Source: a virus
Length of the DNA stretch: 64,000 bases
IMG/VR virus record: IMGVR_UViG_3300021197_001653
Coordinates: 32,001-96,000 of that record
Direction: 5' to 3' (one strand)
The notes beneath the pieces are model-generated. The model ran no database searches, was not told where the DNA came from, and was given only the letters and a program-made list of their open reading frames with translations. Shown piece by piece: positions 1 through 64,000 of this stretch (position 1 is the stretch's first letter; each line of letters begins with the position of its first letter). The translations under genes and the position numbers were made by a program.

Positions 1-2
1 CT

Positions 3-1058
3 ACATTAGCAAATGCTTTAAGTTTTGAAACTGGGAATACAGATTTCCAAATATATAATGTAGGTACTAACTTATGGATTAGGGATAATACAAATACCCA
101 AGATTTATTTAGATTTAGTAATACTGGGGTTCAGAGCTATAAGGACTTAACAGCTCCTAATTTTATAGGTAATTGGAATGGAAATACAGAAGCTCAGTTT
201 GATGCTAAGTATGATTCAAGTAATTTTATAGCTGGTATAGATTATAATCCTACAATAGGTACTAATACAGATATATTACCAACTGGAACAGAGATTATAA
301 GTTCAATAATTTTGACAAATGGGGTAGTTACTGGTTCATCTAAATTTAATTTAACTTTAGCGCATTTAGGATATACTGGTGATACAAATGCTAATTATAT
401 AACTAATAATAATCAATTAATAAACGGAGCTGGATACACATCTAATATAGGTACAATAACAAGTATAGCTACAGGAACTGGTTTAGATGGGGGTACTGTT
501 ACATCAGGAGGTATAACTATATCTTTAGATTTAAACGAATTAGGTAACGGCGGTACATTATTAGGCACTGATTATTTAGTTTCTGTAAACGGTACAGTGT
601 CTCAAAAACAACTAATCTCATCAATTCCTTTATCAGTATTTAATAACGATGCTGGGTTTATCACATCAGTAAGTTCTGATTATGTTAAGAAAAATGAAAT
701 TACTGATTATACAAAACAACATTACTTTACCCCTCAAACATTAACTTACGGGGCTAATATAACGTGGGATTTAGATAATAAACAAAAAGCTAAAGTATTA
801 TTAACAGGTAATGCTACAATAGATAACCCTGGAAGTGGGGATATTAAACCAGGCGCCACTTATACATTAATAGTTGAACAAGATATAACAGGTGGTAGGA
901 CTTTAACTTGGGGTAGTTATTTTGATTTTGGAAATGATGGAACACCTACTTTAAGTATATCAGGAAATGAGTATGATATCCTTGTTTTTGAAGGTAGTCA
1001 TTACACTAATGTTTTATGTTTCATAGGAATTAAAAAAGGATTTACATCAGCAGTATAA
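3..1058 (+). CDS. Tail fibre / virion structural protein, 5'-truncated (frame is open from position 3)
   Basis: No stop codon from 3 to 1058. G/T/N-rich beta-type sequence with fibre-like repeats (NNNQLINGAGY, FNNDAGFITS). C-terminal domain (LIVEQDITGGRTLTWGSYF) resembles phage fibre tips. Confidence 0.65.
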   Translation, partial: TLANALSFETGNTDFQIYNVGTNLWIRDNTNTQDLFRFSNTGVQSYKDLTAPNFIGNWNGNTEAQFDAKYDSSNFIAGIDYNPTIGTNTDILPTGTEIISSIILTNGVVTGSSKFNLTLAHLGYTGDTNANYITNNNQLINGAGYTSNIGTITSIATGTGLDGGTVTSGGITISLDLNELGNGGTLLGTDYLVSVNGTVSQKQLISSIPLSVFNNDAGFITSVSSDYVKKNEITDYTKQHYFTPQTLTYGANITWDLDNKQKAKVLLTGNATIDNPGSGDIKPGATYTLIVEQDITGGRTLTWGSYFDFGNDGTPTLSISGNEYDILVFEGSHYTNVLCFIGIKKGFTSAV

Positions 1059-1384
1059 TGTTTAGCGTACCAATACATATAATAGCAGGGGATGTTGAAG
1101 CCCCAACAACACCTATTAATTTAGTTGTTACTGATCAAACTACTCATTTTAATATAACTTGGAGTGCATCTACAGATAATATTGGGGTGACAGGATATGT
1201 TCTTGAAAGAAGAAAAGGTTTAGCAGGTTTATGGGAATTAACATTATACACTGGATTAAGTAGAGATTATGACGATACTCCTATAGAAAATGATACTTAT
1301 TATTATAGAACTAAAGCGTTTGATGATAGCGATAATTTTTCTGCTTATAGTAATATAGATTCAGAAGTTTGGACAGGAAGTTAA
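1058..1384 (+). CDS. Fibronectin type III domain protein
   Basis: APTTPINL...ITWSASTDNIGVTGY...YYYRTKAFD..N.SAYS matches the FN3 pattern. Confidence 0.8.
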   Translation: MFSVPIHIIAGDVEAPTTPINLVVTDQTTHFNITWSASTDNIGVTGYVLERRKGLAGLWELTLYTGLSRDYDDTPIENDTYYYRTKAFDDSDNFSAYSNIDSEVWTGS

Positions 1385-1402
1385 AAATAAATAAAATATA
1401 CA

Positions 1403-1735
1403 ATGAAAAAAATATACAAATGGATAGCTGAAAAAGCTAAATGGACTACAAGAAATACACCTAGATCAGATTATTTAGCTCATTCTTTTTGGGGTGATAT
1501 ATTATGGTCTAATATAGGATATTTACCATCTATAATATTAACATTATTCATACCTAGTTATTGGTTGATAATATTACCTATTATATCAAATGTAGTTCCA
1601 GCAGGATTAAAAGAATTAAGTGATGGTAATGGTAATGGTAATAAAGATAAATATGATTTCTTTTATACATTAACATCGTTACCTTTAAAAATAATAACAT
1701 TATTAATAATAACATATTTAAAACTAAATGGCTAA
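1403..1735 (+). CDS. Small membrane protein
   Basis: Several hydrophobic segments; tightly packed in the operon. Confidence 0.5.
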   Translation: MKKIYKWIAEKAKWTTRNTPRSDYLAHSFWGDILWSNIGYLPSIILTLFIPSYWLIILPIISNVVPAGLKELSDGNGNGNKDKYDFFYTLTSLPLKIITLLIITYLKLNG

Positions 1736-2849
1736 TTTTATAATAAATATTGATCATAATGATATTAATTATACTAATAAATTGTCGTATAATTTATATG
1801 AGAGATGCGTTAATGAAATTAATATAAGTGAGGGTATTCAAATATTAAATTTAAATGATATAACATTATCTCTTTTGTCAACTTATAATGGTGATGCTAG
1901 AAAAAATTTAGTAATTACTTCAATAGTAACAAATCTTATAAATGTAACATATTTAACTAATGTTATAACCAATATTGATTTACCTATATCAATTAATATT
2001 ACAGGTTTAAATGATACTACATTAATTCCTGATTTATTATTAGAAGGTGATATTACTATAGAAAATAATCCTGAAGATAATTTAATAAGTAGTGTTAATA
2101 TAACTTATTATATTGAAGATGAAAATGATCAAAAAGGAGATACTATAACTAGTTCTTTCCAATTTATAACCCAACCATGTAGTTCATTATCATCTATAAC
2201 AAGTTCTTTACCTATTATATCTAACGGAAGTGGTGTTGTTAATTATCAATTAACAGCAGATAATCAAGTATTATATTATAATATTAGTGGCTTACCAAAT
2301 GGTATAACTTATAATATAAATACTGGTTTAATAACAGGTACATCAACATTAATAGGTGTTCATAATATTATAATTTCAGTTTATAATGAAAAAGGTGTTA
2401 ATGAAGTAAATACAACTATTGAAATAATAAACCCTATAATTGTACCACCTGTGATTACAAGCCCTTTACTTTTAACAGTAGAAGAAGATTTTATAGTAAC
2501 ATATAAAATTGAAGCTACTAATAATCCAACTTCATTTCAATACATATTACCCCCTGAATTAGATTTTTTACTTAGGGTTGATCCTATTGATCCTAGTGTA
2601 TTGAAAGGTAAAGTTAGGAGTAGAGATACCGGTATTTATAATATAACTATAACTGCAACTAATGATGGTGGTATAGATATTGAAACATTAATCTTAGATG
2701 TAAGTATACCTACAGATGATTATCTAGATGGTTTTGAATTTGAAGAAAATGGCGGTGGTAGTAATGGTACAGATGGTAATACTTGGGATAATGATGATAG
2801 TAATAATAAAGATTATTGGGATTTAAGAAGGGAAAATGATGTATTTTAA
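1728..2849 (+). CDS. Putative Ig-domain (He_PIG-like) structural protein with acidic C-terminal tail
   Basis: Two repeats of the type GLPNGITYNINTGLITGT and PVITSP..Y.I.ATN.PTSF..G.YNITITATNDGG. Confidence 0.7.
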   Translation: MANFIINIDHNDINYTNKLSYNLYERCVNEINISEGIQILNLNDITLSLLSTYNGDARKNLVITSIVTNLINVTYLTNVITNIDLPISINITGLNDTTLIPDLLLEGDITIENNPEDNLISSVNITYYIEDENDQKGDTITSSFQFITQPCSSLSSITSSLPIISNGSGVVNYQLTADNQVLYYNISGLPNGITYNINTGLITGTSTLIGVHNIIISVYNEKGVNEVNTTIEIINPIIVPPVITSPLLLTVEEDFIVTYKIEATNNPTSFQYILPPELDFLLRVDPIDPSVLKGKVRSRDTGIYNITITATNDGGIDIETLILDVSIPTDDYLDGFEFEENGGGSNGTDGNTWDNDDSNNKDYWDLRRENDVF

Positions 2850-2860
2850 TAAATAAAATA

Positions 2861-3277
2861 ATGATAAATAAATTTAAATTTTGGAAAAAAAATAAAGCTA
2901 TTAATAAATTCAAAGAAATTAATAGTACACCTGCTATTAAAACAGATGCATTAATAACTTTTAAACAATTAGAAGATATCCCTATTAATATAGTTAATCA
3001 AATTTTACCTGATAAAAAAGGTTCTATTGAAACTACTCGATTATATAATGAAACAGAAGATTTAACTTTTAGAGTTCATATGAAAAAAGATGAAGTATGG
3101 AACTTTCATCATCATGATTGTGAAGAAATAATATTAATACATAAAGGTAAGCTTAAAGTATCAATATCTGAAAAAATTTATAATAAAGGGAATATATTTA
3201 AAATATATAAAAATATTAACCATAGTGTTAAAGCCCTTGAAGATTCAATATTTTATGTTGAATTCAAAAAACCTTAA
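2861..3277 (+). CDS. Cupin-domain protein
   Basis: HHHDCEE..LIHKGKL and H.VKALEDS cupin metal-binding motifs. Confidence 0.75.
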   Translation: MINKFKFWKKNKAINKFKEINSTPAIKTDALITFKQLEDIPINIVNQILPDKKGSIETTRLYNETEDLTFRVHMKKDEVWNFHHHDCEEIILIHKGKLKVSISEKIYNKGNIFKIYKNINHSVKALEDSIFYVEFKKP

Positions 3278-3302
3278 TAATAAACAATAAAAAATAATCA
3301 TA

Positions 3303-3668
3303 ATGAAAAATTGGTTTGTTGAAAATCTAAACTTTATAATAATTACTATTATACTACCTTTAATAGGGTGGTTTGGCTCTAAAAAATACTTTCAAGATAG
3401 AGAACTTAAAAGTAAAGATATTGAAAATGATTCTGGTATATCAGAGGTTTTACATAAAAACTTAAATTTATATCAAAGAATGTTGGATGATATTGAAGAA
3501 AGGTATGAAGATAAGTTAGCTAAAAGAGATATAGATATAGAAAATTTAGAAAACAAAGTTGAAAGTTTAGATACTGAAATAATATTGTTGGAAGAAGAAA
3601 TTAGTGATTTAGAGACTAAAATTTCTAAATTAAAAGCTAAAATAAAAAAATTAGATAATAATGTTTAA
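3303..3668 (+). CDS. Putative holin (N-terminal TM helix plus coiled coil)
   Basis: One TM segment followed by heptad repeats; directly upstream of the endolysin. Confidence 0.5.
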   Translation: MKNWFVENLNFIIITIILPLIGWFGSKKYFQDRELKSKDIENDSGISEVLHKNLNLYQRMLDDIEERYEDKLAKRDIDIENLENKVESLDTEIILLEEEISDLETKISKLKAKIKKLDNNV

Positions 3669-4077
3669 TCCGTATACTATAGATGATTTTAATATATCTA
3701 AAGAAGAATTATCTGAAGATATAAGTGATAAAATATTAGATTATCATATGATACCCGCATGGGAATTAGCTATTGATTTAAATGCTTACCCATCTATGGA
3801 TAGTAGTTATAGATCTATTCAGTGGGAGTTAGATCATGGTCGAAATGGTAATAGTCAGCATACTTTTAAAGGTAAAGGAGCTACTGATTGGACATGTGAT
3901 AAATTTAAAGATAATAAGGATGAATTACTTAAAAGATTAATTAGTGACACTGAATATACTAGATTTGCAGTTTATAATACATTCATACATTGTGATTATA
4001 AACCAACTAATAATAATAAAAGGCAACTTTTTGATTCAGATCCTAATAGTAAATGGACATTTAAAAAATTTGTATAA
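3661..4077 (+). CDS. Endolysin, peptidase M15 family (Zn-dependent)
   Basis: SSYRS, SQH..G.A.D and FIHCD motifs. Confidence 0.8.
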   Translation: MFNPYTIDDFNISKEELSEDISDKILDYHMIPAWELAIDLNAYPSMDSSYRSIQWELDHGRNGNSQHTFKGKGATDWTCDKFKDNKDELLKRLISDTEYTRFAVYNTFIHCDYKPTNNNKRQLFDSDPNSKWTFKKFV

Positions 4078-4670
4078 TGAATATAATAAAAAATAATTGG
4101 AAAAACTTATTAATAAGTGCTGGAATCGTTTTTGGGATGTTATATTTTTTAAATCCTAAAATAGAAGAAGTTGAAGTTCCTGTTAGGATAGAGGTGAAAG
4201 TTCCTGTAATAGAGAAAGTACATGATACTATAGAAAAACCTGTGCCTTATAAGGTATTAGTAGACTCTCCTGTTAACGAGCAATTGAGAGATAGCCTTAG
4301 TGAAGCTAAATCGGTTATAGACTCTCTAAGGGCTTATAAAGCATTTACTGTTAAAAGACAATACACACAATCATTTGATGATGAAACCCAAACAATAACT
4401 GTATTTGCTGAGACTACTGGTACATTAGATAAGTTACAGGCTAGTTATAAGACTAAACCTAAGACTATATTACTTGATACAGTATTAACAATAAAAGTTC
4501 CTAAATATAATAAGTTCTTTGGTGGTATTAGTGTAGGTGTCCCTGTTAATAATAATATAAAACCTATATTTAAGGCTGATTTATACTTAAAAACTAAAAA
4601 TAATAATCTTTGGAACATATCTTTTGATACACAAAGGATAGTGTGGATAGGGCATGCGTGGGAATTTTAA
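4077..4670 (+). CDS. Membrane-anchored lysis-cassette protein (spanin-like)
   Basis: N-terminal TM, a coiled segment, and C-terminal beta strands ending in an aromatic residue (WEF); follows the endolysin. Confidence 0.45.
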   Translation: MNIIKNNWKNLLISAGIVFGMLYFLNPKIEEVEVPVRIEVKVPVIEKVHDTIEKPVPYKVLVDSPVNEQLRDSLSEAKSVIDSLRAYKAFTVKRQYTQSFDDETQTITVFAETTGTLDKLQASYKTKPKTILLDTVLTIKVPKYNKFFGGISVGVPVNNNIKPIFKADLYLKTKNNNLWNISFDTQRIVWIGHAWEF

Positions 4671-4709
4671 TATAAATAATAAAATAAATTAGAAAAAAGT
4701 ACTAAAATA

Positions 4710-4741
4710 TTAGGATATTAAAGAAATATTTCGTACCTTTG
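4710..4741 (+). promoter_or_regulatory. Bacteroidota sigma70-type promoter (-33 TTAG / -7 TACCTTTG)
   Basis: TAnnTTTG at 4734-4741, 20 nt after a near-consensus -33 box, upstream of the 4773 ORF. Confidence 0.6.
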
Positions 4742-4772
4742 TATTAAATAACTTAATTAAAATAAAATAAAT

Positions 4773-5723
4773 ATGGGAGAAACTACAATAAGTAGAGAAG
4801 AAATAATAGAATTTTTACTGAATAAAAAAGGATATTTAAAAGAGGGGGCTAAGAGATTAAGAAACCATTTATATAATAAAGGATTTATAACAAGTGTAAA
4901 AACATGTAAATTAGCATTAAAAGAAGCTAGAACAAGAGAAAAAGAAAAAAATATTAAATTAAATAGTAAGAGCGCTAGAGTTCTTATATATGATATAGAA
5001 ACTAGTCCTAACTTAGGTTGGTTTTGGAGATCAGGATATAAATTAAACATTACACCTAATCAAATAACTAAAGAAAGAGCTATTATATGTGTATCATATA
5101 AATGGTTAGATGAAGATCAAGTATATAATCTGGCTTGGGATAAAAATCAATGTGATAAATTTTTAATAGAACAATTCACAGAGGTTTTAAATGAAGCTGA
5201 TTTAATAGTTGCTCATAATGGTGATAGATTTGATATTAAATGGTTAAAAACTAGAGCTTTATTTCATAGAATACCAATGTTACCTAATTATAAACAGTTT
5301 GATACATTAAAAGTAGCTAAGAGTAAATTACTACTTAATTCTAATAGATTGGACTATATAGCTAAATTTTTAGGTCATGAAGGTAAGAATAATACATCTA
5401 TTAATTTATGGTTAGATATTATGTTTAAAAAGTGTAAGACAGCAATGAATACAATGTTAGAATATTGCGATGAAGATGTTAGACAACTAGAAAATATATA
5501 TAATGAATTAAAATATTTAGATAACCCTAAATTACATTCAGGAGTTATTCAAGGTAAAGTAAAACAAACTTCACCTATTGATGGAGGAGTTAATATTAAA
5601 ATGATTAAATCTGTTACCACTAATAGAGGAACAATTAAATACATAATGCAAGATTTAGATAATAAGAGATTTTTTGAAATGTCTGAATCAAATTATAAAA
5701 AATACATTGAGATTAATAAATAA
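4773..5723 (+). CDS. RNase H-fold 3'-5' exonuclease-like protein (YprB/RNase_H_2-like)
   Basis: YDIET, AHNGDRFD and YCDEDV (Exo I/II/III-type) motifs. Confidence 0.8.
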   Translation: MGETTISREEIIEFLLNKKGYLKEGAKRLRNHLYNKGFITSVKTCKLALKEARTREKEKNIKLNSKSARVLIYDIETSPNLGWFWRSGYKLNITPNQITKERAIICVSYKWLDEDQVYNLAWDKNQCDKFLIEQFTEVLNEADLIVAHNGDRFDIKWLKTRALFHRIPMLPNYKQFDTLKVAKSKLLLNSNRLDYIAKFLGHEGKNNTSINLWLDIMFKKCKTAMNTMLEYCDEDVRQLENIYNELKYLDNPKLHSGVIQGKVKQTSPIDGGVNIKMIKSVTTNRGTIKYIMQDLDNKRFFEMSESNYKKYIEINK

Positions 5724-5733
5724 TATATAAACT

Positions 5734-5772
5734 AAGCCCTAAGAGCGTTTTAAAAATGTTCTAAGGGCTTTT
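5734..5772 (+). terminator. Rho-independent terminator
   Basis: AAGCCCTAAGAGCGTTT / AAATGTTCTAAGGGCTT stem followed by a T-rich tract, just after the exonuclease stop. Confidence 0.65.
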
Positions 5773-5784
5773 ATTTTTAAAAAT

Positions 5785-6465
5785 ATGGCAAAGGTTAATG
5801 AAATAATATATGACGTTAGAGAAGCTTTAAAACAGTTTTCTGATGATAGTGAGATATCTGATAGATATATTTTATATTTATATAATAATAAAAGATCTAA
5901 ATATCTACGTCAAGATTTAAATAATTACTTAAAGACTGCTGATAATTCTATACAACAATCATTTTGTATTAGTATAGAAGAAGTATCTGTAAATGAATGT
6001 AGTATATCTTTTGATTGTGAGACAATTATGAGGACTACAACAAAGATACCAACACCTTTAGAGTTACATAGTAAGACAGCAATTACAAAAGTTAAACCAT
6101 CTATTAAGATAGCATTACCTTTTAACTTCATAAGTAAAGAGAAGGCTTATTATTTAGAAGGTTCAAAATTCCCTAATTCAATATATAGTTTTTTAGATGT
6201 TGATGGTTATATATACTTATATAGTAAATCACCAGTAGCTAAATTAATGGAATGTATTAATATAACAGGTATATTTGAAAATCCTTCATCATTATCTGAT
6301 TTTAGAGAGGGTTGTAGTGATACTAGCCCCTCTTGTTTTAATGAAGCTATTTCAGAATATCCTTTACAACCACATTATATTGACTTAATTAGAAAAGAGA
6401 TTGTTCAAGATCTTATGAATGAGAGTCAAAATAAAGAAGATAAAACTAATAACTCAACTGATTAA
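5785..6465 (+). CDS. crAss-like ring / tail tubular protein
   Basis: SDDS motif, GIFENP..YP pattern, and position before the IHF-like gene, tail tube and muzzle as in Crassvirales. Confidence 0.65.
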   Translation: MAKVNEIIYDVREALKQFSDDSEISDRYILYLYNNKRSKYLRQDLNNYLKTADNSIQQSFCISIEEVSVNECSISFDCETIMRTTTKIPTPLELHSKTAITKVKPSIKIALPFNFISKEKAYYLEGSKFPNSIYSFLDVDGYIYLYSKSPVAKLMECINITGIFENPSSLSDFREGCSDTSPSCFNEAISEYPLQPHYIDLIRKEIVQDLMNESQNKEDKTNNSTD

Positions 6466-6971
6466 TGGATAAAAGGATACATAAAAATAAAAAGGATTAT
6501 GGAATAACAGATTATAGAATTTATTATAATAATAAATATAATAAAGATATATCTAAAAGCTTATATAATAAAATTATAACTGATTTTAATAATGAAATTA
6601 AAAATATGATTATAAATAATAATCTTATTTATAAAATGCCTTCTTTAAATTTAGAAATATTAATTAAAAAAGAAAAAAGAATTCCTATAATAAAGAATGG
6701 TAAGCTGATTAATAACATACCTCCCGATTGGAAAAAAACTAATGCATTATGGGCTAAAGACCCTGAAGCTAAAGAAAAGAAAATATTAGTAAGATATAAT
6801 AATTCACATACATCTAATTATATATATAGGATATATTGTAAGAAATTTAATTGTAATATTAAAAATAAGAATTTAATTAAGTTTAAACCTAATAGAACTT
6901 TTCAAAGAGATTTAGCTAAAAGAATAAAAGATAAAAATCAAGATAATTTAAATGCTTATCTATTATATTAA
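6465..6971 (+). CDS. crAss-like IHF/HU-like DNA-binding protein
   Basis: Basic protein with DWKKT..LW, N.HT..Y and FKPNR motifs; conserved crAss gene position. Confidence 0.65.
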   Translation: MDKRIHKNKKDYGITDYRIYYNNKYNKDISKSLYNKIITDFNNEIKNMIINNNLIYKMPSLNLEILIKKEKRIPIIKNGKLINNIPPDWKKTNALWAKDPEAKEKKILVRYNNSHTSNYIYRIYCKKFNCNIKNKNLIKFKPNRTFQRDLAKRIKDKNQDNLNAYLLY

Positions 6972-7008
6972 TATGGAAGATTTAACAACAATTTAAAAAT
7001 AAAATAAA

Positions 7009-7725
7009 ATGTATAACGGACAAACAGTTTCTTTAAAAGAAATACTATGGAAAACACTAAATCATCCTTTAGCTGCGGATTTAACTTATGAAATAGCAGC
7101 TGAGAGTGCAATAGAGTGTCTAAGATTAATAGGAGCACCTTTATTATTTGAGGATAAAGTTACTGATCCTAAACTAATTGTTGAGAATCACAAAGCTTTA
7201 TTACCAGCAAATATAATTGAATTAAGAGGTGTAAGATTAATACAAAAAGATGATTATCCTGAAAGAAGTGCAATTGCATTACGACATGCTACAGATATAT
7301 ATCATAAATCCAAAAATAAAAATACTTTAGAAGAGTTTACTTATACTACTCAAAATGGAGTTATATATACTTCTTTTCCTGATGGTTGTATTGAAGTTTC
7401 TTATAAAGCACTATCATGTGATAAAGATGGTTTTCCACTTATACCAGATAATGTTAAAGTTAAATTAGCAATAAGATATTATATATTATATGAATATTTA
7501 GCGCCATTAGCTGATATAGGTAAAATAACAGATAAAGCATTTCATAGAATAGAATATAATTCTAATTGGTATATGGGTGCTGCTCAAACATCTATGCAAT
7601 TACAAAGTATGGATCATTTAGAATCAGCAATGAATGCTATAAATAGAATAATAGTTAATACTGACTTACATAAGCAATTTTATAAAGGTTCAGGAGAAAA
7701 AGAAAGAATTAAAAGATATAACTAA
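7009..7725 (+). CDS. Tail tubular / ring protein
   Basis: IYTSF.DG.I.VSY.A...DKDGFPLIPD motif of crAss-like tail tubular proteins. Confidence 0.75.
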   Translation: MYNGQTVSLKEILWKTLNHPLAADLTYEIAAESAIECLRLIGAPLLFEDKVTDPKLIVENHKALLPANIIELRGVRLIQKDDYPERSAIALRHATDIYHKSKNKNTLEEFTYTTQNGVIYTSFPDGCIEVSYKALSCDKDGFPLIPDNVKVKLAIRYYILYEYLAPLADIGKITDKAFHRIEYNSNWYMGAAQTSMQLQSMDHLESAMNAINRIIVNTDLHKQFYKGSGEKERIKRYN

Positions 7726-10700
7726 TGAATAAACAATCTAAATTTACATATAGTGGGTTAAATCAAGATATTAGTAAATCTAAACACCCTCTTCAATTCT
7801 ATTACGATGCTAAAAATATTAGAATTGTAAATACAAATGACCAAAGTTCTGAATCAATAAGTAATGATAAAGGTACTTTATTCATATTAGAAATACCTAA
7901 TGTAACTATTAATAGTGATAACAATAGTATTGATTATAATAATAAACAGTTATCATTTACAAATAGTCCCGGTAATCAAATATTAAATAGTTCTTTACCT
8001 TCATCAAGTAATAATCAAAAAATTATAGGTCATACAGTAACTAATAATAGTATTATATTATTATCAACAGACGATAATGGTTTTGATTGTATTTGGGAAG
8101 TAAAAGAATTATTTGAAAACATATTTGATTTAGAATTATTATACTGTAGGGATTTAAATTTTTCAATTAATAACCCTATTCAAATACTTTTTAATTATGA
8201 AAATGAAAAAATACAGAAAATATATTGGGTTGATGGTGTAAATCAATTAAGATTTGTAAATATAATGCATAGTATAACTAATGGGGATTTAGAGAATTTA
8301 ATCGATATAAATTCAAATTCTCTAAATATAGTTAGTGATTATACATTATCTCAACCTGTATTGGATAGTATTTCAGGTGGTGGTGACCATACATCTGGTA
8401 TGATACAGTATTCATATAATTTATATAAATTAAATGGTTCACAAACTACAATTTCACCTTTTAGTGAATTAATATATTTAGATAAAGGAGCTACATTGGG
8501 TGGTGGGGACACTAATGAAATAGTTGGTAGTATACCTTTAGTAAAAATTAATGTATTAGATGATAATTATACACATATAAAAGTATATGCTATAAAATAT
8601 ACATCTTATAATGAAATACCTTCTATATCTCTTATTAAAGATGAGGAAATAGATTCTTTTTCTAGTTATAGTTTTACTGATGATGGTAATAAAATTAGTG
8701 ATTTAAGCACATCTGAATTTATATTTTTAGGATCAAACCCTATTACACCTAAACATATAGAATCTAAAGATAATAGATTATTTGTTTCTAATTATACAGA
8801 GACAGCTTATGATTTAAATATAGATATGAGGGCTTATGGTCATGATTCATTAGGTTCATCTAAATTATATACAGGTAATGTTTTATTTGTAAATAATGTA
8901 TTAACAGGTAACTTTCAATCATTTAGCGCTGGTCAAGAATTATCATCTTATAATTATAGTACTAAATTAGATGCTATTAATCCAAATTATGATACATATA
9001 AATATCAGAAGAATGGTTCTATAGTAGGTGGTGAAGGTTTATATGTTACGTATGAATTAGTTCAAAAAGTATCTAGTCAATTACGTGGTAATATAAAATA
9101 TAATAGATTCTTAAAAGATAATGAAATATATAGAATTGGTATTCAATTTTATAATAAATTAGGTCAAAAAACTGATGTTAAATGGATAGCTGATTTTAAA
9201 ACTCCTTCTGGAAATTTACAAGGTAATTATAATGTACTTAAAGTTGATATTAAACAAACTGAATTTAATGATTATATTAACTCATTAAACTTAACAGGTA
9301 ATGATATACCTACTGGATATAAAATAGTAAGGGCAGAAAGGAATATAAAAGATATGACAATACTTTGTCAAGGTTCTTTAACTGGTATGATGCTTCAGAC
9401 AACACAAGATGCTAAAAATTATAATTATTGGAAAACAGAGGTTAATAGAGCTAATCATTCTAAAAATGAGGTTAAATTACCTATACCATTAAGTAGAGGT
9501 TTTGTATTACCTTCTACAGAAACATCTTTATTTCCTACTTCTAATTTAACACAAATGAATGAAGGTAGGTCTGAAAAACTTGATGAAATATATAGAGATA
9601 ATGATACTGATTATAAAAGACAACAATCTTGGCAATATACTAAAATGATGCAAATGCATTCACCTGATATATTATTCAATACAGGTTTAGTATTTGGTAA
9701 TGGTTTAAGTTTAAGAGTTAAAGGTATGGTTCAACATACTACAACACATCATAGATATAATAAAATAAATACAGTTAGTAAATCTATTGTAGAAAATGAT
9801 GTTTATTACAATATAAATAATTTAAGATCTAGAAGAAAAGCTGAATCTTTTGGTACGTTTGGACCAGTATATGATGGTGAAACGGATAATAGGACTGATT
9901 TTTTATCATATAATAGAAGATATGGTTATTATATAAATGGTGAGAATGAAGATAATATTATATATGGTAGTCCAGAAATAACTGAGAGAGGACAGGGTAC
10001 AACTGCTTATAATGGAGATAGTAGATATAATTATACAAATAGTTTAGAATCAGTTATATCAGACCAATATAAAGGTAGTAGTAGAGATGATGCTGCTATG
10101 GAAGGTATTAATAGTTTTGGTGAGAGGTGTTTAACTATAGTTCTTGGTGCAGACAATTCTCTTGAAGCAGATAGACCTGCTATGGAAGATATTGTACCAT
10201 CTAACATTGGTAATATAAACGGATTACTATTAACTGAAGTAGTAAGACCAACATCTTATATTTATACAGGAGATATATATGGTGGTTTATCTGTAGAAGA
10301 TAAATCTAGAACTACTTATATTGAGATAGGTCCTTATAATGATATTTCTGCTGTAGCTGAAGATATAGAGAACTGTGGTGATATATATGTACAATTATAT
10401 AGATTTGGTAGACTATTAAAAACAGATACTGAAGTGTATGATCCTACAAAATTACAATTAACTGAAATTATAGAGCACCCTATTGAATCAACAGTTAACC
10501 TATTGAATAGAAATGATATTTCTTTATTAGGATGGGATAATAAATTTCAACCTAGATATGATGAGTTTCATAATTATAACAGAGTGTATAGCCAATTGTC
10601 TAATTTAATAAAAGCATCTACTGATTCATTTAAATTTAAAAAAATAAATCAGTTTAGCACAAGAATTATATCATCTAAACTTAAAGTTCCTGGTGAATTT

Positions 10701-11699
10701 ATAGATAGTTGGACAGACTTTTTAGAAAATGAGACAATGGATTTAGATGGTAAATATGGTTCAATTAATAGTTTAATTAACGCTAATGATATGATATATG
10801 CTTTACAAGATAGTGCTATATCAAAATTAAGTATTAACCCTAGGATTCAAACACAAGGTAGTGATGGCTTAGGTATTGAATTAGGTACAGGTGGTATATT
10901 ATATGACTATAACTATATATCTACTAAATCAGGTACAGTAAATAAATGGTCTGTTTTTAACACACCTTATGGGTTTTATTACTTTGATTTATTAAATAAG
11001 AGTTACAATAGGGTAAGTAAAGGTATAGAAAATTTATCTTCATTAAAAGGTTTACATGCTCATTTTCAAAATAATATAGACTATACGCAATTAATTAAAG
11101 ATAACCCTTTATTACAACAAGGTGTTGTAGGTGGTTATAATAATATTAATAAAGAATCTTTTTTAACTGTATTACAAGGTAGTGAAAGTTTTACTATTGG
11201 ATTTAATGATAAAAAAGATTACTTTACTAGTTTTTATGATTTATTACCTAACATGTATATAAATAAAGGTTTTAAATCTTTGCTTATTAATCCTGATAAT
11301 AATAAGTTATATGATTTAGGTGAGGGTGAATATAGTAATTATTTTGATGTTAAATATCCTTCTTATATAACACTAATACTTAATCCTGAATCAGATTTAG
11401 ATTGTATATTTGATAATATAGAGTTTAATTCTGAAATTTATTTAAACGATATAGATCAACCTAATAATACATTAACTCATATACAAGCATATAATGAATA
11501 CCAAAATAGTGGTAAGATACCATTAATATTAGGAAGAAGTACAAATTTAAGAAGGAAATTTAGAAAATGGAGAGCTGATATACCTAGAGAAGGTAGGAAT
11601 AGAATAAGAAATCCTTGGATATTTTTAAAATTAGAATTAGATAGTGAAACAAATTATAAAATGATATTACATGATATAGTTGTAAATTATACAGTATAA
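7725..11699 (+). CDS. Muzzle / tail stabilisation protein
   Basis: 1324 aa; N-terminal GLNQD.S..YYDAKNIRI and C-terminal RRKFRKWR..IPR...RIRNPW motifs of crAss-like Tstab. Confidence 0.85.
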   Translation: MNKQSKFTYSGLNQDISKSKHPLQFYYDAKNIRIVNTNDQSSESISNDKGTLFILEIPNVTINSDNNSIDYNNKQLSFTNSPGNQILNSSLPSSSNNQKIIGHTVTNNSIILLSTDDNGFDCIWEVKELFENIFDLELLYCRDLNFSINNPIQILFNYENEKIQKIYWVDGVNQLRFVNIMHSITNGDLENLIDINSNSLNIVSDYTLSQPVLDSISGGGDHTSGMIQYSYNLYKLNGSQTTISPFSELIYLDKGATLGGGDTNEIVGSIPLVKINVLDDNYTHIKVYAIKYTSYNEIPSISLIKDEEIDSFSSYSFTDDGNKISDLSTSEFIFLGSNPITPKHIESKDNRLFVSNYTETAYDLNIDMRAYGHDSLGSSKLYTGNVLFVNNVLTGNFQSFSAGQELSSYNYSTKLDAINPNYDTYKYQKNGSIVGGEGLYVTYELVQKVSSQLRGNIKYNRFLKDNEIYRIGIQFYNKLGQKTDVKWIADFKTPSGNLQGNYNVLKVDIKQTEFNDYINSLNLTGNDIPTGYKIVRAERNIKDMTILCQGSLTGMMLQTTQDAKNYNYWKTEVNRANHSKNEVKLPIPLSRGFVLPSTETSLFPTSNLTQMNEGRSEKLDEIYRDNDTDYKRQQSWQYTKMMQMHSPDILFNTGLVFGNGLSLRVKGMVQHTTTHHRYNKINTVSKSIVENDVYYNINNLRSRRKAESFGTFGPVYDGETDNRTDFLSYNRRYGYYINGENEDNIIYGSPEITERGQGTTAYNGDSRYNYTNSLESVISDQYKGSSRDDAAMEGINSFGERCLTIVLGADNSLEADRPAMEDIVPSNIGNINGLLLTEVVRPTSYIYTGDIYGGLSVEDKSRTTYIEIGPYNDISAVAEDIENCGDIYVQLYRFGRLLKTDTEVYDPTKLQLTEIIEHPIESTVNLLNRNDISLLGWDNKFQPRYDEFHNYNRVYSQLSNLIKASTDSFKFKKINQFSTRIISSKLKVPGEFIDSWTDFLENETMDLDGKYGSINSLINANDMIYALQDSAISKLSINPRIQTQGSDGLGIELGTGGILYDYNYISTKSGTVNKWSVFNTPYGFYYFDLLNKSYNRVSKGIENLSSLKGLHAHFQNNIDYTQLIKDNPLLQQGVVGGYNNINKESFLTVLQGSESFTIGFNDKKDYFTSFYDLLPNMYINKGFKSLLINPDNNKLYDLGEGEYSNYFDVKYPSYITLILNPESDLDCIFDNIEFNSEIYLNDIDQPNNTLTHIQAYNEYQNSGKIPLILGRSTNLRRKFRKWRADIPREGRNRIRNPWIFLKLELDSETNYKMILHDIVVNYTV

Positions 11700-11730
11700 T
11701 AATATTTATTATAAATAAACTATAAATAAA

Positions 11731-11762
11731 TTTGGTTTATTCAATAATTTTTAGTATATTTG
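11731..11762 (+). promoter_or_regulatory. Bacteroidota sigma70-type promoter (-33 TTTG / -7 TATATTTG)
   Basis: TTTG at 11731-11734, 20-nt spacer, TAnnTTTG at 11755-11762; upstream of the cargo operon. Confidence 0.75.
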
Positions 11763-11812
11763 CAGTTCAATTATAGAATTTAAACTCATTTTATAAAATT
11801 TAATTAAGTTAG

Positions 11813-11848
11813 TATAGGGGTATTATAATAAATATCCCTATATTTTTA
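11813..11848 (+). terminator. Terminator-like hairpin upstream of cargo gene 1
   Basis: TATAGGGGTATT / AATATCCCTATA stem followed by a T run. Confidence 0.5.
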
Positions 11849-11857
11849 AAATAAGAT

Positions 11858-13738
11858 ATGAAAAATAAATATTTAAATGAATTTAATGAAGGTGGAAAAC
11901 ACTCTCAAAATCCTTTAGGTGGGATACCTCAAGGAATTGGTAGTAATGGTAAGCCTAATTTAGTTGAACAAGGTGAGACATCCTTTGATAGTAAAAATGG
12001 TAAATACATTTTTAGCGACAGTTTAGAAACAAATGACATTATGAAAATAGATTTAATTAGCGAGTTTAATTTACCTAAATATATTAAGGGTAAATCTTTT
12101 TCTGAAGCTAGCAAAGCTATTAATAATAAGTTTAAAGATAGAAATGATAAAGCGTCTTTAAATACACAAAAAGAATTATTAAATAGACTTACAGAAGCCC
12201 AAGAATATACTAAAATGCAGAAAGCATTAAAAAATAATTCACAAGAGGTACCTGATAATATGAATGGGGTTGTTCCGGAAGGGATGAATCAATTCAATGA
12301 AGGTGGTTTTTCTAATTTTATAAAAGAAAATGGTGAAGGTATTGCTTCTGCTGGAAGCGGGGCATTAAAGATGATTGGTAATTTAAGTGGCGAGGGTGTT
12401 TCAACTAATGCTGCATCTGCTGGATTATCTGGGGCTGCTGAAGGTGCAATGGCTGGAGCTGCTTTAGGTCCATTAGGAGCTATTGGAGGAGGTATATTAG
12501 GAGGTGTAACAAGTTTAATTGGATCTGGTAAAGCTAAAAAAGAGCTTTTAGAGAAAAATATGAATGATACACAAGGTTTTAGAAATGACAAATTAAATAC
12601 ATTTAAGTATGGTGGTAGTTTAAGATCTAATAAATATGCATTAGGAGGTCAAATAGATCCTAATGATAGTAGAATTCCTGAATATGCCCAAGGTGATAAA
12701 AGATTTGAAGGTGTGCCATTTAGAAGTAATAGGTACGAAAGGTTATTATCTGATATAAAGAAAAAACATAATACTTCAATTGATACAAGTGGTGTAAGTG
12801 ATTTATATAGAGCGGCACCATTAGCTAAATCAGTACAAGGTGGTTCACCAAGTGCATTAGGAACATATAGAGATTTACTTATGAAAGGTCGTAAAGGTAG
12901 ACCAGAAACAACCCCTATTACAGAAGCTGATATGAAATTAGATCTTTTAAAGGGTATTAATAGCACAACATCTAATTCATTTAGAAATGGTGGATCTATA
13001 TCATCATTAAAACCATTAACAACAAAAGAAGATTTACAATTTAGAGCTAATCCTTTAGATAATTTAAATACACCCACTTTACAAGGTAGACCATCCCCTG
13101 AATTACCAAAAGAACAAAGTAATTTTAGAAAACTATTAGGTCAAGGAGCTAGTTATTTAAAAGATAATGCACCTAAATTAGCAAGGTTAGCTCCTGTAGC
13201 TACGAATGCATTACAATTATCTAACTTAAAAAGACCTCAACATGAATCTTTAAATAGATTAAATACTAGATATAAAAGAGATTTAGTAGATGAGAAGACT
13301 TTACAAAATTTAGTTAATGAACAATACGGCGGTACAGCTGAAAAACTTGCTAATGCAGCAGGTGGCTCAACAAGTGGGTTGAGAGCTAGTTTATTAGGAG
13401 CTCAATTAAACAAATCAAAAGCTTTATCAGATGCTTTTTCAAGAGCTGATCAAAATAATAGATCTGAAAATGAATTATCTCAAAAATTTAATTTAGGTGT
13501 TGATAAAATTAATTTACAACAAGATAATTTAGAAGGTGATATAAATGCTAAGAATAGAGGATCATTTGAAAGTAATAAGTCTAAATTAATATCCCAACTT
13601 GGTACTGATGTGGGTCGTATTGGTAAAGAAGCTAGTCAAATGGCATCAGTAGCTAAAATGTTTGGTTATACTTGGGATGGTAAATTCATGAGAGATAAGA
13701 AAGGTAAAATAATTAACCTTAATAAAGGAACTAAATAA
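11858..13738 (+). CDS. Virion cargo (ejection) protein 1, crAss-like
   Basis: GGKH..NP.GGIP.G...VEQGET...YIFSD N-terminus, repeated (F/Y)xxGG motifs, and a Gly/Ala-rich hydrophobic segment. Confidence 0.75.
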   Translation: MKNKYLNEFNEGGKHSQNPLGGIPQGIGSNGKPNLVEQGETSFDSKNGKYIFSDSLETNDIMKIDLISEFNLPKYIKGKSFSEASKAINNKFKDRNDKASLNTQKELLNRLTEAQEYTKMQKALKNNSQEVPDNMNGVVPEGMNQFNEGGFSNFIKENGEGIASAGSGALKMIGNLSGEGVSTNAASAGLSGAAEGAMAGAALGPLGAIGGGILGGVTSLIGSGKAKKELLEKNMNDTQGFRNDKLNTFKYGGSLRSNKYALGGQIDPNDSRIPEYAQGDKRFEGVPFRSNRYERLLSDIKKKHNTSIDTSGVSDLYRAAPLAKSVQGGSPSALGTYRDLLMKGRKGRPETTPITEADMKLDLLKGINSTTSNSFRNGGSISSLKPLTTKEDLQFRANPLDNLNTPTLQGRPSPELPKEQSNFRKLLGQGASYLKDNAPKLARLAPVATNALQLSNLKRPQHESLNRLNTRYKRDLVDEKTLQNLVNEQYGGTAEKLANAAGGSTSGLRASLLGAQLNKSKALSDAFSRADQNNRSENELSQKFNLGVDKINLQQDNLEGDINAKNRGSFESNKSKLISQLGTDVGRIGKEASQMASVAKMFGYTWDGKFMRDKKGKIINLNKGTK

Positions 13739-15549
13739 TGGCTAATAGATATACAAATATAACAACTTCTCAATATGATCCTATGTCGTTACAGGAATTA
13801 ATGGCTGCTCCATCTTATTTAAGGAAGCAACATGATGATTTAGAATCACAAGCTAGTAAATTAGGAATAATTGATTCTAATAGATTGGATGTAGATAATG
13901 AGTTAGTTACAGGGGAAATAGGTAAATTTGAAGAAGGTGTAGGTTCTTATGTAGATCAATTAGCTACAGAAGGTTTTAATCCTACTAGCAAAAGAGGTTT
14001 ATATAAACTAGCTAAACAAAGAAGAGATTTATTATCACCTGAAGGTTCAATAGGTAAAGCAAAAAAAAGTTATGATGCTCATGCTAAAAATAAACAGGTT
14101 CTTTCTAAAATGTATCAAAGTGGTAAAATTAGTAAAGATAAATATGAATTAGGTATAGCTAAATCATTACAAGATTATACTAATACTGGTGGTATTGCTA
14201 ATCAAGGTGTTTATAATGACTTTAATGCAGTTAAGGATACGGATGTTATTGAGAAGGCCAGAAAGGTAGCTTTAGATATACAAAGGAATCCTAAAATATT
14301 AGAATCATTTGGTCTTATAAAAAAAGGTGATAGATATTATGATATTAAAACTAGAAAAGAATATACTCAACAAGGAGCTATAAAATTTGGAATTAAAAAT
14401 ACATTAGCGTTAGATCAAGATGTAATGTCTGATTTAAATCAGAGAGAACAATTAGGAATGCTTGGTGATAATACAGCTAGTGATTATTTAAATACATTAG
14501 GGTCTTTAGATGAAGTAATATACTCTAAAAATAAACAAACACAAACTAGACGTGGTTTCTTTGATCCTTTGGAAATAGCCGCTAAGAAGAAAGCATTAGA
14601 TAAAGCATACGAGACTAAAAATGTTGATTTTGAAGGGTTTGTTACTGGAAAACAAGTAATATATGATGAAGATTCAATAAATGATTTACAAAGGATAGTA
14701 AGTGGTAAGACACAAATTGATGAAACTAAATATGTAAATCATGGTGATGCATCTTTCTTATCAGCAATAGCAGATATATTTTCAGGTAAAGCACCAAAAA
14801 AACCTATAGTATTTAAGGAATTAAGTGGTGAATTAAAAACTAAAACTGAAAATATATTTAATGGTTTAAAAAGAACAGGTGTGCTTAGTGAAAATGCGTT
14901 AATAAATGATAAAGCTACACTTAAAGCTGTTGTAAATTATATGCAAAATAACCAAGCTGTTGTAATACAACCAAATCTTATTAAACATGGTGATGTGCTT
15001 AAATCTGAAAAAATTGGTAAAGACATTATTAATAATGCTTCTAGTAGAGAGTTTTATAATACTAAAACTGGTAAAATAATGACATATGAAGATATGATAG
15101 ATAAAGGTTACCTTACTGCTGAGAAAAATGATAATTATAAAGCTACAACATATAGAGGTAGTTTAGGTGCAGATAATATGTATTCATTAAAAGTTCCTGC
15201 ACATGCAAGAGCTGGTTATATTACACCACATGTACTAAATATAAAAGGTCAAGAGTTTTTAGTTCCTGGTAGTAGATCTCAATTAAATAGTCAGAAACAT
15301 TTAATGGATTCTAAATTTAATAGAGTATTCCAAAAATTAGCTACTCAACCTGGTTTACCAACCAATTTTCAATGGAAAGATCCACGTAATCAAAAAATTA
15401 GAGACGTTGAAATAATGAGATTATCTAAAACGAGTGAAGAATATCAAAAATATGGAGCACCTTACTTAATGAATATAGATGGTGTTTTAAAACCAATTAG
15501 CGAAGGTATTTTTAGAAGAATGCAAGCTGATTTAAATATGCAAAACTAA
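13738..15549 (+). CDS. Virion cargo protein
   Basis: MANRY...Y.PM..QELM.AP N-terminus typical of this crAss locus. Confidence 0.6.
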   Translation: MANRYTNITTSQYDPMSLQELMAAPSYLRKQHDDLESQASKLGIIDSNRLDVDNELVTGEIGKFEEGVGSYVDQLATEGFNPTSKRGLYKLAKQRRDLLSPEGSIGKAKKSYDAHAKNKQVLSKMYQSGKISKDKYELGIAKSLQDYTNTGGIANQGVYNDFNAVKDTDVIEKARKVALDIQRNPKILESFGLIKKGDRYYDIKTRKEYTQQGAIKFGIKNTLALDQDVMSDLNQREQLGMLGDNTASDYLNTLGSLDEVIYSKNKQTQTRRGFFDPLEIAAKKKALDKAYETKNVDFEGFVTGKQVIYDEDSINDLQRIVSGKTQIDETKYVNHGDASFLSAIADIFSGKAPKKPIVFKELSGELKTKTENIFNGLKRTGVLSENALINDKATLKAVVNYMQNNQAVVIQPNLIKHGDVLKSEKIGKDIINNASSREFYNTKTGKIMTYEDMIDKGYLTAEKNDNYKATTYRGSLGADNMYSLKVPAHARAGYITPHVLNIKGQEFLVPGSRSQLNSQKHLMDSKFNRVFQKLATQPGLPTNFQWKDPRNQKIRDVEIMRLSKTSEEYQKYGAPYLMNIDGVLKPISEGIFRRMQADLNMQN

Positions 15550-18500
15550 TGGAAGATGAATTTGACATAGAAAATTTATACCCTGAATTAGACCCAGCTA
15601 CATTATCTAACCCAGATAATGTTTCTTCTATTATACAATATAATAGTAAACTTGGGGAATCTCAATATGATGATGGGTTTTTAGCACACTTACATCAAGA
15701 TGAAGGTGATATAGATACCGCTTTAAATTCATATAGAGCTAGTAAACAATCTGGTTGGGATCAATTAGGTAATTCATTAGGTAGACTTACTAATATTATA
15801 CCAGAAGCTATTGGTGGGATTGCATCAGCATTTGATTTTGAAGATTATTTTAATTCTAATCAGGAAGTTGGTAACTGGTTAACTACAATGATGGATGAAT
15901 GGAAAGAAACTACAACTGAAGCTTTACCAATATATAGAGAAAATCCTGGTAAGTCATTAGATTTTGGTGATTCAGGATGGTGGTTTGAAAACGGTTCATC
16001 TTTAGTTAATTCTATAGGTGGATTTGCTATATCTGGTGGTGTTATAACCAAAGGGTTAGGTGGTTTAAGTAAACTTTCTAGAGTTGATAAGCTAGCTAAA
16101 ATGATAGGGGGAGTAAATAAAGCTAATAAAGTAGGTCAAGTTGCTCAAACAGCTACTACAGCTACAATGCTTAACCAAGCTGAATCTATAATGGAAGCTA
16201 CCCAAGTATTTGATTCAACATATAAATTTGAATTTGATAAATTAAGTGCTGCTAATGATCCAGATGCTGAATCTAAAGCTAAACAAAAAGCTGCTGATGC
16301 CGCTAAATTAACTATTAATGCTAATAGAGCTAATATAATTTTAAATTTATCATCTGCTAATTTATTTTTAAAAGCACCTAAATTAACAAGCAATATACTT
16401 AAAAAGGAAACATTTAGAAGTAATTTAACTAGAGGTGGTGTTGAAGGTGTTCAAGAATCAGCTGAGGAAGTTATAAATTTAATAGCTGGTGATATAGGTA
16501 GAGCTTTTGGTGAAGATAAAGATTATAGTTTAAGTGCGGTATTAAATAATTTAAATGCAGCTGAAGCTACTGAAGCAGCCTTATTAGGTTTTATAGGTGG
16601 TATGGGTCAAACTGTTATCACAAAAGAAGGTGTTAATAGACTTAATAAAACTATTGATCCTGATACAGGTGAAAAAATATCAGTTAGAGATTATAATAAA
16701 AAACAATATGATCAACAACAAGAAATAATACAAGAATATGATGATAATGCTAAGGAAAATAATATTAAAACATTTACAAATGCATTTGATAGTATAAAAG
16801 ATAATTTGATATTACAAAAAGCTTATAAAAAAGCTATTAAAAATGAAGATAATGAAGAGGCTCAGAGACTAGCTAATTTAACATTAGGTGTCCAATCATT
16901 TCATGCTTTTAAAAATGGTACTACTGAAAACCTTATTAAATTATACGAAGAATTAAAAAAAGGCCCTCAGAAAGAGGGAATGGGTGAAGATTATAAAGAA
17001 AAAGCTTCTGCTGCTATTTCTAATATTAAAAAATTAGAAAAATACTATAATTTTTCACAAGAATTTGCTAATAATAAAGAGGTATATCTTAATAGGAACA
17101 TAGATGTAGAATTAACTAATGAACTTAATAATTATAATAATTTATTAACAGAAAAAGAAGGTGATTTAAATAGTAAAATAGAGCATAAGTTAAAATATAA
17201 GAGATATGCTAAATTAAACTTTCATCCTCAAGATAGACCTAAAATAAGCCCAACTCCTGTTACTGCTAGTGATTTAGATACTGAAACAGAAAATGTTTTA
17301 AAAAATAAGTTTAAATCTACTATAAAGAAGTTACCTGAGTATAAAGCCTATGTTGATACTCAAAATAAGATTGATGATATATTATCTAAAATTGATAAAA
17401 ATGACAATGATTTTAATAAAATAACATCTGATAAGTATCAAACATCTTACAAAAAGAAGATTGAATCTATTGATAAAGCTATTAAAAATTCTATTGATAA
17501 ACAACAAGCTAAAGTAGAAAAAGAAATTAAAACAGAAGAAGCGGAAGCAATTAAAGAGGAAGAAAAAGCTGTTAGAGCAGAAAAAGTTACTACCCAAGCA
17601 GTTGATGCTGAAACAGAAAATATTACAAATGATGTGCATAAAGCAGTCTCTAACTTAAAACCATATGATATTTTTACTATACCTGAAAGCCTTAGTGCTA
17701 CACATGCAGGTAAACAATTTTATTTAGATGGTAGTTCATCAACAGATGATATAAAAGTATTAAAAGATACTAATACTGGAAGTAATATTATTATTGAAGT
17801 ACCTACTTATAAGAAAACTCAAGCTAATAATTATGATATAGATGATTATGCTACATCTGAAGGTGGTGATATTAATAGAGTAGTTACAAATAATGAAAAT
17901 ACTTTAGATACTAATCCTGATAAAATAGGTAATGGTTCTAAATTAATAAGTACTGATAATAAAGGTAAAGCGTTTGATTTTATCAAAAAAGATTATGCAG
18001 CTTATTTAGATTATGAAAAAGAACCTATTGATAAGATTGGAACTATTGTAAAGTTCAGTTTAAATACAAACGATTTAAAGAATCCTAAATGGACAAAGGC
18101 TACGGCATTATATAAAAAAGGTATTAATACCTTAAATGATACTGAAATTGAATATTTAATAGATTATTTACCAATTGATGCTGTACTTACAGATAAAATT
18201 AAGGCTCCTATTGAAACTATACCTACTACTGAACAAGATCCAGTTAGATATATCAACAGTTCTAGAATATTAAGAAAGAATATTATTAACGAATTAATGA
18301 ATGGTAAATCTCTTAATGAGCTTAATACAACTATTGAAGGTCAATATGAAGGTGTTTTAAAAGTTGATGAAAAAGTTGATGGTAAGGTTCTTGAAAACTC
18401 CATAATGGACTTACATTTCTTAAAAGGTAAAAGTAAGGCTGATAAAATTAAAACAATTAAAGAAAATATAGGTGTTGTTAATGATAATGGTGATATTACA

Positions 18501-19715
18501 TTTGTAAATGGTGCAAAAGTACCAATGAAAGTTAGTTCTAAAGGTGAATTTTACTTAAGAATGCCAATGGCAAACGGTAAACCTTTCTATTTAAAACTAA
18601 ATAGTAAGAAAATATCTATTGATCATGCTTCATTATTACATGATTTATATTCTGTTAGAATAAATGATACTGACTTAACTAAATCTACAAGAATTAATGA
18701 GTTAGAACCATCACTAGCATCTAAAATTAATAATGTTTTAAAAGATGAGGTTAATCTTATAGGGACTAAAGGTGATTTAACAATAAAAGATGTTATTGAC
18801 TTTTTAGTATGGGATGGGGCTAAGTCAATTAAATCTAGAATTAAATTAGAAGGTACTGGAACTGAAGGAGGAAGGCAATTTATATATGGTAATCCTGGTT
18901 TAAATGGTGCTATAGTTAATAAAGGTGAGGTTATTAATAAAGAAAATTTTACTAATTGGCTAACTTCTGATAAAAGATATTCAATATCATTTAAACCTAA
19001 GAAAGGTCAACAATCTAAAGCTAGTATATCTATAAATGATAAATATTTAGAATACTTATTAGATAATAAAATATTAAATACAAACGCTGTTGTTGGTGAG
19101 AATAATCCAACTTTTCAAGGTTTTACAACAATTTACTTAAATAGTAATGGTATAGAGAAATCCAAAGTATCGCCAAAGTTTGATTCTAAAGTAGATGGTG
19201 ATTCTGATGATTTAGTTAGTAGAATTGTAGGTTCAAATACTTATCTTGCATCTATTAAAAGTGGTAGGCTGTTTTCAGTAAATAAAAATATTGAATCTCT
19301 TCATACTAGAATAATGAGTAATGCAGAACTAGTTAGTAGTGTAGTTAAAGATAATAAGATAATAGATCAATTTGAAAAAGAAAATAATGCGGATGACTCA
19401 TTTGATTTATTTCAAGATAGAGTTCTTGTAAGTTTAACTAGATATAGTGCACCAACTCCTAATTTAAAAGAAAAACTTGAAATTAAAGAAGTACAAAAAA
19501 AGAAAGAGAAAATAATACCTAAAGATGAAGTTAATGTTTCTGATAGATTAATACAAGATTTAACAATACATTTAGCAACAGCAGGATTACTTAGATTAGA
19601 TAAACAGTTTGAAAAAACATCTAAGAAAGGTAATAAAGCATTATTTGAATATTTAAAAAATATAGCTGATTCTAATAAAGAAGATATAGCTGCAATTATT
19701 AAAAAATGCCAATAA
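15549..19715 (+). CDS. Large virion cargo protein, RNAP-associated
   Basis: 1388 aa with LPIY...WW, EG.QE..EE and hydrophobic segments; directly precedes the vRNAP. Confidence 0.65.
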   Translation: MEDEFDIENLYPELDPATLSNPDNVSSIIQYNSKLGESQYDDGFLAHLHQDEGDIDTALNSYRASKQSGWDQLGNSLGRLTNIIPEAIGGIASAFDFEDYFNSNQEVGNWLTTMMDEWKETTTEALPIYRENPGKSLDFGDSGWWFENGSSLVNSIGGFAISGGVITKGLGGLSKLSRVDKLAKMIGGVNKANKVGQVAQTATTATMLNQAESIMEATQVFDSTYKFEFDKLSAANDPDAESKAKQKAADAAKLTINANRANIILNLSSANLFLKAPKLTSNILKKETFRSNLTRGGVEGVQESAEEVINLIAGDIGRAFGEDKDYSLSAVLNNLNAAEATEAALLGFIGGMGQTVITKEGVNRLNKTIDPDTGEKISVRDYNKKQYDQQQEIIQEYDDNAKENNIKTFTNAFDSIKDNLILQKAYKKAIKNEDNEEAQRLANLTLGVQSFHAFKNGTTENLIKLYEELKKGPQKEGMGEDYKEKASAAISNIKKLEKYYNFSQEFANNKEVYLNRNIDVELTNELNNYNNLLTEKEGDLNSKIEHKLKYKRYAKLNFHPQDRPKISPTPVTASDLDTETENVLKNKFKSTIKKLPEYKAYVDTQNKIDDILSKIDKNDNDFNKITSDKYQTSYKKKIESIDKAIKNSIDKQQAKVEKEIKTEEAEAIKEEEKAVRAEKVTTQAVDAETENITNDVHKAVSNLKPYDIFTIPESLSATHAGKQFYLDGSSSTDDIKVLKDTNTGSNIIIEVPTYKKTQANNYDIDDYATSEGGDINRVVTNNENTLDTNPDKIGNGSKLISTDNKGKAFDFIKKDYAAYLDYEKEPIDKIGTIVKFSLNTNDLKNPKWTKATALYKKGINTLNDTEIEYLIDYLPIDAVLTDKIKAPIETIPTTEQDPVRYINSSRILRKNIINELMNGKSLNELNTTIEGQYEGVLKVDEKVDGKVLENSIMDLHFLKGKSKADKIKTIKENIGVVNDNGDITFVNGAKVPMKVSSKGEFYLRMPMANGKPFYLKLNSKKISIDHASLLHDLYSVRINDTDLTKSTRINELEPSLASKINNVLKDEVNLIGTKGDLTIKDVIDFLVWDGAKSIKSRIKLEGTGTEGGRQFIYGNPGLNGAIVNKGEVINKENFTNWLTSDKRYSISFKPKKGQQSKASISINDKYLEYLLDNKILNTNAVVGENNPTFQGFTTIYLNSNGIEKSKVSPKFDSKVDGDSDDLVSRIVGSNTYLASIKSGRLFSVNKNIESLHTRIMSNAELVSSVVKDNKIIDQFEKENNADDSFDLFQDRVLVSLTRYSAPTPNLKEKLEIKEVQKKKEKIIPKDEVNVSDRLIQDLTIHLATAGLLRLDKQFEKTSKKGNKALFEYLKNIADSNKEDIAAIIKKCQ

Positions 19716-19718
19716 AAT

Positions 19719-22700
19719 ATGGGAAAAATATGTAATAGACTTGCTGTAACTAATAACCAGCATTCAGAACTATTTAATACTTTACTTAGTATTGCTAATA
19801 ACAATGAAGAGTTAGCAGATGAGTATTATGCTTTTTTTAAGAGTGAAAGATTTATTAATGATTTTGGTGATTATCAAGATCAATATACTAATTTTGATGC
19901 TGCTAATTTAAAAATTAGTGAAAAAAGATTAGATATTAATCATGAACCTAAGTTATTTCTTGATAAAAAATATAATAGTTATTACTATAAGAATAAACAT
20001 CATAAAAAAGTATATTACCCTAGTAGTACTAGAAATTTAAATGTATATTATTCAAGTGAAGCTATTGACTCTATATCTAAAATTTTAGCATTAGACTTTT
20101 TAAAACCAAGAATAGGTGATGATTTTAATGATTTAAATCTAAATAAAGAAAAAGGTAGATTAATAGATAGTATTAAAAATAAATTAGAGTCTAAAATTAA
20201 AGAACTTAAATCAGGCCCTAGTATTATAGAAAAAACTAAAGGTGGGGTATTAGAATTAACATTACCTCACTTAAATGAATGGGTTAAGAATGTTGAAGAT
20301 TATTATAAATCTATTAATTTAAACTACGTTGAAACAACTGAACAAGATGATGTTGATGAAGATACATCAGCCCCTGGTCATGCATATGGGTTATCTTCTT
20401 TTGAAAAGAATTCAAAAGATAATGTTACGAGTAATATAAAACTTAGACTTTCTTTATTGCAACATGGGACAGAGGTGGATTATTTATTTTATGAACCTAT
20501 ATTAATATCTTTTGATGAAGTCAATAGTTCTTTACAGAAAACTTTAACTAATAGTATTGCTTTAATGAAAAATGGTCAACAAGAAGACTTGTTTGAAATA
20601 TATAAGCAAGAGATACATACATTATCATTAAAAAAACCTTATTTAAAATCTTTAACAGCTCAATTAGATAATATTACTGATATTAATTTAAAGTCTCAAT
20701 TTGTAAGAGCATTTAATCTAGATAAAAATAATTTTATAGGTACAATATATGATATAACTAAAGACAATATTATTGTAGATGTATTAAATTTATCTGATGT
20801 TGGCTCTAAAACCAATATGGTTAAAAATAACTGGACATATTCTTTTATTAAAACTGTATCAAATTCTAATCTTGAGATTGATGAGGCATCTATTACTAAG
20901 ATAAATGATATAGAATCTGCTTTTAAAGGATTTTATGGTGATAAAAATAGTGGTTTTAGAAAAGATGTATATAAAGGTACTGTAAACCTAGAAAGGGCTA
21001 GTGATGAAATTAGAAATATATTAAATGACTTAGGTATAAATACAACTGAAAATGGATTTAATCATTATTTAGATGGTTTAGAAACTAGTACAGCTGATAA
21101 AGATTTAAGAATAGAAAACTTAAGTAATTTATTATCTAGTGTTAATTATTTATTTAAGAGTTTAAAAACTATAACTACTAAGAATTATAAAGATATTTTA
21201 AATAGTCAGAATGAAATAACAAACTTAGCTAAGGCTGAGTCATTCTTTATTTCAGAAGGTTCTGACGCATCTATATTTTCAGTAGGTAAATCTAAATGGG
21301 TTTATTCTAACCCTTCTTACTTATCTAATAAGGTAAAAGAATGGAATAAGGATATTACATATTTAGATAATCATTTCAATGCTAGTGAATTTAATAAAGG
21401 TTCTCATTATATGTCTACCATGTTAAACACTCCTAGTTTAGTTAAAAATCTTACTTTAAATGTATTTAATTCACTGCAAGTAAAAAATGACGCTGTCAAT
21501 GCTAGTGATGGTAAAACATTATCTAAGAATGATGCACTTGCAGATTCATATAATAAAATATTAGGTTATAAAAAACCAGGTGGGAAGTCTTATTTTAATA
21601 CTCCTACACCAGCAGATAAATCAACTCAATATCAAATAGGTATTCCTAATGAGCTAATGGTGGAAACTAATGCTTCATTTGATAGAGATACTAATCAAGT
21701 TGTTATAAATGATTCAGCTTATGAAATATTAGTAAGCTATATTGTATCTGAACATAATAGAATGAGAAAAGTTCAGAAGGAGATTGATTCTGGTACAACT
21801 ACAATGATAGAGCATTACCATATAGGTAGAAAGAATGGTATTAAGTTTCAAAGTATTCCTGAATTAAACCATGATAATTTTAAAAACTTAGGTTTTAATT
21901 TTGAACTATATGGTGAGAGTGGAGAAGTTTTAGATATTGATTTAACTGTTGAAGCTAAAGCTCAAATTAAAGAATATATTAAAGATATAGTATCTAAAAA
22001 CATTAAAGTTTTTTATGATACATTATTTGATAAGAAGTTGTTATCATATAATGCAGATGGTGTGATTATCAATAAAGGTATTGACAGTAGTATATGGTCT
22101 TCATATGATTCTAGATTTAGACCATTAAAGGTTGCGTCAGATATATTTATAAATGGTTTAATATCTCAGATAGAATATTCTAAAATGTTCTCTGGTGATG
22201 TAGCTTATTATAAAAATGCAGATGATTATAAGAAAAGAATACCTGCTACATATACAGATGGGTTGCAGTTATACACGCAATCATATGATAACCCTGTTGA
22301 TCAAAATAAAGAAAATTATTTTAACATTGCTGTTATCAATAATGTAGTAGTAAAAACACCTTATTATGAAGAATTAGTAAAATTAGTAGGTGAAGATATA
22401 GCTAGTAAATATTCTGACATTAACTCTACTGATGCACAAGCATGGATTACTCCTGAAAGATGGAAGTTTTTAATGGTAAGGTTAGGTAAATGGTCAAATG
22501 TACATGATTCAATTTATGACAAGTTTAATAACCCAAATGCTGAATATACTTCTACTGAATTAAAACAAGTAGCACAACCCTTAAAAGGTGTGTATTTTGA
22601 GATTAATAATGGTGTACCTGTTTACTTAAAGTATTCACAAGCTGTATTAGTTCCTAATATGGTTAGAAATAATAAAGGGTTGCAGACATTAGTTAATAAA

Positions 22701-25700
22701 ATGAAGGATGCTGATATACAAGAACTTATTACAATTGATGGTGTAAAAGTTGGTGCAGCAAAACCTGTTAAAACTCATACTGATGAAGGTATTGTTTTAA
22801 ATAACTTTGAATTAACACCATATCAATTAAAGAATAGTGGTTGGAAACTTCAACAAGATTTACCTATTAAGACATTCAAGTTAACTGAAGTAGGTTCTCA
22901 GATTCAAAAGAATATATATGCTGGTTTATCAAGTAATTTAGATAAAACATTTGATGTTAATGATATTGAAATGAGTGGTTCTGAATTAATAGAATACATT
23001 AATAATATAGTAGCTCAATTATCTAATAAAGGTAAGGATAGATTCACAAAGGAATTTGATGTTGATGATAATAATAAAATCAATAATATAGACGCTCTTA
23101 CTGATACACTATTAGATGAATTAAAAACTAGAGGTGCTTCTAAAAATGTCATACAAGCATTAGAAAGTGGTATTACCCCTTATGCTATACCTGGATATCA
23201 GCAAAAAATACAGAATGTATTTGCATCTATTGTATTAAAGAGATTAGTTAAAATTAAGACTAATGGTGGTTCATTTATTCAGATGTCTAACTATGGTTTA
23301 AATAAAGATGAAGCTGATAATAAAGGTGTTATATGGACTCCATGGGCTAAGGAAACTACACATGAATATGAGGTTATAGGTGAAAAGAATGGTAGACAGA
23401 TAATTAGACCTGCTGGTATGTTAATCAGTGGTAGTTTAATAGCTAAATATATACCTAACTATAAGAAATATAGTACTGCTCAATTATTTGGAACAAAAGA
23501 GAATGATTATAAAGATGCAATGATAGATAAGAGAATTCTAGATTCAATAATAGGATATAGAATACCTAATCAGCATTTAGCGTCTAATGATGCATTAGAG
23601 GTTGTTGGTATATTACCAGAAGAAATGGGTGATACTGTTATTGCTTATACAGGTATTACAACTAAGACTGGTAGTGATTTTGATATTGATAAGATGTATC
23701 TAATGATTCCTTCAATTAAAGCTATAAGAAAAGATGGTGACGTATCTAAATTAAAGTATGTAGAAGATGAAGGTCTTAGTTTGGAAGATCAATCATTAGC
23801 TCAGTTACAAAATAGTTTAATTCAAGCTTATAAGGCTGTTATATTAAATGAAAATGTGATTGAAGATGTAATGACACCCATTGATTTTGATTTTATTAAA
23901 GATGATATATTAGATTTATTTCCTAAAGATCCTATTGAAGCATATGATACATTTAATATCAATAAAGATGTAGATTTAAAATATGAATTTATGGCTGGAA
24001 ACGCTGGTATTGGTCAAACTGCAAATATGCTAGTTGATCATAACAGAGGGTTAATGGCTGATATATATTTAAATGATACTGATATTGGAATGGGTTTTAA
24101 AAATGATAAAGGTTTCACTACATTTGACACAGAATACTCTGAAGTATTAAATGAAATAAAAGACCCTAAATTAAAAAGTATTAAAGTAGCACATTCTTTA
24201 TCTGCAATAATGAATGGTTACGTTGATATAGCTAAAGATTCATATATAACAAGAGGTAACTGGACTACACAAACAGCTAATGTTGGATTTATGTTAATAA
24301 GAGCTGGTGTACATCCATTTAAGGTGAATGCTTTATTAGGACAACCTATTATTAGAGAGTATGTTGATTTTATAACTAACTCAGAATCTAAGATAATTAA
24401 TGAAACTAGTAATATTAAAGATAAGTTTAAACAAGAACAAATAAGAAAATTATTAGAAAACGATACATCAATAATTACAATTAATGGTATATCATTAACT
24501 AAACGTAAGATATATAAATTAGTAGATAGTAAACCAACCCTTAATAAATTAGCTACAATATTTAAATTAAAAGAAGCTGATGAAGAAGTGTTAGATTTAT
24601 ATAAGCATTTAAAGTCATTAGATAAATTATTTGAAGATACTAAATCTGCTAATGCTAGTAACTTATCATTAAAAGATCTTAGATACAATGTAAAGAATCC
24701 TAAGTCTGCTAAGTTACAACCTGAGATATTAAATTGGTTCTATGAATTAGTAGATAACTCTAAGAAACTAGTGGAGAACATTAATGCATCTAAAGTTGAT
24801 GTGAATGGTTACGGTAAGAATATTGGATCTTTAATTGTTACAACTAATCTAATAAATAAATTATTAAATGAGAAAGAAAGTGGTAGTTTTATGGGGTATG
24901 CTTCAAAGCTTCATTATAATAATGAACCAACAATACTAGGGGCTTATACTGAGAATTCAGTTAATTATATTAAAGATGTAATGCAAGCTAATCCATTATT
25001 TTTTGCTACGGCTAATCAGTCAATAATTAATACATTTAATGATATTTCTAAGAGTATTACTAATGAAAATTTAATGAATCCTAAACTAGCTGATAAATTA
25101 GAAAAAGATTTTTATTCATATTTATTAAGTGGTTTTGAACCATTAAAAACTAGCCAAGAAGAGAAAGAAGATTTAATAAATAATTTACCTGATAGATTAA
25201 TGGCTTATTCTAAAGAAAATGAAAACTTATTCATAAAAGAATTAGATATTAAATTAGGGGATGATAGTATTTTTTATATTACAATGAATAATAAGAAAAA
25301 AACTCCTGAATATCAAACTGAATTAACAAATGCATGGTTAGATTTAATAGTTGAAAATAAAAAATTAGGTAATGATTTAATTAAATATTCTTATTTAACA
25401 TCTGGATTTAAAATGAATATAAATCAGTTTTATACTTATATACCATATCAATTCTTTGCTGAAGGGCATATAGATGAGTATATTAATGAAACATTATTTG
25501 AGTTGAGTAATTCAGATATATCAGATAAACAATTTAGTACACAATTCTTTTCTCATAATATTACTGATTACCAACTTGTAGGTAAAATACATGGTAGTCA
25601 ATTGAATAAAAAAGGATTATCTAATCCAGCAGGTGTTATTTTAGAACCTAATGAAAACTTCAAAGGTGTTAAAGAATATTATGTATATGAAGTTAGTAGT

Positions 25701-26141
25701 GAAGTTGAAGGTAAAATAAAGAAAAGAACATTATTATTTAAACTATTAGGTTATGATAAAGATAATGCAGCTATTTTAAAAAGAGTACCTGTTCATGGTA
25801 AGAAAGATTCAAAAGGACATAGGATAGTAGAATGGTCATTTGGTAATGAAATAACTACAAAAGACAATGATATATTAATACAACCTACCACTGAAAATTT
25901 ACTTGAATTAGAAAACCAAATAGATGAAAGATATAATCCTGATAAAACCAAAGAAGATGATTTTGAAAATATGTCTGATTTAGATGAGAATATAACACAA
26001 GAAGTAAAAGAATTATGGGCTTTTCATTCCAAAGTAATATTAGAGAAACATAGTAATGTTACTATACAAGATTTCGCTGATATTGTAAATAAGAATGATA
26101 AGGAAGAAGTAGAAAACTGGATAAAAAATTGTTATGAGTAA
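19719..26141 (+). CDS. Virion-packaged DNA-dependent RNA polymerase (crAss-type, double-psi beta-barrel)
   Basis: 2140 aa; TDAQ, YRIP.Q and catalytic GSDFDIDK motifs characteristic of Crassvirales RNAP. Confidence 0.93.
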   Translation: MGKICNRLAVTNNQHSELFNTLLSIANNNEELADEYYAFFKSERFINDFGDYQDQYTNFDAANLKISEKRLDINHEPKLFLDKKYNSYYYKNKHHKKVYYPSSTRNLNVYYSSEAIDSISKILALDFLKPRIGDDFNDLNLNKEKGRLIDSIKNKLESKIKELKSGPSIIEKTKGGVLELTLPHLNEWVKNVEDYYKSINLNYVETTEQDDVDEDTSAPGHAYGLSSFEKNSKDNVTSNIKLRLSLLQHGTEVDYLFYEPILISFDEVNSSLQKTLTNSIALMKNGQQEDLFEIYKQEIHTLSLKKPYLKSLTAQLDNITDINLKSQFVRAFNLDKNNFIGTIYDITKDNIIVDVLNLSDVGSKTNMVKNNWTYSFIKTVSNSNLEIDEASITKINDIESAFKGFYGDKNSGFRKDVYKGTVNLERASDEIRNILNDLGINTTENGFNHYLDGLETSTADKDLRIENLSNLLSSVNYLFKSLKTITTKNYKDILNSQNEITNLAKAESFFISEGSDASIFSVGKSKWVYSNPSYLSNKVKEWNKDITYLDNHFNASEFNKGSHYMSTMLNTPSLVKNLTLNVFNSLQVKNDAVNASDGKTLSKNDALADSYNKILGYKKPGGKSYFNTPTPADKSTQYQIGIPNELMVETNASFDRDTNQVVINDSAYEILVSYIVSEHNRMRKVQKEIDSGTTTMIEHYHIGRKNGIKFQSIPELNHDNFKNLGFNFELYGESGEVLDIDLTVEAKAQIKEYIKDIVSKNIKVFYDTLFDKKLLSYNADGVIINKGIDSSIWSSYDSRFRPLKVASDIFINGLISQIEYSKMFSGDVAYYKNADDYKKRIPATYTDGLQLYTQSYDNPVDQNKENYFNIAVINNVVVKTPYYEELVKLVGEDIASKYSDINSTDAQAWITPERWKFLMVRLGKWSNVHDSIYDKFNNPNAEYTSTELKQVAQPLKGVYFEINNGVPVYLKYSQAVLVPNMVRNNKGLQTLVNKMKDADIQELITIDGVKVGAAKPVKTHTDEGIVLNNFELTPYQLKNSGWKLQQDLPIKTFKLTEVGSQIQKNIYAGLSSNLDKTFDVNDIEMSGSELIEYINNIVAQLSNKGKDRFTKEFDVDDNNKINNIDALTDTLLDELKTRGASKNVIQALESGITPYAIPGYQQKIQNVFASIVLKRLVKIKTNGGSFIQMSNYGLNKDEADNKGVIWTPWAKETTHEYEVIGEKNGRQIIRPAGMLISGSLIAKYIPNYKKYSTAQLFGTKENDYKDAMIDKRILDSIIGYRIPNQHLASNDALEVVGILPEEMGDTVIAYTGITTKTGSDFDIDKMYLMIPSIKAIRKDGDVSKLKYVEDEGLSLEDQSLAQLQNSLIQAYKAVILNENVIEDVMTPIDFDFIKDDILDLFPKDPIEAYDTFNINKDVDLKYEFMAGNAGIGQTANMLVDHNRGLMADIYLNDTDIGMGFKNDKGFTTFDTEYSEVLNEIKDPKLKSIKVAHSLSAIMNGYVDIAKDSYITRGNWTTQTANVGFMLIRAGVHPFKVNALLGQPIIREYVDFITNSESKIINETSNIKDKFKQEQIRKLLENDTSIITINGISLTKRKIYKLVDSKPTLNKLATIFKLKEADEEVLDLYKHLKSLDKLFEDTKSANASNLSLKDLRYNVKNPKSAKLQPEILNWFYELVDNSKKLVENINASKVDVNGYGKNIGSLIVTTNLINKLLNEKESGSFMGYASKLHYNNEPTILGAYTENSVNYIKDVMQANPLFFATANQSIINTFNDISKSITNENLMNPKLADKLEKDFYSYLLSGFEPLKTSQEEKEDLINNLPDRLMAYSKENENLFIKELDIKLGDDSIFYITMNNKKKTPEYQTELTNAWLDLIVENKKLGNDLIKYSYLTSGFKMNINQFYTYIPYQFFAEGHIDEYINETLFELSNSDISDKQFSTQFFSHNITDYQLVGKIHGSQLNKKGLSNPAGVILEPNENFKGVKEYYVYEVSSEVEGKIKKRTLLFKLLGYDKDNAAILKRVPVHGKKDSKGHRIVEWSFGNEITTKDNDILIQPTTENLLELENQIDERYNPDKTKEDDFENMSDLDENITQEVKELWAFHSKVILEKHSNVTIQDFADIVNKNDKEEVENWIKNCYE

Positions 26142-29100
26142 GATAAGTTGTATAAATATAAATAATAAGGAATATAAGGCTTTAGTAGAGGATAGTAATC
26201 TATCACCTATTGTAGTTGAATTTAAGATTGCTAAATGGCAAAGTGAGACAGGTTTAGACAGGTTTCCTTCTAAAGATGAATTAATGTCTTTTGATGGGGT
26301 TAGTTATAATTTAAAAGCTGTAGATATATTATCTTCTGATAAGGCTATACAAGTCTTTAAAAAGGGTAATAAGAACAACTGGGAGTTATCTAAAATTCTT
26401 ACAGAGCTTCAAATACCTAAAGAGCAGAAACAACTTATATTAGATAAGGGTTTGACTAATAAAGATGAAATCATATTAGCTTTATTAGCTGATAATAGTT
26501 TTGCTGTTGAAATTAATATTGCTACTACTAAATCAGCTAATAGTGTGGATGATTATGATACAGCCTATGAGCAGCAGTATGGTCAAGGAGATATTGTAGG
26601 AAGTAATACACAGCATTACTCAAATTTAACAGTTCCAGGTGGTATTAATTATACAGAAAATGAAATATCTACACCTGCTATAACACCTAATATTAAAGGT
26701 CATGCTCAATTTAGTACTAATCAAGGTATCGGATGGTTTAGGAGCGATGAACAAAAAGAAGATTCTAATTTAAGTATAGAAAAAGGACGTTTAATAGATA
26801 ATAAAATTTATACTAAAACTCGTAGAATACTAGAATTACAATCTGATTTATTTCAGAAAGGTAGAGATTCTAAGTTATTAGTTGGTGAGAGGTCAATAGA
26901 TGGAGGTGGTACATTTAATATAAAAGATCATGAATACAAAAGAAGTATAAATGGTGAATTTAGTGTAAGATCACCTGAAGATGGTTCTGATACTGTTGAA
27001 GATGGTGGTATTGTAGTAATAAAAAATATTTCAGAATCAGAATATTTTGATGCATTAAGAACATTAAATAATACTAATGAAGATAATCAATTTCTACAAC
27101 TTTTAAATAAAAAAGGTAATTGGGTTAATTTCTTTATTCAATCTATAGTACAAGATAGTATTAAGAAAGGTTATAAAAAAGTATTATTTCCTACAGGTAA
27201 TACTGCTGCTACTGTTGAAGGTCATACTACTATAGCTGATGATATAAAGAATACAAATAAAATAATAAAGATATTAGAAGATAATAAAGTAGAAAAAAAT
27301 CCTGATGTTGAATCACCTAGGCAAGCTTATAGATTTAAAATAAGTGAACATAATGATTATAACTATGCCGCAACACAATCTGAAGCTGAAGGAGATAGAA
27401 AAGCTAAAATTGATTACTTAAAATATAGAAATAAAGAAAGAAAAGAACAAGGTGTTGAAAAACTTGCTCCAATTGAAGCTTTTTATAATAATAAAGTAAC
27501 GAGAACACTTGATAAACTATATGCAGTAAATAAAATTACTGATAAATATGGTAACACTTGGAATGAAATAGATTTATCTCAAGATATAAGTCAAACGATA
27601 TTATTAAAAGATTTATTAAATGAGAATATAAAAGATAGAGTATTTGAAAATAACGTTACAACCCCTACATTTAATAATGATCCTAATTTAAGAGGTGATT
27701 TTGTAAAGACTATGAGGTTATTATTTAACAATAAGACATCTAATGTAATGGCTACAGATGTTTTAGAGAACATATTGAATAATTTTGAGGATATATCTGA
27801 TATATCTAAACCAGTATTGGAAAAGGTCTTAAAAAAACTACAGGTAACTAATGCTAAGGTTCTATTTGTTGGTCAAAGTAAAATGGCTACTGAAGGAGCT
27901 GTAATGCAATATAACCCTCATGATAAGACAATTAGAGTTTCTAAGAAGTTTTTAACAGGATTAGATCCTAAATTTTTAAGTAGAGTGTTTATACATGAGG
28001 TAGTGCATAGTGTAACCCACCATGTAATAACCAAACCTACCACAATGGAAGATAAGATATTTGGTGATTTCATCAAGAAGTCTTATGACTACTATAAATC
28101 TAAAATAGACAATGCGGATTCATATAACGGTTTCAAAAATATTGATGAGTTTATGGCTGATTTCTTTACTGATAAGGATTTTGCTAATAAAATTAAAGAA
28201 GTTGATAAGAAAAATAAAAATAAATCGTTTTTATCAAAATTAATATCATATCTTAAAACATTATTTGGTATAAATAAAAATGAAACTCCTGCTTATAATA
28301 AAGTAATGGATTCTATTTTATCTAATGCTAAAGTTGATGTATTAAACAAGAATTGGAATGATGTTGTTTTTGAAAAGAACATAACTGAAATTCCTGCTTA
28401 CTACAAGTTAGGTAGTATTGATAAAAAATTAAATTATTTTATTGATGGTATTAAAGATAATTTAGAAGAAAATATTAGAAATTATGATAATCTTATAAAG
28501 AAAGTTAAAAAACCTCAATCAATTAAATTATATAACGATAAACTAAAAGAATTATTATTTCATATTAATGAATTGGATGAAGGTAATAAATGGCAAGGTA
28601 TTTCTTTATTTGTAAATCAAATGAATAATAGTATTAATTCTCTTAAAGCAAAACTTCATACTGAAAACTTTCAAAATAAAGATGTAGTAACTACTATTAA
28701 TCTATATAATAAGTATTTAGAATCATATGATATTATTGAAGATATAAGACAATTTCTATCCGACACTAAAGCAGAAATTAAAACTGGTAAAGAAAATATT
28801 CCAGTTACTCTTGAAGATATTATAGCAATAAATGATGTATTAGAAGAAGCTAGTGGTCAATATAATGGTTTAAAAGGTGATGTATTTTCATATCTTAAAA
28901 AAGCATTCATTGAAAAGTATAATAAAAAAGAATATGCTACTGAAGTATTATATAAATATAGAAAGAAGCTAGGTAAACAATATAAAGATTTAAAGATTAC
29001 AGAATCTAAAAAATCTTGGGTTGCTAAACAAATGAATGGTCCTTATAAAGAAGAGATTGCTCAAAAAGTAAAAGAACATGTAACTGGTATTGTAGAAGAT

Positions 29101-31527
29101 CATGCATTTGATATAACAACAGCTACTGCTGTAATGAATACTAGTATTAATACTAATTCAAAGTTAGTTCAGATGTTACATAATTTAATTGCTAAAACTA
29201 GAGATGTAATTATAACAAAAACTAGAAAGAAGGATTTAGATTTAATTTCATTACATGATAAATTTATTAAAGATAAAGGTAATAAAAAACCTTCTGCTTT
29301 ATATAGTGAATTAATTGAGTATGATAAGGTTAGCGATAATTATTATCTAAAAGGTGAATATTCAATTAAGTTTAAACAAGAACATGATAAACAATTTAAT
29401 AAATATATTGAAGAACTTAAAGAAATTGCAACCAATAAAGGTACTAATTCTGATGAATATAAATATTACTTTGATAATTCTAATTTTAACAAATGGTTAA
29501 AAGATAATGTTGTTAAACAAGGTGATGTAGAAAGACCTTCTAATAAATGGAAAAATGATTTATCTAAGTTGTCTAATATAGAAAAACAAGTATTAAATGA
29601 ATTTACAAGTATTATTAAAGATACACAAAAGAAAACATTTAAAATAAATAGTTTAATTTCTAGACCTTTAAAAGGTGCTGTATATATGAAGTTACCATCT
29701 ATTACTAAGAAGGATTTAGAAAGAGCTCTAGAAGGTAATATAAAGGGTTTTTATAAAGACAAAATAAAAGATTTAACAAAAGTTAGAGTTGATGATATTG
29801 GTTATGAAACTAAACTAGTTAAAATGAATAATAAACCACTTAATAATGTTAAGATTAATTTTAGAGGTGATTTATCTAGTGACCAACAATCTTTAGACCT
29901 ATTTACTATAATGGCTTTGGAATATAAAAATGGTATTAATTATGAAGAAAAACATAAACTTGAAAATGATGCCCATATATTAAAAGAAATAGCTAAAAAT
30001 AAGAAATATTATGTTACATCTGCCGCTAGTAGGGTTCCAATTTTAGGAGCTCATATAAAGAGAAATAAAAGACTTATACAAGATGGTTCTACGAGTAATA
30101 CTTATAAAAGAATTAATAGCCTTATAGAGTCTAATGTATATGATATTTTACATAAAAATTCTGGTAAAATAGGTAAATACGATGTAAATAAAATTATTGG
30201 ATTTGTAAATGGATGGACGGGTGCTGTTGGTATGACATTAAATGAAGTTACAGCTACAGCCAATGTATTAAATGGTAAAGCTCAATTATTTTTAGAAGCT
30301 ATATCAGGTTCACATATTAAAGCTAAATCTATTGCTAAAGCTGAGAAATTATATTTTAGTAATTTAGGAGAAATCGTAAAGGATATAAAATCACCAGTTA
30401 AAAGATCATTTACTAATCAACTTACTGAAATGTTTGATACATTTGGTACAGTTAGTGTAGGTCAAAAACAAGCATTTATTAAAAACACAATGATAAAAGC
30501 TATTGGAAACTTTGGGTCTGGTCAATTTATGCAAGATTCAGGTGAACATTGGATGCAATCTGTATTAACAATGGGTGTTTTAGATAGTGTAAAAGTAATG
30601 AATTCAGATCATAACTTTATTGATAAAAATGGTAAAGTGGTTAAAACTGAAAAAGAAGCTGCTTCATTATTAGATATGATATCATTAGTAAATGGTGAAT
30701 TAAAAGTTAGTAAAAAATTCTTATATACATCTCATACACCTAATGTAGCATATAATGAAGGTGGTAAAGAATTAATAGATAAGTTTCTTAAAAAGAAAAT
30801 ATTTGATACAATGGGAGCGTATGATGTTAATATGCAACCTGAAGCTCAAAGACATGCTTTTGGTAAATTAACTTTAATGTATCGTAAATTCTTAGTTCCA
30901 ATGGGTGTAGCTAGATATAGAGGGTTTAGTACATTTAATAAATCATATGATGAGTTAAGACCAGAACAAAAATTTTTCTCAGAAGCATTACAAGAATATG
31001 AAGAAGGTTATTATACTTCAGCATTAAGATTTGTAAGTACAACTGCTTTACCTGCTCTAAAAGAACTTAATTATAAAATAATAAAAGAAAACTGGAGTGA
31101 ACTTACTGATTATCAGAAGAAGAATATTCATAAAGCAGTTACAGAAGTAGTTATTACAGCTGTCTTATTACCTTTATTATCTATAATATTACAATCAATG
31201 GCAGATGATACTGAAGATGATGAATTTTTATATTTTTTATTATTAGAATTTAGAAGATTAGAATCTGAATTGTCATCATATAGAAATTTAAGTGAGCAAT
31301 GGAGAATATTAGAGTCACCAATTCCTTCAGCAAGAATGGTTCAAAACTCAAGTAAACTTATACTTAGATTAATCAATCCTAGTCAATGGGGTGAAAGGTA
31401 TAAATCAGGTACAAATAAAAATATGTTTAGAATAAAAAGGGAAGTTGAAAGATTAACACCAATTTTAAATTCAAGAAGTATTACTTATAAAGATAAATAT
31501 AATTATATGTTAAAAATGGTGCAATAG
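26134..31527 (+). CDS. Large polyvalent cargo protein with zincin-like metallopeptidase motif
   Basis: HEVVH with a downstream DEF.A; N-terminal GH..F..GWFR..ELQSD domain; follows the vRNAP. Confidence 0.7.
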   Translation: MSKISCININNKEYKALVEDSNLSPIVVEFKIAKWQSETGLDRFPSKDELMSFDGVSYNLKAVDILSSDKAIQVFKKGNKNNWELSKILTELQIPKEQKQLILDKGLTNKDEIILALLADNSFAVEINIATTKSANSVDDYDTAYEQQYGQGDIVGSNTQHYSNLTVPGGINYTENEISTPAITPNIKGHAQFSTNQGIGWFRSDEQKEDSNLSIEKGRLIDNKIYTKTRRILELQSDLFQKGRDSKLLVGERSIDGGGTFNIKDHEYKRSINGEFSVRSPEDGSDTVEDGGIVVIKNISESEYFDALRTLNNTNEDNQFLQLLNKKGNWVNFFIQSIVQDSIKKGYKKVLFPTGNTAATVEGHTTIADDIKNTNKIIKILEDNKVEKNPDVESPRQAYRFKISEHNDYNYAATQSEAEGDRKAKIDYLKYRNKERKEQGVEKLAPIEAFYNNKVTRTLDKLYAVNKITDKYGNTWNEIDLSQDISQTILLKDLLNENIKDRVFENNVTTPTFNNDPNLRGDFVKTMRLLFNNKTSNVMATDVLENILNNFEDISDISKPVLEKVLKKLQVTNAKVLFVGQSKMATEGAVMQYNPHDKTIRVSKKFLTGLDPKFLSRVFIHEVVHSVTHHVITKPTTMEDKIFGDFIKKSYDYYKSKIDNADSYNGFKNIDEFMADFFTDKDFANKIKEVDKKNKNKSFLSKLISYLKTLFGINKNETPAYNKVMDSILSNAKVDVLNKNWNDVVFEKNITEIPAYYKLGSIDKKLNYFIDGIKDNLEENIRNYDNLIKKVKKPQSIKLYNDKLKELLFHINELDEGNKWQGISLFVNQMNNSINSLKAKLHTENFQNKDVVTTINLYNKYLESYDIIEDIRQFLSDTKAEIKTGKENIPVTLEDIIAINDVLEEASGQYNGLKGDVFSYLKKAFIEKYNKKEYATEVLYKYRKKLGKQYKDLKITESKKSWVAKQMNGPYKEEIAQKVKEHVTGIVEDHAFDITTATAVMNTSINTNSKLVQMLHNLIAKTRDVIITKTRKKDLDLISLHDKFIKDKGNKKPSALYSELIEYDKVSDNYYLKGEYSIKFKQEHDKQFNKYIEELKEIATNKGTNSDEYKYYFDNSNFNKWLKDNVVKQGDVERPSNKWKNDLSKLSNIEKQVLNEFTSIIKDTQKKTFKINSLISRPLKGAVYMKLPSITKKDLERALEGNIKGFYKDKIKDLTKVRVDDIGYETKLVKMNNKPLNNVKINFRGDLSSDQQSLDLFTIMALEYKNGINYEEKHKLENDAHILKEIAKNKKYYVTSAASRVPILGAHIKRNKRLIQDGSTSNTYKRINSLIESNVYDILHKNSGKIGKYDVNKIIGFVNGWTGAVGMTLNEVTATANVLNGKAQLFLEAISGSHIKAKSIAKAEKLYFSNLGEIVKDIKSPVKRSFTNQLTEMFDTFGTVSVGQKQAFIKNTMIKAIGNFGSGQFMQDSGEHWMQSVLTMGVLDSVKVMNSDHNFIDKNGKVVKTEKEAASLLDMISLVNGELKVSKKFLYTSHTPNVAYNEGGKELIDKFLKKKIFDTMGAYDVNMQPEAQRHAFGKLTLMYRKFLVPMGVARYRGFSTFNKSYDELRPEQKFFSEALQEYEEGYYTSALRFVSTTALPALKELNYKIIKENWSELTDYQKKNIHKAVTEVVITAVLLPLLSIILQSMADDTEDDEFLYFLLLEFRRLESELSSYRNLSEQWRILESPIPSARMVQNSSKLILRLINPSQWGERYKSGTNKNMFRIKREVERLTPILNSRSITYKDKYNYMLKMVQ

Positions 31528-31551
31528 GCATCGTTCATAGTTAAAGGGTCT

Positions 31552-31591
31552 AAAAAAAAGGATAGTGTCAATTAAGATGCTATCCTTTTTT
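31552..31591. terminator. Bidirectional Rho-independent terminator between the convergent modules
   Basis: A-run, GGATAGTGTC, loop, GATGCTATCC, T-run. Confidence 0.85.
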
Positions 31592-31641
31592 ATGTTTAAT
31601 ATAATTACAATTATTAAACTCTGCGTATTCTTTTTCTTTTT

Positions 31642-32547
31642 TTACAATTCTCCCTGTGTGCGATTTTTTTCTTTTCTAACATGTGTTTTATACAATGTAT
31701 AAAAATTTCCTGTATAATATTGTTTAATATTTTTATAATTCTCAATCATGAATTTACAGAATAATGGATGTTTATTATAGTTACTAACTAAATTCATAAA
31801 CGCATTCATAAAGAACATTTTTACTTTATATTTATCAAGTTTTATATGGTCTGGATGACCTATAATATATTTTGTTAATGTATCTATATATAATCTATCT
31901 GTAACAGCTCTTAACTTATCTACAAAATCTAGTTGTAAAAAATTATCATCAATTATATTATAAAAAGTTATCTCCCATACATAATTATATTCTGAGTTAT
32001 CACCACTTTTAATAATATTCATTAATTGATAATGACTTTTAATATATCCCCAATTTGGTACAGGGCTTTTATATTTTATGTCACCAAGTTCTAATTTCCA
32101 TTTAACTAAATTTTTAGATACTATAGCTAAATCTTCTTCAATACCATCTTTTCTATCAATAAGTTCATTTGTACAATGTTTTCTTAATATATTGTAACCT
32201 TTTACATCATGACACCATTTAACCATGTTAATATGGTTATAAACAATTGGTATTCTTTGTATTGCAAATTGTAATCTTGATGGTATATGTTTAAACGTTT
32301 TATTATTACTTGCAGTATATAATAATAAATCATGTAATGTGTCTTGTGCTGAAGCATTGTGAATTACTACCTCTTTAGTTCCTTTATAAAATCTAGATGA
32401 TATATCACTTAATGGTTTCCCATAACCACGTAAGCCTAAATATGTTTTAATATAAGGTATATCACTGTGATTAGCTATTATTTCTAGCCTTTTTACAGGA
32501 AAATTAGGATCAATATTATTTATTACTGCGTCTCCTATTATTAACAT
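31642..32547 (-). CDS. Hypothetical protein
   Basis: 301-aa ORF in the operon; no recognised motif. Confidence 0.6.
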   Translation of the reverse strand: MLIIGDAVINNIDPNFPVKRLEIIANHSDIPYIKTYLGLRGYGKPLSDISSRFYKGTKEVVIHNASAQDTLHDLLLYTASNNKTFKHIPSRLQFAIQRIPIVYNHINMVKWCHDVKGYNILRKHCTNELIDRKDGIEEDLAIVSKNLVKWKLELGDIKYKSPVPNWGYIKSHYQLMNIIKSGDNSEYNYVWEITFYNIIDDNFLQLDFVDKLRAVTDRLYIDTLTKYIIGHPDHIKLDKYKVKMFFMNAFMNLVSNYNKHPLFCKFMIENYKNIKQYYTGNFYTLYKTHVRKEKNRTQGEL

Positions 32548-32813
32548 TTTTTTTCAATTTGTTTAAGTTTTTTATATATTTCTTTTTTAATTTGTTTTTT
32601 AGAATAAATACTTTTTAAGTATAACATTCTAATTTCTACATGAGCTATCTCTTGTTCAACTTTAGTTGATAAATCTTTAGTAGGTTTATTCATCTGTTGT
32701 GTTAAAATAAGGGCTAACTCTTGAAGTTCCTCAATTGTTTTTGACATATTAAATTCTTTTGAATTTTTATCAAAAATACTCTCTGTTCTTTCTAACAAGT
32801 TTTTTCCAAACAT
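32541..32813 (-). CDS. MazG-like nucleotide pyrophosphohydrolase
   Basis: KTIEELQEL ... EQEIAHV helical pattern (His where MazG usually has Asp). Confidence 0.5.
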   Translation of the reverse strand: MFGKNLLERTESIFDKNSKEFNMSKTIEELQELALILTQQMNKPTKDLSTKVEQEIAHVEIRMLYLKSIYSKKQIKKEIYKKLKQIEKKC

Positions 32814-33991
32814 TCGTCAATATTTTTATAATATATAATTTCTCCTATCATTTGATAATATGATATCATAGCATCAAACCATATTTTTTCTTGTGTATCT
32901 TCAGTTACTATAATATATACATGACCTACTTTATTATTATCTCTAAGTCTACCAATTCTTTGTAATAAATCTTCACTATTACTATAATAAGACATTACTA
33001 TACAATTATCTAAATTATTTAAATTAGCACCTTGTTTTAATTTCTTAAAACTACCTATCGTATCAATTAATCCACTATTAAACTTATTTTTAATATATTC
33101 ATTTTGTGATTCAGTATTAATATGAGATACTACATTTGGAGTAACATTTAATAATGATTGTATAGAATTACTAAATATAATAGATTTAGTATCTAATTTA
33201 TACAATAATTTACTAACTATATCAATTTTAGATGGTAAATCATATAATAATCTAGCCCTTTCATTTCTAGATTTATTAAATTCCCTTAATCTATCTGGTT
33301 CTGTTGGAGCAAAAAAACTTTTATTATATCTATCTTGCCAATATTGATAAGACCTAGCTTCTGTAATTGAAAAATTTCTATTACCTTTTTTAACATCAAT
33401 TGTTTTAGTAGTTGTATCTAATTTATGCCTTATAACATGTATTTTTAAATCTCTAGTTGTTTCATCCTTTAAAGAATCTTTTAAAGTATAATTAAAACAA
33501 ATTGGTGCTATTCTTTTTAATAAACCACCTTTTGTTACTACTTTATCACCTATTATATAACTAGTTGATTGTTTAACCTTGGCAGTTAAACCAATTATAG
33601 CTTTATATTTATTATTAAAGAAAAACTGAGAATAACTAGGTGTTAAACCATCTGGTATTTCATCACATATAACTAAACCTAACTCTCTATTATGAATTTT
33701 ATAAGCTTTTTGATAACAAGCAAATTGTAAATTATAGTCTTTTAACACATCTCTTTTAAATATTAGATTATATTTAGCTATTTCTCTTAATAAATCTTCT
33801 TTTCTATCTTTTACTTCAGCTAAGAATAAATGAGTGATAGATTTATCAAATGGCATTGTATATAACGCATGTAATGCAATAAATGTTTTACCTAACCCTG
33901 TTACTATTTGACATGTGCCTTTTTTTCCAGCTTTTAACCAACACGCTAGAGCTTTTCTTTGAACTTTTTCTTTTTTGTGTATACTTTTCAT
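32792..33991 (-). CDS. Superfamily 2 helicase
   Basis: TGLGKT (I), CDEIP (II, atypical), GLTA (III) and QRIGR (VI). Confidence 0.85.
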   Translation of the reverse strand: MKSIHKKEKVQRKALACWLKAGKKGTCQIVTGLGKTFIALHALYTMPFDKSITHLFLAEVKDRKEDLLREIAKYNLIFKRDVLKDYNLQFACYQKAYKIHNRELGLVICDEIPDGLTPSYSQFFFNNKYKAIIGLTAKVKQSTSYIIGDKVVTKGGLLKRIAPICFNYTLKDSLKDETTRDLKIHVIRHKLDTTTKTIDVKKGNRNFSITEARSYQYWQDRYNKSFFAPTEPDRLREFNKSRNERARLLYDLPSKIDIVSKLLYKLDTKSIIFSNSIQSLLNVTPNVVSHINTESQNEYIKNKFNSGLIDTIGSFKKLKQGANLNNLDNCIVMSYYSNSEDLLQRIGRLRDNNKVGHVYIIVTEDTQEKIWFDAMISYYQMIGEIIYYKNIDECLEKTC

Positions 33992-34079
33992 AATTAATGT
34001 ATAATAATGGTATTGCTATACCTATTAATATGTATATGCAAGGTATGATTAATATTAGTATTTCTTTTATAATATTCAT
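33888..34079 (-). CDS. Small membrane protein
   Basis: N-terminal hydrophobic helix; overlaps the helicase start. Confidence 0.4.
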   Translation of the reverse strand: MNIIKEILILIIPCIYILIGIAIPLLYINYEKYTQKRKSSKKSSSVLVKSWKKRHMSNSNRVR

Positions 34080-34095
34080 AATAATTCTTTTTTTA

Positions 34096-34129
34096 ATAAT
34101 AAGGGGTAAATAAAAATACCCCTTATTAT
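34096..34129 (-). terminator. Hairpin after nrdA (terminator or mRNA stabiliser)
   Basis: 13-bp inverted repeat ATAATAAGGGGTA / TACCCCTTATTAT. Confidence 0.55.
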
Positions 34130-34146
34130 ATCATAAAATAAAATTT

Positions 34147-35784
34147 TTAAGCTTCACAGCTTACACACTCATTAATTTCTCTAGCAAAAGATTGTGCGGA
34201 ACTTTGACTAAATTGATAATAGAGTGTTTTAATACCTTCTTCCCAAGCATAAAGATATAATTTGTTTATTTCTTTAGCTGATACAGAAGGATGTATCATT
34301 AAATTTAAGGATTGAGACTGATCAATGTATTTTTGTCTCTGTGCTCCTTGAAGTATAAGCTCTTTCGGGCTAATCTCTATAAAAGATTTAAATACTTCTT
34401 TGGTAGGAAAATCCAAGTGTTGAACTGAACCATCATTTTTAAGTATAGTTTCCCATACTTTTGGTGTATTTAAGTCATACTTTTCTAGTTCTTCAACTAA
34501 CTTTGTATTTCTATATACTGTCTTAATTTTTGCTAAATCCTTAACAAAATAATTAGACTTAATTGGTTCAATACCCATAGATACTTGACCTAGTATAAAT
34601 GAGCTTGATTTAGTTGGAGCTACTGCTATTAAAGTTGTGTTTGCAAAACCTTCACGGATTGACTTATAACCTAAATATTCAGTACACCATTTAGATGTAT
34701 TATCAGTTTTTTCTTTCAATGTTGAAAACACATCATGATTAAACTGTTTAGCTGCTAAATCTTCAAAACCTATAAGGTTTTCCTGTAAATAAGAATGATA
34801 TCCTAAGACACCTATACCTATTGCTCTATGATTCTTAGCGAATCTCCAAGCTCTTTTCATCCCTGGCATATGTTCAGATTTTTTAATAAAATCTTCAATA
34901 ACCGCGTTTAAAAATAAAGTATATGTTTCTATAGCATCGCATTTCTTAATATTCTCCCAATGCAATAAATTTAATGAACCTAGACAGCACACGAACGAAT
35001 TGTAACTATCAGTAGGTAATTGTATTTCACTGCAAAGATTACTCGCAGTAATATCTAACCCTAATTCCTTATAAGGGGAATTATTATTAGAATTATCTTT
35101 AAACATGATATAAGGGAATCCAAATTCACTACGTCTTTGAATAACCTTAGCCCATATTTTTCTTTTATTTTTATCACCATTTTTCATGGATTGCATCCAT
35201 TCATCTGTGACTGTTACACCATATTGTAAATTTTGAATAGGGTTACCTTCTGTACCTATATCTAAAAAGTCTAGTATGTCAGCATGTTCAACTGGTAAAT
35301 ATACAGCACAAGCTCCTCTACGGGCTTCTGCTTGTTTACACACGTCAATTATACTATCATATATTTTAGCATAGTGGATTGGGCCATCAGCTTTACCACC
35401 TATAGATATTGAAGACCCCCTTGGTCTAATATTACCTAAATACATAGATGTACCACCACCATATTTAGACATCATTCCTATTTCTCTACCAGCGTTTAAT
35501 ATACTATCCATTGTATCATCTACATTAGAACCATAACAACTAATTGGTAAAGCTTTTTCATATCCAAAATTACACCAAACTGGTGTTGATAATGAGTAAT
35601 ATCCTTTGGACATATAATATTCAAATTTTTCAGCAAAACCCTTTATATTTAAAATCCTTTCAGCATATACTGCTATATCTTTAATTCTTTGTTCTGGAGA
35701 GATACCACCTTTTAGGTAACCTCTAGATAAGAATTTTCTACTTTCATCATTTAACCAATAATATTTTTTATATTCTTTCTTCAT
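34147..35784 (-). CDS. nrdA: Ribonucleotide reductase class Ia alpha subunit (no ATP cone); ATG start probably 35784
   Basis: ISC, SNLCSEI, APT.SSS, DQSQSLN, KTLYY and C-terminal CVSC motifs. Confidence 0.95.
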   Translation of the reverse strand: MKKEYKKYYWLNDESRKFLSRGYLKGGISPEQRIKDIAVYAERILNIKGFAEKFEYYMSKGYYSLSTPVWCNFGYEKALPISCYGSNVDDTMDSILNAGREIGMMSKYGGGTSMYLGNIRPRGSSISIGGKADGPIHYAKIYDSIIDVCKQAEARRGACAVYLPVEHADILDFLDIGTEGNPIQNLQYGVTVTDEWMQSMKNGDKNKRKIWAKVIQRRSEFGFPYIMFKDNSNNNSPYKELGLDITASNLCSEIQLPTDSYNSFVCCLGSLNLLHWENIKKCDAIETYTLFLNAVIEDFIKKSEHMPGMKRAWRFAKNHRAIGIGVLGYHSYLQENLIGFEDLAAKQFNHDVFSTLKEKTDNTSKWCTEYLGYKSIREGFANTTLIAVAPTKSSSFILGQVSMGIEPIKSNYFVKDLAKIKTVYRNTKLVEELEKYDLNTPKVWETILKNDGSVQHLDFPTKEVFKSFIEISPKELILQGAQRQKYIDQSQSLNLMIHPSVSAKEINKLYLYAWEEGIKTLYYQFSQSSAQSFAREINECVSCEA

Positions 35785-35878
35785 TAATCTCTCTACATTT
35801 ATCAATTATATCTTCTTTTAATTCATCTGTCAATGTTTGTAAAGGAAGATTAATAATCCATTCTTCAAAATTTTCCAT
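35768..35878 (-). CDS. Small 36-aa ORF not in the track (MENFEEWIINL...)
   Basis: Fills the nrdB-nrdA gap from ATG to TAA and overlaps the nrdA start. Confidence 0.45.
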   Translation of the reverse strand: MENFEEWIINLPLQTLTDELKEDIIDKCREINEERI

Positions 35879-35879
35879 A

Positions 35880-36854
35880 TTAAAATAAGTCATCTTCTGT
35901 TATACTTTTAGATTTCTTATTATAATCAATAGATTTTTTATAAAAGAAATCCCCTTCTTTTGTTGATTTAATTTCTACATCAAACCATAGTGTAGGTTCA
36001 AGTAGTTCTACATTTATTTCAAAAATTGGTTTCATTCCAATCTTAGCCAAAGAATTATTAAATCTATTTTTAATAAATTCTTTAATAACATCTTTTGATA
36101 AGAATTCTAATTCACCTTTTTCAAATATCCAGTCTAAGATACCACATTCTGCAATATATGCTTTATTACATGCTGAATAAACTAACTTATCAAAATCATC
36201 ATCAAACCATTCAGGGTTTTCTTTTTTAATAATATTAATTATTTCTGCACCAAAATTACCATGGATATCTTCTTCTTTTGAAGTAGCTTCAACAACGTTA
36301 CTAATACCTTTAAATAAATTTTTTTCTTTATTAAAAGACATCATTATTAGAAATTGACTAAATAAAGAAACATGTTCTATAAATAAACTAAATAATAATA
36401 CACTTTTAGTGTACATTTTATCTGATTTACTTCTAGTACCGTCTAAATATTTGGCTAAATACTTAATCCTACCTTGAATAGCAGGTTCATTTATTACATC
36501 TTTAAATTTATCTTCTAAACCTAATATACGTAATAGACGAGCATAAGCATCTTTATGTCTTACTTCTGATTCAGCAAATGTCATTCCAACATCGCCAATC
36601 TCAGTAATAGGCATTCTTTTATACATATCTGCCCAAAATGTTTTAACGTTAACTTCTATCTGTGCGATAGCTAGCATAGATTTTTCTATAGCTGATCTTT
36701 CAACGTCATTAATATTAACTTTAAAGTCATTTATATCAGATGTGAAATTAAATTCATCATCTATCCAATATGAATGTCTGATTGCATCTTTATATTTTAG
36801 CAAATCAGGATATTCATATGGTAATATATTAACTCTCTTTTTAAATATACTCAT
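35880..36854 (-). CDS. nrdB: Ribonucleotide reductase class Ia beta subunit
   Basis: ESEVRH..AY, EHVSLFSQF and EEDIH di-iron ligands; C-terminal DFF. Confidence 0.95.
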   Translation of the reverse strand: MSIFKKRVNILPYEYPDLLKYKDAIRHSYWIDDEFNFTSDINDFKVNINDVERSAIEKSMLAIAQIEVNVKTFWADMYKRMPITEIGDVGMTFAESEVRHKDAYARLLRILGLEDKFKDVINEPAIQGRIKYLAKYLDGTRSKSDKMYTKSVLLFSLFIEHVSLFSQFLIMMSFNKEKNLFKGISNVVEATSKEEDIHGNFGAEIINIIKKENPEWFDDDFDKLVYSACNKAYIAECGILDWIFEKGELEFLSKDVIKEFIKNRFNNSLAKIGMKPIFEINVELLEPTLWFDVEIKSTKEGDFFYKKSIDYNKKSKSITEDDLF

Positions 36855-36903
36855 TCTTATTTTTGTTTTTACAAAAACAATTTCTTACCTCTTTTCAGAA
36901 ATT

Positions 36904-37374
36904 TTATTTTCCTGTACTTCCAAAACCACCATCATCTCTAATACTGGGTCTTAAAGTTTCAACTTCTTCCCAATAAGCATTTTGTGTTTTCTCAAAAAAT
37001 ATTTGGGCAACTCTATCCCCCTCTTTATAAGGGAAAGGGGATAATATTAATTCACTATTTACTTCCTCCTCTATATAAGAGACTACATCTCTAGGGATAG
37101 CTTCAAATTTAATCATCCATTCCCCTCTGTAATCAGAGTCTATTTGCCCTGGGCTATTTTGCATAACCCATCCTTTTTGTGTAAAACTGCTTCTTGGTAC
37201 TATAACACCTTTATAACCAATAGGAATCTCTGTAGAGAACCCTAATTTTATAGTAGCTAAATTATCTTTAACAATAACTTCTCTAGCAACAACGTCATAA
37301 CAAGCTGCTTGTTTTGTACTTTTTTTTGGTAATACAGAATTAAGATCTAATTTCTTTATCTTTATCTTTATCAT
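36904..37374 (-). CDS. dut: Trimeric dUTPase; ATG start probably 37374
   Basis: AACYD, PRSS, GQIDSDYRGE, RVAQ and R..GGFGSTG motifs. Confidence 0.95.
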   Translation of the reverse strand: MIKIKIKKLDLNSVLPKKSTKQAACYDVVAREVIVKDNLATIKLGFSTEIPIGYKGVIVPRSSFTQKGWVMQNSPGQIDSDYRGEWMIKFEAIPRDVVSYIEEEVNSELILSPFPYKEGDRVAQIFFEKTQNAYWEEVETLRPSIRDDGGFGSTGK

Positions 37375-37930
37375 CTTTTGTGTATATATATTTTGATATA
37401 TTAAAAGTTTCATTTTCTTCTTTCATAATGTCTGTTAATTCAGCATCATTAGATATAGAAACTTTTAAATCTTTTTCTATTTTTCTTTTTAATTTTTCAT
37501 CTTTAAATAAAATTTGTTTAACTTCCAATAGAAAATTTATTGCATTTGGATTATACTTATATATATTAGAATAAAAATCTAATATTAATTCTTTACCATC
37601 TTTTTTATATTTTGAATATTTACCAAGTTTAAATTGGTTATATTCATGCATATATTCTTCTGGGAATTTAAAAATATAAAGGACTTGGTCATTCATATCT
37701 ATTAAATCAACAAAATATTCATTATTGGTAATTTCATGTTCATATTTAGTGTATTCAGGAGTCTTAAATGAAAAATCATGTTGTATCATTATACAATCTT
37801 TGTATTTTCCTAAATCGTCAAATATGTAAGTATTAACTAAATTCTTGTAAAATTTCTTTTGGAAACCAACTAATTCTGATAATAACGGTAATAAATATGT
37901 TTTAGATTTATTATATCTAACTTTTCCCAT
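37340..37930 (-). CDS. Hypothetical protein resembling a conserved crAss-like family
   Basis: YLLPL ... F.FP...F..GKYS pattern. Confidence 0.55.
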   Translation of the reverse strand: MGKVRYNKSKTYLLPLLSELVGFQKKFYKNLVNTYIFDDLGKYKDCIMIQHDFSFKTPEYTKYEHEITNNEYFVDLIDMNDQVLYIFKFPEEYMHEYNQFKLGKYSKYKKDGKELILDFYSNIYKYNPNAINFLLEVKQILFKDEKLKRKIEKDLKVSISNDAELTDIMKEENETFNISKYIYTKDDKDKDKEIRS

Positions 37931-37933
37931 TTA

Positions 37934-38944
37934 TTACTTATCTATCTTGATGTACTCATCATACATATTAATAACACCATCACTTTCATAAATATTTTTT
38001 TTCATATTAAATATTTTATTATCGTAATGCCATTTAATTTCTTCAATTAATGTATCTAAACCTTTATAAGAGTATCCAAAATTTGTTGTAAAACCTTTTA
38101 AAGCAGCTTTATGCCACTTATCACTAATAATAAATACACATGGTATTCTTTCATAGCGTGATATATATAAAAATTTAAATGGTAGTAATTTATAACCTTT
38201 TAATTTAAACTTTTTTTTAATATGATTAAATGCTTTTTGATATATTGCTTCTTGCAAATAATATCTCCATTTTAAATAACTTGTTGTAAATTCTGAAATA
38301 TCACCTTGTCCGGTTTTTAAATCAATAATTTGTACAGTTTTGTTATCATGATCTATTAATAGTTTATCAATTATACCTCTAAATTTCATATTATTATATG
38401 TTAAGGTAAATTTATATTGGTTATGATTCTCTAAATCATTAATTAAAATATGTTTTGAGTGTTTATGTGTTAACAGTATATCTGCTAGTTCATTCCCTTT
38501 AGCTAATTCTTCTGTAGTTAATAAAATTTTTGTTTTAGATTTATACTGAGCTTTAATATAATTTATAAACTCTTTATTTTCTATATAACCTATCAAGGTT
38601 TCTTCTTTAGCTCTTTTCCAGAAATTATTAGCTTCAATTATGTTTAAAATTTGTTTTTTACTAGGTATTTTATTATAGTTCTCAAGTAACAAATCGGCTA
38701 ACTTTCCTAAAGTTGCGGTTGGTTTCTTACCATCAAATACAAAATACTTAGTTTTAAAAGCTGACTTATCCAATAATAAATCATCTACTAATGCGCCCAT
38801 AAAAACAGCATTAGATTTAACTTTTGTTTTGTGTATTAATGCTCTAGGTCCATTTCTGTCGTAATCAGAAGCTCTACTATAACTTAATACTAATTCATCT
38901 ACTTCATTTGAGCTTGTATAAAGCTCGTCCAATTCTTTATTCAT
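37934..38944 (-). CDS. PD-(D/E)xK (RecB-like) exonuclease
   Basis: LSYS, RGIID, IIDLKT and Y.LQ.AIY motifs. Confidence 0.85.
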   Translation of the reverse strand: MNKELDELYTSSNEVDELVLSYSRASDYDRNGPRALIHKTKVKSNAVFMGALVDDLLLDKSAFKTKYFVFDGKKPTATLGKLADLLLENYNKIPSKKQILNIIEANNFWKRAKEETLIGYIENKEFINYIKAQYKSKTKILLTTEELAKGNELADILLTHKHSKHILINDLENHNQYKFTLTYNNMKFRGIIDKLLIDHDNKTVQIIDLKTGQGDISEFTTSYLKWRYYLQEAIYQKAFNHIKKKFKLKGYKLLPFKFLYISRYERIPCVFIISDKWHKAALKGFTTNFGYSYKGLDTLIEEIKWHYDNKIFNMKKNIYESDGVINMYDEYIKIDK

Positions 38945-38955
38945 ATATTGTTGTT

Positions 38956-39216
38956 TTATACAGCAGTTAATTTTGCAATGTATAAATCTGTAAAAATATC
39001 TTCTAATTTATTAGAACATTTTAATTGTGTTTCAATTACAGAATCATTAGATGTAAAATTCTCTATTGCATTATAATAATCTACTTTTTCAGAACATTTA
39101 ATTCTTAGTAAATTATATTCATGTTTCTGGGTTAATAAAACCACTTGTTTATATTCCATATCGTTAAATACAGTCATTGATAAATTTAATATTTCTTGAT
39201 ATAATTCTTTATTCAT
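38956..39216 (-). CDS. Hypothetical protein
   Basis: 86-aa ORF packed in the operon. Confidence 0.5.
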   Translation of the reverse strand: MNKELYQEILNLSMTVFNDMEYKQVVLLTQKHEYNLLRIKCSEKVDYYNAIENFTSNDSVIETQLKCSNKLEDIFTDLYIAKLTAV

Positions 39217-39218
39217 AT

Positions 39219-39686
39219 TTAAAATAATTTTATATAGACACCTGGATTATCTTTATCTACAGAGTAAAAAGGTTTTTCCCTTATATTTTCTGCAGTTGGT
39301 AATTCACCATCTATTGTCATGGGTACAGGAAATACATATTTAACATTATCATCTTCAATAAAATCATGTGCTGTAAATAAATCTTGTATAATTTCAACAC
39401 TATTACTAAAATCAAATAATCTTTTACTATTTCTTACCTGATGATATCCTATAAATATAGGATCACCCTTATCTTTTTTCATTTCCATAAAAGAATTTCT
39501 CAATTCTTCTATTTGATTAGGTCTGCTTTTATCTACATAACCTTTTATAATTTTTTTACCAGAATTAAAATGTTGTATACCTTTACTTCTAATATATTTA
39601 GACACAGTAGGGGAATGAAATATCCCCCTTCCGGTCTTAATTTTAGAATTTTTTAAACTTGGCACATTTCCTGATATGAAAATCAT
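39219..39686 (-). CDS. RusA-like Holliday junction resolvase
   Basis: VPS.KN and R.FD..N....QD......IEDDN acidic pattern. Confidence 0.65.
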   Translation of the reverse strand: MIFISGNVPSLKNSKIKTGRGIFHSPTVSKYIRSKGIQHFNSGKKIIKGYVDKSRPNQIEELRNSFMEMKKDKGDPIFIGYHQVRNSKRLFDFSNSVEIIQDLFTAHDFIEDDNVKYVFPVPMTIDGELPTAENIREKPFYSVDKDNPGVYIKLF

Positions 39687-39716
39687 ACTATTAAAAATTT
39701 CTCATAAACTTTGTTT

Positions 39717-40103
39717 TTAAAAACGTGGTTTTGCATAATCTGCAAAGTCACCAGATTCAATGACTTTAACGGCATCTTTGTCGCCAAAATAAATCTGAGC
39801 TTCAATTTCTTCACCATTATCCAATATTACTGGAATAGTTGTTCTTTTATACCATGAACCATCATGATTTTCAGGATCATATCCTTCTAATCTATCTACT
39901 CTTGGTAACTGAGATTCAGATACATTATACACTTCCACGCGTACGTTACTAATTTCTTCATTTTTGGTAACAAAAGGTATACCACTTGCTGTAAGTTTAT
40001 ACTTTTCTTTTGTTAATCCACTACTAATAAGTTTTGAATCACCTAAAACAGGGTTATTTGAATAACCCTTTCTTAATGTTCCATAAACTGCTATTTTAGC
40101 CAT
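39717..40103 (-). CDS. Gamma-glutamylcyclotransferase (AIG2-like)
   Basis: VYGTLRKG, EVY, DRLEGY and Y.R motifs. Confidence 0.9.
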   Translation of the reverse strand: MAKIAVYGTLRKGYSNNPVLGDSKLISSGLTKEKYKLTASGIPFVTKNEEISNVRVEVYNVSESQLPRVDRLEGYDPENHDGSWYKRTTIPVILDNGEEIEAQIYFGDKDAVKVIESGDFADYAKPRF

Positions 40104-40105
40104 AA

Positions 40106-40246
40106 TTATTTATTTTTTATAAAAATTTTCATTGTTCTATTATTATCCTGTAATTGAATTTCATCAATTTCCATAGACATATTAATATATTGACGACCTT
40201 TTTCATCAATTATTTCTATTCTAGTTACTTTTGTTGTGTTTACCAT
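40106..40246 (-). CDS. Small 46-aa ORF not in the track (MVNTTKVTRIEIIDEKGR...)
   Basis: Overlaps the UDG stop codon and fills the gap exactly. Confidence 0.55.
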   Translation of the reverse strand: MVNTTKVTRIEIIDEKGRQYINMSMEIDEIQLQDNNRTMKIFIKNK

Positions 40247-40944
40247 TTTATACAAAAATCTGAACCATTATTTTCTGTTATTATTTCATTAATTTCTTTA
40301 AAATGATTACAATCCCACTTATTTATTTTTTTTATATTTTGTGGGTTAGATGCTTCTAATATATAATTAGAATCCTCATTTATAAATTGTTTGAAATATT
40401 GAGCTTCTTCACCCCATAAACAATATATTATTCCGGTTCTATTAGTACTTAATGCTTTTATAATTTCTCTCGTAAAGTTTCTCCAATGTAATAAATTAGA
40501 GCCACTTTTATCCTTCTCTACAGTCATTGCTGCATATAGAGGTAGTACACCTTGGTTTGTCCAATTTTCTAAAGTAGTATCAATATTTAATCTAAAACCA
40601 TTATATTGAGTTTCCTCAATCGTTTTTTCTATTTGATATGTTGCATTTTCAAAACCAACAAATATATTATCCCTTTGTGCAAATGGTATCCCTGTATTAA
40701 CATTATCATTATAAGGTTCTTTTCCTAATATAACCACTCTAACTTTATAAAAATTAACCAATTGAAATGGTTTAAATATAACGTTTTTTTTTTGTGGATA
40801 TAACATTCTAGATTTATAACTTTCATTAAGGAATACCATTAAATTATGCATATAAGTGGATGTTAATAATATATTTAAATAATGAGTCCATTCTTTAAAA
40901 ATATCTCTATAATCTATGTCTAATTTATAAATACTTTTATTCAT
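40240..40944 (-). CDS. ung: Uracil-DNA glycosylase family 1 homologue with degenerate catalytic motifs
   Basis: VRVVILGKEPY, TG.PF, LENW..QGVL and LWG..AQ present; HPSP replaced by NPQN. Confidence 0.75.
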   Translation of the reverse strand: MNKSIYKLDIDYRDIFKEWTHYLNILLTSTYMHNLMVFLNESYKSRMLYPQKKNVIFKPFQLVNFYKVRVVILGKEPYNDNVNTGIPFAQRDNIFVGFENATYQIEKTIEETQYNGFRLNIDTTLENWTNQGVLPLYAAMTVEKDKSGSNLLHWRNFTREIIKALSTNRTGIIYCLWGEEAQYFKQFINEDSNYILEASNPQNIKKINKWDCNHFKEINEIITENNGSDFCIKW

Positions 40945-42923
40945 TATATTATAGTTCTATTATTATAGTTTTCAACAAATATATTAATTGCTGTTTGTGA
41001 GCGAGCATGTGAAGTAGACCATGTTAATATATTATCTAAAGTCCTTGTAGCTTCTCTTGAAATAGGTCTATTTAAAGTGAATCTATATATACCACCATTG
41101 TTTTCTAACTCATATTCATTTTCCCCTCCACGTACAGAACGTAATATAATTCTTCTTCTAGTAGCTCGAGTTGAAGTATTTGTTGGTTCACGCCTACTAG
41201 TTCCATAACCACGCGCAGTACCTCTTAGCATTCGTTGCACCGCTGATGGGTTTTCTGCACCAAATGATTCAAAAGTAAAACTTGGAGGTTCACCTACTAA
41301 ATCATTTATAACACCTTTTTTTTTAATATAATCATTATTTATACCTTTTAAAGTTTTAAGTTCATCCTTAGTATATAATCCCTTATTAATATAAGGTTTT
41401 ACTTTTTGTAATGAGCTATTACCCCATGGTATACGAGATTTATATTTAAAATCATTTTCTTCAGCTATTAAATCTCCAGAAGCTGTTTTTCTAAAAAAAT
41501 ATTTTTTTCTTATATCCATGTAATTAGTAATATCTCTATATAGACCAGAGCCACCATTTATATTATAAACATTACTAATAATATCATGTAATGATAATGT
41601 TGTAAATGTTTGAGGGGTTGTTAATATATCTGTTTGATGTTTAATTGTAAAATTAACAATACCTGCACAAATATACATATAGTTCATTACTTTATTTATA
41701 TCAGTAGTAGGTGTATGAATTCTAAATTCAACAGTTTGTTTATTACCAAATAATAAAGGTATTAAATTAACCCAATAATACCTACTTCTAATATTCCATT
41801 TACTTCTTCCTTCTGGGTCAGATGGGTGAGAATGAACATTTTTTAATTGAGAATCTACATCTGAATAATTTTGACCCATAGATAAATATTTATATAAAAT
41901 GGAAAAATTTTTACGTATATCATCTACGTTATCCATTATTGGGTCCATTAATAAAATTGTAGATTTAACATCTAAAGGTTTAGTATAATGTTTTCTTTTT
42001 ATACCATAGTTATATTTTTTATGTAAAGGAAACATTTCAAAAATATTATCCTGTAAAATATATAACATTTTATATAATGCTAAAAAGAATTTTTCTGTTC
42101 TAGGTATATTACCTAAATGTAAATGAAGAGAACAATTATTATCATACTCTGTTTTATTATTTAATTCTTCTACACAATCTATAACGGTTTGTAAACCTTT
42201 ATTACCTTGTAATGGTATTGTAACATACTCTAAACCTCTAATACTCCCATCTCTTAAAGGTATTAAACCTAAATTATTAGTTATAGATGGTGATATAGTA
42301 CCACGCACTGTTTCAAATTCTAAACCAAAAGTTAAATCCCCTATTAAAGGACCATACTTACTAACATTATTAGTTATAGTAGGTTTATAATTTTGTTTAT
42401 ACATTTTAATATAATCAGTCATTATATTTCGTGAATCATAACTTAATCCACGTTTATAATCTTGATTACACTCTCCAATTTTGTAAAATTGAATAGAATC
42501 TACTTTGTTTCTATCATAATACATATTGTCATACATACTTATCATAAATCTTGTATTACTTTTCAGTAAATCATCATTTACAATATTATATGTATTTCCG
42601 TCATATCTAACTCTAGTATCATAATTGTTGCTATCCAACAAAGAAAAAGAACCTAAAATAGGCTCTTGTTCTTCATTAAATGCTACAATACCTTTGATAA
42701 CATAAACGTTAGCGCTAATAACATATCTTTTTACACTATGATCATATACTAAACGACCACTATTTAATCTAATATGTTTATTTTCTTCTGGTATTAAATA
42801 GCAATCTCCAGAATTTTCAATTGTAATATCCCCTATTAAATAATAAAGATCTTTTACTTTTTTACATTCTTTTTTACTAACTTCTTTACCAGAAACTGTT
42901 GTTACTAATTTTTTCATTATCAT
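40944..42923 (-). CDS. Amidoligase (COOH-NH2 ligase, Amidoligase_2-like)
   Basis: FGLEFE, DGSI..LEYV, CSLHLH, RY..VN and TVEFR motifs. Confidence 0.85.
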   Translation of the reverse strand: MIMKKLVTTVSGKEVSKKECKKVKDLYYLIGDITIENSGDCYLIPEENKHIRLNSGRLVYDHSVKRYVISANVYVIKGIVAFNEEQEPILGSFSLLDSNNYDTRVRYDGNTYNIVNDDLLKSNTRFMISMYDNMYYDRNKVDSIQFYKIGECNQDYKRGLSYDSRNIMTDYIKMYKQNYKPTITNNVSKYGPLIGDLTFGLEFETVRGTISPSITNNLGLIPLRDGSIRGLEYVTIPLQGNKGLQTVIDCVEELNNKTEYDNNCSLHLHLGNIPRTEKFFLALYKMLYILQDNIFEMFPLHKKYNYGIKRKHYTKPLDVKSTILLMDPIMDNVDDIRKNFSILYKYLSMGQNYSDVDSQLKNVHSHPSDPEGRSKWNIRSRYYWVNLIPLLFGNKQTVEFRIHTPTTDINKVMNYMYICAGIVNFTIKHQTDILTTPQTFTTLSLHDIISNVYNINGGSGLYRDITNYMDIRKKYFFRKTASGDLIAEENDFKYKSRIPWGNSSLQKVKPYINKGLYTKDELKTLKGINNDYIKKKGVINDLVGEPPSFTFESFGAENPSAVQRMLRGTARGYGTSRREPTNTSTRATRRRIILRSVRGGENEYELENNGGIYRFTLNRPISREATRTLDNILTWSTSHARSQTAINIFVENYNNRTII

Positions 42924-42931
42924 CTTTATAA

Positions 42932-44800
42932 CTAATCTGTTTGTTCTACTCCCATTATTTCTTGAGTCCCTATCATGAAAATATTCAATACTTCAATAGC
43001 TTTTTTAGCTTTTGGATTATCTTCAAATTTCTGTAGTTTTTCTAAATACATAGGTGTAGCTTGGAAAGATTCATTAAATATATTTTCTAATAAATTATCT
43101 AATAACTTATCCTGTTCTTTTTTAGTTTTCATTTTTTCTTCATTGACTATAGATTCCTCAACATTCTTTAATATATTACTATCTTCAAATTTAACGAGAT
43201 CAATAACTTTAGGATTCTTTTTAGTACGTTGATCATTTCCATTTTCGTCAAGAAGATCTTTACATATAGACATGTTAATACAATTACCTTTATCTATAGT
43301 ATATATTCTATCAGCACCCAATGGTGAAATAGTACCATTATATATTTCATTATTATAATATATAAGTTGTTTATTATTAGCTGCATCCATTATATCTATA
43401 TTTATAACAGGATGTTTAGCACAAGCAGATAAAGCCATAAAATCAAATTCTCTACCTATTTTTTTCATATCTAAACATGCGTAATAATCAAAAGGTGTTT
43501 TAATATGAACACCTTTATGTAAATATTGTATATAATCTCTAATACTAACATTAAAAGGATCTCCAAATAATAAAGGTATATAATCTTTTCTTATAAACTC
43601 TTTTGAAATTGCTGGAAAATTTTTCTTAGTAAACGCCTTATTAATTAATGATTTGAAATACTGTTCAGAAGCAGTATAATCATCACCTAATTTATAGAAT
43701 CCATAACCTTTAATATAAATAAACATACCATCAAGAAGAGTACCATTTCTTCTATACCGAAAGTTTTTAAAGACACTACGTTCTTTAATATCTCCAGATT
43801 TAAATACAGGTTTTTCTTTATGTATGTTAGATTCATTTTTAATCTTAACACTTGAATTTTGAGAGTTTATTTCACTGTCTAAATTCATTTGGTGTTGTGT
43901 TCCAGCAGCCTCCATAAGCCTATTATTATGATGATTACAATTACGAGGACGCGCATTTCTCCCATAGTTAGTATGTGATCTAGTATTGGGATTAGAGGCA
44001 TGATTTTGCCAACGCTCCTCTCTTTTAATAACAGACGTTGTTGTCTTTTTTATAGTACCGTTTACAACTTTATAAACTCTATTATGAGGAACTGTTTCAA
44101 TATCTTTTTCTATACCACCTATAGTTATTAAACTATCTTTTATTGATGAAATATACATACTGTGTTTATTCTCTTTCCAAATAAATAATGGTCTTTCTTC
44201 AAAAACACCGTCCTGTGTATAATTTTTTAATAATGATGCTCCGTGATACATATATAATGCATTAGGTTCATTAGTGTTAGTAAACATTAAAGCAGCAGCA
44301 CCATTATAATCATTTAATGGTTCAAATCCTTTACTTTTATAAATACATTCTAATAATAATTCACTATCAATTTTCTCCCTTGTACTATGAACAGTAGTAT
44401 GTTTATTTTCAACAACTGTTGGTGCACGCAATTCAACTTTATATTTAGGGGCTAATTCTTTATGATTTAATAATGTTCCATTGTGAACACCAATAAATTC
44501 ATAACCTTCTTTTCCCCCACCAAAGCCAAAAGGATGAGCATTATCTTCGCTTTTACTACCAACACTACTTGCTCTTGTGTGCCCTATTACAACAGGATAT
44601 TTTTCAGGTAAAGGATAACCTTTATTTACTACAAAATCTCTATATACTTTGTTTGCATAAGCACCTATATAAACCTCACCGTCAACAGTAACCCCACAAG
44701 AGTCAGTTCCACGCTTTTCATTTAATACACCTAGCATATCAAATTTCATTTTATTAAACTTTTTAGGGTCTTTACCAGCCCATCCGAATATTCCACACAT
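42932..44800 (-). CDS. Class II (Ntn) glutamine amidotransferase with long C-terminal extension
   Basis: MCGIFG, RGTDS.G, GHTRA, NAHPF, HNG and DSE motifs. Confidence 0.9.
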   Translation of the reverse strand: MCGIFGWAGKDPKKFNKMKFDMLGVLNEKRGTDSCGVTVDGEVYIGAYANKVYRDFVVNKGYPLPEKYPVVIGHTRASSVGSKSEDNAHPFGFGGGKEGYEFIGVHNGTLLNHKELAPKYKVELRAPTVVENKHTTVHSTREKIDSELLLECIYKSKGFEPLNDYNGAAALMFTNTNEPNALYMYHGASLLKNYTQDGVFEERPLFIWKENKHSMYISSIKDSLITIGGIEKDIETVPHNRVYKVVNGTIKKTTTSVIKREERWQNHASNPNTRSHTNYGRNARPRNCNHHNNRLMEAAGTQHQMNLDSEINSQNSSVKIKNESNIHKEKPVFKSGDIKERSVFKNFRYRRNGTLLDGMFIYIKGYGFYKLGDDYTASEQYFKSLINKAFTKKNFPAISKEFIRKDYIPLLFGDPFNVSIRDYIQYLHKGVHIKTPFDYYACLDMKKIGREFDFMALSACAKHPVINIDIMDAANNKQLIYYNNEIYNGTISPLGADRIYTIDKGNCINMSICKDLLDENGNDQRTKKNPKVIDLVKFEDSNILKNVEESIVNEEKMKTKKEQDKLLDNLLENIFNESFQATPMYLEKLQKFEDNPKAKKAIEVLNIFMIGTQEIMGVEQTD

Positions 44801-44807
44801 GTTTTAA

Positions 44808-45620
44808 TTATTTATTTATTAAACTTTCTTTTTTGATAATTTCTATTTCTTTTAATAACGATATAGATTCTTCTTTATCATTATTATCAATACAATTTTT
44901 TATTCTACTTTCCAATCTAGACAGTATACTGTTTACAGTACCTGAATTAACTAATTCAATAGCTTCCATTGTTTTATCAAAGGCCCATTTCATTAACTCG
45001 TCACTACCAATCCAGAAATTAGATAATGTTCTATATTCAACACCATATTCTTTTATTCTGAAACAACCAGCTTTACCATACATTTCTCTACGCCTATCAT
45101 CAGGATCTAATGTGATAGATTCTAAACCTAAAGTCATGTCCATAGCATATATGATTTTCTCACTAATTTCTAAGTCTGGGTTTTCAAATCCAATATGGAT
45201 ATGACCACCCGCAGTTCTTAAACTACTTTTAGGAGAAGGCGGGTTATTAGGCTCTTTCAAATATACATTAAAATCTGGGTCACATCCAAACATTTTTGCT
45301 TGTTTTGTATTTAAATACTTTTTATCAAGCTCATTAGATGCTGATATATCTAATGTACAGTCAAATTGCTTTGCATGTAATGTAAGATAATCTAACACAT
45401 AATTAATGTTATCTGTAAATTCTAAACGAGTCGCAGAAGGTGGTATATTAAACTCAACCATTACATTATCTTCTTGAACAGCATGTCCATCTACACTAAT
45501 TGATTTAGGGGTATGTTTAGTACCTCCTATTAATCCTTCAGCAGAGATAATTTCATCACCTCGTTTTAAGAATATTTCTGGGTCACAACCTAATGTAACT
45601 TTGTTTACTAATTTTTTCAT
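44808..45620 (-). CDS. phiEco32-like COOH-NH2 ligase type 2
   Basis: GCDPE, QEDNV..EFN, FGCDPD, R.AGGHIHIG, YG.AG.FR and GVEYRTLSNFW motifs. Confidence 0.9.
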   Translation of the reverse strand: MKKLVNKVTLGCDPEIFLKRGDEIISAEGLIGGTKHTPKSISVDGHAVQEDNVMVEFNIPPSATRLEFTDNINYVLDYLTLHAKQFDCTLDISASNELDKKYLNTKQAKMFGCDPDFNVYLKEPNNPPSPKSSLRTAGGHIHIGFENPDLEISEKIIYAMDMTLGLESITLDPDDRRREMYGKAGCFRIKEYGVEYRTLSNFWIGSDELMKWAFDKTMEAIELVNSGTVNSILSRLESRIKNCIDNNDKEESISLLKEIEIIKKESLINK

Positions 45621-45651
45621 TTTTTTTGTGAAATTTTTGTGAAAATTTTTA

Positions 45652-46374
45652 CTATAATAAATATGATTGTAACAATTTAGTTATAAATGTTACTGTTTCC
45701 TCTGGGCAATCATCATGTTCTGGATGACCCTGTATACACATTTGTCCTCTGCTAAATAATATTATTTCAGGTTCTAAAAATCCATGTGGTAATTTAACAT
45801 CTTTATTTGCACCATTTAAATAAACATTACTGTTAAAAACTTTAGACCATGCTAATAAATCCCAATTACTAGAAGGTACATTAAAAGGAAACATCATTTG
45901 ATGATGCGTTGATGATATCTCAAAATTTGCAATAATATGACTTTCTAACTTAGAACTTATTAAATGTTTTTTTTTATGATTTTCAACATGTTGAATTAAT
46001 TTACCACCATTCATAACTGTTATAAATTGAGCACCTCTACAAATACCTAACATTCTAACACCTGAACCATTAAAAGAATGATATATTCTTTCTTCTTTTT
46101 TATCTCTATTAATATCAGTAACAGTATGAGCACCTTGTTGTTCTCCATATAATTTAGGGTTTACATCAGCACCCCCTGTAAAAACAATAAGATTAAATGC
46201 TCTATAAGGCATACCATCACTTGCTTTTTCTTCTGCTATATATTCAGAAAATGTAGTAACTCTAGTAATTTTATAAATTTTATTTAAAAAATCTATATAT
46301 GCTTTTGATTCACCATCACTAATTAGAATTTTAATTGATTTTTTTTTTCTTGTGATTATTTCTTTCTTACTCAT
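45652..46374 (-). CDS. Class I glutamine amidotransferase (peptidase C26-like)
   Basis: TGGADV.P..Y, GICRG.Q, HHQ and QGHPE motifs. Confidence 0.88.
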   Translation of the reverse strand: MSKKEIITRKKKSIKILISDGESKAYIDFLNKIYKITRVTTFSEYIAEEKASDGMPYRAFNLIVFTGGADVNPKLYGEQQGAHTVTDINRDKKEERIYHSFNGSGVRMLGICRGAQFITVMNGGKLIQHVENHKKKHLISSKLESHIIANFEISSTHHQMMFPFNVPSSNWDLLAWSKVFNSNVYLNGANKDVKLPHGFLEPEIILFSRGQMCIQGHPEHDDCPEETVTFITKLLQSYLL

Positions 46375-47224
46375 TATTAAACTTTTTTAACAACATTTTT
46401 GGAATCTCTTCAATATATTTTTGTTTAGTTACATCACCAAATGAAGGCGCTGAATTAATTTCAACAATAATAAATTGAGGATCACTACGTAAATTCCCTT
46501 CTTTATTTCTAGAGCCCTGGATTCTTAAATCTACAGCTCCAAAATCTAAACCTACAGAGTTTAATGCTTTTACTGATTCTTTTACAACTGTTTTCCAATT
46601 AGTTGGTCTATCAAAATCAGAGTTACTTTCTAAAATCCAAACAGAATTAGAATCATTTCTAAACCATTTAGCATTTTCAGGAGTATCCTTTTTCATCATT
46701 TTTCTACAAGTATAAAAACAACCGTCTTTATTTACATGCAATCTATATTCTCTGTTATAATTATGAAATTTTTCAAAAACATAATTTGTTAACGTTTTAC
46801 CTTTACTCCAATTTTCTAAAGATTCAAGGTTATCGTGTTTTATATTACCTCGTCCTCTACTTCCAAAATTACTTTTTGAAATTATTGGAAAAGGTGTTTT
46901 ATCAGTACCTACTTGTGATTGTAACTCTTGTACAATTTGAGTAATATTATTACCCCTTGTCCATATTGCAGTTACAACTTTATTATCTTTGAAACATTCT
47001 TTCATTAATAATTTACTACTACTATTTTTAATAGCAGTTACGGTATTTAACTCTACTCTTTTACCACCATTATTGATGGTATCAGGTATTTTAGTAGTTG
47101 AACCGAATCTAACTACTGATTTAAAAGGTAATAAGGGCAACTGTTTACCATTTTTACTTCTTAAATCTGAGTGAGAAGGGTGTCTACTTCTAATTTGTGG
47201 TCTAAATGCTGTTATTTTTTGCAT
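46367..47224 (-). CDS. ATP-grasp ligase
   Basis: K..FGSRGRG, EYRLH, LDFGAVD and EINSAPS motifs. Confidence 0.88.
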   Translation of the reverse strand: MQKITAFRPQIRSRHPSHSDLRSKNGKQLPLLPFKSVVRFGSTTKIPDTINNGGKRVELNTVTAIKNSSSKLLMKECFKDNKVVTAIWTRGNNITQIVQELQSQVGTDKTPFPIISKSNFGSRGRGNIKHDNLESLENWSKGKTLTNYVFEKFHNYNREYRLHVNKDGCFYTCRKMMKKDTPENAKWFRNDSNSVWILESNSDFDRPTNWKTVVKESVKALNSVGLDFGAVDLRIQGSRNKEGNLRSDPQFIIVEINSAPSFGDVTKQKYIEEIPKMLLKKFNNE

Positions 47225-47229
47225 GATAG

Positions 47230-47631
47230 TTATATATAATTTTTAATTCCTGTTCTTAATGAATGTTCTTTCCAATCTCCATAAATTAATTTTTTAAGTT
47301 TTGAAGTATTTTTATTATACACATATACTAATGTTCTACCAAAAGGTGTTTGTATAATTTTTCTATTGAATGTATTTTTATCAAGGTCTTTTTTACTAAT
47401 GCAACCTTTTTGTGCATTTATAACCTGTTTTATAATTGAAGGTTTAACTTCATATACATCCATCACAATAGATGTTCTTCCATCTAATGTTATAGCTGGT
47501 TCATCTGATTTTAATTTAAACATAGAAAATTCAGGTTCAGTAGTATAACTACCAATATGTTTAGATTCCCCTAATTCTTTATTTAATTTTAATCCTTTCA
47601 TAAAAGGACCATAAAAAGCTATTTTTGTCAT
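47230..47631 (-). CDS. Second GGCT-fold protein, probably degenerate
   Basis: FYG.FMKG, DVYEV and VYVYN present; the D.LEG catalytic motif is absent. Confidence 0.6.
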   Translation of the reverse strand: MTKIAFYGPFMKGLKLNKELGESKHIGSYTTEPEFSMFKLKSDEPAITLDGRTSIVMDVYEVKPSIIKQVINAQKGCISKKDLDKNTFNRKIIQTPFGRTLVYVYNKNTSKLKKLIYGDWKEHSLRTGIKNYI

Positions 47632-47637
47632 TTTTTT

Positions 47638-48666
47638 CTAAAGAGACATGTTTATAACATTATCCCATAATTTTTTTGATTCGTATATACCATTTTTTTT
47701 TATTAGATCACTAAAATCTTTACACTTATATTGTGAAGGTATTTCTACCTGATAAAAACCAAATTCTATAGCTAATTCTTTTCCAAATTTTCTACCCCAA
47801 TTTATTTCTTTATCATAATCATTATCATAAAATATTAAAATTTCATCAAATCTTGATTTTAGTTCTGTAATAATTTGTTTTTTGGGTTTTACACCCTCTG
47901 CTTGTAATGATATAGCTGGTATCCCCAACACTTCATTTATAGCCATTACATCTTTTAATGATTTAGTAATTATTAATTGACTACCTTTTTTAGGTAATTG
48001 TGCCCAACCTTGCCATACAGAACTATCATGGTTATTTAACCATTTATAATTTTTACTAAAAGGTTGATAAATTTTATATGTAGGTTTTCCATCTTTATAT
48101 TCTGGAAAACAATACGCATGTTTAGATGCTAGTATTGGTTTACCATTTATAAAAATATAAGATATTTTTTCTACATTATATTTAATTAAAGTTTTTTTTG
48201 ATATTCCAAAATTGTACCAGTATACATAATCTTTTAATGTAAACCCTGTTGTTTTTCTACCAATTTTGAAACTTTTAGCTGTATCTAATAAATCATCTCT
48301 GTTTTCTTTGTCAATTAAGGATATATCTCTAACAGTTTTTTTATTAATATTTCTTACAATAAATTTATGATCTATACCAAAATCTATAGCAATTTTACTC
48401 ATTGCATCAAAAAAACTTAATCCAAATTTAATTTGTACAAATTTAATACAATCCCCACCACCTAATCTAAAATCATTAAAGCATACTTCACCATGTCTAC
48501 TTAAAAAGTATCCAAAAGAAGGTTTCTTATCATCTAATAGAGGTGATTTTAATGCTGTATTTAATATAACATCCTTTTTTGAATAAAGTTTATATATATC
48601 AATATCAGAAATTTCTTTTAATAAACCATCTTTGCTTACATATGTAGCATTTAAATTTATTGTCAT
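47638..48666 (-). CDS. DNA primase (crAss-type TOPRIM); start probably 48666
   Basis: PSF..F.DF..GGD, KIYQP, ITKSLKDV, YDND and KDFSD motifs. Confidence 0.88.
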   Translation of the reverse strand: MTINLNATYVSKDGLLKEISDIDIYKLYSKKDVILNTALKSPLLDDKKPSFGYFLSRHGEVCFNDFRLGGGDCIKFVQIKFGLSFFDAMSKIAIDFGIDHKFIVRNINKKTVRDISLIDKENRDDLLDTAKSFKIGRKTTGFTLKDYVYWYNFGISKKTLIKYNVEKISYIFINGKPILASKHAYCFPEYKDGKPTYKIYQPFSKNYKWLNNHDSSVWQGWAQLPKKGSQLIITKSLKDVMAINEVLGIPAISLQAEGVKPKKQIITELKSRFDEILIFYDNDYDKEINWGRKFGKELAIEFGFYQVEIPSQYKCKDFSDLIKKNGIYESKKLWDNVINMSL

Positions 48667-48682
48667 AATATTATTTTTTAAT

Positions 48683-48711
48683 AAAAAAACAGGGGAATAA
48701 TCCCCTGTCTT
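48683..48711 (-). terminator. Rho-independent terminator after ssb
   Basis: ACAGGGGA / TCCCCTGT stem with a U-tract on the - strand. Confidence 0.7.
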
Positions 48712-48722
48712 ATTAATTATTA

Positions 48723-49337
48723 TTATAGTGTTGTCCAATCAGTAGTTGTACCAGCAGCGGTTGGACTTGTTATATCCATTCCTGAAGCAGGTAAACTATC
48801 ATCATCTGCAACAACTCTAATCATTAAATCATTAGCACCTTCCCTTAATTTAGTAGAACCGTCTTCACTAGCTCGTTCAATAAAGTTAAAATATCTAAGA
48901 TTTAAATAACCTTTTTTACTTGGATAATCTTTAGTTCCATAAGTAACAAATACGTTAAATTTGGAATCACCAGCATTATCACCAATTATTTTAAAAAGTA
49001 TATCGACAATACTTTTTGGAGTCATCCCAGCTGTATCAGGGTATTTGTATGTAGGTCCTACTACAGCTCGTGCTATATGTAAAACCCTACTTATTTCCCT
49101 TTTTGCAGCTACTTTAACTTGCTCCTCAGTTTGTCCATCTCTTTTTGTTGGATAATTAAACCAACCTGTTAATAATCCACCATCATTATCTTTTACAATT
49201 AATTTATAAGGTGAATTTGTTTCTGGCTCACCAGGTTTTCTAACATCAACTGATATAGTGACATTTTTTGCTACCCCTGCTGCTCCGTTATTAAAAATTG
49301 TAGTTTCCTTGAAATCTTTCCCATTTAAATCAAACAT
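48723..49337 (-). CDS. Putative single-stranded DNA-binding protein
   Basis: Position between the AAA ATPase and primase as in crAss-like phages; acidic low-complexity tail with a near-terminal Trp. Confidence 0.55.
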   Translation of the reverse strand: MFDLNGKDFKETTIFNNGAAGVAKNVTISVDVRKPGEPETNSPYKLIVKDNDGGLLTGWFNYPTKRDGQTEEQVKVAAKREISRVLHIARAVVGPTYKYPDTAGMTPKSIVDILFKIIGDNAGDSKFNVFVTYGTKDYPSKKGYLNLRYFNFIERASEDGSTKLREGANDLMIRVVADDDSLPASGMDITSPTAAGTTTDWTTL

Positions 49338-49414
49338 CCGTCATCATTCCGTCCATAAACCATCCTCGTTTTAATTCTTCCTACTTTATATATCCTATAA
49401 ATTCTTTATAGTGA

Positions 49415-50173
49415 TTATATAAATATTTTTGACCAATCTACTGTAATCTTACCTGATTGATCAGATTCTGCAACCACTAACTCTTTATCTTTTAAATGTT
49501 CACTTCTTGAACCTGATAATAAGTTTTGTGATGCTGCAAAATTAATTATTGTTTTATTCTCTTTTCTATAGAGATACCCAACACTGTCTACTTTTGAACA
49601 AAGAATTGAAGACATTCTACCTGTTAAGGCTAAACCTCTTTCATTCATTTCTTTGCCATTTTCTTCAACTAATTTATCTTTAACATGACCCATTATTAAT
49701 AATGTATCACATATTGATTCTAAATCATTTATTGTTTGGGATAAAGCTAGTCTAGTATATCTATAACCTGCACCGTTAGGTAAATCTGTTACATCTAGAC
49801 CTTTCCAATTTCGTCCCATTGTTGTATCTCTATACATCTTATTAGCTAATGGTAATACTATATCTTCTAATGCTGTTACTGTATCTATTGCTATGTATTT
49901 ATAAACATAACCTTTTTTTTTCATGTTAGCATCGTTAATACTATTAATTAACTTTTTTAATGTAATAATAGGTAAACATTTGTCTATATTAGATTGATGA
50001 ATCACATCATATTTTAAGGCATCAACAAAGTTGGTTCCTTCTTCTAAATCTATAATAAGACAATTGTCTAATCCTGCTAAAGCCGTAGTCTTACCCATTT
50101 TAGGTTGACTAAAGATAATCATACTTTTAGGATTAACTCTATTAGCTTTAATTTTTACTTGTGGTAATTCCAT
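49415..50173 (-). CDS. AAA_24 / Sak4-like ATPase
   Basis: QPKMGKTT, IDLE.G, AIDT and GH motifs. Confidence 0.8.
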   Translation of the reverse strand: MELPQVKIKANRVNPKSMIIFSQPKMGKTTALAGLDNCLIIDLEEGTNFVDALKYDVIHQSNIDKCLPIITLKKLINSINDANMKKKGYVYKYIAIDTVTALEDIVLPLANKMYRDTTMGRNWKGLDVTDLPNGAGYRYTRLALSQTINDLESICDTLLIMGHVKDKLVEENGKEMNERGLALTGRMSSILCSKVDSVGYLYRKENKTIINFAASQNLLSGSRSEHLKDKELVVAESDQSGKITVDWSKIFI

Positions 50174-50208
50174 CTACATCATCATCCGTCCATCTCCATC
50201 CACTATTT

Positions 50209-50676
50209 TTATGTGGTTATAAATTCAGAGTATCTTATATTACAATTAACAAAACCTTGACCTTTAAAAGTACGACTAGGTCTAGTTGTAATTATATCTT
50301 TAAATCCAAATGAATAAAAGTTTTCACCATGAAAATTATCTTTCCTTATGTTTGGGCAATATATAAAACTTAATGATCTATTTTTAGTTTTTAATGTATC
50401 TTCCAATTCAATAATTTTAGTAAATATGGTATTTATTTTTGTTTCTGGATAATAGAATTTAACTAGTTTAATTATATCATCTAGTGAACGATATCTTCTT
50501 GCACCACAATGTCTACCTCCTCTAGTGTATACTGTTGTATTCTCACCTGTGGTAAATATTGTTTCTTTTATAATCTGTTCAATACTAGATACTTCAATAT
50601 CTCTAAATTTAATTTTCCTACATTGAGAGTAATATTGTTCAACATCCTCTCGTGTTATTACTTCTCTTTTTGTCAT
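50209..50676 (-). CDS. Hypothetical protein, probable paralogue of intron ORFs 60095 and 62194
   Basis: Shared C...R.RS..D/E and C..I.K..F motifs. Confidence 0.55.
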   Translation of the reverse strand: MTKREVITREDVEQYYSQCRKIKFRDIEVSSIEQIIKETIFTTGENTTVYTRGGRHCGARRYRSLDDIIKLVKFYYPETKINTIFTKIIELEDTLKTKNRSLSFIYCPNIRKDNFHGENFYSFGFKDIITTRPSRTFKGQGFVNCNIRYSEFITT

Positions 50677-50696
50677 TTTTTTATAATATGATTAAA

Positions 50697-50831
50697 TTAT
50701 ACAAATAACCATTTCTTTTTATTTTTATTAGTAAAACGTGTTACTTTACGTTTTTTTTTACTATATATTTTTCTCTTTATCAATCCAATTGTTGTAATAT
50801 GTAAATATAGTTGTCTTCTTGTGTTACTCAT
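50697..50831 (-). CDS. Small basic 44-aa ORF not in the track
   Basis: ATG to TAA, fills the gap, preceded by an A-rich leader. Confidence 0.3.
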   Translation of the reverse strand: MSNTRRQLYLHITTIGLIKRKIYSKKKRKVTRFTNKNKKKWLFV

Positions 50832-50850
50832 TTTTGTGAAATTTTTACGT

Positions 50851-51174
50851 TTATATTAATGTTGATAAATAAGCTCCTAGCACAAACCCAATTGTACTAG
50901 GTATAGGAAAAATATAATTCTTTCCTAAATTACTTACATATTTATTTCTATTTAGTATTCTGCTTTCTACTTGTTTGTATACAAAATACATACCTGATAA
51001 TTTTAAAGCATTAGACATACTAATATCTTTTAAAAATAAAGCTACAAATGCAATTACAATACCACTAGTAACCCCAAATAAGAAGTTTACTATAACATGT
51101 TGTAATATTTCTGTCCAAGATACATCTTTAGCATCTAAAACATTTCTCTTTTTACTTAAAAATTTATTTTTCAT
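50851..51174 (-). CDS. Membrane protein
   Basis: Two to three hydrophobic helices. Confidence 0.55.
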   Translation of the reverse strand: MKNKFLSKKRNVLDAKDVSWTEILQHVIVNFLFGVTSGIVIAFVALFLKDISMSNALKLSGMYFVYKQVESRILNRNKYVSNLGKNYIFPIPSTIGFVLGAYLSTLI

Positions 51175-51350
51175 TATAATTTTTTATATTTTCCTATTGG
51201 GAATATTTTTCTAAAATGTTTTTTGTGCATAGGATTAAACGATATTATAGGATGACCTTCTGCCATCCCTATCCAATTAGGAAACATCATTATAATCACT
51301 ATAGGATTACCTTTATATTTATCATATAATTTTCTATTTAATATTGTCAT
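51174..51350 (-). CDS. Small hypothetical protein (start probably 51350, MTILNRK)
   Basis: ATG overlaps the upstream TAA. Confidence 0.4.
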   Translation of the reverse strand: MTILNRKLYDKYKGNPIVIIMMFPNWIGMAEGHPIISFNPMHKKHFRKIFPIGKYKKL

Positions 51351-51694
51351 TATAAATATGTTATTAATCCAAATAATATACATAAATGTAATATTTGGTC
51401 TATTGCTGTCCAATTAATCATTTGCCTTTCATTCTTACCTTTAGGTAATAACATATCTATTAAGAAATGACTAGTACCATTAAGTGTTATAATAGCTAAT
51501 ATTGAACCATATTCATAATTAAAATACAATAAAAGACATGTGAAAAATATAGTAAAGGGTAATATATTAATTAACATATGCTCCATTACAGCACTTAATC
51601 CCTCTATATCTCTACCCTTTCTTCTAGCAACATGTCTTGGTTGTAATACCCAATCAAATAAGAAATGAAGTATTACTAATAATATATATATCAT
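51350..51694 (-). CDS. DUF3307-like membrane protein
   Basis: HFLFDWVLQ, H..ID and DQ.LH motifs. Confidence 0.75.
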   Translation of the reverse strand: MIYILLVILHFLFDWVLQPRHVARRKGRDIEGLSAVMEHMLINILPFTIFFTCLLLYFNYEYGSILAIITLNGTSHFLIDMLLPKGKNERQMINWTAIDQILHLCILFGLITYL

Positions 51695-52422
51695 TTTATT
51701 TGTTTTACAAAATTAATTAATTTATTTTGATTACAGTATGATGATTCATTATACTTCCATATTGAAATTACATCATTAACAGACAAGCATCTTTTATTCA
51801 TTAATAAATAATTTTCAGCATTTTCTTTTTTACCAAAAATATATTTTTTATCACATAATAAACTATTAGTATTAGCTGTACTTGTGTAATAACTAGTTGC
51901 TTTATTAGCGATAACATAATACTTATTACCTTTAAACATAGGTACACCATCATTTGTTATAAATAATGGTTTTAATACTCTTTTAGCATATTTTATTAGT
52001 AAACCAGCATTTTCTTTAGTTGAATTATTCTCTCCTAACCATAACCTAATTGAATTTTTTATAATTTCAAATCTTTTTATTACTTGAGTATAACTTGGTC
52101 TATTTTTTAATACATCACCAATAGTAAATACTTCACCATCACTAAGTCTTTTAATTGAATAAATTTTCATACCAGATTTAATAAGTTTATCAACAAATTC
52201 ATCTGTATAACCTTCCATTATATTTTCAATAATAGATGGTGATGTTTTTCTATTTAATGATAATATTTCATAATCTTTTTCAATCACTTCTTCCCAAAAT
52301 TCTGGATGATCACTACATATTAATGTTTTATCTGGTGTGGACCAAGCAATAATATTTATATCATTTATATACCCTAGCTGCGGAGAACCAGGGTATATTT
52401 TAATTAATCTATATTTTTTCAT
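51691..52422 (-). CDS. Hypothetical phage protein
   Basis: 243-aa ORF; contains YRLIK.YPGSP and IKRLSDGEVFTIGD, function not recognised. Confidence 0.6.
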   Translation of the reverse strand: MKKYRLIKIYPGSPQLGYINDINIIAWSTPDKTLICSDHPEFWEEVIEKDYEILSLNRKTSPSIIENIMEGYTDEFVDKLIKSGMKIYSIKRLSDGEVFTIGDVLKNRPSYTQVIKRFEIIKNSIRLWLGENNSTKENAGLLIKYAKRVLKPLFITNDGVPMFKGNKYYVIANKATSYYTSTANTNSLLCDKKYIFGKKENAENYLLMNKRCLSVNDVISIWKYNESSYCNQNKLINFVKQIK

Positions 52423-52433
52423 GATTCTTTTAT

Positions 52434-53159
52434 TTAAGCCTTCACCATTACTTCAATTGGATTTTTAACACCTATTAAATTAATTATTTGGGTTATAGCA
52501 AAAGGGCAGTTAAACTCTTCGGGGTGATATTGAAATGCTAAAATTGGTAAACTTTCATGTCTGAAAGCTTCAACAATAGTTAATACCTCACCATTTTTTT
52601 TAAATTTTTTAGCAACTAAATGTTTATGATCATGTAATGAATTACAACCTTGATATACAGCAGTGTGACCAATACCAATTAATCCATCTCCTAACTTTTT
52701 AACAGCTTGATGATGTATTGTATTAATTTTAATCTCTTCATTATCTTCTGTAATCATAGTTTGATTAGTAGATACTCTATCATCTCTATCTTGTTGATGA
52801 CCAATAATATGTTGGTATAATGACCCACCAAACATTACATTTAATGATTGCATACCTCTACATATCCCTATAATAGGCTTTTTAGCATCAATAAATGCTT
52901 TTGCTATAGTCATGTCCATAAATTCATAATGGGCATTAGAACGACCTGTTGCAGGATGAGGTGCCTCCCCATATCTAATAGGGTTTACATCTGCCCCACC
53001 AGGTATTAATAATACATCACAAGTATCTACTATTTCTTTAGGATTATCACTAGGTGTTATTAATCTAGGTATTCCAAAAAGACCTACAAAATTCATATAA
53101 GCTGTTGATTGACCTACTTTTCCATTAAAACTGTCTGCGTAAATTGCTATTATTTTCAT
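52434..53159 (-). CDS. Class I glutamine amidotransferase / gamma-glutamyl hydrolase (peptidase C26)
   Basis: PGGADV.P.RY, GICRGMQ, HHQAV and QYHPE motifs. Confidence 0.9.
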   Translation of the reverse strand: MKIIAIYADSFNGKVGQSTAYMNFVGLFGIPRLITPSDNPKEIVDTCDVLLIPGGADVNPIRYGEAPHPATGRSNAHYEFMDMTIAKAFIDAKKPIIGICRGMQSLNVMFGGSLYQHIIGHQQDRDDRVSTNQTMITEDNEEIKINTIHHQAVKKLGDGLIGIGHTAVYQGCNSLHDHKHLVAKKFKKNGEVLTIVEAFRHESLPILAFQYHPEEFNCPFAITQIINLIGVKNPIEVMVKA

Positions 53160-53182
53160 GTTTATTTTATTTATTTTATATT

Positions 53183-53620
53183 TTAATACTGTTTAAGCTG
53201 AATATTTAATAATTTCTCTGGTAAAAATTTTTCAGGGCATGTCAAAAAGAGTGTTTTACCCCAATCGATATATTCTGTAGCATCTTCATTACTTTTTTTA
53301 CCATAATCTTTATATTGAATTTGGACATAAGGTTTTTTAATAGAATCATCTATTTTAATTCTTATGTTTTCTATATCACACTCAATATATTTATAATAAT
53401 CATTAACTTTGGCAAACATTTTTACCTTGTTTTCTTTCTTTGTTGAACTATTCCAACTTGCAGCTATTAAGAAATAACTACCATTTGAAGATGTTGTTTT
53501 ATGTTGATCATTTACCAATTGTCTTAATTCAAATGATTCTGTTATATAAATATCTTTTGTTGAATAATGACAAGATGTAAATAATCCTAATATTAATATT
53601 AATTTAAATAATGTTTTCAT
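53183..53620 (-). CDS. Putative lipoprotein
   Basis: Signal peptide with lipobox LFTSC. Confidence 0.65.
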   Translation of the reverse strand: MKTLFKLILILGLFTSCHYSTKDIYITESFELRQLVNDQHKTTSSNGSYFLIAASWNSSTKKENKVKMFAKVNDYYKYIECDIENIRIKIDDSIKKPYVQIQYKDYGKKSNEDATEYIDWGKTLFLTCPEKFLPEKLLNIQLKQY

Positions 53621-53625
53621 AATAT

Positions 53626-54150
53626 TTATCTTTTAATTCCTAACTCCTCTAATGTTTTTGGTATATAATCTATTTGTTCACATGATACACCAATATACCT
53701 ATCATCTTTAGTACCTTTATGTGTATCTCTAGTATTAGATATTGTTTCTTTAACTACACTATATTCATGTAAATGAGCATGTATATTTTTAGAAACCCTA
53801 TATTCTAATTCTTGAGGATGTATTGGGCAATGTGTTAAGAATACACCTTTATAACGAACCATTGAAGCTACTGACTTAACATATTTTAATAATTCTGGTA
53901 TATGTTTAGCTTCATCATGATTACCCAGTATTACTTTTTTAATACCATTCATTTGATCTAGATAAAAATACCACTTATCTGTGTGCATTGTTATATCCCC
54001 CATTAAATAAGTTACATCTTTTTTATGAACTACTGAATTATGTTTTTTGATTATATATTCAGCCATCTCAAAAGAATCTTTAAAACCTCTTCTTTTAGCA
54101 CATGATTCATGTCCAAAATGATGATCTCCTATAAATCTTACAATACTCAT
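53626..54150 (-). CDS. Calcineurin-like metallophosphoesterase
   Basis: GDHHFGH, GD, GNHD, TH.P and HAHLH motifs. Confidence 0.9.
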   Translation of the reverse strand: MSIVRFIGDHHFGHESCAKRRGFKDSFEMAEYIIKKHNSVVHKKDVTYLMGDITMHTDKWYFYLDQMNGIKKVILGNHDEAKHIPELLKYVKSVASMVRYKGVFLTHCPIHPQELEYRVSKNIHAHLHEYSVVKETISNTRDTHKGTKDDRYIGVSCEQIDYIPKTLEELGIKR

Positions 54151-54154
54151 TTTT

Positions 54155-54442
54155 TTATTTTTTTAGTTGTTTTTTTCTTTCTTTCATTAATCCCATATAA
54201 GTACCAAAAGCACCACCTCCTATGTGTCCTATAAGAGGTAGTATTTTTAGTTCTAATATTGAATCAACACCAATTGCAACAGCCACTAACCATGATACAC
54301 CTATACCTATACCTGTAAGTATAGATGGTAGTACCAATAATTTACTAGTATATATTACATTTAAGGTTCTTAACCATAAAAATGCACTTTGACTAATAAA
54401 TACAATTACTGCTAGTTCCAAATTTGATAAATTTTCAAACAT
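54155..54442 (-). CDS. Small membrane protein (DUF5698-like)
   Basis: Three TM segments; LRT and G.A.GTY.G motifs. Confidence 0.55.
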   Translation of the reverse strand: MFENLSNLELAVIVFISQSAFLWLRTLNVIYTSKLLVLPSILTGIGIGVSWLVAVAIGVDSILELKILPLIGHIGGGAFGTYMGLMKERKKQLKK

Positions 54443-54446
54443 AGTT

Positions 54447-55988
54447 TTAATTATTTTTTATTCTATCTCTAATTTCAAAGAGACTTACTTGATTATATAA
54501 TTGTCCATCTTGGAATATTACTTTAAGTTCACCTTTAGCTTCAGATTCCCAATCTTGTTCATTTAATAGAACATACTTACCATCTGTTTCAATAACTGAT
54601 AATAAACCTTTAGCTGATTTCTTAGAACCATCTCCAGTTTTAGGGTCTTTAAATATAGATTTACCTACTTTGATAATATCTGGCATTCCTGATGAACATA
54701 CATTTTTAAAACATTCCTTTTTAAATTCTACATATGTAGCTTTAAAAGCTTGACCATGGCTATCTCTAGTATTAAATTGATAAGTAAAACTACCAATTCC
54801 AGCTACCCAATTAATAGAAGCAAAACCTTTATCCATTAATCTTTGGCAGATTTGATTAGCTCTATCATAAGTAATAGCATCACCATATATTAATCCTACA
54901 TGTTCATCTAAAAGTTTAAAACCTTTTTCTGTTTCTGTAGTACCAAATATTTCAGATAATATTTCAATAGCACCTTTATGTTCAGGTGTATCAGGTATAT
55001 TTTTATAATCACCACAAATAATATCTACTGGATTACCACTATCAGGTCTAAATACTACTTTACCATTTCTAGCCATAATAGCTTCTTTTCTCTGAGGAAC
55101 TACTTCTGTTAAAAATTTCCAGAAATCAAATCCATCACAAACTATTGAAACAATACCTGTTGGAAACTTTTCTAAAATAGCATCTAAATAAGCTAATTCT
55201 TCTCCATCTTTAGGATTAAAATAAGCACATTGAACTGAATGTTCTGTTGCAGGGACACTAGTTTGTACTAAATTAAATTTATCCCAATCGTTCTGACCTG
55301 AATCATAATAATATTGAGCATCTAAATAAGATGAAACTGTATCTCCACCACTAAATGATGTATCGTGCCCTAAACCTATTGAACTTGATGCTTCCCAACC
55401 AAAGTCTCCTCTGGCACTAAAATCATGTCCTTGAAATTGAACAAAATCAGTATTACCTACTGTTTTTATTGCATAATCTTCAAATAATAATCTATAATCA
55501 TTAGCTATAGTAGCTGTAGTAACTTGATGCCATATTTCAGATGACATATAAGTTTCTAAGTAATTGGTTAACCAATAACATTTTGGATCAGTATTATACA
55601 TTGTCATGTATGGTACTCCAAATGGCACTTTAGAACCCTCTGGTAAACCTTTGATAACTAATGGTAAATAACCTAATTTATGTAAATAAGATAAATGATC
55701 TACAGCATATTCAGCACCAGTGAATGATGTTAATTGCTTTTTAATAAAATTCATTACATCATCATGTGGTAAGTCAAAGAAATCTTGAAATTTATCTTTC
55801 AATAATCTCACTAGTCTTTGTTGACCAAATGATATTACATAATCTTTATTAGGTCCTTTATAATGTTTACAATGTCTTGCTGTTGCATTACTATACACAG
55901 TTACTGTATTAGATGGATACATTTGTCTATGAAACAATTTATATGCGTCTAATAATAATACTATTAATCTTAAGTGTTCTCTTTTCAT
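54447..55988 (-). CDS. nadV: Nicotinamide phosphoribosyltransferase homologue (Nampt/Namat)
   Basis: DAYK, HDFSARG, VPATEHS, FRPDSG, GLIYGD and KDP.T..KKSAKG motifs. Confidence 0.92.
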   Translation of the reverse strand: MKREHLRLIVLLLDAYKLFHRQMYPSNTVTVYSNATARHCKHYKGPNKDYVISFGQQRLVRLLKDKFQDFFDLPHDDVMNFIKKQLTSFTGAEYAVDHLSYLHKLGYLPLVIKGLPEGSKVPFGVPYMTMYNTDPKCYWLTNYLETYMSSEIWHQVTTATIANDYRLLFEDYAIKTVGNTDFVQFQGHDFSARGDFGWEASSSIGLGHDTSFSGGDTVSSYLDAQYYYDSGQNDWDKFNLVQTSVPATEHSVQCAYFNPKDGEELAYLDAILEKFPTGIVSIVCDGFDFWKFLTEVVPQRKEAIMARNGKVVFRPDSGNPVDIICGDYKNIPDTPEHKGAIEILSEIFGTTETEKGFKLLDEHVGLIYGDAITYDRANQICQRLMDKGFASINWVAGIGSFTYQFNTRDSHGQAFKATYVEFKKECFKNVCSSGMPDIIKVGKSIFKDPKTGDGSKKSAKGLLSVIETDGKYVLLNEQDWESEAKGELKVIFQDGQLYNQVSLFEIRDRIKNN

Positions 55989-55989
55989 G

Positions 55990-56886
55990 TTAAAAATTAT
56001 AAATTAGAAATTCAGATATATGCATTGGTTTCATCATTAAATGTTTTACATTCTCTAATGTAGCATGTGTATCATCTATTAATGTTACTTGATGTTTTTT
56101 TAATTTGTAAAATTGACGCAAATTTTCAAGCATTTCTGCTTTATGTCTACCAGAATTTACAAAATGTCTACGATCTTTTGGTATATTATAATGTTTATCT
56201 AACCATTTCATTTTTTCAATATAAGAAAATGAATTTGGTATAGCTGATAAAATATACAATTTATGTTTTGCTGGGTCTAAAGCATTTAATTTATCTATCA
56301 CCATTTGTACAGGTGGTAAATATTTAAATAATTGACTGTTAACAAAATCTATTTTACCATTTATTTTAGGTAAAGTAGTTAATGCAGCTAATACACCATC
56401 CATATCTATAAAAATATGTTCATGTGTAAAAAATTCTATAACTGATATTTTATTAACTAAATTAGATAATATTTGAAATTGGGCATTTTCTTTTGCAGAT
56501 TTTTCTATAATAGCTTCAACAGGAACTTTTCTTTCCCTAATTGAATTTCTTTTTAAACACACTTCAATAGGTGTTTTAATATGTATTAATTCTACATAAT
56601 AACCTTTTTCTTGAAGCATTTTTATAATTCTTGTTGTATAAGAATTATTAATACCTCCACCGTCCATTATCAATTGTATTTTTTCATCTGATAATAAATT
56701 CATAACTTTTTCAGCTTTCTTAACACTCCATTCATGAAGTAAAAAAGCTTTATTTGGGTTATAATCTTTATGAGATTCCTTATATGCATCTGCTGACACA
56801 ATCTTATAATCTCTTACATTATCTTCCACATTAAGCCAGGAACTTTTACCTGCTAATGGAAGACCCATTAAAATTTTTGCTTTCAT
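55990..56886 (-). CDS. P-loop kinase (AAA_33) fused to a HAD 5'(3')-nucleotidase
   Basis: GLPLAGKS and R...RERKVP, then IDMDGVLA, K..WL and LIDD. Confidence 0.82.
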   Translation of the reverse strand: MKAKILMGLPLAGKSSWLNVEDNVRDYKIVSADAYKESHKDYNPNKAFLLHEWSVKKAEKVMNLLSDEKIQLIMDGGGINNSYTTRIIKMLQEKGYYVELIHIKTPIEVCLKRNSIRERKVPVEAIIEKSAKENAQFQILSNLVNKISVIEFFTHEHIFIDMDGVLAALTTLPKINGKIDFVNSQLFKYLPPVQMVIDKLNALDPAKHKLYILSAIPNSFSYIEKMKWLDKHYNIPKDRRHFVNSGRHKAEMLENLRQFYKLKKHQVTLIDDTHATLENVKHLMMKPMHISEFLIYNF

Positions 56887-56893
56887 TTTTTAT

Positions 56894-57052
56894 TTATTTT
56901 TTAATCCATTTATTAAAAACTACGGGATAATTCTTAACATTATCAACACTTTTTGGTGTTTTACCACATTTACATTTTGGTATTGACATTGCAAATCGTT
57001 CTATTTTTATTATTTGTTTACAACAAGTATATAATCTTGGTTTACCATACAT
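56894..57052 (-). CDS. Small Cys-rich 52-aa ORF not in the track
   Basis: MYGKPRLYTCCK...PKCKCGK fills the gap between prs and the kinase gene. Confidence 0.5.
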   Translation of the reverse strand: MYGKPRLYTCCKQIIKIERFAMSIPKCKCGKTPKSVDNVKNYPVVFNKWIKK

Positions 57053-57053
57053 A

Positions 57054-57908
57054 TTAAAACATTTTTATAATTTCTAAATTTTTAGGCATACCTTTAATTA
57101 TATCAGAACCACCTTTTTCTCTAACTTCTTGATAATGATAAGTATCAAATTTACTATTAGTTGTAAATACTTTATCAAAATAATTAGTAACTGGATCATT
57201 ACCTAAATCTTGTACAGTCATATGACTTACAGCTAAATAGAGTTTGCCCACGTTACAATCTTTTAACATAGTAGCTAATCCTTTAAAAGTACCACCATAT
57301 ACAGATATATCATCTATAATAAGGATATCTTTACCTCCAAAATTAATTCTTGGTAAATTTTGACTTAATTTAGTTTTACCATCTTTATCATAAGTACGTG
57401 ACTTACTTGCAGAAGCTGTTTCCCCCTTCCAATCTAACTTTTCACAAAGTTTCATTAAAGGTTTAAATCCACCCGCATCAGAAGACATTAATATTAAACT
57501 TTCTACAAAATCTTTTTTTGAACCTTTAATATCTTTAGCACGTTTAATCATTACTCTTTTAATAAAATCACTGTTATCAATAATCTCTACATTATCCATC
57601 ATAGCTTCTACTACTTCAGGATTATGTGGATGAAATATCTTGAAATTAGCGTTTATCCCATTAAGAAATTTACATACTAATTTTAAACCACTTGATTCTC
57701 CTGTATTAAATCTTCTATCTGCTTGAGCATCTAATAAATTTGGTATGATTATAGTAGGTTTATTTTTATGTACATTCCAATAAGCATCCACTGCTTGATT
57801 TAAGTGCCATAAACTTTCATAACCATTTATTCTAAATGAATTATTATGTAATCCAACAGATATATTATTTACATAACTACTCCCATCTGGGTATTTGTTT
57901 ATTTCCAT
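57054..57908 (-). CDS. prs: PRPP synthetase homologue (Prs/Adps)
   Basis: YPDG, QADRRF, HPH, SDAGG, IIDDISVYGGTF and LAVSH motifs. Confidence 0.9.
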   Translation of the reverse strand: MEINKYPDGSSYVNNISVGLHNNSFRINGYESLWHLNQAVDAYWNVHKNKPTIIIPNLLDAQADRRFNTGESSGLKLVCKFLNGINANFKIFHPHNPEVVEAMMDNVEIIDNSDFIKRVMIKRAKDIKGSKKDFVESLILMSSDAGGFKPLMKLCEKLDWKGETASASKSRTYDKDGKTKLSQNLPRINFGGKDILIIDDISVYGGTFKGLATMLKDCNVGKLYLAVSHMTVQDLGNDPVTNYFDKVFTTNSKFDTYHYQEVREKGGSDIIKGMPKNLEIIKMF

Positions 57909-57909
57909 A

Positions 57910-58077
57910 TTAATTTATTGTTTTATTTACCATTCTTATAAATCCTCTTATAAAACATAAGAGACTTAATATTTTCATATCAGCTCCATAAAATATAATT
58001 CCTAATGTATAAAAAGGCATTATAACAAACGATACCGCTGTTATTACTATCCAAGCTAATATTTCATATATATTCAT
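57910..58077 (-). CDS. Small 55-aa membrane protein not in the track
   Basis: Hydrophobic ORF that fills the gap exactly. Confidence 0.45.
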   Translation of the reverse strand: MNIYEILAWIVITAVSFVIMPFYTLGIIFYGADMKILSLLCFIRGFIRMVNKTIN

Positions 58078-58078
58078 C

Positions 58079-58642
58079 TTAAGTCATTTTAATTCTTAAT
58101 TTTTTAATTGTTTTATGACAATACTTTATTTGGTGAATACAATCATGTATTGCATTATGTTTCTCACCAACAAATTTCATATTCTTCTTTATTTCTGGTA
58201 TCATACAGCTTGTAGTTCTAACATCACGTTCTAACCAAGTATTCCAAAAGGCATTGAATGTGTATCCAATACTTTTTCTATACCAACCGTTTAATATACC
58301 AATGTCAAATCTGTTTGAATTACCCCACACTTTAATTTTTTTATTGTCTTTAAGACTATTAAAATATTTTTGGAATTCTATACCAACTTCAACATATGTA
58401 TTTTTACTTTTAGATAGCTTTTGGAACAAAGTTTCATTTGTTCTGTGCCACCATGCTAATGTACCTTTATCAAATTTATACCCATTTTTTATTTGATGGT
58501 CTAAATTAATAGACATCTCAAACACATTCTTAGATATATCACCTGTATTTATATTAAAAGGTACAGCTGCTATTTGGATTATAGCACAACCAGGCTCTCT
58601 ACCTGCTGTTTCTATATCCAGCATTAAATCTGTATACTTCAT
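58079..58642 (-). CDS. DEDDh 3'-5' exonuclease (Rv2179c/DUF5051-like)
   Basis: MLDIET, WGN..RFD, RDVRT and HNAIHDC motifs. Confidence 0.85.
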   Translation of the reverse strand: MKYTDLMLDIETAGREPGCAIIQIAAVPFNINTGDISKNVFEMSINLDHQIKNGYKFDKGTLAWWHRTNETLFQKLSKSKNTYVEVGIEFQKYFNSLKDNKKIKVWGNSNRFDIGILNGWYRKSIGYTFNAFWNTWLERDVRTTSCMIPEIKKNMKFVGEKHNAIHDCIHQIKYCHKTIKKLRIKMT

Positions 58643-58645
58643 CTC

Positions 58646-58966
58646 CTACTTCAAATTTTTATCAATATATCTGTCATCCATATCTTTTCTGAATAGATGC
58701 ATATATGATAGGAACATTGCATTACATAATATATGTCCAACATGTTCTATTTTACTCTCTGGGTCATTGTCTTCACCGTCTATAAACGCATTTAAATGCC
58801 TTTGTAGGCTCTCACACGTTTCAGTGATACTAACCCCTTTCTTCCAATTATTTGGGCTGTATTTCTTAGCTCCAAACATTAGTACTTTAATCATTGGTTC
58901 CATAGCTTTCCAGCTTATCAATGACCATTTTAACTTACCTTCATTAAATCTATCTCCTTGCTCCAT
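58646..58966 (-). CDS. dATP/dGTP diphosphohydrolase domain protein (DUF5664)
   Basis: GK..W.L, FGAKKY...NW.KG, RH and D.ES...H..H...N motifs. Confidence 0.85.
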   Translation of the reverse strand: MEQGDRFNEGKLKWSLISWKAMEPMIKVLMFGAKKYSPNNWKKGVSITETCESLQRHLNAFIDGEDNDPESKIEHVGHILCNAMFLSYMHLFRKDMDDRYIDKNLK

Positions 58967-58979
58967 TGTTAAAATTTAT

Positions 58980-59017
58980 AAAAAATATGCAAAGGCTACT
59001 TAAAACCCTTGCATATT
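58980..59017 (-). terminator. Rho-independent terminator downstream of dnaB
   Basis: AATATGCAAGGG / CCTTTGCATATT stem plus U-tract on the - strand. Confidence 0.6.
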
Positions 59018-59139
59018 ATATATTTATCTAGTAATTGTATCTACTAGCTCTTTTCCAAATCATTCTAGGGGTATTTCTATATAACCCAACGATTCTGTTT
59101 TTAAAATAATTATCTCTAATTTGCGGTGTTACCATTTAT

Positions 59140-60087
59140 TTATCTTATTGTATTTACAAAATCATAAACTTGTTTCATATTTACTTCATCTTTTGGTAAA
59201 GGTAGCTCTTTAAAGTAATTCACTGCACCATCAAAATATAATGGGCAGATAGTACCAGCACCGCCTTCTCTACCACCTAAAATTTCTAAGAATCTAATAT
59301 TATCTTTAAAAAATCTAATATCATAATCTTTGTATTCAGGTATTTCATGTCTAAAAGGATTAAATAATCCTAATATAACATCAGCATCTCTCTGGGTAAG
59401 TTTACAATCCCCTAATCCATCTAAACTAGGTTTAAGCTTGTTAGCTTTAAAATTATCTAAACTCTCTTGAGAAGATGCTTGCTGTTGTATTACTACAAGT
59501 GAATATTTATATTTGTTACGTAGTCTAATTAAATAATCTGACGATAATTTAACAATAGATGCATGTAAACCCATTTGTTTACCATCTATACTCTCCGTGG
59601 AGATTAAACTAATATGGTCAATAAAAACCATAACATATTCATCTGGATCATTTGGTTCATAATAATCATCAATCTCTTTTTCAAAGAGCTCACCTGTTTT
59701 ATTATTTACAAATTCAACTTTCTTAGTATGTTGTGTTCCATTATTAACCGCATATTCTCTAACAAATTTATATATACCTGTTGGATTTCTAATATCATCA
59801 ATGAATTCAACTATTTCTTCAATTTTCTCAAAATAAGGTTTATATTTCTCAATAACTTCTAATACGTTATCTGGTAATACATTATCTTCCTTGGTACTTC
59901 TTAAATCTTTAGGTGCTATTCTTATTCCCTCTTTTACATAAAGTATATTAGAGAATGCTGATAACATTTTTTGTTCTTTAGACATCTCTAAAGTAAAATA
60001 AAATATTTTTAATCTTATGTTTAAGTCGTTATCTACGACTTGTTGAATAGTATTATACAGATAAAGCCAATCAGCTATCTGCGTTTT
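59140..60087 (-). CDS. dnaB: DnaB-like replicative helicase, exon 2 (begins KTQIAD; the track's TTG start is the intron 3' end)
   Basis: YFTLEM, FIDHISL, IQQ, DAD and REG motifs; starts with the second half of Walker A. Confidence 0.9.
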   Translation of the reverse strand, partial: KTQIADWLYLYNTIQQVVDNDLNIRLKIFYFTLEMSKEQKMLSAFSNILYVKEGIRIAPKDLRSTKEDNVLPDNVLEVIEKYKPYFEKIEEIVEFIDDIRNPTGIYKFVREYAVNNGTQHTKKVEFVNNKTGELFEKEIDDYYEPNDPDEYVMVFIDHISLISTESIDGKQMGLHASIVKLSSDYLIRLRNKYKYSLVVIQQQASSQESLDNFKANKLKPSLDGLGDCKLTQRDADVILGLFNPFRHEIPEYKDYDIRFFKDNIRFLEILGGREGGAGTICPLYFDGAVNYFKELPLPKDEVNMKQVYDFVNTIR

Positions 60088-60094
60088 CAATTTG

Positions 60095-60487
60095 TTACTT
60101 ATTAAATATAGAATTGTATAGATTTTCTAAATACTCTGGTGTATATTTACCATAATTTGAAAATCTAAAGGTGTTTTTATACCTATTAGTTACTCGTTCT
60201 TCAGATACACACCAAAATTTATGTTTATGAGTATATTTGAAAAACACTATATTTTTAATATCAGGGCATCTATATGCTCTAAATTGTTGTGATACTAAGC
60301 ATTCCATTAATAATGCTTCACTCACACCTTTAAATCTATATAATTTAAATAAATCTCCAAAAGTTCTTCTTGCATATATTTTATCATCATTTTTAAAAAG
60401 TTTAAATTTAAAATAATCTAAAACTACATTTCTAGGTCTACTTGGGCATTTATTATTTAAGTCCTTTATTAATTCTTCTTTATTCAT
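60095..60487 (-). CDS. Intron-borne hypothetical protein in loop L9.2
   Basis: Closed by a 13-bp inverted repeat, 60492-60504 / 60101-60113; its last codons form the 3' strand. Confidence 0.65.
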   Translation of the reverse strand: MNKEELIKDLNNKCPSRPRNVVLDYFKFKLFKNDDKIYARRTFGDLFKLYRFKGVSEALLMECLVSQQFRAYRCPDIKNIVFFKYTHKHKFWCVSEERVTNRYKNTFRFSNYGKYTPEYLENLYNSIFNK

Positions 60488-60561
60488 TTTTTTCTATATT
60501 TAATTGGTTCAGTCATTTCTGCTGAACTCTATAATTTATAATAAAAAAATATAAAAATTAA

Positions 60562-61203
60562 TTAATCAACACAATTTAATAACCATGTTTTAATAGTATT
60601 ACCACTGTTGCTATTTATAGCTGTTTCATGAGAGTCTGTTAACTCTTCTAACCCAGTATCAACAATACTAAAACGATTATGATTTGTATTTGTAGATAAC
60701 ACTGCCATACAACTAGTGTTCTCTTTAATTAATTCAAAACAAGTTTTAGATATATGTGTTGTTAATTCACGTCTTTCCTCTGCATTTATAGTATTAAACC
60801 TTTGACCAAAGTTATAAATAGATGTAGAAAAAGCATTTAAATTATATATTTGATTTACACCACAACTAATCTCTGAACCACTTAAAGATAAACTGGGGCT
60901 AGCATTATAATTTCTTCTACCAACATTATATGTGATATCAAAATCATATGCACGACCTACATCCATATTAATAACAAGCGCTTCTTTAATAGAATCTAAT
61001 GTTGGATTAACAACAGGTTCTTCTACTACTTCCTCAACAATTGCTTGTCTAATTTCTTCAAATAATTTCTTTGAATAAGAAGCTATTTTATTCTTATCAT
61101 TTTCTATATTATACATATCTCTTGTACTCCCTAATATAATATAAGGATTACCTTTTGTTAATGCATAATTTTTAGCATTAATACAAGTTACTTGTTTTGC
61201 CAT
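60562..61203 (-). CDS. Intron-borne hypothetical protein in loop L9
   Basis: Enclosed by CTATAA (61243-61238) / TTATAG (60534-60529). Confidence 0.7.
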   Translation of the reverse strand: MAKQVTCINAKNYALTKGNPYIILGSTRDMYNIENDKNKIASYSKKLFEEIRQAIVEEVVEEPVVNPTLDSIKEALVINMDVGRAYDFDITYNVGRRNYNASPSLSLSGSEISCGVNQIYNLNAFSTSIYNFGQRFNTINAEERRELTTHISKTCFELIKENTSCMAVLSTNTNHNRFSIVDTGLEELTDSHETAINSNSGNTIKTWLLNCVD

Positions 61204-61262
61204 TTTAATTAATTTTTTAAATTTTTATTGTTTATATTTATAGTTCGGACTGTCTCATCAAC

Positions 61263-61520
61263 CTAACTACACATACATGTATTGTCTCCTCCACATTTAC
61301 ATTCATTAGGTTGCTCATTGTCAGTCTCTACACCGTTTTGTAATTTTTTTAATATTAAATATTTAATATCCTTAAAAGGAGTATCTTTTTCAATATCCTT
61401 TTTTACTAGAGATATTAAATAACCAATATCTTTATTATCAATTGACGGCACGGGATTGTCTTTAATTTTGTCATTTTTTATGACACTTTTAACTTGCTCA
61501 CTATTTTTATCGCTAGTCAT
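61263..61520 (-). CDS. Possible 85-aa protein overlapping the ribozyme core
   Basis: ATG overlaps the upstream TGA; frame is open through Q, P6, R and P8. Confidence 0.45.
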   Translation of the reverse strand: MTSDKNSEQVKSVIKNDKIKDNPVPSIDNKDIGYLISLVKKDIEKDTPFKDIKYLILKKLQNGVETDNEQPNECKCGGDNTCMCS

Positions 61521-62155
61521 TTTATTCTAGGTATTAATAAATTTCTTTGTAATTCTGCATATTTTTCAGATTTACTTACCATTAATTTAATAGTACTTAT
61601 CGTTAACTTATTTTTAGAAACAGGTTTAAATAAATTATTTATATAACCATTTGTATTCAATTTGTCAATAAATTGATTCCAGCTTCTATATGTATAAAAA
61701 TGATTTAGTCTATTATTTACAGGTACAACATCCATACTATTACGAATACTTGAACCACCACTTGAATAATGGGCTAATAAAATAGCATTATATGGTTTCA
61801 CACCATTATCTATCAAATCAACCATTTTAACTAATATTTTCTTTAATGTTCTAGTTCTAACATACCTACATAATTTAAAAAAGATTCTTTGATTTTTATT
61901 TTTAAATTTAATTTTACTTTCAAATATAAAACTTTCTTCTTTAATATTATGCAATTGCATTATTTTATCAAATTTCTTAAATAAAGTAATTAATAAAGTA
62001 CATTCTTCTTTACTACCTGTAAATTTATGAATATGGTGATTTTGATAACCATCACTACAATTCATATACATATGTATACTATATACATTACCACTACGCC
62101 ATTTATTATTACACGATGATGGTATTCTAGTCATTTTTGTTAAACTTGTTGCCAT
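61517..62155 (-). CDS. Intron-borne hypothetical protein in loop L5
   Basis: Lies between the P5 strands at 62173-62167 and 61465-61459. Confidence 0.7.
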   Translation of the reverse strand: MATSLTKMTRIPSSCNNKWRSGNVYSIHMYMNCSDGYQNHHIHKFTGSKEECTLLITLFKKFDKIMQLHNIKEESFIFESKIKFKNKNQRIFFKLCRYVRTRTLKKILVKMVDLIDNGVKPYNAILLAHYSSGGSSIRNSMDVVPVNNRLNHFYTYRSWNQFIDKLNTNGYINNLFKPVSKNKLTISTIKLMVSKSEKYAELQRNLLIPRIK

Positions 62156-62193
62156 TTTTTATTTTTTTAAAGAGTTTCCCCGTTAGCTAATAT

Positions 62194-62676
62194 TTATAAA
62201 TTTAATTGATCATTTCGTATATCAATTAATTGATTATACGAAATACCATCCACTCCTACTTTCTCACCAAAGTATTTTTTACTATAATTGGTGATGAAAT
62301 TTTTTCTACAAGGATTATCCTTACTAAACCCACCTACAACAACAAACTTATTTACTTGGGTACACCATACTAAATAGCATCTATTATCATGATTTAATTC
62401 TGCTACTATTCTGATTACTGCGTCAATAGTTGTTATTGGAAACCTACTTCTAACGATAGAAGTTAATTCAGATATAGACCTACTTGATGATCTATTACAT
62501 TGAATATTACCATTCTTGTGATATGTGTTTGGTCTTTTTTCTAAAAATTGTCTTAAGAAACTTTTTCTTGTCTTTGTTAATGGAATATCTGTTTCATTAA
62601 CATAAATTATTTTCGTGATAGTTTTCATTCTTATTATTAATATTAACCTCCAAAAATATCTAATAACTTTTTTCAT
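62194..62676 (-). CDS. Intron-borne hypothetical protein inserted just 5' of P4
   Basis: Stop codon lies about 10 nt before the P4 5' strand; probable paralogue of 50209. Confidence 0.7.
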   Translation of the reverse strand: MKKVIRYFWRLILIIRMKTITKIIYVNETDIPLTKTRKSFLRQFLEKRPNTYHKNGNIQCNRSSSRSISELTSIVRSRFPITTIDAVIRIVAELNHDNRCYLVWCTQVNKFVVVGGFSKDNPCRKNFITNYSKKYFGEKVGVDGISYNQLIDIRNDQLNL

Positions 62677-62705
62677 GTTATTTATTTAAAAGTTAGATTG
62701 TTTAT

Positions 62706-63611
62706 TTATTTTTTTATTGATGCATATGCTTCTGGCATCACACTTCTTTCTGCAAAATTTATAAATGGTTCTACTGCTTCCGATTTTGTTTTAGATAAAT
62801 CAGCTATAGCTTCTTCCATTAATCTTCCTTTTTTTTCTTCTTTGGAATTCTGAGTTTTAAGATTATTTTCTTTTGATACTTCTTTTTCTATTTTTTTTTC
62901 ATTTAATACATGTTCTCCAGGATTAAAATGATATACATTTATTGTATTTTTGGAATTATTATTAACATACGAGTATTGCAATTGAAATCCTAATCTTTCA
63001 ACAAAATCTTTTGCGGTACTTTGGTTATCTGTAATATGTGCAATTTTTGCAGCTCTATCAACATTTAAATGATCAAAGATAATTTTATAATCACTTATTA
63101 TTAAATTTTTATATCTACAATATACACCACTACTATTCTCAAAGTTAAATAATATTTGACAACCACAACAATCTGAATGTGGTGTTTGTTTAAATAAACT
63201 TATACCCGGTCCATTATTTTTAAATATTGATAGTTTACCATTAGAATCTTTTATACGAACAAATGAGGTATCACTAATACTTATTTGACTACTTCGTGAA
63301 TTTGAATTTGTTACTTTTAAATGTCTTTGATACCACGGTTCATTTAATACCATATCATTTTCATTTATTATTCTATTTATTATAACGCCATCAGATAGTT
63401 TTAAACCTTCTCGTATATGAAATGCCCATGAATATGTATATAATTCAGTTATAGGATGTTTAGAATTAGCAGGCCGACTACCTTTTTTATTATTTTGAAA
63501 AAAATAATATAGATTATTTAATTTAATTACATGACCTATTGTATATGTGCCATTAATACTTCCTTCTACATGTATCTGATCATTATCTGATAATTTTTCT
63601 AGTTCTTTCAT
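62706..63611 (-). CDS. Intron-borne hypothetical protein downstream of P2 (probable P2.1 loop)
   Basis: Flanked by AGAUU (63623-63619) / AAUCU (62699-62695); shares motifs with 60562. Confidence 0.7.
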   Translation of the reverse strand: MKELEKLSDNDQIHVEGSINGTYTIGHVIKLNNLYYFFQNNKKGSRPANSKHPITELYTYSWAFHIREGLKLSDGVIINRIINENDMVLNEPWYQRHLKVTNSNSRSSQISISDTSFVRIKDSNGKLSIFKNNGPGISLFKQTPHSDCCGCQILFNFENSSGVYCRYKNLIISDYKIIFDHLNVDRAAKIAHITDNQSTAKDFVERLGFQLQYSYVNNNSKNTINVYHFNPGEHVLNEKKIEKEVSKENNLKTQNSKEEKKGRLMEEAIADLSKTKSEAVEPFINFAERSVMPEAYASIKK

Positions 63612-63661
63612 TTTTTATAATCTTTTTTCCATATATATTACTATATACAGGGGCAAAATCT

Positions 63662-63832
63662 ACCCACTTTACTATTCGCTGTTATAAGATAATATTTACC
63701 TTTTTCTATACCAGGTAATTCATTTTCAAATCTTGGTAAACCCCATGGTATACAATTTACCTTTCCAGATAGAATTCTATTTTTTCTATCTACTAAATTT
63801 TCATAAACTCTACTATATAATGTCTTTTTCAT
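63662..63832 (-). CDS. dnaB: DnaB-like helicase, exon 1 (MKKTLY...IPWGLPRFE..LPGIEKGKYYLITANSKVG)
   Basis: Typical DnaB pre-Walker-A segment ending at VG; joined with exon 2 it gives a 372-aa protein. Confidence 0.9.
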
Positions 63833-63998
63833 ATATTTTTTCATACAATATTTTAAGATATTCATTTTGTGCATGAATATCATATTTTCCTTTATTGTTA
63901 ATAAATTGTGCTTTATTAACTTTTCTTCTACTTAACGACGGTATAACTATATATTTTTCAGTATGATATACCGTTTTTATAAATTCTTCTAATGTTAA
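63813..63998 (-). CDS. Hypothetical protein, 5'-truncated by the window edge
   Basis: Open frame LTLEEFIKTVYH...KDII* overlapping the dnaB start. Confidence 0.45.
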   Translation of the reverse strand, partial: LTLEEFIKTVYHTEKYIVIPSLSRRKVNKAQFINNKGKYDIHAQNEYLKILYEKIYEKDII

Positions 63999-64000
63999 CA

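Follow-up and report, generated by a model that had tools for sequence, protein, structure and literature searches.

A multi-gene group I intron, predicted to splice, in the Walker A codons of the DnaB-like helicase gene of a marine crAss-like phage

We analyzed a 64,000-nt window (positions 32,001 to 96,000 of the IMG/VR record IMGVR_UViG_3300021197_001653) from the 104-kb genome of a marine crAss-like phage, in which a DnaB-like helicase gene is divided by an insert of 3574 nt (60088-63661), named here intron B. All features described below lie on the minus strand. Exon 1 (63662-63832), delimited from the ORF list and the sequence, has about 57 codons from a probable start at M18 to ...ANSKVG and ends with GTGGGT at 63662; its length and N-terminus agree with those of intact homologues of 370-374 aa. 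Exon 2 (59140-60087; 315 codons, first residues KTQIADW) begins with AAAACG at 60087 and matches phrog_19 (DnaB-like helicase) with an E-value of 1.1e-7, and no further phrog_19 match was found in the genome beyond this exon. Gene finders call exon 2 as a 316-aa ORF that starts from a TTG at the intron end. Across the junction, the Walker A motif GxxxxGK[ST] of the RecA-type core is restored (ANSKVG|KTQ), PF03796 is present in intact relatives, and "replicative DNA helicase" is the annotation given to the homologues in cultured and gut crAss phages.

The intron boundaries were set by comparison with intron-less alleles. Of the best 120 homologues, 16 are intact proteins of 370-381 aa and about 100 were called as genes of 276-339 aa, most of them starting at the exon 2 boundary. 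In the intact homologues P0020, P0032, P0045, P0054, P0068 and P0091 (370-381 aa) the junction reads ...ANSKVGKTQIADW..., as it does in the intron-less locus L005. The first-pass annotation had proposed the in-frame junction GTGGGT (63662)|AAAACG (60087), and this is confirmed because the intron-less alleles match it exactly. A comparison of dnaB among relatives, also suggested there, revealed both intron-less alleles and variable loop content.

The first intron base follows U(-1) of exon 1 and the last one is a terminal G (omega-G) at 60088; U(-1) and the terminal G, the latter being characteristic of group I introns, are present in 18 of the 18 copies compared. The internal guide sequence (63651-63658) is a contiguous P10-P1 guide, in which GCCC (63654-63651) pairs with the last four bases of exon 1, GGGU, to form P1 with a U-G wobble at the splice site, and UUUU (63658-63655) pairs with AAAA of exon 2 to form P10. 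Both the wobble in P1 and the P10 pairing with the 3' exon are group I features. Compensatory variants of P1 were found in L007 and L019 (UUGGU/GCCAA) and in L025 (UGGGU/GCUCA), and a compensatory variant of P10 (GAUUU/AAAUC) in the cultured Cellulophaga phage phi14:2. The P2 hairpin (63629-63650), recognized from the sequence, has 9 bp and a GUAA tetraloop; its stem varies among copies, and the loop is constant except for GUGA in L047. The exon 1 ORF (...YYLITANSKVG) continues into the intron as RFCPCI and stops at an in-frame TAG within P2. P1, P10 and P2 with its stop codon were all located where they had initially been described.

The catalytic core is dispersed between ORFs. The 5' strand of P3, CUCA (62854-62851), lies within 62821-62855 in the motif AAACUCAGAAU, pairs with UGAG at 61317-61314, and is followed by a hairpin, GAAUUCC...GGAAGAUU; the motif region is the counterpart of P3 and J3/4 as annotated by Rfam in a compact homologue (see below). 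The P element (62167-62183) comprises the 5' strand of P4, ACGGGG (62183-62178), J4/5 AAA(C) and the 5' strand of P5, UCUUUAA (62173-62167), and forms a block of 84-87% identity between copies that are diverged elsewhere. The contiguous core (61248-61465), with conserved Q, R and S elements, extends from P5' (61465-61459) and P4' (61455-61450) through P6 (61449-61445/61336-61332, with an L6 of about 110 nt and then J6/7 GUA), P7 (61326-61322/61252-61248), P3' (UGAG) and P8 (61313-61306/61266-61259, between P3' and J8/7) to the 3' strand of P7, which is preceded by J8/7 AUGAGA. The P, Q, R and S elements (AACGGGGAAA, AAUCCCGUGCC, GUAGAGACUGA and AUGAGACAGUCC) follow in canonical order, and no second occurrence of any of these motifs was detected in the whole genome. 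Helices P4 to P8 agree in position with the first-pass annotation. The P4-P6 and P3-P8 domains and P7 of a group I core are all present, with the caveat that P3 has only 4 bp and that hairpins or ORFs separate its 5' strand from P4. We know of no described group I subgroup with an insertion between a 4-bp P3 5' strand and P4.

Downstream of P7, J7/9 CGAA leads to the P9 5' strand CUAUAA (61238-61243), which pairs with UUAUAG (60534-60529); this 3' strand occupies 60507-60534 together with the P9.1 hairpin (60527-60507; GUUCAG-CAGAAAUGA-CUGAAC). Across 10 copies, P9.1 combines one loop with nine different stem sequences (the stem is the same in L045 and L046). P9 shows compensatory changes in L042 and L046 (CUAUGA/UCAUAG) and in L047 (CUGUAA/UUACAG), and is closed by a GUGA cap in L003, L008, L031 and L039. 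P9.2 is an exact 13-bp complement (60504-60492/60113-60101), whose 3' arm UUCUAUAUUUAAU and the following 3' tail AAGUAACAAAUUG span 60088-60113; the tail ends in the terminal G and is shared by most copies and the compact homologue. P9, P9.1, the 13-bp P9.2 and the terminal GUAACAAAUUG were all found as previously annotated.

By comparing 13 to 18 related copies (15 main-type copies for P3-P8, of which 13 for P3), we found compensatory changes in all helices from P1 to P10. P3, P5 and P9 compensate although their strands are 0.05-1.5 kb apart across genes. P3 occurs as CUCA/UGAG, UUCA/UGAA, UUCC/GGAA and CUUA/UGAG and is fully paired in 12 of 13 copies; P5 shows UA/CG, UA/AU and AU/UA swaps with strands 47-1061 nt apart (726 nt in the window versus 47 nt in L044, where L5 is closed); and P9 changes from AU to GC twice, across the L9 ORF. 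Among the remaining helices, P4 changes from GC to AU in L004, P6 from CG to UA among main-type copies, P7 has GC in 10 and AU in 5 of the 15 main-type copies, and P8 alternates among CG, GC and GU combinations. For P6, P7 and P8 together, 97.1% of cells are paired, versus 14-42% after shifting the partner by 1-3 columns, and the covariation score of 0.138 (versus 0.079 in shuffles) was matched by 0 of 500 shuffles. Because the 13 to 18 sequences behind the covariation are related to one another, a single change inherited by several copies enters the counts more than once. Identity between copies reaches 80-96% in the ribozyme pieces, which are far better conserved than the surrounding ORFs. 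The pairings proposed for this locus are thus retained in homologues through compensatory changes and not lost.

A search of the window with the Rfam model RF00028 at E-values up to 10 yielded no match, either to intron B or to a second intron. On the contiguous core of L044 the model gave 11.8 and 10 bits, and on the L007 copy 19.8 bits, so that the gathering threshold of 50 bits was not reached by intron B in the window, L044 or L007. A compact 330-nt homologue (L022:1043-1278) scores 107.6 bits (E 3.7e-29) and has in common with intron B the P2 with a GUAA loop, the CAAAC...GAAU motif, the S element, the P9.1 loop and the 3' tail. The P7.1/P7.2 that marks subgroup IA is absent in the main type, which has only ACAA between P7 and P3'; an insert at this position is present in the compact homologue and in the L007, L019 and L025 subtype.

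Six ORFs are carried by intron B, and not five as first annotated; the one overlooked is the 85-aa ORF d. ORF a (62706-63611; 301 aa, family 4) had been placed in a probable L2.1, and we assign it to the interval between P2 and P3. Over the last 70 codons its frame passes through the 5' strand of P3 and the hairpin after it, and the homology of ORF a to an ORF in L044 stops at aa 230. ORF b (62194-62676; 160 aa, family 0) indeed lies upstream of P4, as annotated, and more precisely within the J3/4 insertion between the 5' strand of P3 and P4; it has an AlphaFold2 pLDDT of 88 with weak winged-helix matches only, and a paralogue outside the intron at 50209-50676. ORF c (61517-62155; 212 aa, family 5) is located in L5. 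The ATG of ORF d (61263-61520; family 1) overlaps the TGA of ORF c, and its overlap with the core extends from P5' to a TAG in P8'. In 14 of 15 main-type copies this frame stays open over 67-184 codons, versus 3-30 codons for the other two frames, and it is likewise open where introns of this ribozyme family interrupt other genes. ORF e (60562-61203; 213 aa, family 2), in L9, was modeled (AlphaFold2 pLDDT 88) with a GNAT-like fold and, at the N-terminus, an SH3-like domain, with VIA-align Z of about 7.4 against SH3 domains (residues 1-55) and up to 8.6 against GNAT acetyltransferases (residues 75-213), and a Foldseek E-value of about 5e-3. ORF f (60095-60487; 130 aa, family 6) is in L9.2, and its last codons are the 3' arm of P9.2. 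An A/T-rich spacer precedes each ORF.

The related introns contain 2-6 ORFs at differing sites, which fall into about 20 families or singletons, and one of these (family 0) was found at three different intron sites and also outside the intron. The term "gene-landing scaffold" used in the first-pass annotation fits these data, as the ribozyme is constant and the number, family and site of its cargo genes change. No recognizable homing endonuclease (LAGLIDADG, GIY-YIG, HNH, His-Cys box, PD-(D/E)XK and EDxHD types were considered) was found among the ORFs of intron B copies. Pfam and PHROG searches gave no match for any intron ORF, and a PDB profile search gave no relevant match for families 0, 2 and 5. 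The Atlas produced a weak LAGLIDADG lead for ORF c, with a score of 0.82-0.83 (lead level) and without motif support. As a positive control, the ORF of a neighboring intron, intron A, was recognized as GIY-YIG with NUMOD1.

Copies of intron B come from metagenomes and from phi14:2, therefore the locus is not a misassembly, a possibility raised when it was first annotated. Phage phi14:2 has the same architecture, with exon 1 as g024, the intron ORFs as g025-g028 and exon 2 as g029. In relatives, a second, canonical intron (intron A) is located 9 nt upstream of intron B, and the micro-exon of 9 nt left between the two introns can be expressed only by splicing. In a tree of exon 2, intron B occupies an entire clade, within which one intron-less cluster is nested. 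The intron is old in this clade, of which phi14:2 is a member, and looks vertically inherited.

The phage introns of subgroup IA (T4 td, nrdB and nrdD, SPO1, Twort) and the compact homologue resemble intron B in that they sit in DNA-metabolism genes, at conserved catalytic motifs, and possess a U-G 5' splice pair, a terminal G, a contiguous P10-P1 guide, the P, Q, R and S consensus elements, GNRA-capped P2 and P9, a P9.1 extension and an early stop codon. However, they are 0.25-1 kb long and carry at most one ORF, for a homing endonuclease, in one loop only, whereas intron B and its relatives are 1.8-3.6 kb long with 2-6 ORFs of families without a recognizable endonuclease at up to six or seven sites, a J3/4 insertion, no P7.1/P7.2 in the main type and one ORF over the core. 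The giant group I intron ND5-717 of hexacoral mitochondria also contains many functional genes, folds across kilobases of coding RNA and is long-lived and vertically inherited; its cargo consists of standard mitochondrial genes, all in one loop (P8). Compared with it, intron B has accessory cargo, distributed over many loops and junctions, with quick turnover. Several non-overlapping ORFs in one annotated group I intron are likewise known from the mitochondrial cob gene of Exserohilum turcicum (PMC11835236), but all five of them belong to the LAGLIDADG family, whereas the ORFs of intron B, in a phage, belong to unrelated families with no recognizable endonuclease. Within the same viral order, Delta and Zeta crAss-like phages have group I introns, recognized via their endonuclease domains, in core replication and structural genes (MCP, PolB, primase, ATP_43b and TerL), and the alpha-gamma group was stated to lack such insertions (Yutin et al. 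2021, PMC7886860); that paper makes no mention of an intron in the DnaB Walker A of marine phi14:2-like phages. No published account of a phage intron with such architecture was found in open-access text.

Taken together, intron B is very probably a genuine group I intron, much enlarged and predicted to splice, that interrupts the single DnaB-like helicase gene at its P-loop codons (G|K). This structural reading, a multi-gene intron in the helicase Walker A with its core scattered between genes, had been put forward in the first-pass annotation and is supported because of the intron-less alleles, the conserved P, Q, R and S elements, the covariation and the compact homologue at 107.6 bits. According to the proposed mechanism, the helicase gene would be transcribed through the intron, and ribosomes coming from exon 1 would halt at the TAG in P2. 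The ribozyme would then assemble by long-range pairing of short conserved segments (P1/P10, P2, P3, P4-P5-P6, P7-P8 and P9-P9.1-P9.2) located between and partly inside the six ORFs. Guanosine would attack 3' of the U-G pair in P1, and then the terminal G would dock in P7 while P10 aligns exon 2. Ligation of the exons in vivo would yield a message encoding about 372 aa, in which the GKT of Walker A is intact. The peripheral sites (J2/3, the J3/4 insertion, L5, L6/L8, L9 and L9.2) serve as tolerant slots, with gain, loss and relocation of unrelated small genes.

It is possible, if somewhat unlikely, that the ribozyme is real but not autonomous, needing an intron-encoded maturase-like protein or a host chaperone; other group I introns depend on maturases or CYT-18-type cofactors. 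The short P3 and the insertion in J3/4 are consistent with such a need, and ORF d, which overlaps the core and whose frame stays open in nearly all main-type copies and in same-family introns of other genes, would be the obvious candidate. However, ORF d matches no maturase or LAGLIDADG family, and it varies widely outside its core-encoded parts, its C-terminus, encoded in L8, being Cys-rich in many copies but not in all. A composite insert, with certain ORF cassettes acting as mobile elements of their own or as nested introns that are removed or transcribed independently of the outer ribozyme (twintron-like), is improbable: although cargo families shift between sites, family 0 also exists as a free-standing gene, and the P5, P9 and P9.2 stems bracket single ORFs, these stems belong to the normal helices of that ribozyme and are tetraloop-closed in copies without the ORF, and neither the single set of P, Q, R and S motifs in the genome nor the Rfam search of the window points to a second intron.

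The failure of the Rfam model on intron B might suggest a non-splicing relic in a dead helicase gene, with the phage using host DnaB or another helicase. This explanation has very little probability, as both exons are intact (68-81% protein identity among intron-bearing metagenomic relatives, 55% in phi14:2), the ribozyme segments covary and are better conserved than the neighboring ORFs, and the intron is carried by the cultured phi14:2. Group I introns split in peripheral loops trans-splice in some organelles, and the A/T-rich spacers ahead of the ORFs might be taken as signs of internal promoters or terminators that break the pre-mRNA in the ORF-bearing loops. Trans-splicing of separate transcripts for the helicase halves is nevertheless most improbable, since no terminator-like site was found on the coding strand within the intron and promoter-like sites are at the shuffled expectation in a scan that does not model crAss or Bacteroidota promoters.

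Against the cis-splicing multi-gene intron stand the low Rfam scores, the short P3 with the insertion before P4, and the course of two ORFs: ORF d is open across P4-P8 and ORF a runs through the P3 strand, thus translating ribosomes would unfold the core. Translation of the intron ORFs may be linked to ribozyme folding. The arrangement may also tie accessory-gene expression to replication, and selection may keep the scaffold because of this tie. It can be speculated, although we consider it unlikely, that intron B is not a selfish homing element but a long-lived gene harbor, in which translation of the cargo competes with folding and gates helicase production. If so, the ribozyme core would be dual-coding, the accessory genes would be regulatorily coupled to replication, and production of the sole replicative helicase would be gated by the state or timing of cargo translation.

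The 3574-nt insert at 60088-63661 on the minus strand, referred to here as intron B, lies between exons 1 and 2 of a helicase gene and, on sequence grounds, is a genuine feature, a group I ribozyme. The source virus record has 104,434 bp and 27% G+C, and the window represents its bases 32001-96000. Exon 2 matches the PHROGs family phrog_19 (DnaB-like replicative helicase) with E 1.1e-7, the sole match to this family in the whole 104-kb genome; PF03796 gave zero matches genome-wide, the split helicase gene included, and phrog_19 was used instead. The top matches of the helicase in the phage collection are all Crassvirales. Of the cultured relatives, Cellulophaga phage phi14:2 (Steigviridae) has the most similar helicase (55% identity); next come those of gut crAss-like phages (42-49% identity), which are annotated as 'replicative DNA helicase'. 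The gene belongs to a replication module that also contains a primase, a Sak4-like ATPase and NAD-salvage genes. The NAD-salvage pair, located just downstream of the helicase (54447-57908, minus strand), consists of a nicotinamide phosphoribosyltransferase (phrog_448, E 2e-157) and a ribose-phosphate pyrophosphokinase (phrog_619), with a polynucleotide-kinase-like gene between them.

The exon 1 frame on the minus strand reads ...GKYYLITANSKVG, continues with RFCPCI and then reaches a stop codon, and exon 2 begins KTQIADWLYL.... The unbroken sequence ...ANSKVGKTQIADW... is found in six homologues of 370-381 aa and at locus L005, which has no intron; therefore the junction of 63662 with 60087, which the first-pass annotation had placed between G and K in the Walker A motif, is exact. 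Intron-less dnaB alleles, for which that annotation had proposed a comparison with relatives, are indeed present at loci L005 and L048-L050 and among the intact 370-381-aa homologues, the intact form accounting for 16 of the 120 best database homologues. About 100 of these 120 are gene calls of 276-339 aa, mostly beginning at the exon 2 boundary, and the split form of the helicase dominates in the clade.

We collected 18 copies of intron B, from the window, eleven IMG/VR loci, five Tara or JGI loci and phi14:2, with lengths of 1783-3574 nt. In phi14:2 (L041, NC_021806.1 12766-19674), exon 1 is the hypothetical gene g024, the four intron ORFs are g025-g028, and exon 2 is 'g029 DnaB' with an annotated start 33 codons late; the record carries no intron annotation in the helicase region, and no report of the phi14:2 helicase intron was found in the open-access literature. 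Its ligated helicase junction is predicted to join ...AAAGTGGGT to AAATCACAA.... An artefact of assembly is excluded because 18 independent assemblies, one of them a finished cultured genome, share the same architecture. An intein was rejected by the stop codons and the lack of an in-frame ORF in the insert; the GUGYG...AY ends expected of a group II intron are absent; and translational bypass was rejected for a length of 3.6 kb, which is far too long. Extra inserts of about 1 kb are also found in helicase exon 2 of two relatives (L014:10421-11545 and L053:2061-3079), at aa 104/105 and near aa 31-38, with no RF00028 match at the gathering threshold.

The group I assignment of intron B is based on its splice sites, conserved core and helices. 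A U precedes the 5' splice site and a G ends the intron in all 18 copies, and the guide sequence, UUUU-GCCC, is uninterrupted, as in canonical introns. The P1 pairing GGGU/GCCC is replaced by UUGGU/GCCAA in L007 and L019 and by UGGGU/GCUCA in L025, and the P10 pairing UUUU/AAAA by GAUUU/AAAUC in phi14:2, where exon 2 begins AAAUCA. The GUAA loop of P2 is constant (GUGA in L047), and its stem sequences vary among copies. Short blocks retain 80-96% DNA identity between copies whose ORF proteins are only 25-45% identical; these blocks, conserved across copies, are the classical elements P (UUAGCUAACGGGGAAACUCUUUAA), Q (AAAGACAAUCCCGUGCCGUC), R (ACGGUGUAGAGACUGACAAUGAG) and S (GGUUGAUGAGACAGUCCGAAC).

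Pairs of P3 to P8 were counted in the 15 main-type copies (13 for P3), which are devoid of the P7.1/P7.2 helices of subgroup IA. P3 is fully paired in 12 of the 13 copies, as CUCA/UGAG, UUCA/UGAA, UUCC/GGAA or CUUA/UGAG, and P5 occurs as UCUUUA/UAAAGA, CCAUUA/UAAUGG, CCUUUA/UAAAGG or UCAU/AUGA with 47 to 1061 nt between its strands. P4 has a single GC to AU change, P6 has CG to UA and GU to GC changes, P7 is GC in 10 copies and AU in 5, and P8 alternates among CG, GC and GU. The P9 pairs, which span the L9 ORF, are CUAUAA/UUAUAG, CUAUGA/UCAUAG or CUGUAA/UUACAG, and P9.1, compared in 10 copies, has nine distinct stem sequences with the common loop CAGAAAUGA. In a 14-sequence MAFFT alignment, 97.1% of the cells in P6, P7 and P8 are paired versus 14-42% with the partner slid by 1-3 columns, and the covariation score was reached by none of 500 shuffles, both figures overstating independence as the sequences are related. 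Several of the pair changes are nevertheless clearly separate events on different branches. Loss of the pairings in homologues, named at the outset as an observation that would speak against the intron, was not seen: they are kept, with compensatory changes, across copies. The sequence UUAGCU, directly upstream of P4, was discarded as the P3 5' strand, showing no covariation with anything between P7 and P8.

The Rfam group I model RF00028 gave no match in the window (cmscan, E up to 10). It is weak on the L044 copy of intron B (10-12 bits), in which P5 is closed and the core contiguous, and reaches 19.8 bits on the L007 copy; at the gathering threshold, Rfam returned no match for L014, L053, L036, L004 and L008. 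By searching with an S-element pattern we identified a compact, G+C-rich and ORF-less intron of 330 nt in other phages (L020, L022 at 1043-1278, L026 and L028) that scores 107.6 bits on RF00028 (E 3.7e-29). Beyond the search pattern, it has in common with intron B the GCCCC guide, a P2 with the GUAA loop, CAAAC...GAAU 3' of P2, the P9.1 loop CAGAAAUGA and the tail GUAACAAAAUG. Members of the same ribozyme family are also found in further genes of these and other phages, and those in L021/L030, L032, L035 and L037 are A+T-rich with an ORF across the core.

In the Rfam alignment of the compact intron, the P3 5' strand ACCCGGU is followed by J3/4 (GAAUU) and then P4. In intron B an ORF, or else one or two hairpins, intervenes between the corresponding AAAYUYM-GAAU and P4, and therefore intron B has an insertion inside J3/4. 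Upstream of P4, the region that follows the P3 5' strand and GAAU contains a hairpin with a GNRA loop and another hairpin that serves as an ORF slot (window 62821-62855; in relatives, L014:8002-8050). We know of no described group I subgroup with an insertion in J3/4 like that of intron B.

In the window, intron B starts with the P1/P10 guide sequence, P2 and ORF a (301 aa), whose C-terminal extension includes both the P3 5' strand CUCA and a hairpin. These are followed by ORF b (160 aa), the 5' strands of P4 and P5, and ORF c (212 aa) in L5, then by P5', P4', P6, P7, P3', P8, P7' and the P9 5' strand. The remaining part comprises ORF e (213 aa) in L9, the P9 3' strand and P9.1, the 5' arm of P9.2, ORF f (130 aa), the 3' arm of P9.2, which forms the last codons of ORF f, and finally AAGUAACAAAUUG. 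The five ORFs originally reported in the intron are all retained, and their count has to be raised by ORF d (85 aa, 61263-61520, minus strand), which starts at an ATGA overlap with ORF c and crosses the core from P5' to its TAG stop in P8'. In 14 of the 15 main-type copies the ORF d frame stays open for 67-184 codons, as against only 3-30 codons in the other two frames, and a frame of this type is also open in same-family introns of other genes (L030, L032, L035, L037). Judging from this comparison of frames, such openness at 27% G+C cannot be chance, so the core is dual-coding, or at least kept open. L8 encodes the C-terminus of ORF d, where Cys residues are often abundant (CxC...CxC).

By Blast clustering, the intron ORFs of all copies form 13 families and 7 singletons. 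Family 0 (ORF b) has 15 members, located in the 5' region, L5 or L9.2 and often present twice per intron. Searches by tblastn for genome paralogues of intron ORFs found none, and only a profile search detected a free-standing family 0 paralogue at 50209-50676 on the minus strand (hmmsearch E 1.3e-11), which adjoins the Sak4-like ATPase gene (49415-50173). Neither homing-endonuclease families nor meaningful families of any other kind were matched in Pfam and PHROGs by any intron ORF of the window or by the representatives of ten other cargo families, and no relevant PDB sequence was retrieved by profile searches with families 0, 2 and 5. The family 0 model (pLDDT 88) has weak winged-helix matches, and the family 2 model (ORF e, pLDDT 88) has SH3-like and GNAT-like domains (Z up to 8.6). 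A LAGLIDADG assignment for ORF c, suggested by a weak Atlas match whose score (0.82-0.83) does not rise above the level of a lead, gained no support, and the family alignment contains no LAGLIDADG motif; a domain shared by ORF a and ORF e (SCG / STN / NSGN motifs) was likewise unsupported, with an hhalign probability of 17% over the C-terminal motif only. Loop content does vary among relatives, as the first-pass annotation had proposed to examine: the helicases of the window and its sister L044 are 80% identical, yet three cargo sites differ.

Some relatives possess a second group I intron, intron A, 9 nt upstream of intron B, after the ANS codons (L004:3230-4427; L007:3904-4943 in L007/L012; L008:4265-4788 in L008/L011; and L036, reverse complement); the window has none. 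Unlike the intron B cargo, intron A encodes a GIY-YIG and NUMOD1 endonuclease (L004 copy), and its L007 copy reaches 96.5 bits with the RF00028 model. The 9-nt micro-exon AAAGTGGGT (KVG or KIG) between the two introns cannot be expressed unless both are spliced. On a tree of exon 2 proteins (FastTree, rooted at the midpoint), intron B is found in the whole clade down to phi14:2, and one tight cluster without the intron (L005, L048-L050) branches within it; the simplest reading would be that the intron was gained long ago, descended vertically and was precisely lost once. The distribution of intron A over the same tree is patchy, as would be expected of a homing element. For intron B, ordinary group I splicing after long-range assembly of the ribozyme would be the likely course. 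Translation of ORF a over the P3 strand and of ORF d over the core would bring in ribosomes that the predicted folding must escape. A scan made without a crAss promoter model found no terminator-like site on the coding strand inside the intron.

Group I ribozymes are usually viewed as compact, with one ORF tolerated in one loop. Intron B appears to withstand interruption at six or seven sites, J3/4 among them, in addition to a coding frame over P4-P8, and even so its ribozyme would be expected to restore an essential P-loop. This is a surprise to specialists, and it extends the structural tolerance known for the group I fold. In crAss-like phages, group I introns recognized via their endonucleases have been published for the Delta and Zeta groups, and the alpha-gamma group is said to be without such insertions (PMC7886860). 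A recent intron database reports at most five endonuclease ORFs in a single intron, from a fungal mitochondrion (PMC11835236). A phage group I intron whose different loops contain several genes other than endonucleases was not encountered in the open-access literature. Covariance-model searches miss intron B, so phage intron surveys probably undercount this type. The 18 copies with different cargo represent natural 'loop-insertion' variants for long-range folding under coupled transcription and translation, and the question is directly testable since the cultured pair of Cellulophaga baltica #14 and phi14:2 exists. Finally, intron B accounts for the annotation of DnaB in phi14:2-like marine Crassvirales, where the two parts of the gene are listed as unrelated genes and 4-6 'hypothetical' genes separate them.

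What the first reader, a model, noticed from the sequence alone, without database searches (positions are those of the whole stretch)
61263..61520. Dual-coding ribozyme core: an 85-aa ORF reads through Q, P6, R and P8
SEEN: the ATG overlaps the TGA of the L5 gene (ATGA), a typical translational-coupling arrangement. The frame stays open through P5', P4', P6, the P7 5' strand, the candidate P3' and P8, and stops at a TAG inside P8'. The roughly 110-nt L6 encodes an amphipathic-looking stretch (DIGYLISLVKKDIEK), and L8 encodes a Cys cluster (ECKCGGDNTCMCS). INFERENCE: ribosomes crossing the core would unfold it, so translation could gate splicing and therefore helicase supply. Alternatively, the protein is made only from unspliced or excised RNA.
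Basis: partly seen in the sequence, partly recalled or inferred. Interest (0 to 1): 0.72.

Follow-up and report, generated by a model that had tools for sequence, protein, structure and literature searches.

The report
Small gene threaded through ribozyme core
An 85-codon reading frame in a marine crAss-like phage runs straight through the catalytic core of a self-splicing group I intron that interrupts the phage's replicative helicase gene, and relatives show that both the RNA structure and the open frame have been kept by selection.

Summary

- **ORF:** it lies on the minus strand at 61263-61520. Its ATG overlaps the TGA of the upstream 212-aa ORF (ATGA).
- **Route through the RNA:** the ORF crosses P5', P4' (Q), P6, a 108-nt L6, P6', P7 (R), P3', P8 and a 39-nt L8. 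It stops at a UAG inside P8'.
- **The core is real:** P3, P4, P5, P7 and P8 covary across about 20 mostly orthologous introns (P6 is nearly invariant and uninformative), and their partner strands lie outside the ORF, up to 1.4 kb away. Removing 60088-63661 restores the helicase Walker A motif exactly as in intron-less relatives.
- **The frame is selected:** 22 relatives with an expanded L6 have no stops in 946 L6 codons, against 94 and 169 in the other two frames. All Q-to-R distances (111-288 nt) are multiples of three. Seventeen ORFs end at the same UAG of P8'. A profile search finds 276 protein clusters of this kind.
- **L6 has two roles:** it is also a stable RNA hairpin.
- **Product:** no known protein family matches. 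About half of the relatives carry a Cys-rich tail encoded in L8.
- **Untested:** whether translation gates splicing. There is precedent in I-TevI of the T4 td intron.
- **Novelty:** ORF/core overlap ("core creep") is known. This extent, in a conserved ORF family with no homing-endonuclease motif, appears undescribed.

The scan had already noted this same stretch from another window.

The parts
60088..63661 (-). Group I intron (3574 nt) in the Walker A codons of the DnaB-like helicase. Exon 1 ends ...ANSKVG (GGU, 63662). Exon 2 starts KTQIADW (AAA, 60087). The last intron base is G (60088).
   Evidence: the junction is the same as in the uninterrupted helicases of L007 and crAss phage cr108_1 (L002); coordinates checked.
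63651..63665 (-). P1: exon GGGU (63665-63662) pairs with the internal guide GCCC (63654-63651), with U.G at the splice site.
   Evidence: The relative L009 has UUGGU/GCCAA, a compensatory change.
63628..63650 (-). P2 hairpin with a GUAA loop.
   Evidence: the hairpin is kept with different stem sequences in L001, L006, L009 and L015.
62851..62854 (-). P3 5' strand CUCA, within the conserved AAACUCAGAAU. It lies inside the coding sequence of the 301-aa cargo ORF.
   Evidence: the identical 11-mer follows P2 in L001, L074 and L139. The P3 pairs covary: CUCA/UGAG, UUCA/UGAA, UUCC/GGAA, CUUC/GAAG, CUCG/CGAG.
62167..62183 (-). P4 5' strand ACGGGG (62183-62178), J4/5 AAAC, and P5 5' strand UCUUUAA (62173-62167). 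These lie just upstream of the ATG of the 212-aa ORF.
   Evidence: P4 forms 6/6 pairs in 23 sequences, with compensatory changes in L006 (ACGAGG/UCUCGU) and L009 (ACGGUG/UACCGU).
61517..62155 (-). 212-aa cargo ORF filling L5. No known family.
61263..61520 (-). The 85-aa ORF of the finding. Its ATG overlaps the TGA of the L5 ORF, and its stop UAG lies in P8'.
61450..61465 (-). P5' UUAAAGA, J5/4 CAA and P4' UCCCGU (the Q element GACAAUCCCGUGCC). This stretch encodes K-D-N-P-V-P.
61333..61448 (-). P6 (CCGU/ACGG) closing the 108-nt L6. L6 is both a long RNA hairpin and 36 codons of the ORF.
   Evidence: MFE -24.6 kcal/mol against -12.0 for shuffles, z about -4.
61313..61332 (-). J6/7, the P7 5' strand GAGACUG (R element), J7/3 and P3' UGAG. 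This stretch encodes G-V-E-T-D-N-E.
61260..61312 (-). P8 (AACCUAA/UUAGGUU) with the 39-nt L8 that encodes the Cys cluster. The stop UAG is at 61265-61263.
61247..61259 (-). J8/7 GAUGAGA and the P7 3' strand CAGUCC (S element), just downstream of the ORF.
   Evidence: P7 is 100% paired, and its last pair is G-C in 13 sequences and A-U in 9.

Best explanation
**What it is.** The 85-aa ORF is a real, translated small gene whose coding sequence is also the 3' half of the catalytic core of a group I intron, from P5' to P8'. The intron interrupts the phage's replicative helicase gene.

**How the two codes share the sequence.**
- The RNA helices fix the peptide's invariant linker segments: KDNPVPS from P5'/P4'/P6, and NGVET[D/N]xEQP from P6'/P7/P3'/P8.
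- Two peripheral loop expansions carry the variable parts of the protein. L6 is itself an RNA hairpin of about 100 nt. L8 encodes a Cys-rich, probably metal-binding, tail in about half of the relatives.

**Shown here.** The core elements and their covariation; the exon junction; the selection that keeps the frame open; moderate purifying selection on the peptide in two pairs of relatives.

**Inferred.**
- A given RNA molecule cannot be both translated here and folded as a ribozyme. The peptide would then be made from RNA that has not yet folded, or from the excised intron, and heavy translation would delay helicase mRNA maturation.
- The start codon is coupled to the L5 gene (ATGA). In minimal relatives it sits in the L5 loop a few codons before P5'.

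**The protein's own role** is unknown. My best guess is a small nucleic-acid- or metal-binding accessory of the intron.
For: **Ribozyme.**
- P4 forms 6/6 pairs in 23 sequences, with two independent compensatory variants. P5 covaries (L137 CCUUUA/UAAAGG, L138 CCAUUA/UAAUGG).
- For P6, P7 and P8, 96.2% of cells pair, 7 pairs change on both sides, and 0 of 500 shuffles reach this. Slid controls pair at 20-42%.
- P3 shows at least five pair types.
- P1 covaries.
- Intron-less relatives have the exact junction.
- The same P4/Q/R/S elements occur in an annotated group I intron of Synechococcus phage S-CBWM1 psbA.

**ORF.**
- There are 0 stops in 946 L6 codons of 22 relatives, against 94 and 169 in the other frames. 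All 22 Q-to-R distances are multiples of three.
- Seventeen of 22 ORFs end at the UAG of P8', with R-to-S distances that are multiples of three, ranging from 39 to 222 nt.
- 276 clusters (at 50% identity) match the profile.
- dN/dS in L6 is 0.42 for L035/L055 and 0.26 for L058/L125.
- In L8 of the three closest sequences, Gly is GGA/GGC/GGU and Thr is ACA/ACU, so the changes are synonymous.
- Compact relatives L009 and L076 keep the core without any ORF. The RNA therefore does not need the ORF, and the ORF goes with the loop expansions.
Against: - There is no expression or splicing data of any kind.
- Rfam's RF00028 model does not detect this intron or its compact relatives at any threshold.
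- Outside the RNA-fixed motifs the peptide is very poorly conserved: mean column identity is 15-19%.
- Structure predictions are of low confidence: AF2 pLDDT 62.8 and ESM 0.44.
- L6 is a significant RNA hairpin in all 22 relatives. Part of the apparent peptide pattern may therefore come from RNA symmetry.
- dN/dS rests on only 38-44 codons per pair.
Confidence: 0.7

Rival explanations
1. Translation itself is the function. Ribosome passage from L5 to P8' is selected as a timer or gate for core folding, and the peptide is a disposable by-product.
For: - The frame stays open although the L6 and L8 peptide sequences diverge almost beyond alignment.
- The stop sits at a fixed structural position in P8' in 17 of 22 relatives.
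- The ORF is freely fused to, or coupled with, unrelated L5 proteins.
- There is precedent: ribosome occupancy blocks td intron splicing (PMC3073962).
Against: - dN/dS is below 1 in two pairs.
- Cys-rich tails recur in 74 of 144 relatives.
- Changes within the conserved CKCxGDxTxCMC tail are synonymous.
Confidence: 0.2
2. Neutral 'core creep'. An ORF from L5 simply extended through the core to the next stop, with no selection on the extension.
For: - Core creep is documented for homing-endonuclease ORFs, with overlaps of 9-81 nt (PMC3073962).
- In the S-CBWM1 psbA intron, the endonuclease ORF in L5 runs through Q and P6 and stops at the UAG in R.
- Many relatives are in-frame fusions with L5 domains.
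Against: - In a genome of 27% GC, neutral sequence would gain stops quickly. Yet there are 0 stops in 946 codons and only in-frame length changes.
- 63 of 144 relatives are stand-alone ORFs that start 8 or fewer codons before Q.
Confidence: 0.07
3. This is an ordinary phage gene and there is no ribozyme. DNPVPS and NGVETDNEQP are protein motifs, and the helicase is simply split or dead.
For: Rfam finds no group I intron here. The region looks like a row of ordinary small genes.
Against: - The 'protein motifs' covary with nucleotides outside the ORF. D/N tracks a C/U in the S element. D/G tracks P5, 45-700 nt upstream. N-E/K-E tracks P3, more than 1 kb upstream.
- ORF-less compact copies keep the same nucleotides.
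- Both helicase exons are conserved at 70-82% identity, with an exact junction.
Confidence: 0.03

Closest known systems
T4 td group I intron with the I-TevI ORF
   Same: An intron ORF overlaps core helices (P6a/P7). Translation of the ORF and ribozyme folding compete, so translation has to be held back for splicing (review PMC3073962, citing Gibb & Edgell 2010).
   Different: - The td overlap is about 20 nt at the 3' end of a 245-aa GIY-YIG endonuclease.
- Here about 200 of the ORF's 258 nt are core helices or loops closed by core helices.
- The product has no endonuclease motif.
- The ORF is coupled to an upstream cargo gene.
'Core creep' examples such as the Synechococcus lividus LSU rDNA intron (LAGLIDADG ORF)
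   Same: The ORF extends across several core elements (P6/P7/P3/P8/P9.0/P9, 81 nt; Table 1 of PMC3073962).
   Different: Those are the ends of large endonuclease genes and are single cases. Here the arrangement is a family of at least 276 clusters, with in-frame coding loop expansions and a stop fixed in P8'.
Group I intron of Synechococcus phage S-CBWM1 psbA (annotated in NC_048106)
   Same: It has the same P4, Q, R and S sequence elements. An ORF placed in L5 reads through P5', Q and P6.
   Different: Its ORF is a homing endonuclease. It is read in another frame and ends at the UAG inside R. L6 is short and non-coding.
Mitochondrial group I intron ORFs fused in frame to the upstream exon (maturases/LAGLIDADG)
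   Same: Ribosomes read through core helices. This comparison is from my own knowledge and was not checked here.
   Different: Those are exon-fused and are endonuclease or maturase domains. Here the ORF is free-standing, or fused to L5 cargo, in a phage.

Membership tests
Group I self-splicing intron | P1 with a U.G wobble at the 5' splice site, formed with an internal guide sequence. | tested here: met
   GGGU|...GCCC in the window. L009 has UUGGU/GCCAA, a compensatory change.
Group I self-splicing intron | Terminal G (omega G) at the 3' splice site, and exact restoration of the exon reading frame. | tested here: met
   All copies end in G. Joining the exons gives ANSKVG|KTQIADW, as in the uninterrupted helicases.
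Group I self-splicing intron | Conserved core helices P3-P8 in canonical order, supported by covariation. | tested here: met
   The order is P3, P4, P5, P5', P4', P6, P6', P7, P3', P8, P8', P7'. Covariation is shown.
Group I self-splicing intron | P7 with a bulged nucleotide followed by an invariant G-C pair (the guanosine-binding site). That this is the defining pattern is my own knowledge. | tested here: met
   The pattern is G, then a bulged A, then G-C. The G-C pair is present in 22 of 22 sequences, followed by A-U in 21 of 22.
Group I self-splicing intron | A match to the Rfam covariance model RF00028. | tested here: not met
   There is no hit in the window at E up to 10, nor in compact relatives. 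The model did find a different intron in L009 at 96.5 bits. It therefore misses this subtype and its ORF-filled loops.
Group I self-splicing intron | GTP-dependent self-splicing. | not testable with these tools
   This needs in vitro transcription and splicing, or RNA from infected cells.
Homing endonucleases (GIY-YIG, HNH, LAGLIDADG, His-Cys box, PD-(D/E)xK) | A recognisable catalytic domain. | tested here: not met
   The ORF gave no Pfam, PHROG or NCBIfam hit and only a weak sub-significant PADLOC match, and the five other cargo proteins gave none or only weak sub-threshold ones. Of 18 relatives, only one showed an unrelated GNAT domain and one a small zinc ribbon.
Intron maturase | Binds its own intron and promotes splicing. 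| not testable with these tools
   No known maturase domain was found. The structure models are of low confidence.

The most novel reading that the evidence does not exclude
The ORF family could be a built-in switch. Protein domains encoded in the L6 and L8 hairpin extensions, joined by linkers that the core helices dictate, would let ribosome traffic set when the helicase mRNA is spliced. Alternatively the peptide could bind its own coding hairpins and do the same job. Either way, phage DNA replication would be tied to translation of the intron's cargo.
Probability: 0.2. Interest if true: 0.88.

Novelty: new variant of a known kind. Interest (0 to 1): 0.72.

Why it matters
This is an unusually clean natural case of one sequence serving two codes at once.

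- Single amino-acid alternations in the peptide are dictated by base pairs with nucleotides outside the gene, up to 1.4 kb away. Examples are D/N, D/G and NE/KE.
- The reading frame nevertheless survives across loop sequences that have diverged beyond alignment.
- The case gives a large comparative data set for studying how RNA structure and protein coding constrain each other.
- It also gives a tractable experimental system, because the cultured Cellulophaga phage phi14:2 carries the orthologous intron and ORF. That system could test whether translation inside a ribozyme core controls splicing of an essential replication gene.
- Intron surveys that rely on endonuclease domains or on Rfam RF00028 miss this whole intron subtype. 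The RefSeq record of phi14:2 annotates only a truncated helicase.

Tried and rejected
- **Rfam.** Gathering and E-value searches on the window, six helicase loci and compact relatives found nothing for this intron. I treat this as insensitivity of the model, not as absence.
- **Intein or split intein.** Rejected. No frame runs from exon 1 into the insert: there is a stop after six codons (RFCPCI*). The frame upstream of exon 2 is closed, and exon 2 begins with K rather than C/S/T.
- **Stop-codon reassignment.** Rejected. All large genes are open under table 11. The genome has one tRNA-Met and no suppressor tRNA.
- **Programmed frameshift joining the L5 ORF and this ORF.** Considered because L005 and L010 have a U8 run at the overlap, and L028 is an in-frame fusion. 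The window has a plain ATGA overlap, so coupling or re-initiation is the simpler reading. This was not tested.
- **Protein family searches.** Pfam, PHROGs, NCBIfam and PADLOC, plus the ESM Atlas (no usable hit by features; structure neighbours uninformative on a pLDDT 0.44 model), gave nothing usable for this ORF.
- **Structure.** The AF2 model is of low confidence (pLDDT 62.8). No fold search was run, because matches would be meaningless.
- **DNA of the closest protein homologues.** Their DNA was recovered instead through a metagenome scan.
No consistent pairing was found. The covarying partner lies inside the 301-aa ORF.

Full report
**Setting**

- The window comes from a complete 104,434-bp virus record with GC 27.3%. 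It has one tRNA-Met and no suppressor tRNA.
- The DnaB-like helicase is most similar to that of Cellulophaga phage phi14:2 and other Crassvirales.
- All genes near the finding lie on the minus strand.
- The helicase is in two pieces. An 80-aa ORF ends ...ITANSKVG followed by six junk codons. A 316-aa ORF has homology that starts exactly at KTQIADW.
- Uninterrupted helicases in L007 and in crAss phage cr108_1 read ...ANSK[V/I]GKTQIAD... (L007 ANSKVGKTQIADW; cr108_1 ANSKIGKTQIADD). Removing window 60088-63661 (3574 nt) therefore restores the Walker A motif precisely.
- The insert begins after a U and ends with a G.

**The observation**

- The 85-aa ORF (61263-61520, minus strand), the ATGA overlap with the 212-aa ORF, the quoted peptide stretches and the UAG stop are all as described.

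**Is there a ribozyme core under the ORF?**

- Rfam finds none, even at E up to 10.
- Eleven related helicase loci from IMG/VR, plus loci found with the 14-mer GACAAUCCCGUGCC and with close protein homologues, show the same four sequence blocks in the same order in every copy:
  - ACGGGGAAAnUCUUU, just before the L5 ORF;
  - GACAAUCCCGUGCC (Q);
  - GGUGUAGAGACU (R);
  - GAUGAGAYAGUCC (S).
- P4 (ACGGGG/UCCCGU) forms 6/6 pairs in 23 sequences. Two variants are compensatory: L006 ACGAGG/UCUCGU and L009 ACGGUG/UACCGU. P5 covaries as well.
- On a 22-sequence alignment, P6, P7 and P8 pair in 96.2% of cells. Seven pairs change on both sides, and none of 500 shuffles reaches these values. Slid controls pair at 20-42%.
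- P3 pairs the 4-nt stretch after J7/3 with a conserved AAA-NNNN-GAAU element. Observed pair types are CUCA/UGAG, UUCA/UGAA, UUCC/GGAA, CUUC/GAAG, CUCG/CGAG and CUCU/GGAG.
- P1 covaries with the exon: GGGU/GCCC against UUGGU/GCCAA.
- P7 has a bulged A followed by an invariant G-C pair. From my own knowledge, that is the pattern of the guanosine-binding site.
- The Q-P6-R stretch matches intergenic or intron sequence in 52 phage records. One of them is annotated as a group I intron, in Synechococcus phage S-CBWM1 psbA, and it has the same P4, Q, R and S blocks.
- I conclude that the core is real and that RF00028 is blind to this subtype. It also misses the compact relatives.
- The window's Q and P4 blocks also resemble my recollection of the T4 td intron. 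I could not check that here.

**Anatomy in the window**

| Element | Window coordinates (minus strand) |
|---|---|
| P4 5' strand | 62183-62178 |
| P5 5' strand | 62173-62167 |
| L5, holding the 212-aa ORF and the first 55 nt of the 85-aa ORF | between P5 and P5' |
| P5' | 61465-61459 |
| P4' | 61455-61450 |
| P6 | 61448-61445 / 61336-61333 |
| L6 (108 nt) | 61444-61337 |
| P7 | 61328-61322 / 61252-61247 |
| P3' | 61317-61314 |
| P8 | 61312-61306 / 61266-61260 |
| L8 (39 nt) | 61305-61267 |

- The stop UAG (61265-61263) forms three of the seven P8' bases.

**Is the frame selected?**

- Among sequences with this core there are two kinds.
  - Compact copies have a Q-to-R distance below 45 nt. 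L009 and L076 have no ORF, and L089 has a 26-codon one.
  - Twenty-two copies have an expanded L6.
- In all 22 the Q-to-R distance (111-288 nt, at least 16 different lengths) is a multiple of three.
- L6 has 0 stops in 946 codons in the ORF frame, against 94 and 169 in the other frames.
- R itself is open in only one frame: the others contain UAG and UGA.
- In 17 of the 22 the ORF ends at the same UAG of P8', with R-to-S distances of 39-222 nt that are all multiples of three. In L058, L065 and L140 the frame differs, and the ORF runs on into J8/7, P7' or P9.
- A profile of the ORFs finds 276 clusters (50% identity) at E up to 1e-3 among 1.84 billion representatives.
- I parsed 144 of them for both motifs:
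  - 63 start 8 or fewer residues before the Q motif;
  - 63 have N-terminal extensions of more than 30 residues, that is, fusions with L5-encoded domains (one a GNAT);
  - 74 have at least four Cys in the L8 tail.
- Most loci with DNA in hand are orthologous introns at the same helicase site, in phages whose helicase exons are 70-82% identical. Their L6 peptides have nevertheless diverged almost beyond alignment.

**Protein or only an open frame?**

- Outside KDNPVPS and NGVETxxEQP there is little conservation.
- Those two motifs are fixed by the RNA. Three alternations show it:
  - The D/N after NGVET follows the last P7 pair (G-C 13, A-U 9), and its partner lies beyond the stop.
  - D/G before NPVPS follows P5.
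  - NE/KE/NG/KK follows P3.
- Three observations point to some constraint on the peptide:
  - dN/dS in L6 is 0.42 and 0.26 in the two closest pairs with DNA (only 38-44 codons each).
  - The tail CKCxGDxTxCMC is kept in the three closest sequences, with synonymous changes at Gly and Thr.
  - Cys-rich tails recur in unrelated sequence contexts.
- Three observations argue for caution:
  - L6 folds as a long hairpin in all 22 copies. The mean z is -3.2, against -0.85 for control coding windows of this phage.
  - AF2 gives only two helices, at pLDDT 62.8.
  - The ESM Atlas model has pLDDT 0.44 and finds no relatives.

**How it probably works**

- *Shown.* One stretch of RNA carries both a conserved ribozyme half and a conserved open frame.
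- *Inferred.* A ribosome on this frame must melt P5, P4, P6, P7, P3 and P8, so translation and catalysis exclude each other on a given molecule.
- In minimal relatives such as L138 the AUG sits in a 21-nt L5 loop, with codons 4-5 already in P5'. A folded core should therefore also hinder initiation.
- The peptide would then be made before folding or from the excised intron. Strong translation, coupled here to the L5 gene by ATGA, would delay helicase mRNA maturation.
- The precedent is the td intron, where ribosome occupancy of core sequences causes a splicing defect (PMC3073962).
- I cannot tell whether this delay is used as a gate or merely tolerated.

**Comparison with what is known**

[quoted passage not shown] Listed overlaps are 9-81 nt, and all involve homing endonucleases (PMC3073962; also PMC3984707 and PMC11878797).
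- The S-CBWM1 intron shows an endonuclease ORF in L5 that reads through Q and P6 and stops in R.
- Four things are different here:
  - the extent, from P5' to P8';
  - coding loop expansions that are also RNA hairpins;
  - a stop fixed in P8';
  - a product without any endonuclease signature, conserved as a large family.
- I found no description of this in the searchable literature. Surveys of crAss-like phages identified introns by endonuclease domains (PMC7886860) and would miss it.
- I rate it a new variant of a known kind.

**Limits**

- There are no RNA or protein data.
- The relatives with DNA are mostly orthologues, so counts of sequences are not counts of independent events. The L6 and L8 sequences themselves are, however, highly diverged.

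Noticed in passing
L006 4227-5433; L009 4904-5952; L010 5262-5792: Some relatives carry a second group I intron only 9 nt upstream in the same helicase P-loop, after ...ANS. This leaves a 9-nt micro-exon (AAAGUGGGU, AAAGUUGGU or AAAAUUGGU, encoding K-V/I-G). L009's copy encodes a GIY-YIG protein and scores 96.5 bits with RF00028.
   Followed up: partly
window 62851-62854 (minus strand), inside the 301-aa ORF 62706-63611: The P3 5' strand (CUCA within AAACUCAGAAU) lies inside the coding sequence of the 301-aa cargo gene, about 145 nt before its stop. That gene therefore also overlaps a core element.
   Followed up: partly
window 60088-63661 compared with L001, L005, L006, L009, L010, L015, L137-L139: The cargo genes of orthologous introns differ and sit in different loops: between P2 and P3, in a stem before P4, in L5, in P9 and in P9.2. 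Relatives of the 301-, 160-, 212-, 213- and 130-aa ORFs come and go. None has a known family or an endonuclease motif.
   Followed up: partly
L001 (NC_021806, Cellulophaga phage phi14:2) 2217-5942: RefSeq annotates the helicase as g029 only (843 nt). g024 is exon 1, g025-g028 are intron cargo, and g027 is the homologue of the 85-aa ORF. No join is annotated, unlike the polB gene of the same record.
   Followed up: yes
L035 10106-12157: In this relative, helicase exon 2 is interrupted once more by about 1.1 kb, between residues 105 and 106. That suggests a further intron.
   Followed up: no
L134 1241-1405 and 2826-2993: There are two separate matches to the core-threaded ORF in one locus. Two introns of this subtype may lie close together.
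   Followed up: no
window 60488-60561 and 60095-60107 (minus strand): After the 213-aa ORF there is a closing strand UUAUAG for P9 (CUAUAA at about 61243-61238) and a small hairpin GUUCAG...CUGAAC. A 13-bp stem, AUUAAAUAUAGAA/UUCUAUAUUUAAU, brackets the 130-aa ORF. Each cargo gene sits in a loop closed by a stem. This was read by eye only.
   Followed up: partly
L141 (NC_048106, Synechococcus phage S-CBWM1) 850-1633: In this annotated psbA group I intron, the homing-endonuclease ORF starts right after the P5 5' strand, reads through P5', Q and P6, and ends at the UAG inside the R element.
   Followed up: yes
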